Shown in pieces: positions 1-64,000 of a stretch of DNA of 64,000 nucleotides. The first letter of the stretch is position 1. Every line of letters starts with the position of its first letter. The stretch covers positions 37,634,001 through 37,698,000 of the forward strand of contig OZ320322.1 in NCBI GenBank assembly GCA_976226885.1, given 5' to 3'. Both the position numbers and the translations under genes were made by a program. The notes below the pieces were generated by a model. The model saw only the letters and a list, made by a program, of their open reading frames with translations. It ran no database searches and was not told where the DNA came from. The DNA is from Iphione sp. A-MEVVRFRX5. Taxonomy: Eukaryota.

Positions 1-3000
1 CAGTGAGGTCCTAATCCCAACGTCGTTTCTACGATTGGGTCAGTATAGCCTTCGAAACTACAAACACACAAGACTCTTGCTGCACAAATATATCTCTACA
101 TGACCCTGTTTTTACTCGACCTCCTCCTTTCAGAAAAGCATTTTTTCTTCCTGCAAATAATTGAGATTCATGTGGATTTCTCACTGAACATGGTTCTTAG
201 AATCTTAGATACATAAAAGATACTAAGAGAATATTTTCTCCAGTGCTGAACCAAATTGTATTACACTTTTCTCAAAAGAAAGTATCGGTATCATTCTTAA
301 CAGGTTTAAATCGATTTCAAAATGGGTTACGTGGTTCTTAAAGACAGATTTGATTGAGAAGCTCTTGTAAAAAAATATCCTCATCGTCCCAAGCCTTAGT
401 CTAATGTGTGTCGAATCATGTTTCCATCATCACGAAAAGCAGCTAGAATATCATTTGAGACAGATAAATATTCCTAAATGTATTAATGATTAATATACTA
501 ATTCCTTGCCTGTATTTCTCCGAAGTTGAGATTTTTGCAGGTCTGTTAACCTGGACATTCTTTCCATACAGAATAAATGTTGCTGAATATTGTTTCAACT
601 GATATAAAAGCTACATGACATTGTATTAAAAAAAAACAGCAGCAAAATTGAACTTAAAGTCAAGTCTTCAAGAAGAGGGAACAAATTGGTTCTCAATTAC
701 GGGCGGAATATTTTGGTTGGCATGGGGACTAGAATATCATGTTGACAGCCCAGTGATTTAGAAAATGTTAAAAATATGTTATTTAGTACCCTACTCTACC
801 CACTATCAGACCGTTGACTTCACACCCTACTAAGTCATCAACATGGTCAAACAATTTTCTGAGGGATGCCTATATTATAAATGAGACATCTCATCGAAAT
901 TAAAACGAATCTTCGGGAACATGGACCTCAGCTGATTTGTTCATATTTTTTCTAATTGAGGTTGACATAACATAAGATTTATTGACAGTATCATGCACCC
1001 CTGCACGAAATTGTTGCTTTCTCGTCGGTGTACTTCTGGGGGAAAGGGGCTATATATTGTTTGCTTTCCTCAATACAGTCCACATACATTCTGCCTCAGC
1101 GAATAAAATTCATGTATTCATAGTTGAGCTGGACATACGGGACACTACATTCGACCCCTGAGAGAATCTTGACTGAGTTTACATCGAGAAGAGGATCCCT
1201 GATAAATTGAGACCAAGATATCTGAAAAAAGATCCACTTAGCCACACGCACAACTCGGGCGTTACAAAGGCCTGGTATGGTTACACTGAATGAGTTCCTT
1301 ACATTATGAAATGCCAAGACCTGCTCTGGCAGCAGGTTCCCTCTACATGAACGCCCCGCAAAGTTTGTCCATTATGAGGTAATAGTAAACACTCAATTTG
1401 TGGTACGTATTAATTAAATGTACATAAGTTCCCTTCTCACAACCATCCATAACGTTAATGTTTTTCATTTTCACGCTCAGATTCATGCCTCGTTCAGTGT
1501 TTATAGCTAGCATTGCCACAGAGAGTGCACAGATCAACACTGTGATTTAGAAATGCCAGTGTCCACAAAGATTAAGCTTTCATTATTCTGTAAATGACTG
1601 CGGAGACATCTCTCGAGACAATGTTTGTCTCCTTCCTGTCTATGTACATGTGTATGATTCATTTCTTGCTGCCATTTTGGAGATCGCTGGTTAGAACCTG
1701 AGGCACATGATATGTTTTGTTTGTCATGTGAATTCCTTAAATGTTTATCAGAACATCCATGCCACTAGCGTCTACGCAATGCATTATGATCAAGGATAAC
1801 TGTTTTGTTACCATATCGGTGAACTGAATGAGCCAATTCGGTGGAATATGGCTCACTATGGCTACTCAGGAATCTCCAAATAGTCACTCCTCACGTCTAA
1901 ACTTGGCCCTTGAAGACATTCTATATATATACTGCCCTATACAATCATGCAAGCACGTTCCCGTGGTCATAGGCAGCAAGACAACCACAGACCATCGTTT
2001 GATTCCATAAATACAGAAGTGGGTACTACTCCGTTCTTTCTGTCGAGTGTTATCTATTGGGTGGCAAAACGTGAAAAGCATTTTCCACCAAAACGTTCTA
2101 GTTTTTTCCCTGGAAACCTATATTTGCCTGCCCTATGGAGCTGTTTTAATCACCAAATGACTGTAGATGGATGACAGTCTTACCGCGTGTGACACACTCT
2201 ACAGGCTGGGTCGAACATTTCATGCCCATGCATGTATCAATGCCGAGTGTGTGTTGGGATCGGTGCGGTGGACCATAACTGACGGGGTTTGCACTGACCA
2301 CATTGGTGACGGAGATATAGTACCTTGGTGAGTCTCTCATGTCGACTGGAGCTGCTCACATCAAGCACACCGGAGTGGTTCTCCTCCCACCGCATCCCCC
2401 GCCCCGCCATCACACACACATAACCCAAATCTCTCCGGGGAGGGGTCGGGGCCGACTCTACTGACCAACCGGTGGACGCTGGAGCAATCCCAAGACAACA
2501 TACCCTCCACCCTCCACCTTACCCTCCAGCCCACCACCTCCCCACCCCCCACACACCCTGGCTCCCACATTCGGCTCTCCGATACCAAATAGGTCTCTCA
2601 ATATTCCAGTCCACGTCCCATGCCAGGCCCTGTCGTCGTGTCAAGGCTGGGAGGTGTGCTGAAGGTGGGTGTAAGGGTAGGTGGGGAACGTAACTACAGC
2701 CATTCTATGTGGGTGTTCCTTGTCATATGAAAGAGCTTGCAAAAAAGGCCTGTCATTTGCTCGTTCCCAATCTCTGTTTCCTATAGTATCTCTGGTACCT
2801 TCGTCATTATTCTCCTGTGGACGGATCAGGCTCTCCCTCCTAGCGACCTGTTTCTCTTCAATTCTCAATGTTTTCCCCGGCGGGAAGATGAACAAACATC
2901 AATAACATCACCCCCGGGAGGAGAGAGGCGAGGGCCGGAGCTCGAATACTGGTAGGTGCGATTATGACTGGTGACTGCCTTCAGGAATCAAACACTAAGA

Positions 3001-4401
3001 GGGGACTTTGACATGATGGCAAGTTCGTTTCATTTTCCTTCTTCCTTTTCCCGTTTCTTATTCTCTTTCCCGACAGGACAGGCCCACATTTGAGAGTCGT
3101 CCCCGTTGTCCTCGCTGCTCCGAAGGACAATTGGTGTGAGCATTCCGTCCTATACAACTCTTAAAGGTAAACCAGCCAACCGTCCTACTTTTGACATGCA
3201 AAACAGGGCCCCATTGCCCATACTAGAACGAGAGATGGGGGTGGAGGAAGACGAGAGAGGGAAGGGGGACCGGCCCGAGCAAGCCGTTACCATAGCAACG
3301 ATGGCTTTGGGAACAGATGCGAATGGACTGAGTGAGCTGTCCGACCGTCAACCCCAGGGCTGGTAGGTGGGTGGCTGGTAAGAAGTAGGGTGGTGGTGTT
3401 CGCTGCAGAGTCGTCAAAAGGTAAGAATTAAGAAAGCACTGCTTGGCCAGGGTGCATGAACATGAACCAACCCGAATCTTTCCGAGATGTCCACAGTTTC
3501 TCTTCCTACTATACCTTGTTCCCCACTTCTATAAGCTCTACACGGTTTTGACCTCCCCCTTGGGTGCCACTCACCCTACCAGCCCATCTTCCAAACCCCG
3601 ACGACCCTATGCCCGCCCACCTAACACCTCCCTATTGAGCTCAGTCTCCCTTCCCAATATGCCCCTATCTATACCACTACCTGCCCGCTTTAGTTCTCCA
3701 ACGAACCCACTTCCTACCGGCCGCACTCACATACCACCTGAACGTACTGTCTAGAGGCCTCTATAGAAAAAAAAAACAACTGTTGACAATTTCATTACCC
3801 TCCGTGCCATAGAGCCGATTAATATTTGGGACGCACGAGGTGTGGCTATCAAATAAGCGTGTGTCCTCTTCTCTAGTATACGCATACATGTGTGCACCAC
3901 GTCTGAATTGTCCACCTAAATTGAGCGTCATGGCCAGCTGCTGTCTGATTTACCTACGGTACAGACAGCCTGTGTACTTGGTGTGATGTATGCATACATA
4001 GTATGGATGAGATCCGACAACAAACGCAAAAGGCAATATCAGGCGTGGTTTACAAAAAAAGAAACTAAAATGGAAACAGCAAAAATACATGAGAAAAAAA
4101 CTGAAAAACATATTGTAAGAAACTGAGGTAGCATTGGTCACGAGAATGTTACAAGCAGATATATATGTATAATGTCGGTAAAATTCCTGAGGTGATCCAT
4201 GCAAAATGTTGCATTTCTTTTCATTATCAGTAAACCTTTGAAGTCTGATGTAAATTTGAATGAAAATTCTCAATTTGTTGTCACGAGATTCACCATTACC
4301 CCCACCCCTCTTGATTTCTTTTATTATCATTACGATACCCCATATAAAACCAGTCAGTCAATTAAGTCTTTTGAGTAGTGCCACTGTCATTTTGGCCACT
4401 T

Positions 4402-4833
<432 letters not shown>

Positions 4834-5414
4834 CTAGGATAAATTAACACTTGAATACCTCAAGATTTACGATACATTTAAGCCGAAGAAAGTTTTAAAG
4901 AGGAAAGTTGGCGACACTGATAAAGGTTAGTTCAAACAAACAAAGGGTGTACGATGCTTGAGCTGACGGTATACTTGTTTATAGACCCATTATGGCTACG
5001 AGTTGGGGTGAAAAAAGACCATTAATACTTATACATGATGGCAGTGTTCCATACAATTTGTATGTCAGAGTAGCAACGTGATGTCAACTAAAAACAGACC
5101 TACATCAGAGCCGAAGGGGGGAAACAAGAACGCAATTACAGAAAGTCTGTGATCACAGAGCTAGCTTTAGCTTCTAGGTGGAGCTTCGCCACAATGCCAG
5201 AAGCCCGCCTAATAGCTACATTTAATGGTTATGGCAGAGTTATGGGGGTCAGGGTGGAGACCTCGGGACCCATGACCCATAAAAGGCCTGCACGGGTTAA
5301 ATGATTGTACATGGATCTAATGGGACCACATTGATTTCTGGGGGACCTCTGCACCTTACAGTTCAACCCACAGCACCCGCCATTGCTGGCTAAAAATACA
5401 AGTGAGGCCGTTTC

Positions 5415-5428
5415 GGTTCAAGAGGTCA
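5415..5428 (+). promoter_or_regulatory. Nuclear-receptor direct repeat DR2 (RARE-like) in Lox5 intron
   Basis: GGTTCA-AG-AGGTCA, a perfect match to RGKTCA(n2)RGKTCA. Function is not shown. Confidence 0.4.
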
Positions 5429-6056
5429 AAACCCCCCCTTAACAGCTGGTAAAGCTGGTCCCGACGTGAGCAAGGGGTGCTCCGCATTGCATCCCTGATA
5501 ACAATCCCCCCTTGGGCCCGATGTGCTGAGCACATACTGAGCAAATGAGGAATCCATACTTAGACAGTGGTAGGACGTCAGGGGACCCCATGTTAAGAGT
5601 CGGGGCAGAGTTTCAACTGCTCAATACCCTTCAGTGACCTTCCTGCAGACAGCTGCTCACCAGATTAGCTCGATAAACCTCTCTGGCAATGATGCAAAAA
5701 GCCCCGTCCGGTTCTAAACATAGCCCTAAGAAATGAAACCTGGAAAAAGGAGATCTTTCCAGTTCCCATTTTAACTATCTATTTGATCTGGTTTTTACAA
5801 TTTTGCCTTATTCATATATTGCCTGTGAAAAGGTATGGAGTTGTTCATGGTATTGTGTTCCCGCTGGTAGACATACATCATTGGTTCGCATCTTTGCTCA
5901 GTTCAGTTTGACTGACATCTAGAGACGTACCTCACTGCCCAGTATTTCAGACTTAATCTCCCTCTAAGACTGCAATTTTCATAACTCATACCCCAGGAGG
6001 ATATGGAAGAACTCTGCCATGTGATGGAGAATATCTAGTTCCTGGTTAAAGATACA

Positions 6057-6088
6057 ATGAAATAAAATGAAATGAAATGAAATGAAAT
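6057..6088 (+). repeat. AATAAA plus (ATGAA)n short tandem tail, possible retroelement 3' end
   Basis: atgaAATAAAatgaaatgaaatgaaatgaaat. Confidence 0.4.
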
Positions 6089-9000
6089 TAGACCTTTTCA
6101 AACCCTCTCTCTCAGGTCCCTTTCCTTCTCTCACGTTGCCTCAAGTCTTGCTTCTTTCCTCTTTGGTTTGTTTTCCTGTACAGTCTCTTTGATGCCATCA
6201 GTCAATTCAGATCTATACAAAATAATTGTTCCTACTCTACTCTCCTTGGTGACTCGCCTTCTTAGTTTTACTCTTCCTAAGTCTGTGATACTAATTACTT
6301 CTCCCCTAGATGGATCTATATCTTTAGCATTTCCATCTAGCTGCCTTAGTTCTGCTTTTCTTTCAATTATTCAAAGAACAATACGTCTGTGGACCACACA
6401 GGTGCATGCGTCATTAGGGAGGTCCGAGCTAAGGCACATGTTTGACAAAACCTCCTTCGGCTGACGCTGATGGAAGAGCAAATAACGAGATGACAAGGGC
6501 AAAAAAATGCCTCAGAAATGAGAACCCTAGTGAAGAATAAACCGATGCGGGCCCGGGCTCTCCTTTTTTTTGTGATTCCCCAGAGAGGTCTGTAAAGCTT
6601 TGAGGATCTGTGAACACGATTAGGACAAAGGTAAGTGAGGGAGGAGACGGTATACGACTGTTGGTTTTCTTGCAGATTGGCCAATGTGAGTGGGGTCAAA
6701 AGGACGGGTAGGTCTCCCGTGGTCTGAATCTTCGCTCAGTTGGTCTGTGATTCAAGCCTCGCAAATGAGGCGAGTCGCGGAAGCCAGCGCGGCGCAGCGG
6801 CCGGTCTAATTGCCCAACGGTCAGGATTATTCATTTATCATCATCAGAAATTAATTCAATTGGCTTACCCAGGCGAGCATGGGACATGGAGTGGGTCCCA
6901 GCACTGGACAAAATCTGCGCGTGTCTAAGCAACGTGCGTGTGTCGGTCGGCCACCAAAAGTGGCGAAAATGTGGGTTAAGAACCTTTCACGTGAGAGAAA
7001 TACAATATTGTAGTTGACTCGTGAGAGAAATAGTACGGAGGGCCTGTTGATGAGAAAATTGGATACAGCTTTATAATAAGGCAATGTTACAGAGAGAGGT
7101 ATGGTATCCGTGAGACGGAGGAGGACGAGAGAAAGTGTGTTCATACATTTAAAGTGTTTATTCTGGATATAAATTGAAAGAAATAGAAAGAAACAGTTCG
7201 ACAGTAATGGTGTACAATTAGTCGCTTAAGATGAAATACATGTAGAGACCTACGACCCGAAGTAAATTCAGCCAAAAGAAACTGTCAAGTACGTACCATA
7301 TAGGGTCGGGACTTCAAAAGTTAATAACCAATAGAGTAGAATTTGGGAAGAGGCGGCAAGCTCAGCGTGCCGTAAGCCTGGGTGGCAGTGTGACATGGAT
7401 CCATAATGGAACAGCTAGGTGTTAATGCAGTATCTTTCACTCGAAGTGAGCCAACATCTGACCTTTTGAAAGGGTCTCTTTGAGTGGAGTCCCTCGCCCA
7501 TTCATTTTGGACCAGTGCAAGGGTCTAAATCCCCACATTCTCCTCCCTCTTCCCCAGATAGTCCTAGCCCCCTTCCTCCTTCCTTTTCCCCATGCACCAA
7601 AACCTTGCCTGTTCCCTCTGCGTCAGGATGTCGGACGCCAGGGCCTAATTGCTCCGTCATAGCTCGCTGGCCACTCGGTCCATTTGTCCATGGTGCTGAC
7701 CGCTGAAGACCTAGCGTTCACCACTCACAATCAGTTATGGCAGACCCGAGTGCTAACCAGTAAATCATTCTCAGCAAGGCCTGGTTATGTTACCGCGTGG
7801 TCGCCTTCCCCCTTCCCCTTGCTTCCCGCGTCGTCAACAGCGCTAAAATAAGAGAGCAAGGGGCAAGCTTTTTCTCCATAGGTCCTCTTCTAAACGAACC
7901 AATGGTACAATAAGCCTGGATGTCGGAGTATACTTTGTACCCATTTTCCACCCACGCCGATGCCCATGCATAATAAGAGGGGAAGCCACCATACAAGTCC
8001 ATTGTATTTATGTACATGAACATTAACTTGGACTCTTTAATTGATGGTTGTGTTCCTGTCAACTATGACTGGTGTAATTAGACCCAGACAGGGATCGCAT
8101 GAAGTCTTCATGAAAGTCTACAAAATACATCTAAATATAGATAGCAGAAACGGAAAAGAAATGTACAATTGCCAGGGGTGGATCTGGCTATCTTTGGTGA
8201 CATGGTGGCGTGTGAACATGGGCTTTTCACCATTAACCCCCACCCCACCCCACCCCCAGATAAGGACCCCCGGCAGGTCATCAATATTGTGTCAAAATGA
8301 CCATTAGCCCAAAGGCCGACTAGCCGGTCAGCAGGCACGGCCCCGCGTCGTTAGCCGGCCACAATAAAAGATTGACTCATAACCAATCGGGACCGATGGG
8401 CTCATCACAGTGGCTTGAGTGACTATAGGCTGCGAGTAAAACCCCTGATGAGGCAGTCTGAACCGCTGTAGGAGTCAAGAGGTGGATGTCGTCAGGACTG
8501 GTGGGGATGAGTAAAGGACAGGACATCCAGGAGGATAAGCAGATATGAGTGGGTGAGTGGGTAAATCAGAAACACGGAGTCATACGGAGAAAGAAACTGA
8601 GGGCAGAAGAGCCAGGGTTAAGTCAATCTCTCAGGGAGCAGATCATGCGAGTGACACAGAATGAAAGGACTAAGTAGTTAAAGGAATGAGAGCAAGAAAT
8701 TTCTCGCCTCAAAAGAAATTGCGATGGCCATTGACGCAAACACGTTTGGTGTGATCTGGGAGAGAGGGGCGAAGAATGGGTGTTTGGAGCTGTCCCATGT
8801 ATATGCTAAGCAGGCAAGAGGTGCGTGTTGGCAAACATGGGTCGACAGGGTCAAGAGACTTGGTTGTGAGAGGAGGTAAGGAGGTGGGCGAGTGGTAGAG
8901 AAAGAAGTGAGAATTTGAGTACTGCTGTAAGTATAAGAAGAATTGACAGGGATGGGTCAATGTAGGGGCAAAGTAACGTCAATGAAACATTTGCAAGAAA

Positions 9001-12000
9001 TCAAGAGAATTGGTTAGGATGTTGAAGTGTCAGACTGACTCCTTCAGGCCTGATGTCACCTCTGCGTTGGATTGTTTCTTCAGAAGTCAACAGTGCCTAG
9101 TGTACAGTGTACAATGTGTGTGAAAAGCATTTTTTCTCAAATCGGACTACTCTGCCACCAATTACCCAAGCTGTCGGGGGAGTTCCTTGTGGTTGTCTGC
9201 CTACAAGTAGGTGGTCTCCTTCTCCGAATGCTGGCGCTTCAAGTGAGAGGTAATGAAGGATGTAGCAATCAGCTCGTCCCTCTGGCCGCAGCTTAGCCAT
9301 CTCAGAGAGGCAGAGCGGAGACACCCACACACCTGCGAGCTCATTGTTAGTGGACATCTGCGCAAATGAACGTTTGCGGGCCGGAGATGTTGGGATGGGT
9401 AATTTACTTCAGTTGTCAGTGCCTTTTCGTGTTTTTTTTGGCTTTGCAAGCCCCCCCCCCCACCCCTCCCACATCCAGATTGCTTGTATTTCCTTGAGTA
9501 TTTCTTAGAATAAACATTATCTCCTATATTGAAAGACCCTCTCCTCCTTCCATCCCTCTCGATTTTTGCTCTTCCATTTCTTTCCACCTTTCTACATTTT
9601 ACACCCTTTTACCAGCGTTGTTCTCTCGATCTCACTTCTTTTCTTTACCGTCTCCCTCCATGTACATGTTCTTCTAATTTTGTCGGTACAACTGTTTATG
9701 TATCTGTATACCCATGCCACCATTAAAAAAGGGAATGTATTACATAGATAATCACCTAGGGCAATGAGATGTGAGAAGTCAAGGCTGAGCATGACTACAG
9801 GTTTTCTGTATGACCGTTTATCAGACTTGATTGACATGCATGTAAGCCAGAGGAAGTGGTGATTAGTTAATGGCTTTACTCTCTTGTAACACGACGAAAT
9901 CAGTAGAACGCACCAAGATGCAGTTCTCTGATGAATCGCTACACAAGAACATGTTCCTGGGTCGTCTCTGTCAGCTTGTTGGCGAACTGACACGACAACT
10001 TGATGACGGGCCGAGTTGACCACTGTACTTACATCGCCACTCCCTCTCTCTCTCTTCCTACGTCATACACACGTGTAGCTTTTTGCATTTGCCGAAATTG
10101 TCTTTTACGATTTGTTGCCAAGTAGCGGTGTCACTTAATCTTGACACCACCAGTTGTCAGCCTCAACTAAATGCATTTTTTCCATTCTGAGGCTGTATTT
10201 ATATCCTACATGATGTCTGTTACACTAAACTGTACATGCGCTTTCAGTTGGTTACAGAAGTAAATGGCTTGCCTGACAAAGCCCAGTCGACACCCAGTAG
10301 GCTGGGGACGTACTTAAACAACCAGCACATGAAGAAATGAGTGCAAATGTCCTCGAGAAACTACTCACGTGGCCGAAGCACTCAATCTCCTTGCTAACCA
10401 TGTTAAACGTTCAGAGCGTCCCCTACACCCCCCATCTCTTCTCCCTGGTGTGGTTGCACCTGGAAGTGCGCGTACAGCGAACGCAAGGTAAACATTCTTG
10501 GACCAGTCAGTTGTGACTAGTTAGCGTCAGGTGGGGAGATAGCCTCCTCTTAGTAATTCATATTTATTTGGCTGCGAGCGTGTACTCCGACGGCTGCCGT
10601 GTCATTGCAAGCGTGAGGCAGTCAGTCCGGTAGTGTTAAAACTAGGCCAAGCGCCCATGCCTCCCTGCCTGATTGACCAGCCTAGGCGTGAGAAAGACCA
10701 GCCTCCCCGCAGCCTCGCAGAGATGATGGATTGCTCGTCGTGCCATCATTGCTTTCCCTTGCTTTTACCCTCTAACACACTCCCGTGCACTCGGCCTCGA
10801 GTATTGATACAGCCCCTCAAGGCCCGTTGGCCGCGCCCAGTCAAGCTGACAAAATCAAATCCCATGCAAAGGATAGAGCCATTAACCCACTCTCTGATTA
10901 TAAGCACGCTGAGGAGAAATGCGCTGCGTGATTCCCTCTCCCGTTCTCTATGGCTGAAGCGATTCTTCTGTTTCTGTTTATCCTTTCTAATTCATTTGAT
11001 TTTATTCCACGCTGAGGAACAACGGAGATGAATCAATCCCTTTAAAAAAACCCAGTCCATTCATCTCAGTGGAGCTTTTCTGATTTGAATCTCTTGAATG
11101 AATGTTTGCAGTATTTATTGGATTAGCTTTTTTCGGCTGAAATCGAACCATAACTCATGTTTTTTTGGGGGGTAAGACATTAGGTCTATATACACATTTG
11201 GACACTATCTGGCTTCTTCTATGTTTCTTGCTAGACAATCCGACAACATTGATCAAACAAAGCAATCACTTTAATCAAATGCAGAGTGAAACGGGCATTT
11301 GATCATGTGCTTTTGAAGGTAGCTATGATGTTTTGCATGGCAGGGAACTAATTGGAAAAGTAAGAAATTCTGGAACGAGTAGAATTTTTATTGCAGCGTT
11401 TTCTCTTTCAGGATAATTCCCATTCCTCCTCGCTTCTTGCCTCTTTTCAAACACCATCTCCTTCGTGTCTTCATTTGCTTTGTCTTTCATGTCTCCTTTC
11501 CCATCTTCTCAAAATTCTTTTGTTTCTCCTCCCAAATCCCTGCTACTTTATATTTCTGTGCATACTCTTTCTTGTCCCTCCTTTTATATATCCCTTTCTC
11601 TCCTTGCTTTTTGTTGAATGTGCCCCTGTTGTGTCTCTGTATACATATATGTCTATTAAATTGATATTCCCAATGCTTATATCCATTTGTCTGCCTGTTC
11701 TTCTTTCTATTCGGCCATTACTGTTAGTTCTCTCTCATTTCTCAATGCCCTTTGCTTCTTTTTTTAATTCTCGGGAGTCTTTCACATCATATACTCTTTC
11801 TGTTTCTCCGGCCCTTTGTGCGCATAAGTCTGTCCTCTCACTGTCTCTCCCGCAATTTTATGAGTATCATGTTCCTGTCAGTCTCATTTTATCTCACTCG
11901 CTGTCTCTCATTCACTTACCGGTAGGACCATTCTAGCACTTCTCGTGGCTGTACCTAGCTGAGATTTGGCACACAACCCGGGTTTGGAGTGCGCTGCAAC

Positions 12001-12456
12001 CCACACAGCGAGTGACCAACCCGACTTCGACTAACCCCCTCTGTCCGCGGCGGGCGCAATTAAAATCAGCCTTTGGCAAGTACGCTGTGCGTAGACAGGC
12101 AGGGCCGCGCACAGCCATAAAGCCCACAGGCAAAATAGTGTTCGGTACGTAGAATAGAACGTGTTACAAATTCTCACGGACTTCCTGCAGTGTTTAGACT
12201 GTTCAGAAGGCAGAGTTGTTTCGCTGCATGTAGTAAGCGAGTGAAATATGTGCTTTAGGGGCTTGATGACTTGATAAGTGAATTGAGGTTAAAAGACTGT
12301 GAGATCGCACACTTGGGGTAATAGGCGTTCGGTGATTGTGTCAAGACAAGCAGTTAGTCTGTTTTATGTGTGTTTATATGGCACCTCGTGACCTTTGCTT
12401 TTATCATTTTCTGAGTGAATGGCTTCGGACGATGGCGAACCGTACGCAAGCCTGCT

Positions 12457-12469
12457 TGACCTTTGACCC
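12457..12469 (-). promoter_or_regulatory. Nuclear-receptor direct repeat DR1 in Lox5 intron
   Basis: Plus strand TGACCT-T-TGACCC equals GGGTCA-A-AGGTCA on minus, a perfect DR1. Confidence 0.4.
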
Positions 12470-13371
12470 CGACTCTCAGTTACATGAGTGAAAAAAGAAA
12501 ACACATCCACAATGAGGAATGGCATGAAAGGAACCGGGGACCACATGCGAGCAAGAATCAGTCTACGAGTGAAAGGGAAGAAGCATCAGGCTAGGTAGGG
12601 ATAATATGATACTAATGCGCCCAACTGCAGATCAGGCAAGGCCCACATACATCACTCGCTTCTTCAGTTACACCCTCAAACTCTGGGGGCCTTCCTTCCC
12701 ACTTCGTTCATGAGCCATTGACCAAATAAGCACGTTAGAGCGACTTAAACCACGTCTTTCTCGACCTGGGCAAACACACGCACATACATACAGGCTCACA
12801 CACACACTCTTCCAAAGAGGTCGACTCCCGGGACAACTCCCCTGCTGTCTACCGTGCGCTGCCCATTTCTTTCCCTCCCCTCTATTTCTTATTTTTATTT
12901 TGGAATCACTGGTGTTAGTTCTCTTCGTAGTAGGTCAGAGACATAAAAGATTACTACAGCACGCTTCGTCGTACTATGGGGCCCGGGCGTAGTAGGACGG
13001 CAGGGTCCTGGTTGGACGACGGGGCCGTAATGGCCATCGCTAACAGCCATTAAGCATGATATATTCGCTCGTTTAAGGTTCGCGAGCCTTGCATAACGCA
13101 AACAGCGGCGGCAGACTGGGCAAAAAAAGCATCACTGAACCGAAGGTAGGCGTTAGTGAATGGGACTGAACCGGCATGATTTGGTGGAGCTGGCAAGGCT
13201 AGCAGGAGCAGGAAGTTTCCCAAGATGGACTTCGGATAGGTGGCTGAGAGGTCAGGGGAGAGGGTGGGGACCAAAACAAACTTGTGACAAACTCTACAGC
13301 GCTATAGTAGAGGTTTGGCTGGTGGGTAGAGGTGGTGCTAGTAGGGGGGATAAGGTAGGGTTTTGGCTTAC

Positions 13372-14005
13372 CTCCGTTGATGGGCCGCATCCAGGGGTAG
13401 ATGGGGATGTTCTGTGGCTGTCCGCCAGTCCCTCCGCCGTTCACGACGCCCGGTCCGGCCAAGGCTCCAGCAGGGTGATTGTATGGGTGGTGGTGAGGGG
13501 GCACCATGCCGTGGTGGCCGCCAGGGCTGGACGTGGCCGGCCCACCATGCCCGGGGCCCCCGCCGCCACCTCCGCCGCCCACCGGCCCGCCCATCCCGGG
13601 ACTCTCGGCGGGTTGCACCTTGCAGGGGCCTAGCTCGTCCACGGGCGAATATTGTGGCCCATGGGAGCCATTCGTCTGTCCGGCAGGCTGACTGTACTGT
13701 GTACCAAGCGCTGAGGTCTGCTGATAACTGGCCGGGTTGACAGCCGAACTGGCCGCCAAACTTGTCGTGTGCGCGCCCGGGGTGTAGCCACCTTTCCCCG
13801 TGATGGGCCGGATATCCAGCCTGTCAAACGGGGGAAACCTAGGGAACCCCGGGTGCTGGGGATCGCCTTCTGCGTAGACGCCAATGCCGCCCGTGCTGGC
13901 GCCGTAGAAGGCCGGATCATACTTGCCTTCCTGTGTCATGAACGGGTCCTGCGTGGTGCCATTGGGCAAGTTCGCCGGGATGATATTTCCGTAGTAGGAG
14001 CTCAT
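13372..14005 (-). CDS. Lox5: Lox5 Hox gene, coding exon 1
   Basis: Starts MSSYYG (SSYF-type N-terminal motif of central Hox proteins), has Gly and His/Pro-rich tracts, and ends NIPIYPWMRPING with the YPWM hexapeptide. 634 nt (phase 1) joins exon 2 (338 nt) for 972 nt, i.e. 323 aa plus stop. Confidence 0.94.
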
Positions 14006-14026
14006 AATACCTGCAATTCAGTCCAA

Positions 14027-14120
14027 TGATTTGTGGCCAGTCCTGCGTTCTAAAACATGTCGACAAGATTGACCAAATAATATCGGCCATAATCAAACCC
14101 ACGTGACGCCTTCGACCAAT
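14027..14120 (-). promoter_or_regulatory. Lox5 proximal promoter / 5' leader motifs (E-box CACGTGAC, CCAAT, ACAAATCA)
   Basis: CACGTGAC at 14100-14107, CCAAT at 14116-14120 and ACAAATCA (minus) at 14034-14027, all within about 115 bp of the ATG. Confidence 0.5.
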
Positions 14121-17100
14121 CGGTGATAAGATAGCGGTCACATGCCCACGGCCCGGATAGAACTGGGTCACGCCGGCATACATTACTAGAAAACCCATTA
14201 ATTATAGCTCCCAAACGCGTGCTGGACCAAAATACTCGCAGCTGAATGGGATTGCACCCGGGCTCCGACTGGCCGGCGTTTTAGTGGCCGACACACAGAC
14301 CTGCTATTGTGGTAATGCGATGCCAGTCCCCTAAATCCATTTGGACGCTTCCCGGTCAGTTATAAGGGGGTGATTTCCAAGGAGGAGTAAGAGGGAAGGT
14401 GGGAGGAGGAGGGGAGGGAGGATGGTCAGGGCGAGCTGGAACGAGTCAGATGGCAGTGGGAGTGAGGGTATCCGGTATGGGGTATATGGGGGTGGGGAGA
14501 TGCCCTAGACGCACCACGTATACAGGAGGGTCTATGTCCTATTGCCCCTACTCATTGATCAAGTTCATTGTCCAGGGGAGTCGCAGAATGTGCTATTGAG
14601 CGCCATAACCTAGCTACACGACACACCCCTAGCTTGGACATTAGAAGGCTAATCACAGGTCGCCAGTCGAGCTCAAAGAAAATATATACCACCCCTAAAC
14701 CCACCCCTCCAGACACTGGAAGAAGGTGTAGTAGCCATAGCATAACCGGTTTAGGGTTGAAACAGATACGGATTTCCCGCCAAAGACAATCAGAGCCATT
14801 CATTGTCCACCCATCCCGGAGCCGGTCGTGAATCATCTGTTCATGGCGAAAAACAGACCCTTTATTGGCTGCTTTCTTTACTCGGAGACTCAGAAGACCC
14901 ATCTGAAAAAGGGACCAGTCCTAAGCCTGACCGGTGACCCTCCAAGAGGCAAAATAATGTAATAATATGGTGTTTTTAAACATGCTTCATTTGCCGTGAT
15001 TAAAGGCTGGTTGGGTGGCGGTGTTTGTTTTGGACCCAAGTGGGGTTAAGTAGAGGATGTTTTATGTGGTCAGTCGTGTGAAATCATTTAACCTCGGGGT
15101 TATCCGTAGCCATTCCTCACTCCCATCACGCCCGCATGCTCTCTCCTAAAGAGTCCCCCACCCATACCAGTCTCCGCCATTCCCTCCTGCCCTCTGTTTC
15201 AGTCAATATTCCCTTCCCAAGGTCCAGCAGACTAAGATATTGACAAGGCTAAACCGTTACACGTTAACATGCTATGACACAGATTGCTAACCATGGATGG
15301 GTCGTATACATGTCGGAGGCAGTTGGGAAGCTCATTGTTACAAGAGGTGGACCCTTACACCCGCATCAGGCACCAGCCATCACGAAGGGATGTAAATCAC
15401 CACACGGATATGAACTTCAATGTGAAAAGTTCAACTTGTTAATACCTCGGTGTACAAGAACGGAGACCACACGATTCATCGCATTGTTTTACACTTTTAT
15501 GTATGTAGTGTACTATCTACAGATGCATAGTGGTAAACACTACCATTGCCTAATTATGAGGAAAAGAAATGCACAAACAGAATACCCTACCGGGGAAAAA
15601 AACCTCTGTTAATTGGTTCCCGTGAAGGTAATATACAGTCCCGAATAATAGTCTTTCCTCCCACAAACAGCACTGCTTTGTTGGCATGAAGACAGGTCTA
15701 TAATAGTTTAATATATTTCCCATTCAATTTAAAGTAAATTGCCAAGGAGACATGGCCAAACATAAAGGAGATCTGACATATTGGCTAATTTGTGGCATGT
15801 TGAAGCTGTTCCACACCCCAAAAAAGGGAGCCCCACCTGCTTGAATGCTTCATTAGAACTCGCCGTTATAACAATATGTCCCCAAACCTGTACACCATCA
15901 GCCAGGCTGCCAGTCAGGGGGGGCTCAGGCCTGAACAATGTGATTCTAGCCGGTAGCATCAGCAGCAGTAGCAGTAGCCACGTGTCCCCATGACAACGCT
16001 AACTGTAGGATATACTATTTCGTGGGCGCTGAAACACATAAATGTCAAATAACAATTACACACGGACACCCATCCTAGCCATTGTGCAGACTCCTGACAA
16101 TACAGCATTACTATAATCAAGAGCGTGCCACTTGGTGGGTCGGTCGAGGGGGTGTCTGTGAGGGTTTATCTCCGGTCCACACCCACCCATTATAGGGGCA
16201 TAAATCCTCCAGGGGAAGAGGGCCGCGCCACGGGCAGGTAGACGGAGGGAGGAGGATGAGAGGGGTTAAGGACTAGCCAGACACTCACAGGTGGTGCCTC
16301 CTACTACTAAACGCATCATTCTTCCAACCACGATACTACATAGATACCTCTTCTACGACAGACTCATCAGGGGAGAAAGATGGAATTGATGATACGTACG
16401 GGGAAGGGTCGTGAAAAAGAGTGGATGGCAGGCTGATATGAAGAAGGATATACTATTATGAAGAGAACGAACATGGATGGGGGGATACCAGCGAATGAGC
16501 AGAACATTTGCAAATTTGAAGGAGGAATGTATGATAGACCAATTGGGATGGGGTGGCACCAAGGTTAGTTTGATAGGTAGCAATGCACAAAAAGGAGACG
16601 ATGGTTTGGTAATGATGATGATGATTATTACAAAAAAAACTACAGGGAAAGGGTAGACTAATAGAGGGACGAGACAAAGAAGAGCGATATGGTGTGTTTT
16701 TTCTTGAACACAAATCCTCTTTTATGAAAAAATACTAAGAAATCCGGCCATAAATCATCAGTTTACCGATTAGTCAGACCAGGCAGGTCCATTGTCCTGC
16801 AGTTCATCAGTCGTTCCGCAGAGGGAAGTCACGAGGGTTTGGTGGGAGGAAGAGAAACAAAATGAAGGATAGTAAAGTAATAAGCAAACGAGGTACAAAA
16901 GACAGGATGATACGTATAAAAGAGAGCCGGAGGAATGAAGACAAGTGAGATAAGTGGCACTGGTTGGACTGAATAAAACAGACCAAAAGAAAGTGTTGTT
17001 TTAAAAGAAAGGGGGGAGAATATAGCAGAATGAAAGGAGATATCAAAGTGTAACAGCTGGTGGTTGGATACAAGTCTTGTACCGACGCAGCTATAAGACT

Positions 17101-17221
17101 TTGACCGAAGAAGGCAGAATACATATATGTACAACAAAAGGTGAAGGATTGTTAAAATTGGATGAGGCTGGAGAGAGGAATCTATATCGACAATATATCT
17201 ATATTGTGGCTCTTTATGCTC

Positions 17222-17255
17222 AATAAAAACTTTTTGAAATTGAAATTGAAATTGA
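17222..17255 (+). repeat. AATAAA plus (TTGAAA)n tail, probable 3' remnant of a CR1/L2-type LINE or SINE
   Basis: cAATAAAaactttttgaaattgaaattgaaattga. Confidence 0.4.
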
Positions 17256-20200
17256 CGGAGCTAATGTTGGAGACATTTTGACATAAACACAGTGTGAACA
17301 TTATACCAATATAAAGATAAGGGAGCTAGAGTAACAGAGGCAGCAGGGAGACTCTATATGCCGGTTCCATACACACGTATACATCATCTGTGAACTTCAA
17401 AAAGGAAGCCCCCAAATTAAGTCAGGAAGAGAAGTAACAACACGCTTAGGCACGTGAGAAACCTTTGTTGCAGGTAAGATATGTCTAGTTCTACAGAACG
17501 TTTGACCTTCTGTTAACAAGACTCCACAGGTGATTGGTTGACTCAAATGTCACGTGCAGTGGACTAACTGCTTTTCACAGGGAAAGCGATCAATACAAGG
17601 TTCTGATTTTGAATTTGAACAGTGTCAGGGTCTCTGCTCCATTGCTTGGTTTGCTCTGTCTGATTCGCTTCGCAAATAGACTTTTAAATAGCATTTCGTT
17701 TTACGGGCAGGATCCCCTGATGTCCTTTTCAGCAGTAACATTGACATATTGTACATACACATGTTAGTTTACTAAGTGGCACACTTAATAGCCTCGTAAT
17801 CTGCGTCATCTGCGAGATACCCTAACCCACTATTCGAAATGATTTATCACACCCATGCTGCGTCGCGCGGTGTACCTTAAACTCCAGTCAACCTAACACG
17901 TGTAAAAACACATGGGCCCTGTCTATAATGCATCATCGTTATATCAACTGACAGAATCGTATTTACCCACGAGGTCATGCGCCCTTTGTCCCACCAATGT
18001 TCGTCACTCCTCCTAGAACGCTACATTTCTCATGCAAACACAGGGTTGTAAGTTATTCAGCCCCGAGCTACCGAATTGTCCACTGGTCAGTTCTGATAAG
18101 ATCAGCCTACAAGAGTTCGTGAGACGTTTTGGCTGGTTTTGAGTAGGAAGAGAAGTTTAGCGTGTATGCATACATGGCAGGCAACCCTCATATCTGGAAG
18201 GAAACTTATGTAATGGTAACCAGACATACACATGAAGAATCATTCACAAATGTAGTGTTGGAGGAATTCGTCCACCAGGCATGGTCAGCGGGGGAAAATA
18301 TTCCTACATTACATTTTTTTCTTCAGAATGAGCGATATTCAGAGCGAGGTACCTGTATTTGTACATATACGTTATACATATGCATAAGTTAAGGGTGTGT
18401 CGCTGATTCTTCTATATAACTGGCCGTTGGTGCTACCGTCTGTGTCTGACTATCTGTCTTCTCACTCGCTCCTACATCGCTGCTGCTTCTTAGTTTTACC
18501 CTATGTAGCCAAATGCACCGCTGATTAAGTACTTCTGCTTCTTTTTTTTACATGGTGTCGAACTTAAAAGGAATCCATAGTATTCGACGCTACAGCTGCT
18601 CCAGTCATTTATTTTGTGCGATACACTGAACCTACAGAGTGCAAATTCCTGCATGGCCGGTACTGGTCCTTTACATGTATATTTAAGATTTTGAACAGGT
18701 CTGTTATTTGGTTCTATTGTATACGGATCATTTTTATTTTTGGCGTACTTTACATCACTCTATACTCAGCTATGTAGATATAAAATATGGCTAAGTGATT
18801 GTCTGTTGCATCCACAAATATTGAGTCTAATTCGCAATGGGATACGTTAGGGATGGCTTTAGCTTAATTTATACCAACCACACAAGCAACCAGTGCGTAT
18901 ATAATGGGCACTACTTTGGATACTAATCCCAGCTCATAACTTTTTTTACCTACACTCCTACCTGCACAAACAAAAATCATCGCGCAAATGCATCTACATG
19001 TACACCTAGATAATTATGCATAGTCAAGTGATTAACGCTACCTCCCTAAGTACAGCCACATATGCGCTGGAGATCATAAGTTCCTATACTCACATGAGTA
19101 CACACACATACACACCATACAAATTACACGTACGTGCATATGAAATTACAGAAGGGATGGTTTGATAGGTACAGAGGCACGGCGCCATGTAGGCACTCGT
19201 GTACATGGATATCGGGGTGATTGGATGAGATAAACCTGCAGAAATACTGACGGGAGGTTAGGACTTGAAAAGCCCCGGACTGGCGGGTGGATTCGCTCAG
19301 CAAAGGAGACAGCAGATTGCCTTAATCTTCTGGGAATCCCATTCATACGGATTGGTATGCGTGTCAGGCTACCACTGTAAATAGGTTTAGCGCCTGGGTG
19401 ATCTCCCGCAAACCTGGCTTAACTAGTGCATATGGGAAGGGACCAGGGAGGGGAGGGGGTGTATGAGGGAGACCCAAACATTTTGCGCTTGTGTATCAGT
19501 GAAATCTGTGAGCTTGTGCTTCACTGCCACAAGTGTGGGCCGTTTGACGTACGACAATTACACACAGCAGAGGCGCTGGCTGCAATGAAATTTCACGTTC
19601 ATTTTACTCATTGCCCAGCTATCAGTGTTGGCAATGGAAACACCCACACAGCTAAAGTTGGCGGTCCCCTTATATCCACTGGCTTTCTAAATGTTTACCG
19701 ACAGGATTGCAACGAGTAAAATGTCTTGCTTGAATGAGATGACGGATGAGCCAGGTGGTCTTATACGAAATCGTGTGTTCTGCTTGTTGAGTTGTAATTT
19801 ATTCTACTCACATAACGCCTAGGGGAGCTAGCCCTTAAGCAGGTGACCTTCCCATTATCGACCGTGATCCGTTTGTATTTCCTGGTTCATTACTGGTGAC
19901 ACTCTTCGAAAATACGAAAATTAGCTCCTATATGCATTTGAACCCTGCGAGTTTACATCATGAGGAGGTATGAGAAGGCAAAACACCAGTAATTCGCGAT
20001 TGTCAATAGATGAGTTTATTGTAAGTGAGTGTTGGCAATGCACATCAGTGAAAATTTGGCAGGTGTTTTCTACCTAACGCCAACATGAGATTATATTTTC
20101 ACATTTCATATCGGTGTGTCCTAAATTATCCCACCATGCACATTTCCTGTTCAGCAATTGTAGGGATTTTATTGCGATTAAGAACTGCGTATTCCCGCTA

Positions 20201-23200
20201 ATGCATTATTTATGATACCACTATAAGACATGTTCTACATATATACTTATTTGACAGAAAAAAATAATTGTATCACGCCTGTCACTGTCGTATTTGTTCC
20301 TACCCCCCGATAAAGGTACATGAGAGGTGTGCAAACAGCCATACCTTGGCAATTGTTAATAATAATAATTTGGACTAATATCAGAGTCTGCTACCATTAT
20401 TATATGTTTAAAATCTAAGGTTATGATATAGACCTGAGTACAATAGCCAGCGAATTAATTACTCCCTGCAACGATTATGGTTGATAGTTACATGCATTAT
20501 ATGGCCAAATACATGTTATTCACATGCTCGCACCTTGGGTGTGCTCCAGTCGGTTCTGAGCCAAAACCAAATAACAGACTCAGTTCAGTTGGGTGTAATG
20601 AATTAGAGTGTGTGCTCAAACACATTCGGAAACAATTTAATTGGTTCTGCTATTTGATGGAAAGGTACAGCAATTACTTTATCAATGTCACTGTCCAAAG
20701 CAGCGGCAAAATCTGCAGGTAACGTAGAGTTTTGATTTTACTTGTCCTCCTTAAACCTTGCATTGATAATACTGTACCGTTACACTGGTGTGCTTCTATT
20801 CCGGGTCACAATATAGAAAACAACAGCATCAAATATTTCAAGAAATAATATTTCGATTGCCTCAACTGGATGGTTGTTTTGGAACATTTGGAATGATCGT
20901 CCTAGTACATAATGGACTCTGCAAATTGATTTTCACGATAGGGTTTATTGGTGATTGAAAATATAACACGGACAGTAATGAACTATTCGTCGCTATAATA
21001 TAATTGTATTTTATTATGATGGAAATATCCGCGTATATTTGAAAGGATAACTCAATATGGCAGCACGATATGTGATTTATTCTGAGACACCTCCTGAGAT
21101 CTGCTTGTTTGAAAAATTGCTTATTCATATTTCAAGCCGGGTCCCTGCCGTTTTCCTGCAGGTGGTGCACTTATGGATTTTTGGGGGGACATCCCATAAA
21201 ATTTGATAGAAGAGTTCATCCTGATATTGCTCTATCAAAAGAGTCCATTCCTTTCTTCGTGGTAGAATACAAGATCTCGCGGTTCTAGGCTTCCAAACAT
21301 GCCACTTGAATAGTTACCATATACTGTAATAGGTAATATTTCTGTTTGTTAAGCTAAGAGAAGATAGACCTATGTAACAGATATATCAACGTGTGTGGTG
21401 TGCCTTTCAGCGGTGTCGATATCTTCCTCTAAGATCTCACAGCGGCTAGCGACTTATCCTCATAATGCATGTCCTTGTGCGTGTATCTGACTTGAACATC
21501 AGTCATATGTATTATCCCAGGTTTGGGTTGGGGTCCCGCCGCTGAATTCAGGTTGGGGAGTGGGCGAATCGGGTGGGGTACAGGATGGGTTGGGTGGGTG
21601 AGAGAGGCGATTAGTTGGATTGGGTTGTAGAATGAGGTAGGGGTTGAAGTGGGGGCACTAGTCGGTAGGGGGCGCTGGCAATAAGGCAGTAGCTCCATCT
21701 AGTGTTCCTGACAAGAAGATAGCCTCGTATACACAGAGTCGTCGGTTGTGACGACAAAATTGGCCCAGTCGTCGAAAACCTAAAAACGACTCGGTAAGTA
21801 GACTAGGCAAAGGGGGGTTAGTAAAGGGCAGGGGGAGGGGGAAGGGAAGAGAGACTGCAGAATTCCTGTCTCGGCTAGAGTCGCTTTGTCGTAGCTTTGA
21901 CAGACGGTTATGCTTGGAAGCCCATGAGAAATGTGGTCTTGTGGGAAGGAATTGTTTCTCTTAGCAACGATACACTGAAATGGAGGTGGAAGACAAGGGA
22001 TTGAACATGGTGGCCCGACATTGGTAAGCAACACGAGGAGGTAAAAACCAAGCGGACCAATTTGTCTTTAGATTCGTTACTTCCAGCGACAGCTGTTTGA
22101 CATAAGCCGCTCGGGATGACAATATTATCGAAGGTCGAGCTTTATCACAATTATTATATTAAAGAAGATTGGGAGAACGTGTCTACATACACAGTAGTAG
22201 TTGTGTGTGTGGCTTTCTTGGTTCCTTTGATCTATAATTTTATCTCTTGAAGGCCTTATCGGTTTAAGAATTTTCCCCAAAAAATATTCGGAAAAAATGC
22301 TCTTATCGTTTAGATGGACACAACAGTTCAAACCAATAGGTTCCGGAGCAATTGCATGTTGACGAACTTGAGGCCAAAGTCAAGTGTTGGTTTTGAAGGC
22401 AGTCAACTCACAAATCAACAAGAAAAGCTGATTTTAGTTTTTTTTTAATTTTTAGAACACAGATCAATCATAACAGGAAAGTGTTTTCACAGTCCAGTGT
22501 CGTATTGCCTAAAATTATGGAATGCATATCAATTACTTCTGGTTAACTCGTTTATCGAGCCCACTGTCAAATGTAATAGAGTATAAGTTAATCATATGTG
22601 ACGACCACAAAAGGCGCATGTGTGATATATTATGCACATACGTGTACATGAAAAGGACGTCAGAGTTGGGCGCAGTCTAGGTTCGAAGCTGGCTTAGCTT
22701 ATAAAATGGCATAAAGGAACAAAAAAGATATTTAATCCCTTTCTGAAAGTATCACATAATGAGATCAATTTTGATTAAATCAATAACAACTGTAACTTCC
22801 ATAACGTGCACACTGTCTTCTGTACTATACCTATAGCTTTCTGGGCCCTGTTTTTATGACAGGGTTAAAACCCTGCAGATAGATGTAACCCTATAAATAC
22901 AAGCCAACCCCCTGTGATGTATATACGCAAAGACACAGCGACCTGGCGCATATAACCGTCTTTGAATGACATATGAGTACATTCTAGGGAAATCAAAGGC
23001 AATCCGGTGCATATCTGTATCAGATAAGGGGCAGTTGCAAACAGATTTACTACATTGACTCGCATGTATAGAGATAAGATCGTGCTCATTCATGTAAGGA
23101 TGTCAAGCTTCAATACAGATGGGTATGCTTTTAGGGTTCGTGTTAACTTTCTTTCTTATTTTCCTTCTATATTGCGAGATAATATAAACCGAAGGCTAAA

Positions 23201-25886
23201 TCGAGAAAATATACACTCTCCAAGCGCAGAAGGTTCAGTTAACATTTTCGTCTTGTCTCTTTTTCAGGCATCGCACAGTGGTACGAAAGGACGAGATCCG
23301 GCTGAGGGCAAAGAAATTCTGCAGAGATGACACATAGATGAATTAAAAATCAGGGCGCAGAGAATGCATTGCAGAGTGCATTTGGGGCATTATTTGCGAG
23401 CTACTTTGAAGTACTCTGCATGCAAGGTCATGCTTTTCTCTGGTCATATTCAATTTCCTCATTGATTCTCCAGCAGCGGTCGCCTTAGCCGAGGAAACGT
23501 TGACTAATTGTTTGATCTCGGTTCAATTAGGCCCACTGCTGTGCCCATGTTGGGAGAGAAGGGGGGTGGGTGGATTCTGGATCAAGGAGGGGTTGTCCTG
23601 TGCTCGTCGCTCCTCAGGGCCAGCATATGGTAGGGTCAACTTCTCTCTCCCCACAGAGCAGCAAGGGATTATTGGCTCTTTATCGCTCGTCCTTTGTTTA
23701 ATATGGTGTGAAGAGTTGCTCGAGGAGACTGTGGAGCAGGAGAGATGCCCGCTGGTGACGCTGTTGGCTTGTGCCTGATGGGTTGAGGCGAATTTGGGGT
23801 GAAAGTGGGGCTAGAGCGCAGGGAGTTTGATTTATACGACGCTTGATCCCCCTTGGGTGACAACGGCAATATGTCCGCTGGGGTCAGCCACACACGGAGG
23901 GGTCGGGGTAGCCGACACGCCGCCCCCTTACCCCTACCATCTCCCCAGTTGGGGTGGTGAGATGGGGCTAAATGTTAGTTGCTGCAACGGTCGCCTATTG
24001 AACGCCAATGAGGATTAATCATAGGAATTTTTGGTGATTTAATGCCATAATCCTTTGGGGGATCAGAGCAGGTGGGCTGGAGGGTTAGTAGGTGGATGGG
24101 TGGCAGTCGGGAGCAGCTTTGAGGCGGGGAGGGTGGGTGGGAGGGCTTGCGGGCACAGTGTCCGATATTCTGTCTCTACACGGTAACGGTAGACGAGAAA
24201 AAACATGGCCAAAACACCGTCAACGGAATTGTGCAGGATTGAGACTTGATCACAACCCAAACCAGTCTGATAGCTCCGGTAGAGCTCCTCCAATGGCTAG
24301 ATTGATAGAAATGGTGCCCTGCAGTGAGAATGAGATGCCAGAGGTCGGGTTTGACATTTCAAGTACGAAAAGCGGCTCGGCAAAGCGCGGCTCGCTTCGG
24401 TCGAACTGTCTAGACAGCGCACTTTCATTTGCGCTCCTCTTCATAAATAGTGCAGTAGAAGCGGGAGTCCGTTCGACAAATTGAACCTAATGACATTGCG
24501 TTTCAAGTTGCTTTTAGTTCCCATATTTTTATGCCCGTCGCTCGCGACTGGAATCACTGCATTCCACAGCCGCACGCTCGCACTGAACTCGAACCCGTTG
24601 CATGCGAGACCGTTTGCCTCTAACTGCCGCAGTGGGTGCGCGGCGCTGCAGTCAAGCGGAGGGAACCCGAGACGAGCCCGAACCCGAGGAGGCGAAAATC
24701 TCTCAAAACACCTCAAACGAAATTCCTTCCCTACGTAGAGTGTTGCCAGATATTTCTTGCATATCCAAGCCGGTTGCAGTTTACCCTAATTAAATGTAAG
24801 GAGGTAATTGCGATGTATTATCTGGGTCGCGGTGAAAAGTGGAAATGTTCCTGTGACTTTGCTTAGTTAACAAACGACATTGGGGTCCTCCGCACTCGCC
24901 TGACCCAGTGTCGATACTGACGGAGATGGTCTGGGCCTTGGTAGACCCCATCCCGGGATTCATACATCATCACTGGCGATTCCCAGAAGGAAGAACACTA
25001 TTATACTTTAGTACGGGTGATGGGAGAATATGACGGGGGGAATCAGTACATAGTATTCTGAAGTTGCATTACCTGTGTTCAAGTGGGCTATGGTGAACAT
25101 TTCAGGGTCTAGAAAATATAATATGAAGACGGTGCACAACACGGTCGAAGAAAAATGTACAAATTTCAAACACGTGATTTCTATGATATTTTGTATGTTC
25201 CCATGAATGTGTCGTCGTTGTTGAACTTCACTGAAATCTGTTAGGGAGAAAAAAAGACACAATAAACGAAGCTTTTCTTGCACAGGTGGTGAGATTATGC
25301 ATGTATTATACATGTACCAATTTACACATATAGGCCTGAATACTGATAAATGATCTTGCACGGTGTGAAGAAGGAAAAAATCCGAATGACCTACTTCACT
25401 TAGGCCTGAAAGAGATATATTTCGATCCGAAAGTTCAGCTGTTTTTCGATCCTGCTTCATCTATGAAGGGAGTACGACAATGGAATCTATTGTCAGGTAC
25501 TTGGATGGGGTTGCGGAAGAGATGCTTCAGATGACTTGCGAGACAACATGTACTAACTCAGTTGGTCTATGAGAATTACCAATGAAAAACATTCTGGATC
25601 GGTTGATTGGTTTCTCAATAAACGTTTTTCATTCATTCATTCAAGATAAGCTTGCACTAATAAAATGTAAACGTTTCTCGATGACACGGTCCCACCTCCA
25701 TACTTTACAAAGGGGCAAGCAGAAACACTTATAGGTACATATTTCCCCAGAAACACTTATAGATACATATACGTATATGTATACCGATGTATGTATATTC
25801 CCATATTTGACTACAAAAAAAATGGTTAGACGTCAGAATAATAAATGTCTATTGAACAAGTAATAGACTATGGATGGATCGCTTTG

Positions 25887-25890
<4 letters not shown>

Positions 25891-25960
<70 letters not shown>
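25891..25960. repeat. (GA)35 microsatellite
   Basis: Perfect dinucleotide run of 70 bp. Confidence 0.98.
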
Positions 25961-25963
<3 letters not shown>

Positions 25964-40665: not shown

Positions 40666-41635
40666 GCCAGCGGCTATCTCTCCTTCAGCGAGTACGATAC
40701 GCGCTGCCTGTATAAAATCATGTCCCCATCCTGCGTTCTCAGCGCACACGTGACAGGCGAGGCCAGGCTGGGCGGCGAGAGGAATCATCAGACTTTCATG
40801 TGAACCGTGATAAATTCACGTTATGCATTGGTTCGCGCTGATGCCGTTTAGTATGCAATCTCCGCCGTGTCACGGACGCAAATGAGAGCGAAATAATCGG
40901 TAATTTGTCAAGAAGCCAATTAAACCAAATGAAAGCGTGTCACATTTGTCAGACCTGTATTGGAGCGGTATCTTATCTGTATATTCCTGGTACTTTCTCC
41001 CTCGGCGAACTACAAGGAGGAGTAAAGGAATACTGGTTTCTCGACCCTCACAGCTAACAGGGGGCCGGTTTTTAAAAGCCCTGTGCTGATGGTGGGGCAT
41101 GAGAACCCTTAGTAAACCTCTCATCCTTACAGGTCTGGTTCACGTCGAGTACGGCTGGAAAGGTCGGAGGCAGGTATACCAGGACATGAATGATATATAC
41201 CTTTAGGGATCCGGAGTGGTCCTATATGGACAGTATATGAGTAGCTTTATATCTCTAAGAGTGACATAATGCTTAAATCTGATGCATCTATGTGTGTGTT
41301 CAGTGTCATTTTGAAGTACTACGTCTTTGGTATCTTGTTTGAGCAGATCGAAACAGAACACATTAAATTTTTTTTTTTTTTAAGCAGGTATTTCACCTGG
41401 CGTTTATTGACGTCAGGACATTGCTACATCGAGATTGGCATTCAAACAAATATGCTATGTACAAGATGTTATATACAATATATACAATCTATATACAGTC
41501 TATTTACATTATATACAATATTTACATATGTACATAGTGATGACAATAAATGATGATTTGGACAAATTATGCAGAGCATATGTATAGATACATATTGGAC
41601 TTGTTTCTTTTTCAGGGTTGATACAGATGATGTTC

Positions 41636-44470
41636 TTAATGTACTGTCAAGTTCTCCTTCGAGATCTTGCTCATTAGGTGTTTCTTCAGAGATTGTTTAA
41701 ATTGTCGTTTTGTTGAATTTACTTTTAGGTCTTTTGGCAGTTTATTCCACTCTAGTATTGTTTGATATTTTGGGCAGTTGGTGTACAACACTGTGTTTGG
41801 CTTTTTGGTAGTTAATAATGTATGTCTTAGTCTATTATGTTCTCTTTGGTTATTATAAGATGTCTGTAGCCAATGATGTTGTAACATTAGTGAGTAATAA
41901 ATGCTCCGATACCTAAATGGCATGATATTGTTTTTCACCATAAATTCCTTCAATTTCTGGCCAGAACATCCGCTAATCATTTTGGTTGCCCTAAGTAGTT
42001 GGTTTTCTAGCTTTATATAAAGACGAGTATTAAAGCATTTAATACAGCTAATGCCATATTCCAAATTTGGAATGAAGATTGATTTTAATACCATTAAGCT
42101 CGTCTTTTGATCTCTCAGATTTACAATATGCCTCAGCAGGTGTATGAGTTTATACGACTTTTTAAGCTTATGTTCTAGTTCCAATGACATATTCAATCTT
42201 GAGTCTAATAGAAAGCCCAAATACTTATAGCTTGTGACCTGTTGTAGTTCAAATGTTCCAATCTTGATGGTCATGGATTTGTCTTTATATTTACTTCTTG
42301 GACCTGTGAAAAGCATAGTCTCCGTTTTGCTGTAATTAATACTAATGCCATTTGCTGCACACCAGGAGTTGAGCCTATTGATATTATCATTTAATCCAGC
42401 GGTCACTTCTGACAAAGTTTTACCACTATGTAGGATAACAGTATCGTCGGCGTACATTACTGTACAGCAGTTCTGTAGGACTGACAGACAGTTATTTATA
42501 AATAGAATAAACAACATCGGCCCGATGGTGCTGCCTTGTGGTACCCCTATTCGTAGCGGTGACTGTTCTGAGCAGACATTGTTAACCTTGGTAATGATGT
42601 GTCTATTGGACAGGTAGTTGCTATACCACGCTGTTGCTGGACCGAAGCCCATTTTCTTAAGTTTTTTCAATAAGATACAATGCTGTAGTGAGTCAAACGC
42701 TTTCTTGTAGTCAACAAAGACTGCCCCTACTATTTTACCATTATCCAGTTCTTCATGAATGTAATTCAGTACCTTGTCTAAGGCTTGCATTGTTGATTTG
42801 CCTGTTCGAAAGCCGAACTGATTTTCTGAAATTAGGTTGTTATCTTCTATGTATGACATCGTTTGGTTGAATATTAATTTTTCTATTATCTTACATGGAA
42901 TTGGGAGTATACTTATGGGGCGGTAGGAGTTTGGGTCTGATCTTGAGCCTTTGCCTTTGTATAGTGGGGTGATCGTTGCTATCTTCCATGTTGCTGGTAC
43001 TACATTAGTTTTGATCGAGCAGTTTAGTATATGAGTGAATTCTGTTATCTGACTGGTGATTGCCGAGAGAAATATCTTGGAGGAGCAGTAACGTAGACCA
43101 CTGGGCTTGTTTTTATCCAGGCTTTTGATTACCTTTAAGACCTCGGACTCATTGACTGATCGCAGGGAGAGTTCATTTACCACTCGTTTTATTCCCATCT
43201 CAATTAGATTACTGTCAATGTCATAACTAGAGTTTCCTATTGTTGCAAAGTGATGATTCAGCTTATTTGCAACATCGAGCGTATTCAATTGAGACCCACT
43301 TTCCTTTATTACAATATGGTTGTTACTTTTCTCTTTTCCAAGGTGAGAATTAAGGATACCCCAGTATCTTCTTGCGTCTGATTTGTTTTGATTCAACTGA
43401 TTTCTGATATAGTCTGATTTTTCACGTTGTATTACTCTGGCTACGTGATTTTTCATATCAATGGCTCTCTTATATATAATATGGTTTTTTAATCTGATAC
43501 CTAGTGCAAATAGCTTATTTTTTTCCAGAATCAATTTTCGTGTACCATCAGACAGCCATAGTCTATTCTCTGTAAAGGATCTTGTGCTCTTCATAGGGGA
43601 CACTTTGTTTACTTCGGTCTCTATTGTGTTTGACAACATAGTCCAGAGATAGTCGGGCTCAGAGTTTTTATGAAATTTTGACCAGTCAGTGTATTTGAGT
43701 GTATTATGTAGGGTGATATCATGAGTCCTATTCCAAGGTCTGTATTGTTTGTAATTTTTTGGCGGGGTATTTCTTGTTTCTTTAATTCTGATTTTGATCC
43801 CATGATGGTCACTTATGTTCGCATGTAGAATTTGTGAGTATGATTCTAGATCTTTGTTAATGAACACTAGATCTAGACAGCTACTACTTCTGAGACTTAC
43901 ACGTGTTGGGGATCTGATAATTTGTTTCAGGCCGAAGTTATTACCAATGTGCAGGAGGTCCTCATATATCGCATTTTTCTCTTTGAGTGCGTCTATGTTG
44001 AAATCACCTATAACTATGATATGGGAGGAGTTGTTGGCTATGTTTTCCAGATGGGTGTCAAGGATATGTATGAAATCCCTAGGTGATCCTTTTGGGGGGC
44101 GGTATAATAGACCTACATTGAAAGTTTGCTTTGAGTTAGTGGTAATATTCACCCAGAATATTTCAGCGTTGTTATTGCACGTTGATAGATTTGAATTAAT
44201 GAAAATGTCGAAATGTAGATTATCTTTTATAAATAAGAGTATTCCTCCTCCGATACCATATGTTCTGTCTTGACGTAACAACTGATAGCCTTGGATTTTA
44301 ACACAGGGGTCAGGAATATTATTTGTGAGCCAGGTTTCGGTTATTCCTACTATATCTGGCTTGTGCTTTTGAAATATCACTTCAAGTTCTGCAATCTTGT
44401 TTCTAATACTTCGAGTATTAAAATGGAGAACTGTCAGATATTCTCGATTTGATTCATTAGATCTAGTCAT
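41636..44470 (-). CDS. LINE ORF2: AP endonuclease + reverse transcriptase (944 aa, uninterrupted)
   Basis: APE motifs GITETW, GDFN, DLVF, SDH; RT motifs YRPISIL, QFGFR, DYKKAFDS, GVPQGSTIGPMLF, YADD, KYLG; C-terminal WNKLP. Confidence 0.96.
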   Translation of the reverse strand: MTRSNESNREYLTVLHFNTRSIRNKIAELEVIFQKHKPDIVGITETWLTNNIPDPCVKIQGYQLLRQDRTYGIGGGILLFIKDNLHFDIFINSNLSTCNNNAEIFWVNITTNSKQTFNVGLLYRPPKGSPRDFIHILDTHLENIANNSSHIIVIGDFNIDALKEKNAIYEDLLHIGNNFGLKQIIRSPTRVSLRSSSCLDLVFINKDLESYSQILHANISDHHGIKIRIKETRNTPPKNYKQYRPWNRTHDITLHNTLKYTDWSKFHKNSEPDYLWTMLSNTIETEVNKVSPMKSTRSFTENRLWLSDGTRKLILEKNKLFALGIRLKNHIIYKRAIDMKNHVARVIQREKSDYIRNQLNQNKSDARRYWGILNSHLGKEKSNNHIVIKESGSQLNTLDVANKLNHHFATIGNSSYDIDSNLIEMGIKRVVNELSLRSVNESEVLKVIKSLDKNKPSGLRYCSSKIFLSAITSQITEFTHILNCSIKTNVVPATWKIATITPLYKGKGSRSDPNSYRPISILPIPCKIIEKLIFNQTMSYIEDNNLISENQFGFRTGKSTMQALDKVLNYIHEELDNGKIVGAVFVDYKKAFDSLQHCILLKKLKKMGFGPATAWYSNYLSNRHIITKVNNVCSEQSPLRIGVPQGSTIGPMLFILFINNCLSVLQNCCTVMYADDTVILHSGKTLSEVTAGLNDNINRLNSWCAANGISINYSKTETMLFTGPRSKYKDKSMTIKIGTFELQQVTSYKYLGFLLDSRLNMSLELEHKLKKSYKLIHLLRHIVNLRDQKTSLMVLKSIFIPNLEYGISCIKCFNTRLYIKLENQLLRATKMISGCSGQKLKEFMVKNNIMPFRYRSIYYSLMLQHHWLQTSYNNQREHNRLRHTLLTTKKPNTVLYTNCPKYQTILEWNKLPKDLKVNSTKRQFKQSLKKHLMSKISKENLTVH

Positions 44471-44821
44471 GAGAATGGAGTGAGTATGGATATTTTTGAG
44501 AAAATTAGGGAAGAGAAATATTTTCCTTGCCCGACCTTCACTCTATCAATATGAGCCTGTCGGTCGGCCGAGGGAGCATGCATGTCATAAAACTGTTTGA
44601 CGCCAGGTCTCTGCTTCGAGGCCTGTGGCAGAATAATAAGAATATTTTACACAATTTATTATACGGTTGGTACAGGTATATGGATTGTAGATAGTACAGC
44701 TTACTGAATGAAATTGATACAAGATTGAAATTGAAATAAGTCTGAGGGTAAGCGAGCATATAACATATATACAGTTTACATAGGTCTCCTGATTCGAGGC
44801 CAGGTTTGGTAGATAAACATA

Positions 44822-45196
44822 CTACTCGCGCAGTTTGACAAGGAACTTGATAATCTTAGAAACCATTTCTTGATGCCCATGGTGGTTCAGGTGACAGCCA
44901 TCTGATAGTAGTTGGTGCTTGTTCGTATCACGACCGTTTGACCTTCCGTGGATCACGCTGCCCACGTGGGGTGTCTTGAGGCCATGGGATCTATTGAAGG
45001 CACGTATCCCGTTGTTGATTTCGTGCATAGCCTCGTTCAACCCTCGTTGGACTGCATTGCCCGTCTTTCCTGAAATATATTCTCCTCGCAAGTATCGATT
45101 GTAGTTTTGGATATCAGGGCAGAAAAATTCCGATATAATAACAAAGGAATGTGGCAAATGTTTCTTGATTCTGTTATAACTGGTCTCAATTAACAA
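44822..45196 (-). CDS. LINE ORF1 C-terminal fragment, SGNH/esterase-like
   Basis: ...VIISEF...LNEAMHEINNGIRAFN...LLSDGCHLNHHGHQEM contains a DGxHL block-V-like motif. The frame closes at TAA 45223-45221 with no ATG, so it is probably truncated. Confidence 0.65.
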   Translation of the reverse strand: MLIETSYNRIKKHLPHSFVIISEFFCPDIQNYNRYLRGEYISGKTGNAVQRGLNEAMHEINNGIRAFNRSHGLKTPHVGSVIHGRSNGRDTNKHQLLSDGCHLNHHGHQEMVSKIIKFLVKLRE

Positions 45197-46021
45197 AGAC
45201 AGTCGCAGTGGACTCAGGCGTTAAGGTCAATTATTCGAGCAGCATCGGATGTTCCATGGAGTGGAGTCATTGATGTTTATTCATCCCTTGTCTTGAGGGA
45301 CAAACTGTCAGTAGTTGGGTCATGAGGCCCATCTCCGGGCTGCCTCAACCAGTGTATCATTTTGTCAAAGCAAACTAATGTACTGAAGGTTGGTGGAGAG
45401 AGAGAGGGACAGAGCGAAAAAAATAGATGAACAGAGACACAAGTAGGAGGGACCTCGAGTTATTTCTCTCTGCCATCAAATTTGTTTCCGCCTCGCGCCT
45501 CTGTAGCGGTGGTTCATTTTGTAGATAAACATCACATTTCACTGTCCGGCGCCGCGGATGTGTCGGGCCCCAGGAGGGTTGGAGCCAGTCGGGCGGGAGC
45601 TGGGGTAGCCCGGGCCCGACCGCCGCCACCCTAGCTTCGACTTCCCCGCCCCCCTCCCCGACCGACCGATCAAGCGCGCCCGCCGGCCCGGGCCGTCACC
45701 CCGGAAGAGTCACCCACCCCCCACTCTTTGCTCAGACACCCGGTCTTTCCTTCAGCATGTCTCTGATAGAGAATTCCCACACGCTGAAGAAATCTAGAAG
45801 TTCGTTTAGTTATTATCCCCCGACAGATGTAAGCTCAGACTGGGATGTCCCAAGCGGGACGGGTATTTTGAAAGTAATTTACCCTTGCAATTAAGGGAGG
45901 GATAAAGAAGGCTGGTTCGTCCCTTTTGAGGGCTGTCTGTATCACACAACTTCTTTCACTATCATGTGGAAAGAAATACTGTCTGTCTATCCTTCTACCT
46001 ATCATTCTCCTTACCCCCCCT

Positions 46022-46027
<6 letters not shown>

Positions 46028-46083
<56 letters not shown>
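46028..46083. repeat. (CT)28 microsatellite
   Basis: Perfect dinucleotide run. Confidence 0.98.
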
Positions 46084-46085
<2 letters not shown>

Positions 46086-46680
46086 GTCGTCCTGTCCGTG
46101 GATGACCTACTCTCTGCAGTCTGAAATATTGGGTTGGCTGGCCACATTTTTAACCTAAAAGCTTACGTACACAAGCAATCAATATTAGCCAAACGGGCGC
46201 CGCTGCCTCCACTGCCGCGGCCTGACTATAGGGCTTATAAATGAGCAGGGGGACGGAGCGGGGCACTGGGAGAAACGGTGGAGTTAGTAGTGGTAGGGTT
46301 AGGGCAACTGGTGTGGTGACAGTTCGTGAAGGACTTGTTCTATGTCGGGACGTCTACAATCGTTTTGTGGCTGTGTGGATGTGCGTATGTGCATAAGTGG
46401 TAGATGGGCGTACTAGCGTATAATAGCGTATAATATGATATATGTGTGTGAATATAAACACAAAAAATCCATGCAAACGTACTCTTAGACCCAGTTTCCA
46501 TACCTACATTGGTGTCCACGTGTTTTTGGTGTGTTTTGTTTGCATTTTTATTGTACCAGTGATATGTATTAAAGAGTGTCAGTTGAGTGCTTGTGCGTTA
46601 AGGTGTGTTTGGGTGTCCGTTGTTTATTAATGAACATTTTAGATAATTTAACACACACACATACACCATACGCACAGTAG

Positions 46681-47012
46681 GGCCAAAAAAATAGGTGTGT
46701 TTCTGGTAACCCCCCCCCCTACCAAGTAAAACCTCACCCTACCTAAAAAAAATTTTGGCCCCGAAGAGTTTCCAAGGCTGAATTTACTTAGATATGTATT
46801 TTCACAGCACATGCTTTTTGTAAATTCAGTAGAAAAGTAATAAAATCCATGGAAATTCAGTAAAAACTGCTAATTGGTCAAAATTCTTCATATTATCTTT
46901 ATTATTATTGAAAACCAGAGGAAGAAAGTGGAAAGAAAATTAAAAAAAATACCCCCTCCCTACCTAGGTTTTTGGGTGGTTGTTACAAGAAACACACCTA
47001 TTATTTTTGGCC
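46681..47012. mobile_element. MITE (332 bp), PIF/Harbinger-like
   Basis: TIRs GGCCAAAAA-AATAGGTGTGTTTCTGGTAAC (46681-46710) and reverse complement of 46982-47012 GGCCAAAAATAATAGGTGTGTTTCTTGTAAC (1 indel, 1 mismatch). 3-bp direct flanks TAG at 46678-46680 and 47013-47015. No ORF. Confidence 0.85.
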
Positions 47013-47230
47013 TAGTATACCACAGATATTTTTCGAATTAGGTGAAAGGAGGTATATTTCCTCATTTCCACTCACTTATTAGCATCATTTATGCACATCT
47101 ACACACAGTTATGCTCAAAGTCGTCCTTTTCTGAACTTTTTCCAGTCATTTTCACTGTTAAATGCACCTCAAAAGACAACACCCCTCTCAATTGAGACTG
47201 CATGAAGGAAAAATGCAAGGAAACAGACAC

Positions 47231-47305
47231 CAATGCACACTGATAGCAAATGCAGGGCACCCACCTCAACGCAGGTATGGAAACAGGCTCTGACACATTC
47301 ACATA
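47231..47305 (+). repeat. Dispersed repeat copy A (similar to 50898-50974)
   Basis: Shared core TCAACGCAGGTATGGAA, plus flanking AATGCACA and ACACATTCAC; same orientation in both copies. Confidence 0.6.
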
Positions 47306-50300
47306 CTCGTACCTGTACAACTGAATGGGTGATGGAGTTGTGTTCATGTGTTTAATGGTCGGGGAAGTGTGCTTATTTGAGAACGTGCCTGGGAATAGCT
47401 CTTAGGCTATTGATTACACGTAGTATGCATGCGTGTCGTTGTACCGGAGATAGTAGATGTAATAACGGCGATATGTGAAATACACCTGTTGCCGTATGTG
47501 TAAGTGAGTGTGTGCATCTGAAAATTTCATCTCTAATGCAATGGTGAATAAAGGTCAGAGTGCCGATAAGTTATTATCCCACCCTAAAAGCCACGAAATG
47601 CACACGAATGGTCCGCCATACCTGTGTAAACACCCAAACGTACATGCACAGATATATATATATACACATACATATATGTATACACGTATACATACATGTA
47701 TACGTACACTGAGTGAGAAGTGGTCTGTTGAACCAACCGAAGACTAACAGACGATCGATTGTGTTCCTTTATCACAACCTCCTTACAGCTGTCGCTTAGG
47801 CCCCAAGAAGAGATTTTAAAAAGCAGCAAGAAAGCCACCCACAAAATAGACCCGTTGTGGGGAGTTGAATTGAGTTGAACATAACGCTGGACGTGCGCCA
47901 GGAGTGCAGATCAATCGATCTGTATGGGACTCGGGGCGACCCCTGTCAATGTTTGATTTGCATCGATCGGCATGATTAGTCCCCTTAAAAAGTTACGGTT
48001 GGCATGCAACTGTGTACACATAGTGCAGCGCTGCTGCTGCTGCTGCTGCTGCTGCTTCTGCAACAGGTACCGTATATGAATAGGCTAGTGCAGACGAAAA
48101 CCATTTGGAGAAGTTAAGTTTAGCAGCTAAATGAGCACGTCCCACCGTGCACGTACGCATTCTAATTGGCCAGAACGTCGGTTACAGCGTTTAAAGATAA
48201 CAACTGTGTAATGGTCAGTAAGTGTTGTAACGATGGTTTGTCGCGCTCGGCAAATGCAGCTCTAGCGGCCCATAATAGCGGTGTTTTAGCCGACTATTTC
48301 CCTCCTGACCCTTCTGTCTTTTCCCCCTAGCGGTCACAGCCATGATTAATCGAGGCCGTGTGAAAGGTCGGCAGTCGAGCCAAGGGACATGCGGCAGCCA
48401 TGGGGATGAGGTGGGAGGGCGGCTAGACAGGGATGGGAGGGTGGTAACGTGAGGCAAGGGGCCGGCTGGATCCATCTTGGTAAGTTGCTGTGTGGTTGAG
48501 TAGGGGGCGGACGGGTGGGAGGACGTGAAACTGCGACAGTCAGCCTGAAGCCGACATAGATCATAACCGTCAGCCGGGAAAGACGCATCAGACCCCAGTT
48601 AGACGGTATGTGTACCCCACCCACCAATATTCATCCAGAAACCCACCCCCTACCTCCCACGCCCCACCCCCTGCCCTCTCCTCTCTTTTGATGTTATTTA
48701 ATCAAGGGGCAATAGGTCGGGCCTTGATTCGTCTAGATGATTACTATAGAGAGTGGCTCGCAGTCGCTCACAGGTCATCATCATGTGCTGCTCGTCCTGA
48801 CAGATCTGCCCACGGCCCACAGAAAAAAAAACAGGGTCCGGGGAAATGAGCGGTCAAATTACAGATAACTCCGACCGACGCCTGTGGCACTGGGCTCAGA
48901 TCCTCCTGTGCTTGGCTACTCCGACCCAGCTGGCCCAGCTTCTTCCGTTTACAGGAAGCATGCAGTACAAAAGAAGAACGAAGAGGAAAAAAAGGGGGCA
49001 ACCAGGGCTGTCCCAGCAGGGGGAGCTGTTATAGCCTCACAGCGCCACATAATAAAACTGCTTCGGAAATAACCAGCATCGAATTATACAAGTGCAGTGC
49101 CTGGTGATAATAGCTGTCTTCGTCTGATACATTTCTCAGTGTGTAGCAACTGTCACAGTAAAAACACTCAAGAGTTACAGTCGTAGCGGTGTGTGATGAC
49201 AAAATTTAGGAGTAAGCGTTGTCAGTCGAGAGAGTATAAACCTAAAGGAGTATATGGTGTCATAGACGACAACAAAAACAATTGTGTATATGCGGCCGTG
49301 TTCATGATATTATTTTGCTAGAGGGCAGAATCTGTGAGTACGCGTGTACGTACACATGCAGCGTGATTGTGTGCTCGTGACCTAGGTTAGACTAGAACGG
49401 GAAATCAATACACGTGCGCGTACGTGCGTCTGCGATTCTAGTTGTGTGGCATCTCATTTTTAGACGGTGAAATCGATATTCGGGTCATGCGACTTGACAC
49501 GGGCTAGTGAATTCGATTACATGCCATTTAAAGACACATTTCATTTTGCGAACGTGATTTTCCCTTCGCAGTCGATCAAAATGATCTTTTCATGAACATG
49601 AACCGGGGGGGGGGGCTGGCTGGGGTTGAGGGTTGGGGGAGGGCCTGGGCCTGAGAGATGCGTGATTTTGATACACACCTTTTCATTCGTGATCAAAGAG
49701 TGATGTATGGGCCAGGTGATGGATGGGCTGCCAGGAGTAATGGTTGGTGGCCGCCATCGCTACATTAAAGACACGGTTTTCTGGTTAGAATGCCCTGCTC
49801 GCCTTGGAGTAGGCCTTTTACGAGATGAGTAGATGGCACAAGTGTACATCGGTCATAGTAACAAAGCTCAGCTCAGTAGCATTTGCCCTGAACTGGTACA
49901 CGTGAATATATCTACGGGTATATCTGTCTGGGAATAGAAGAAGAAAAAAAAGGAATAGCAACAAATTAGAAACGTTAGCATTCAGACAGCCAACAGGTCC
50001 GCAACGTAACGATTCGTTTTTGCTTGGTTACGTCGGTCGCGCTGGACTCTACGTTGCTGTCTGCATAAACCTATGGATGTACGCGTTACGATCCATGCCA
50101 GGCGTTCGTCAAGGACAACGCTTATTCCGAAAGGTTCTTTAAGTGGCCACAGGATAAACGGTTAATGTTTGCAGCTGTAAATGCATTAACATCGGCAAAG
50201 GGTGGGCATGCGGCCAAAACCAATGCTCTGGGCTGTTTTCTGTGTGTCAAGCATGATTAATGGGGAGTTCACAAATCATACAAGGCAAAGCAGACCTGCT

Positions 50301-50711
50301 AATATAGCACAGGCCTCTTAAGCCGTAACTAATATACATGTAGTGTAGAGTAGATAGGGAGGTGAGGACAACACTGTGTATACAATCATAAACCGTGTGT
50401 GTGTACTGCAGATTGATACTTCCGGGAGTCGACCTGCTTAATTCTCTCATCAATAAAATCGACTGGTAGTTTCTGATGTTTTGATTGCACGATAGTTGCT
50501 TTACGAAACACCGGATGAATAAGACATGATAATATATATATATATATATATATAATTGAGAAACCTGCCTAAAACACAGCAATATTGTTTCAGTTAGGGG
50601 TGCCAAATGCGTCCGTGTCCGTTGGTGTCCATTGGTGTCCAGACCAGTAGGATAGACGATCTGCCCTTTGAACCAGGTGAAACCATGTTCCACATACTTT
50701 TTTACAGTGAC

Positions 50712-50809
50712 ATTTGCCAGTTTTTACACTTTTTCCAGTGGCATTCACCATATTAATACTATTTTCCATTGAAATTTGCCAGTTTTTACACTTTTTCCAG
50801 TGCCATTCA
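50712..50809 (+). repeat. 36-bp direct repeat, 2 copies (50712-50747 and 50774-50809)
   Basis: ATTTGCCAGTTTTTACACTTTTTCCAGTG(G/C)CATTCA twice, 1 mismatch. Confidence 0.85.
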
Positions 50810-50897
50810 TACTTTTTCACACAGCCTCAACGTAGCCTCAATAGACATCCCTATCCATGAGGCTGGGTGAGAGCAAAACACATGTAAAGCGCATACT

Positions 50898-50974
50898 AAT
50901 GCACATGGAGGCATAACGCAGCCTAACGCACTTCAACGCAGGTATGGAACCTAGCTGTTATACACATTCACGTA
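50898..50974 (+). repeat. Dispersed repeat copy B (similar to 47231-47305)
   Basis: TCAACGCAGGTATGGAA at 50933-50949, with flanking similarity to copy A. Confidence 0.6.
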
Positions 50975-51949
50975 TATACAGATAGATATGCACAGATACG
51001 AGAAGCACGTAGTACTTGTAGTGCCTGAAAGTTGCCTGTACATTTCGTTTGTGTGTAAAACATGCACATCTGTAATATATGCACCCTCTACGGTACAACC
51101 CTTGCCCCCCCCCCCCCGGCTCCATCCCCCCGACGCCTATGCCCTAGGGACCTCCCTGGTACAGTCACCAGGGGGAGGTGCGTCTGGTCGGCCAAACTGA
51201 AGCAGGGGGCGATGTATTTTTGATCTGCCGCCTATCAGCGCCAGGCGGCGGGACCATACACTATTCATGGGTCTGGTAAGGTAGGCGGTTCTAGCCCACC
51301 AGCCCCGCCACCCCACCCCGGCCCCCATGGCAGTATACACCGTCCTACTCAAATCTCATCCTCAGAATGCTGTCAGAAGAAAGATAGTACAGTTGAACTA
51401 AAGACGAAAATGTCCTTTGATCCCTTCCAAAACAAATAATGCAGTTTAAGCCTTCATTCAAAAACCAAGACTGATTTCGATCTTCACGGTCGAATATCCT
51501 TTCTCTTCCTCTTTGAACATTTATCAAAGTTCTACAGCCTTGCACATCCCAGCGAGCAGACTTTTTTGACAACTACAGATTCTAGAACTCTTATCCCTTG
51601 GATTTCGTCCATTTTTCAACCTTGCGGTTTGATTTCACAAAGCAGGCCCTTTGTGCTCCATTTCTACTCCGTCAAGGACATGATTATACACTTGCAATGA
51701 TAGTATTAAATATTCGCGCTAGAATATTCCCACACGCTCAAGCTTCATTTTACTTATGCCCCTTTTGCTCGCTTGCTATCTGCCCTTCCTTCTGTAACCC
51801 CTTACTTCTGATCGTGAATCATGAGTAGAAATTAAAAAAACAACAAGTTCACAGGTGGCGAATGTATTTCTACTTTTAGATGATCTCGGTTGGGGTGGAT
51901 GTCCATGTGCCTGTGTATAGGTGTGGGGCATGCATGTAAGAACGTGTAA

Positions 51950-52371
51950 GGCCAGGTTTCCTTACATGCAACGCTGTCCATGTGCATTTGTCTGCATTTT
52001 CAATATGATTTATGGATATGTCCCCACATGTCCGTCTTTTTTTAGAATTATTTTTCGCTGTTTTTGGCCTATTTTTGCGATTTTTGGACTTTTTTCCATG
52101 AAATAAGATTTTTTTTGTCAAATTTCCATGTAATTTGCCATTTCCATAAAATAAGCATTTGTTTTGCAGTTTCCATGAAAATTGCTGCTTTTGGTGTTTT
52201 TCATATCTTCCAGTCATTAAACGCACTGGTCTGCACTGGCCCTCAGTGGTTGTCAAAAGACACGTCTGTGTGTTGCAGTGCGGCAATAAAAAAATGCACC
52301 CTATGCACGGGAAATACATGCAGACCTTTCACGCAAACCCCGGACACCAACGCATGTAAGGAAACTGGGCC
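51950..52371. mobile_element. MITE (422 bp), PIF/Harbinger (Tourist)-like
   Basis: TIRs GGCCAGGTTTCCTTACATGC (51950-51969) and reverse complement of 52352-52371 GGCCCAGTTTCCTTACATGC (18/20). TSD TAA at 51947-51949 and 52372-52374. Confidence 0.85.
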
Positions 52372-53883
52372 TAAGGGGGTGTTTCTGTTAATCCCATAAT
52401 CGTTGTATACACACCATGGCACAAGTCTTCACTGTATTTACACGTTTTCACATCTGTAACAATGGGTATTTAAAAAAAAAACATGCCCCAAATATGCCTG
52501 ACTTTCACAGAAGAATTGTACAGTTTTCATCTTTGAAACATGGAGCACCCAGACATGCTACATGCATGGATACTCACGCTTACATGGATACACTCCCCCT
52601 ATATTAACATGATCCCCCAAAACATGTTAAAAACACACATACACGCTATGTGCCAATACACGCACATAAACACCCGGCCTTACTCGTACCACTCTAAATA
52701 ACCTCTCCCTACTCTCCTCAAAGCTCTCTGAAAGTCCGTTCAAGTAGTTCGCCCCCCCCTCCCCACCATCCCTTTGCTCATCCAGTGATTACTGACAACC
52801 CTACAGAACTCCTCCTGGGCTCCCTCTCCAGGTGATCGGCTCCCCTGGAGTGGGAAACTAAACAAAGCGCTTCCATAACGGCGGCGGCGAGGAGGGCGGA
52901 CGACGGGCGCCGATGTCTCTATAATGTATAATCATGGATCCATCATCATCGTCCCCCGATCAGCGCCTCACGGCGGTCGCTGTGAAAGATTACAAGGGCC
53001 GACCGCCTCATGCGCCCGACATCAGCAGGCGTCACAGACTCTCTCCATTTTCCCACCTCCCACTAGTTTTTTTTTCGCCTGTCTCCCAGACCCCATCATT
53101 GCCGGGTCTTCAATCAAAAGCCCCGCGCAACACGCGCAGGTATATGTAGTGCAGGATGTTGGCAGTGGACACCAAGAAAAAAAAGTTGAGGAGATTAAGG
53201 CTGTGGGCTGATGAAACGAAGTTGGTTTCTTCAGATAGTTTTTAAGGAAAGGGGCCCAAGATGGGCCGGGGATTTTTAAAAAGAAAAAGCAGAGGGGGGA
53301 TGGGAAGAGGAATGAAACTAAGAAGCAGAAGAAAAGAAGTTGAAGAAGTGGAGGAGGACCAAGAGGAGGAGGAAGAGGAGGGGAAGTGGTGGAGTAGGAG
53401 GAGGAGGAGGAGGAGGAGGAAAGAGGAGCAAGAGAAGGAAAAGATAGGGAAAGTCACGCCCCGCCCTCCCAGTACATTTCGTTACTGCTGGAGATGTTTT
53501 CTTCTGCCTTTTGGCGGCATCTGTAAGGAAATAGGTTTGATGTTGTAACCCAGACGTCAGGGGTCGACGGAAAGCCCGCGCCGCTCTGTGTCCTGACCCG
53601 CTGGGGAGGAGCGCCGTCTTGTCTGCTCAGGTGAGGGCTCCACTCTCCAAACTTCACTTTTTCTTCCGTCTTCGTTTCCATACCTTCTGGCAGTTGTCAG
53701 CTGCAGAGTGAGTATGATGAATCCTCGCGCGTTTCTATTTCATCTTTTCGGGTATGTTTTCGGGAGGCTGGGTTGCTGCTGGTCCAGCGGGTTGTTTGGA
53801 AGTTACATGGTGTTTTGTGTGTTTTTTGCGGGTAGGGAGGTGGGGGGGAGAGGCAGGGAATAGAATGATGTTTGGTTGCTAGG

Positions 53884-54076
53884 CTCTTTGTGGGAGGGGC
53901 AATGGAGGCAAAGAGGACGATGGCGTAAAGACGGGAGAAGACAAAAACTAACGCTGAGCATGGTGCACTTAGTCCTTTCCTCTTTGTGGGAGGGGCAATG
54001 GAGGCAAAGAGGACGATGGCGTAAAGACGGGAGAAGACAAAAACTAACGCTGAGCATGGTGCACTTAGTCCTTTCC
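53884..54076. repeat. Perfect tandem duplication, 2 x 96 bp
   Basis: TCTTTGTGGGAGGGGCAATGG...GCACTTAGTCCTTTCC at 53885-53980 and again at 53981-54076. Confidence 0.95.
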
Positions 54077-57000
54077 CCCCAAGGAGGAATGGAGGGAGGG
54101 AGACGTCTGCTTGAGGCCAGCTTGAGAGAAGGAGCAAGTCAGGTCAGGCATGCTCGCCTTACTGCACAAACAGTGAACACTAGGCACCACCCCCTGCCGC
54201 TCCCTCTAAAGCTTTATGAACAGGCGCCTAGGGTGCTGATGCAGGCTGTGGTGGGTTCGGGCACATTGTGTTGATAGGTACCTATGTTGAAAAGGGGAAG
54301 ATAGGTGTGTGTGAGGGAAAAGACGTGGCAGTGGGGAACCGGGGGGGGGGGCTGCATTGCTGCAGAGCGAACCTCTCGGATCAAGTGGATCCCACCCCAC
54401 TGACAGCTTCAAAGGGATCACCCTCTAACTGGGAGGTAGACCCCTATTGAAGGCATGTCGAGGGCTTGGGCGGGGGGGGGGGTAAAGTTCACCGAGGCAA
54501 CGGTCTCAAGAATCCTATAGTTGCCATCTAGACCAACACATACAGCAAACCGCGCTGATCGGAGACCTCAGCTAACCCCTGTACTTCAGCGCGTCCGCTC
54601 TCGTCGACAGGATCCTGACACAGCTGCATTTATCTGGGGGGACGTATGTGTATACAGATAAAATGCGTTGTTTATCTCCAGGTCGGTGTAGATCATGGCT
54701 GTGGTCGCGGGCTGAGATTGATTCTGGTGACGGCGCCCTGTACGCCTCAAGAAAGATCAGGGTATGAACCACCTCGGAGGAAGGGTAGGACGAAGGGAGG
54801 GAGGGAGGATGGTGTTGGGGTGGGAGGGGGGAGGGTCAGGGTGCTGAGATTAACCAGAGCTTTGACCGAGCTACTGCTTTTATTCACCATTGGTATTTAT
54901 TGCTATGTGTCATCGGGACTGAAGGGATCATCTTACAAACAAAAATTAAATTTCCTTTTTTTCGAACAGGAATATGCAACCAACTGGCTTATCGCAAAGT
55001 TTGTTGATAAATATATAAAAACTGGATTGAAACTGTTTTACTGTGTAAAGCTTTTATTCCCAGGTGTTTCCTTTTACCTAGAGTTCCCTTTCAAGTCTCA
55101 GCAGGTACATCGAGGAGGTGATTTGTTATATGAACATAATAATACCAGGAGCTCCATGGGTTTTGTTCTGGCGGGAAGTTTAAGAGATGTCATCATGCAT
55201 CTTCATACATCTTAACGACATACGATGCCCACCAGTCCTTTTCCTTGCTCATTTTGCATGGGTACACGATACAGGTTAAACCAATAAACTTTTGTTTACA
55301 TGACAGAAATTATATTCACTTCAAAGCGATTATACAAATTTGATCCTGTTACTGTATGTTATTTGTAGGAATTTAGAATAGACTAAACAGTTTGTGAAGC
55401 AGCATCAGATCTCAGGGGAGTCTACCCTTCCAGGTAGCGTGCAGGGGAACGAGAGTGACCTCTGTCGTTCTGAAACGCAAGCGTAGAATGATAAACTCTG
55501 AAACATCCGTCGTGAAGGCGGATCCCGTCTTCATCTTTATCTTTTCGGGTTCGATGCTTGTTCAAGTAAAGATGTGGTTCGTTTGAAGTGATTATCACGA
55601 TCTGTCGTAGTTTGCATACTAGATGATCTAAACGATTTAAGTGATAATTTGGCACGCATCTGTATGTGTACGGGCATGTTAATATTGATTTTGTGACAGT
55701 TTACGAATGCAGGACTATCCAGGTAATTCTATAGCGGTTTTATACTAAACGGTCCATAACTTACATGAAAACTGAATGCTCATACGACACTGTTTGAAAC
55801 AAAAAAAGTGCAACACTGCCCGTTGGTGGTCTTCGCCAAAAATCCTACCCATGAAGTGTCTTGGGGGTACAGACCGACCGACTAACCATAGTACCCAACC
55901 ACTGGCCCCCATCTCGGGGTATATTTCCAAGCGTTCTCGGTTGAGGAAACGTTTGATCTTGGGCCAGAACAAGGTGACTTTGATGGCCGCTGTCCAGTAG
56001 TGCTGGCACGGGAGCCGCTGCGGTCGTTGGGTCGGCCTGTTCGCCCGTCTTGCCGCTAGGTGGGGCCAAGTTGAACCCTGTGGTCATCGTCGGCCGGAGG
56101 GCAGTGGGACGGGGGTCCAGGGAGGGCAGTTACACGGTCGGGTAGTGGTGGGTCACGACACGGTCCCACGGTGAGGCAGCAGGCCGAGCCATTTGGTGTA
56201 GTGACATGCCCACCCGGAGTCCAACCACCCCACTCAACCCTACACCCCAGGATCTCCTACAAGCCCCCACCCCCAAGCTACCCCCTCCAAACAGAGAGGA
56301 AGTCAGCAGAATGGCACTCTGTCGCCTCAGAGCAGCTCATCTCAATTATGAGTCCATTTAAAGCCACACGTGTTCTGTGAGCAGATGGGCCGCCGCGGGC
56401 GTTGAAATGGATGCAAATTGAAATAAAACTGGTCAGTGGAAATGGCCACTGGACCGGTCAGCTAATGTTATCAGCCCTGTCCCGCTGCCTTCTGTCTGAC
56501 TACAGGGACAGTCTGGAGGGGCCTGGAGAGGGTCCAGATAAGAAAAGGTCATTATTAGTATAAAGGGATAATGGCTAACAATCACCTCCCAATGGATAAA
56601 GTGATAAGGAATTAGCAGTGAGGGCCTCACGAGGGGCATTTCAAATGCCAACCTCGGGGACGTAGTAGACTAACATGGACCTTAACACTCGAGGATGCCC
56701 CTTGACCAGTCGTGGGCCCTTTGTGCTCCTTAAGCCACGAAGTTCAGAGATGGGTGAGAACATAAAGGCTCTTGCCCCTTTTTTTGTGACAAGGAAATAA
56801 TCGTACATGTACTCTTTTTTTAACTTACTTAGGATGGGTTGGACTGATCTATTTTTACTGATGAATCATACAACACATTAAAATTTAAAGATCTACTCCA
56901 TTCATGAACCAAGAAAGAAATGACACTTTAGTCTTTCGAGATTGGACGCATACAAACACCCACCAAAACCTGCAACCCCCATCAAAAGTCCGAACCCCGA

Positions 57001-57926
57001 ACGACACTTCCATACAAGGCTGACAAACGCGATTTCAGCGGGAGGTTCATGCCGGGGGGTTCCTGCCACCGTCGTCATAGCGATAACAACGCACACCCAC
57101 AAGTAAACGGATTAGCCTGATAAATCGATGACAAGTCCCTCCTGCTCCCCAGATACCTTTGAATGAACCTGCTGTGTGTCGCTACTGTGAGGAGGAATGA
57201 CTGCGAACTAGAATTCGTTGGCAATTGAAAAGACAAAAAAAAGTAAACCGACCACGCATCCATCTCGACACACAGACAAGGTTCGAATTTAATTTGAGAC
57301 GCAAAATGACATGTAAGTATGTATAATAGCTGGGGATGTAGATATCTGATACAGACACAAATGGTCAATATATGGTCGTTAAGATGGTCAAAGTAGATCT
57401 GAAGGTGTATACAGGTACTCGTCATTGTCATTACTGACATAGGATGGGAGGGAGGACGCATGCGCTGTGACCTGAATTTGAAGCCAGGTCATTCCACTCG
57501 AAGCCACAGGTTCTTAGTCTTGGGCAGATAAATACCAGCCGTCGGCGAGATGTATCATTTCTTAAAGTCAATGGGACGTTCCACGTTACAAAGGGTAGTG
57601 CAGACAAACATTTGGTCTTAAGTCGGACGTCTTGAAGCTATTAAACAATTCGCTTTTCTGCCCCAGTCGACAGTGTCAAGCGTTACAAATGGTAGCAAGT
57701 CATGTGTGGAGAAGTGCCTGGAATGAACCCTCCACATGCAGACGGAAACCCTCCGATAAGCAAGTCTAAGCAGTGTCATAATTAGGCGGCCAATTTTCGT
57801 TCGTTAAGCCAATGTTTACCGTCCGTTTTTTTCTTTGTGTGCGTTCCCTTCAATCGCAACCTCTTATAGCGTAATAGCTAAATGCATGCAGAGACCTTGG
57901 GGTCAAGCCCTCATAGCCGCCACCCA

Positions 57927-57975
57927 GGGTCAAAGTCAGGTCAGCCAATCACATCACGCATAAGCTGTGACGTCA
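57927..57975 (+). promoter_or_regulatory. DR5 (RARE-like) + CCAAT + CRE cassette
   Basis: GGGTCA-AAGTC-AGGTCA at 57927-57943, CCAAT at 57945-57949 and TGACGTCA at 57968-57975. Confidence 0.45.
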
Positions 57976-58552
57976 CGCGAGGCGTAACGTGCAGCAGAGA
58001 GTGTCTAGGAAAAGACAAAGGAATCGAAAAGAATTACAATTAAACTATATGTTCTCTTTTCTGGCATTTTTTCATATCAGTATATCAAATATAACATCTC
58101 AAAGGAAGTTCTCTGGGGTTAAAATTCTTAAGAAATTAAAGTACAACGAAAATATCAAGTCTCAAAAGGAACCATTCTTTGGAGTACATTTTCAGGTTCA
58201 CTGACCCGTTCACGTTCGATGTTTACCAATTACACACCACCGTATCAAACAGAATACCCAGAAAGCAACATATTAGAATATACATGCATTTTAGGTGAGC
58301 AAATATTTACAATTCGTTTGAAAACAATAAAATCGCAGAGACAGTATGGACGATAATAGGAGAAGGAAGGCGTTAGGTCTTGACCATCACGTAGCATTAG
58401 GATACCGGAAGCCAGCCGTTGCTCGTGCATTCGATGTCGTAAAATAACAACAGAGGCAGGACACAAATAAAGCCGGAGAAGAAGAAGAAGAAGCTTATTA
58501 CAGCAGGTCTGAGGCGTGCCGGAGAGGTGAGTGAAGCATGGCATTTGTTCCG

Positions 58553-58611
58553 TGAACTCTCTAGAACAGGCTTGTGGTCAGACATAATCACAAGCTCGGT
58601 TCTACAGGGTG
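58553..58611 (-). ncRNA. mir-10: mir-10 family pre-miRNA hairpin
   Basis: 5p arm CACCCUGUAGAACCGAGCUUGUG (58611-58589) carries the miR-10 seed ACCCUGU and resembles miR-10 UACCCUGUAGAUCCGAAUUUGU. It pairs with 3p arm CACAAGCCUGUUCUAGAGAGUUCA across a 12-nt loop, and the stem extends to about 58545-58620. A CNNC motif (CUUC, 58536-58533) lies 17 nt after the predicted 3' cut. Confidence 0.92.
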
Positions 58612-61228
58612 CACGGGCAAAGCCCGTTCCCATAGCAACCGCATCACATGCTTACAAGCGCTCACTTGTCCCTTGCGTTCTACTGCTGCTGCTGCTGCTT
58701 CTGCTGGTGCTGATGGTAAAAGGAGGTGAATTGATCCCTTCTTGGTCGTCATGGAAACTGATGCCTGGTCCCTGAGAGATAGGAGCCTTCCTGTGGTGGG
58801 GAACTAACATGGTCCTGCGCCCAACCCGCCAGGATATGCGGGCCGATGCATATGGGACACGAACCTAAAGTGAAAGTGGTATGGACTCTATGGCCGACCG
58901 CCTGCCGGCCGTCCCCCACCACAGGGGATACTATCATCTGGCAAGGAGGGCCGCTCGGCACACCTCGGTCGTTGTTGGCTCCAGACAACACCCACCCACA
59001 CCCACACATCCGACCCCATGTGCTAGATTAATTAGGCAGTGACTTGAAAGGCGAGTTCACGCCCGTGTCAAGTAGGTGTAAAATTCAATGGGTCCCTGGG
59101 ACAACGCATGCAGAGCCAGGGGCTGAGGCGCACATCGTTCAAGTGAAGCCCACGCACGAGCTCCTCGGCTGTAAACATGGCCAAACAAACTCAACACCAG
59201 GTGGGCTCCTGGGGAGGGGGGGGGGCTGGTCGTCCCCTCCCCCACATACGCACACAAATGAACCTGCAGAAAGAATTGTAGTGATAGTACTAGTCTTCAC
59301 CTCGTCCATAGTCCACGAACCACTCCAACAAAGGAAACAAATACATGCAAACACAATCGCTGCAGGAACAAAGCTTAACCCGAAATCCATTCCATAATTC
59401 CGGTATTCTTTAATATCAACAAATACAACATGTTTTTTTTTACCCTGTCAAACATAGTTGTTGTATAATATATTGAGAATACATATTCACCTGCGAGACT
59501 GATTTTTGTTATTTTAGACGTTTAGTTATGTTCTAGAACCGTCCATAGAGGGAAAAAAATCCAACCTACAATCTACAAGAATCCTATCCCAGCACACTTG
59601 ATATTTGCATACCAAAAAAGGCAATTAAAGGTTTAACATCCTTATGGTACCACCATGTGTATTTCTACTTGGACGAAAAATACTATTTTGAAGTCATGCT
59701 CGTTAAATTTTATTCTCGCACGGAGAAAAAAAACACACACACAATTAAGTACTTCAAACAAAAATTAAGGTATGTATATTCTTGTTTCTTAACTAAATGT
59801 TAAAGAGAATAACACTACCTGCAATTAGATTGCTATGGAAAAATGTGATTTAAAAAAATTACTCTCAAAGAGCTATACGTCGGTTAAACATTCGCATAAA
59901 AAATCGATGTATAATGTGTATAATAGGAGACCTTTCACAAAGGTCCAAATTACCCTTGTTACCTGTCTTCTCAGACATTGTGCCTTGAACACAATAAAAT
60001 AACTTTTTAAAAGGTCAACTTTTGCGTCAATGCTTCCACCATGTGCGTAGATTTAAAAAAAACGCTACTCACTCGTCTTTGACAGTATACCAACTCAATA
60101 ATGCAAAGTCACTCTGTGCAATGCATATTCTCTTACAAAATTATCTCGGTTAGTTACTACATTTAAGACTTATCCTGTAACATTGTGTAGACATGAACAT
60201 GTATAGCTTTCGTGGATTCTTTCTCTTCATATACAAAGGCTGGAGAGACTCCTTATCTTACAAGTGCATAAACCCGTCCATCACCATACCACGGGTACAA
60301 TGTTTCAACCAGTACTATAGAGCCAGGGGTCATTATAACCACCTGTCGCCTGCCGTGGTAACCCTGGCTAAACTTGACGGATTACACTTATGCTTTGTTG
60401 AGACAAGCCACTCAGGTGCCCTGGGGCGCCTAACCCATTCTATACCAACCTTAGAATATGCCTGTTAGCTTTTGTTGACTGGTACCTTTTTCACAAGCTA
60501 TACCTTGTAGACTCTATCACTTAACCATCCATTACCGCTACCATCTATATATTGATGGGGATGGACCCTACCCTTTCTCCTTTGTTGATTTATACCTTTT
60601 AGAGAATGTCAGTCCAGACTGCGCTAACTATGTGCTACATGTAATCTTTATGGATCTATCATTTGACCTCCAACTTGATATAACAGGTTATGTATGGTAA
60701 TAATTATTGCTACATTGGAACAAGGACGGGATCAATACTTACCCTATCGTTTAGGCTAAAATACATGCGATTAGAATAATAGGTACATGTGATAAATAAT
60801 ACTCCCATGGACACAACTCTACAGAGAGAGAAAAAAACTACCATAATGTGTCGATATAATGATTGTCGATCGCGATCATGACAGTAAATCCAATTTACAA
60901 TGCGTAGGTCATTCAGCTTCCAGCAGTATATAATAATGAGTTGTGTTCTTACCCTTAGGACAAACTACCTCTTTTACTTCACGCGTAAGACGACTTTAAA
61001 AGATCAAATCTGCTCTGAAAACATTCTTGTCTTCATGTGTGTAAAGTACTAAAAGGAAGTTTTGTGTTGTATATGTGTGTTGCCTAGTGTTGAGTCTTTG
61101 TGCTTACGAACCATGTTTAAACCTTCACCTATCTTGTTGAAGTTTTCTCATCTGTGGTGCTACCCTCACTTTTAATGGCCGCCCTCACTCAGGCCATCTG
61201 TTTGCTCAAAGACAGTCCCTGCCAATGG

Positions 61229-61510
<282 letters not shown>

Positions 61511-64000
61511 TCATCTGCATGCGATTTCATAGCGAACAGAATATTTTTGTTTTAAAATATCGTTGGAGTATTTTGAAGCAGCCTATGAAACAAACCAAGA
61601 TAAAACGAAAGCATGAGAAGAGACCCCGTAGTTTTGATTAGGTTGACAGCTTCAAACATCAGTAGGAGTATAATTACTTTAGCAACACATTGCTTATTTC
61701 TAGAGAGAGAAAGAGGAATGAACAGTGATCATACGTATATGAAGAAAATCCAAAACAACTATAACACCAGTGATGACCATAAGCATATCTTGCTGCGTGA
61801 AAAGTGCGATAAGTGACAGTAGTCCCTCTCAAATGAAATTAAAGCTTTCCTGCCGAGTTTGAGACATTACGGTGGCAGCCAATGCTTACAGACAACCAGC
61901 TTTTACGAACTATAGCGGTGCAAACAAATAACTGGAACCAGCTGGGTGCTAGTAGTTAAGTCCTCACCGTCATTGCCCGTTCTTCACCACTACGCCCCCC
62001 CCCCTTCCCTCCGTCCCTAACCCACCCCTTGGAGAGTGGATAAATCTTTTCAGTTTTTTTGTTAAGGCGGGGAAGAAACTGACTTTTACATTTTGACTCT
62101 CATCAGGCTGCTTTTAGCCGAGCAGCTCCCGGCTCGTTAGTCGTCCCATGGGATTCACCGGGTGTTTTTGAATAATTGATGCATTCCGCTTAAGTAAAAA
62201 TGGACGCCTCCCAATGTCTTATCAGTGAGGGAACAACACGGTAGGGGTTACAGGGGGGGAGTGGCAGTGATACTCCTCAAGGTGTACTGGGGGGCGATAG
62301 GAGTTGGCACGTGCGGTGCCCAGCCAATGAATGATTCACGCCATCTCTTATGAATCTCGCCGACTTGCAAATAACCGTTATTTGTTCCGTGGCATTTGCC
62401 AATGTTAAATCGTTCACATTTGGATATGATTAACAAGCCCCTCTCTCTCCGTAAGTAGCCCTGGGTCGGTTTCCTCCCCTCTGCCAAAAGACCCACCCTG
62501 CCTTTCCGTCCTCCAGCACCGCTCATCCTTCACAATGTTAACTTTCAGGCTTTATGGGTAATTACGTAGTGAGTGGTGACTCCTTTGTCTAGAAACCTTG
62601 GCTTCCCACAAAGAGAAATAGGTGCCCATCTTCAGTTCAACCGGTTGTTAAATCGCTTTTGCATTCAACCATTTCTCTAGTACCCATATGAAAGACTGGG
62701 AAAAAGTACATACATCCCATACATATTCAAACATTTTCACTACTGTGTGAACGAGATAAACGCACATGTAATTCGATGTAAACTTGTTTGTGTATCCGGC
62801 TTTGCTTCAAGACTGAGATAACTTTCCAGAGGTCTTTTATGGCGTGGCCAAGCGGCATGCTGAGATATTAAATGCTAGATACCGTCAGTGAAACGAAATA
62901 ACTGTTTTCTCACATGTTGCTCTCTGGGTGCTCATGTTCGTCTTTATTCAGCACGGGAGGGCAGTCAGAGGGCAGAACGGGGCAGTCTAGGGGCAGCGCG
63001 GCCAGCGGGTCGCTAGCTTGATGGGCTACTTGCGCTCTGTTGTCGCCGAACGCTTTGTCTCCGTTATTTGGACGGCGGCTGCACACAGAGGGACCTCATC
63101 TCCCACACAGGCGCTTAGAAGAACAGTTCACAATCTATATGCTAATAGGTCCCCTTTTTAGACATTTTTACGTTGTTATTTCCACCCTTAAGCCTCACAA
63201 ACACCTACATTTCTGGCAGAATACTCGTGGTCGGTTGTGCAATTATTATCTTTAATTATTGCTACGAGCTTAGTCGCCCAACAATAATATCCTCTCTATA
63301 GAATTATAAATCTCGATGTGAGAAGGTTTTTGCATCAGTGCAAGGATGAAATGGGAATATGGGTAAAAGTGCGAAGTAAACGGACACAAATCTTTTGCAA
63401 GGTGTGATTCGTTCTGGCAGGTCAACTGAATTACATCTATTCACAGCAAATAAACTCAAAAGCTAAAGGGCACTGAAAAAGGTATTCGACATTTATAATG
63501 CACAATATACCAGGGAAGTATGAATAGCTTCATAATAATGCTTTCAGATGCCGAAATATTGAGTAAGTTATGAGAGAGAAGACAATGATAGCTCTGGATG
63601 TATTGATGAGATAAAGACTCTCATACTTCTTCTATATATGGATACCCTCTTTGCTGCCCTTCTCTTTATCTTTCTCCTACTCTCTACCTCTGCCGTCTAA
63701 TCCTTCGGTCCTTCTCTTATTGCTCTGTCTTATTCTGTGTGTACCACCAGCTTGCCTGTACGTGCCGGGGTTATGTGTGACCAGGTGGGACGTCAACCTT
63801 GCAACCTCTAGTTAAATGATGGATGCCTCCCACAGTGGTCAGCATGTGGGGTAGTTTTAAATGACCAGTGGTCAGGAGCGCCTCATGATGCAACGCCAAG
63901 CTAAGCTGTCCGCTCTCCCAAGAGAACTCCCTTCAACGCTGGACAGACGGTCACTAGGGGCGGCCAGGGGAGGGAGGAGGGACCACTGAGGGGAGGGGCA

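What the first reader, a model, noticed from the sequence alone, without database searches (positions are those of the whole stretch)
58545..58620. mir-10 paralogue at a non-canonical Hox position (between Antp-like gene and Lox5)
This unannotated hairpin has the miR-10 seed, ~59-nt pre-miRNA geometry, UGUG at the 5p/loop junction and CNNC at +17. It is co-oriented with the Hox genes, 2.6 kb past the Antp-like stop. Canonical mir-10 lies between Hox4 and Hox5, and mir-993 between Hox3 and Hox4. Extra mir-10 paralogues are known in some lophotrochozoans and amphioxus, so this may be one of those or a new copy. The predicted 5p begins with C rather than U; if processing starts one base later, the seed shifts to CCCUGUA.
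Basis: partly seen in the sequence, partly recalled or inferred. Interest (0 to 1): 0.85.

Follow-up and report, generated by a model that had tools for sequence, protein, structure and literature searches.

The report
Known annelid Hox-cluster mir-10 paralogue
The hairpin is a real, deeply conserved microRNA gene of the miR-10 family sitting just downstream of the Antp Hox gene, but the same gene is already present and described in other annelid worms, so it is a new copy of a known thing rather than a discovery.

Summary
A 59-nt pre-miRNA hairpin lies on the minus strand at 58553-58611, 2.6 kb past the stop of an Antp-type gene and 44.6 kb upstream of Lox5, both on the same strand. It has the miR-10 seed, UGUG at the loop junction and CNNC at +17.

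It is not new. I found the orthologous hairpin at the same position in Capitella teleta, Paralvinella palmiformis and three unnamed assemblies. One of these is the closest available relative of the window species. The 22-nt 5p core is identical in all of them, the loop varies, and the lower stem shows compensatory changes.

[quoted passage not shown] Extra mir-10 copies in the annelid Hox cluster are published.

Two things go beyond the finding:
- In four annelids the opposite strand of this hairpin encodes, 22/22, the mature sequence of a second described miRNA, Efe-Mir-10-P7. In the window and its relative only the Hox-sense arm is conserved.
- A conserved 8-mer miR-10 site lies just before a polyadenylation signal downstream of Antp.

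Expression could not be tested because no sequencing run was listed.

The parts
58540..58624 (-). pri-miRNA stem: lower stem, miRNA duplex and loop
   Evidence: MFE fold -38 kcal/mol, z = -4.2. In the consensus structure of 6 orthologues 95.7% of cells are paired, against 49% or less when the partners are slid by 1-3 columns.
58553..58611 (-). predicted 59-nt pre-miRNA
   Evidence: Geometry from the fold with a 2-nt 3' overhang. The same register as the Efe-Mir-10-P1f precursor defined by reads.
58589..58611 (-). 5p arm, the predicted guide CACCCUGUAGAACCGAGCUUGUG. The core 58589-58610 is invariant in all orthologues.
   Evidence: Identical 22-mer in L003, L004, L006, L008, L009 and L012. 21/22 to Efe-Mir-10-P1f_5p. 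Unique in the window.
58577..58588 (-). apical loop, 12 nt
   Evidence: Loop sequence and length vary among the orthologues, as expected for a miRNA.
58553..58574 (-). predicted 3p (star) arm CAAGCCUGUUCUAGAGAGUUCA
   Evidence: 18/22 to Efe-Mir-10-P1f_3p*. It differs at 8 of 22 positions from the 3p arm of the closest relative, L012, while the 5p arm is unchanged.
58533..58536 (-). CNNC motif (CUUC) 17 nt 3' of the predicted Drosha cut
   Evidence: Read. The block GCTTCACTCA is conserved at the same distance (+17) in L012.
61229..61479 (-). last coding exon of the Antp-type gene (homeodomain and stop codon). Exon 1 lies beyond the window end.
   Evidence: Best hits are Hox7/Antp proteins. The derived substitutions are shared with L012.
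59441..59448 (-). 8-mer match (ACAGGGTA) to the ACCCUGU seed, 26 nt before an ATTAAA signal at 59414-59409. This is probably the end of the Antp 3'UTR.
   Evidence: It is the only such 8-mer on this strand of the window. It sits in a 19-nt block that is perfectly conserved with L012, which also keeps the ATTAAA.
13372..14005 (-). Lox5 coding exon 1 (ATG to GT donor)
4402..4739 (-). Lox5 coding exon 2 (homeodomain, KLTGP parapeptide, stop codon)

Best explanation
This is the window species' orthologue of an annelid Hox-cluster paralogue of mir-10, lying in the Antp-Lox5 intergenic region and transcribed in the Hox direction.

The inferred pathway is canonical. A primary transcript folds into the hairpin; it could be read-through past the Antp poly(A) site about 0.8 kb upstream, or an independent transcript. 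Drosha cuts about 12-13 nt above the base of the stem, helped by the CNNC at +17 and the UGUG at the loop. Dicer releases a roughly 22-nt duplex. The invariant 5p arm is loaded as guide, with the miR-10 seed ACCCUGU. If the cut falls one base later the seed is CCCUGUA. Its target range therefore overlaps that of miR-10, with different 3' pairing at nt 12, 17 and 18. One likely target is Antp itself.

Shown: the hairpin, its conservation, its position, its identity to a read-supported Eisenia miRNA, and the conserved 8-mer site. Inferred: expression in this species, the exact ends, the origin of the transcript, and the targeting.
For: - Fold and motifs are as described.
- Orthologous hairpins lie 2.3-4.3 kb past the Antp stop, on the Antp strand: Capitella L003, Paralvinella L004, ENA L006 and L012. 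There are two further copies in metagenome contigs.
- In Paralvinella and in the L001/L012 contig, Lox5 follows on the same strand. In Capitella, Antp lies 17.2 kb 5' of Lox5 (PMC2603591).
- Apart from the homeobox, the hairpin is the only block conserved between the window's Antp-downstream DNA and L003, L004 and L006.
- The 5p core is 22/22 in all copies, the loop is free to vary, and two lower-stem pairs show compensatory changes.
- Efe-Mir-10-P1f has 5p UACCCUGUAGAACCGAGCUUGU and 3p* CAAGCCUAGUCUACAGUGUUCA, both from small-RNA reads. They match the window's sense arms 21/22 and 18/22.
- Strand: in the nearest relative, L012, the sense fold is -45.2 against -34.0 for the antisense, with G:U pairs that exist only on the sense strand. 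The 3p arm has drifted at 8 of 22 positions while the 5p arm is unchanged. The CNNC block is conserved at +17.
- The 8-mer seed match is conserved with L012.
- Literature: PMC3394115, PMC6160089, PMC12257675.
Against: - There is no expression evidence for this species; no run was listed.
- The Rfam mir-10 score is below the gathering threshold.
- In the window itself the plus strand folds better (-44.2 against -38).
- The first base of the predicted guide is C. Argonaute disfavours C at that position (established knowledge), so the real 5' end may differ.
- I could not establish which MirGeneDB 3.0 name (P7, P8 or other) belongs to this locus. The positions of the paralogues are given only in a figure I could not read.
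- The genomic position of Efe-Mir-10-P1f in Eisenia is not known to me.
Confidence: 0.85

Rival explanations
1. The gene is on the plus strand, antisense to the Hox genes. The functional product would be the antisense 5p (Mir-10-P7-like) or the antisense 3p (the reverse complement of the invariant arm, with a mir-993-like seed AAGCUCG).
For: The plus strand folds better in the window (-44.2 against -38) and in L003, L004 and L006. In L003, L004, L006 and L009 the plus-strand-equivalent 5p arm is 22/22 identical to the read-supported Efe-Mir-10-P7 mature sequence. Rfam mir-10 also hits the plus strand, at 26.6 bits.
Against: In the window the P7-type arm has 4 changes, 2 of them in the seed (18/22). 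In the close relative L012 it is changed further, while the sense 5p arm stays invariant. The L012 antisense fold is 11 kcal/mol weaker than the sense fold. The CNNC on the sense side is conserved. The Eisenia reads for P1f are sense 5p and sense 3p.
Confidence: 0.08
2. It is the canonical mir-10 (Mir-10-P1), and the flanking genes were misnamed: they are really Hox4 and Hox5.
For: The seed is the same, and 19 of 23 positions match the canonical sequence as given for Efe-Mir-10-P1e.
Against: The downstream gene has the Lox5 parapeptide KLTGP. The upstream homeodomain is Antp/Hox7-type, and its Capitella counterpart is the named Antennapedia protein. The arm carries the substitutions diagnostic of P1f (A12, G17, C18) in all six genomic copies.
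Confidence: 0.03
3. It is a chance or decaying hairpin with no function.
For: There are no reads, and the Rfam score is below threshold.
Against: The arm is 22/22 identical across annelid lineages as distant as Capitellidae and Terebellida, inside otherwise unalignable intergenic DNA. Pairing is register-specific. No shuffle of the window gives a match.
Confidence: 0.02

Closest known systems
[quoted passage not shown]
   Same: The 5p arm is identical at nt 2-22, the 3p arm matches 18/22, the hairpin size is the same and so is the processing register. 5p is the mature arm and 3p the star, by reads.
   Different: The first base is U in Eisenia and C here. Loop and star arm differ. That table treats P1f as an Eisenia-specific duplicate of mir-10, whereas the synteny found here places this arm at an ancient Antp-downstream locus. 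The position of P1f in the Eisenia genome was not available to me.
The Antp-downstream hairpin of Capitella teleta (KB310318.1, about 317,874-317,948) and Paralvinella palmiformis (JAODUP010000042.1, about 318,083-318,155). These are probably the 'mir-10 duplicates in the Capitella Hox cluster' of PMC3394115 and one of the five Hox-cluster Mir-10 paralogues of pleistoannelids in PMC12257675.
   Same: Same position, same strand relative to Antp, and an identical 22-nt 5p core.
   Different: In those species the 3p arm is also invariant, and its reverse complement is exactly the Efe-Mir-10-P7 mature sequence. In the window that arm has diverged.
Efe-Mir-10-P7 (efe-mir-10e; node of origin 'Capitella + Clitellata'; probably the 'annelid-specific mir-10c' of PMC6160089)
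   Same: It derives from the same hairpin lineage. Its mature 22-mer lies on the antisense strand of the locus in four annelids.
   Different: The window's antisense arm matches only 18/22, with two seed changes, so the window copy is not a P7-type gene.
Canonical mir-10 (Mir-10-P1), between Hox4/Dfd and Hox5/Scr (for example in Terebratalia; 10.1101/058669)
   Same: Seed ACCCUGU, Hox-sense orientation, 5p arm as guide.
   Different: It sits two genes further posterior in the cluster and differs at nt 1, 12, 17 and 18.
Drosophila iab-4/iab-8, a Hox miRNA locus processed from both strands (established knowledge; cited as precedent in PMC3384580)
   Same: It is a possible model for the annelid locus, where each strand carries a conserved, read-supported mature sequence.
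   Different: It is an unrelated miRNA family at a different cluster position. Bidirectional use of the annelid locus is an inference here, not shown.

Membership tests
[quoted passage not shown] | Hairpin with a roughly 22-nt duplex, a roughly 60-nt precursor and a lower stem of 11 bp or more | tested here: met
[quoted passage not shown] | 5p arm ACCCUGUAGAACCGAGCUUGU with seed ACCCUGU | tested here: met
   21/22 to Efe-Mir-10-P1f_5p, and 100% over nt 2-23.
[quoted passage not shown] | Lies in the Hox cluster downstream of Antp and upstream of Lox5, on the Hox strand, with orthologues at the same place | tested here: met
   Window; Capitella, Paralvinella, L006 and L012; PMC2603591.
[quoted passage not shown] | Small-RNA reads from both arms with defined 5' ends and 2-nt offsets in this species | not testable with these tools
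   The look-up of sequencing runs listed no run, so read laying could not be used.
Rfam RF00104 mir-10 | Score at or above the gathering threshold of 47.5 bits | tested here: not met
   29.6 bits, E = 1e-4. The Capitella orthologue scores 32.3 bits. The model represents the canonical mir-10.
Canonical mir-10 (Mir-10-P1) | Position between Hox4 and Hox5 | tested here: not met
   It lies between Antp (Hox7) and Lox5 (Hox6).
Mir-10-P7 as named in the 2018 Eisenia table (efe-mir-10e) | Mature sequence UACACUGUAGAAUAGGCUUGUG | tested here: not met
   The window plus strand matches 18/22 with 2 seed changes and gives no blastn hit. The feature is met 22/22 on the antisense strand of L003, L004, L006 and L009.
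mir-993 (Mir-10-P4) | 3p-arm mature sequence AGAAGCUC...; position Hox3/Hox4 | tested here: not met
   11/22 on the sense 3p arm and 16/22 on the antisense 3p arm. The position is also wrong.
mir-1991 (Efe-Mir-10-P6) | AUACCCUGUGAG...; lies between Post2 and Post1 | tested here: not met
   8/22. Position from PMC4138081.

The most novel reading that the evidence does not exclude
The Antp-Lox5 hairpin of annelids was ancestrally a two-strand miRNA locus, like Drosophila iab-4/iab-8. The Hox-sense strand gave a miR-10-seed guide (the P1f type). The antisense strand gave Mir-10-P7.

Lineages then partitioned the two functions. Capitella, Paralvinella, L006 and L009 keep both arms invariant. Eisenia, after its Hox duplications, carries two loci that each keep one arm intact (P1f and P7). 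The clade of the window species kept only the sense product. Together with the conserved 8-mer site, that product would feed back on Antp.
Probability: 0.4. Interest if true: 0.6.

Novelty: new member of a known kind. Interest (0 to 1): 0.33.

Why it matters
As filed, this is routine. It adds one more species to a known annelid Hox-cluster mir-10 paralogue and shows that the Rfam gathering cut-off misses it.

Three points have modest wider value:
- Synteny shows that the 'Eisenia-specific' Mir-10-P1f arm is in fact ancient and belongs to the Antp-Lox5 locus.
- The same hairpin carries two different read-supported mature sequences on opposite strands, and they are conserved differently between lineages. 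This is a testable case of sense/antisense miRNA evolution and subfunctionalisation inside a Hox cluster.
- A conserved 8-mer site at the end of the probable Antp 3'UTR gives a concrete miRNA-Hox interaction to test in a spiralian.

Tried and rejected
- **Rfam, whole window at gathering threshold:** nothing.
- **Sequencing runs:** none was listed for 56500-61200. Reads, exact ends, strand and read-through from Antp could therefore not be tested, and read laying was not run.
- **Full-text searches for the mature sequences:** no paper. The match turned up only in a supplementary table.
- **Supplements of the Platynereis paper:** not held. The MirGeneDB 3.0 name for this locus stays unresolved.
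- **Outside annelids:** the snail Candidula has no mir-10-like hairpin within 10 kb past Antp, and neither does the Logan contig L007 within 5.6 kb. These are weak negatives.
- **Naming the organism:** this failed. The Lox5 exon-1 search gave at most 56% identity, and the only named hit is the annelid Paralvinella. An annelid is likely, because no mollusc or brachiopod Lox5 was hit and the locus is annelid-type.
- **Choosing the strand from CNNC or UGUG motifs in the distant orthologues:** not decisive, since both strands carry such motifs by chance or by palindromy.
- **Covariation statistics:** weak (54-80 of 500 shuffles reach the observed values) because the arms hardly vary. The register control is the informative one.
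- **Earlier scan notes by sequence or words:** blank.

Full report
**1. The observation**

Read on the minus strand, 58611-58589 is CACCCUGUAGAACCGAGCUUGUG. The 101-nt stretch around it folds into one hairpin at -38 kcal/mol. Its z-score is -4.2, and none of 200 shuffles folds as well.

With the 5p arm starting at 58611 and a 2-nt overhang, the 3p arm is 58574-58553 (CAAGCCUGUUCUAGAGAGUUCA), so the precursor is 59 nt. The 5p arm ends in UUGUG at a 12-nt loop. CUUC (CNNC) begins 17 nt after the 3p end, at 58536-58533. About 12 further pairs form the lower stem.

Rfam mir-10 matches 58547-58618(-) at 29.6 bits (E = 1e-4 in a 1.2-kb search). This is below the gathering score of 47.5, which is why the whole-window scan was blank. 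The 22-mer is unique in the window even with 3 mismatches allowed, and no shuffle produces a match.

**2. The neighbours**

The window holds two homeoboxes, both on the minus strand.

- The one at 4402-4739 is followed by the Lox5 parapeptide KLTGP. Its first exon, with the YPWM motif, is at 14005-13372.
- The one at 61229-61479 has an [10 protein letters not shown]-type homeodomain. Its best database hits are Hox7/Antp proteins.

Hox clusters are transcribed from posterior to anterior genes. An Antp gene upstream of Lox5 on the same strand is therefore the canonical spiralian order. The hairpin lies 2.6 kb past the Antp stop and 44.6 kb before the Lox5 ATG.

**3. Orthologues**

I used the Antp exon to fetch contigs from other species.

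| Locus | Source | Distance past Antp stop |
|---|---|---|
| L003 | Capitella teleta; its Antp is 100% identical to the UniProt Antennapedia entry | 2.3 kb |
| L004 | Paralvinella palmiformis; Lox5 follows 37 kb further on, same contig and strand | 4.3 kb |
| L006 | unnamed ENA assembly | 3.1 kb |
| L008, L009 | metagenome contigs found by an exact-pattern scan | no Antp on the contig |
| L012 | same contig as L001, the closest available relative of the window species | 2.47 kb (Lox5 about 35 kb downstream) |

In each of L003, L004, L006 and L012 the hairpin is on the Antp strand. I reached L012 by walking 35 kb upstream of Lox5 along the L001 contig. That relative shows 80%-identical non-coding blocks near Lox5.

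The 22-nt core ACCCUGUAGAACCGAGCUUGUG is identical in all six genomic copies. The loop differs in sequence and length. Two lower-stem pairs show compensatory changes. Of all cells, 95.7% are paired, against 49% or less when the partners are slid by 1-3 columns.

Between the window and the three distant species, the hairpin is the only conserved block besides the homeobox. This is the conservation profile of a functional miRNA gene.

**4. What is already known**

- A 2012 review states that mir-10 is duplicated within the Capitella Hox cluster, as in amphioxus. It also states that mir-993 and mir-1991 are Hox-embedded members of the family (PMC3394115).
- mir-1991 lies between Post2 and Post1 (PMC4138081), so it is a different gene.
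- The decisive match is in the Eisenia fetida small-RNA table (PMC6160089, supplementary file 2). [quoted passage not shown] The window's sense arms match these 21/22 and 18/22, and no other Eisenia Mir-10 paralogue comes close on both arms.

The Eisenia reads also fix the register. The guide starts at the base homologous to the window's C at 58611, and the star is exactly the arm predicted here.

The hairpin is therefore a new species' copy of a described gene. Which MirGeneDB 3.0 name belongs to this locus I could not settle, because the positions are given only in a figure.

**5. Which strand**

In the window and in the three distant species the antisense strand folds 5-7 kcal/mol better, because C·A mismatches become G·U pairs. 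Taken alone this is not decisive.

The close relative L012 settles it for this clade:
- its sense fold is -45.2 against -34.0 for the antisense, with G·U pairs that exist only on the sense strand;
- its 3p arm differs from the window's at 8 of 22 positions while the 5p arm is unchanged;
- the flanking block GCTTCACTCA keeps the CNNC at +17.

The Eisenia reads for P1f are also sense. I therefore take the Hox-sense 5p arm as the functional product here, with about 0.85 confidence that this is a functional sense-strand gene.

**6. An unexpected extra**

The same Eisenia table lists Efe-Mir-10-P7 (efe-mir-10e, node of origin 'Capitella + Clitellata') with mature sequence UACACUGUAGAAUAGGCUUGUG. 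This 22-mer is found, 22/22, on the strand opposite to Antp at the very same hairpin in Capitella, Paralvinella, L006 and L009. In those four, both arms are invariant.

In Eisenia, P1f and P7 are separate hairpins. Each keeps one of the two ancestral arms intact and has let the other drift. In the window and L012 only the sense arm is kept.

The simplest reading is an ancestrally two-strand locus that was later partitioned. miRBase already holds antisense miRNAs listed as separate entries for let-7 and mir-125 loci, in rat, cow and lancelet (PMC3384580). This reading is an inference, and it may already be known to the MirGeneDB curators.

**7. A likely target**

The only 8-mer match to the ACCCUGU seed on the window's minus strand is ACAGGGTA at 59448-59441. 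It lies 1.8 kb past the Antp stop and 26 nt before an ATTAAA signal. In L012 the same 8-mer sits in a 19-nt perfectly conserved block, followed by the same signal.

Capitella and Paralvinella each have two 7mer-A1 matches in the corresponding region, where 0.14-0.26 are expected. L006 has none.

This suggests that Antp mRNA ends about 0.8 kb before the hairpin and is regulated by miRNAs with the miR-10 seed, including its own downstream neighbour. This is inferred, not shown.

**8. Limits**

- No public run was listed, so expression, exact ends and read-through remain untested in this species.
It is probably an annelid, because the only named Lox5 hit is Paralvinella and no mollusc or brachiopod Lox5 was hit.
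- One mollusc and one unnamed contig lacked the hairpin within the DNA fetched, which agrees with an annelid-restricted gene but does not prove it.

**Verdict**

This is a new member of a known kind.

Noticed in passing
window 61229-61479 (-); L012 about 15700-15960 (-): The Antp homeodomain carries changes at positions that are invariant in the 10 other Antp proteins aligned: Y11S (F in L012), H36R, T41S and W56L (MKLKKE). The closest relative shares H36R, T41S, W56L and the C-terminal ...RPDL..DHM tail. This is a conserved derived Antp of this clade, not a pseudogene. The neighbouring Lox5 homeodomain is fully canonical.
   Followed up: partly
window 59441-59448 (-) with ATTAAA at 59409-59414; L012 13969-14059 (-): An 8-mer miR-10 seed match sits in a 19-nt block that is perfectly conserved with the relative, just before a conserved poly(A) signal. 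This is probably the end of the Antp 3'UTR and a miR-10-family target site.
   Followed up: partly
L003 18491-18512 (-), L004 15227-15248 (-), L006 13446-13467 (-), L009 (the strand opposite to the core at 9323-9344): The strand opposite to Antp at the orthologous hairpin encodes the read-supported Efe-Mir-10-P7 mature sequence, 22/22. This suggests a two-strand miRNA locus in these annelids. The window copy lacks it (18/22).
   Followed up: partly
window 14001-14377, 15042-15093, 15977-16219, 23691-23728: Non-coding blocks upstream of Lox5 are conserved with the L001 contig at 68-89% identity, the longest being 382 nt at 80%. They are candidate Lox5 5'UTR, promoter or enhancer elements.
   Followed up: no
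window 57860-57951, 58730-58787, 59063-59091, 59927-59964: Short non-coding blocks around the hairpin are conserved with L012 at 76-95% identity. The second lies 120-170 nt upstream of the hairpin.
   Followed up: no
L004 12178-12272 (-): Sub-threshold Rfam hits (mir-297 at 47.7 bits, mir-3149 at 36.4 bits) lie between Antp and the hairpin in Paralvinella. I did not look at the sequence, so I cannot say what they are.
   Followed up: no
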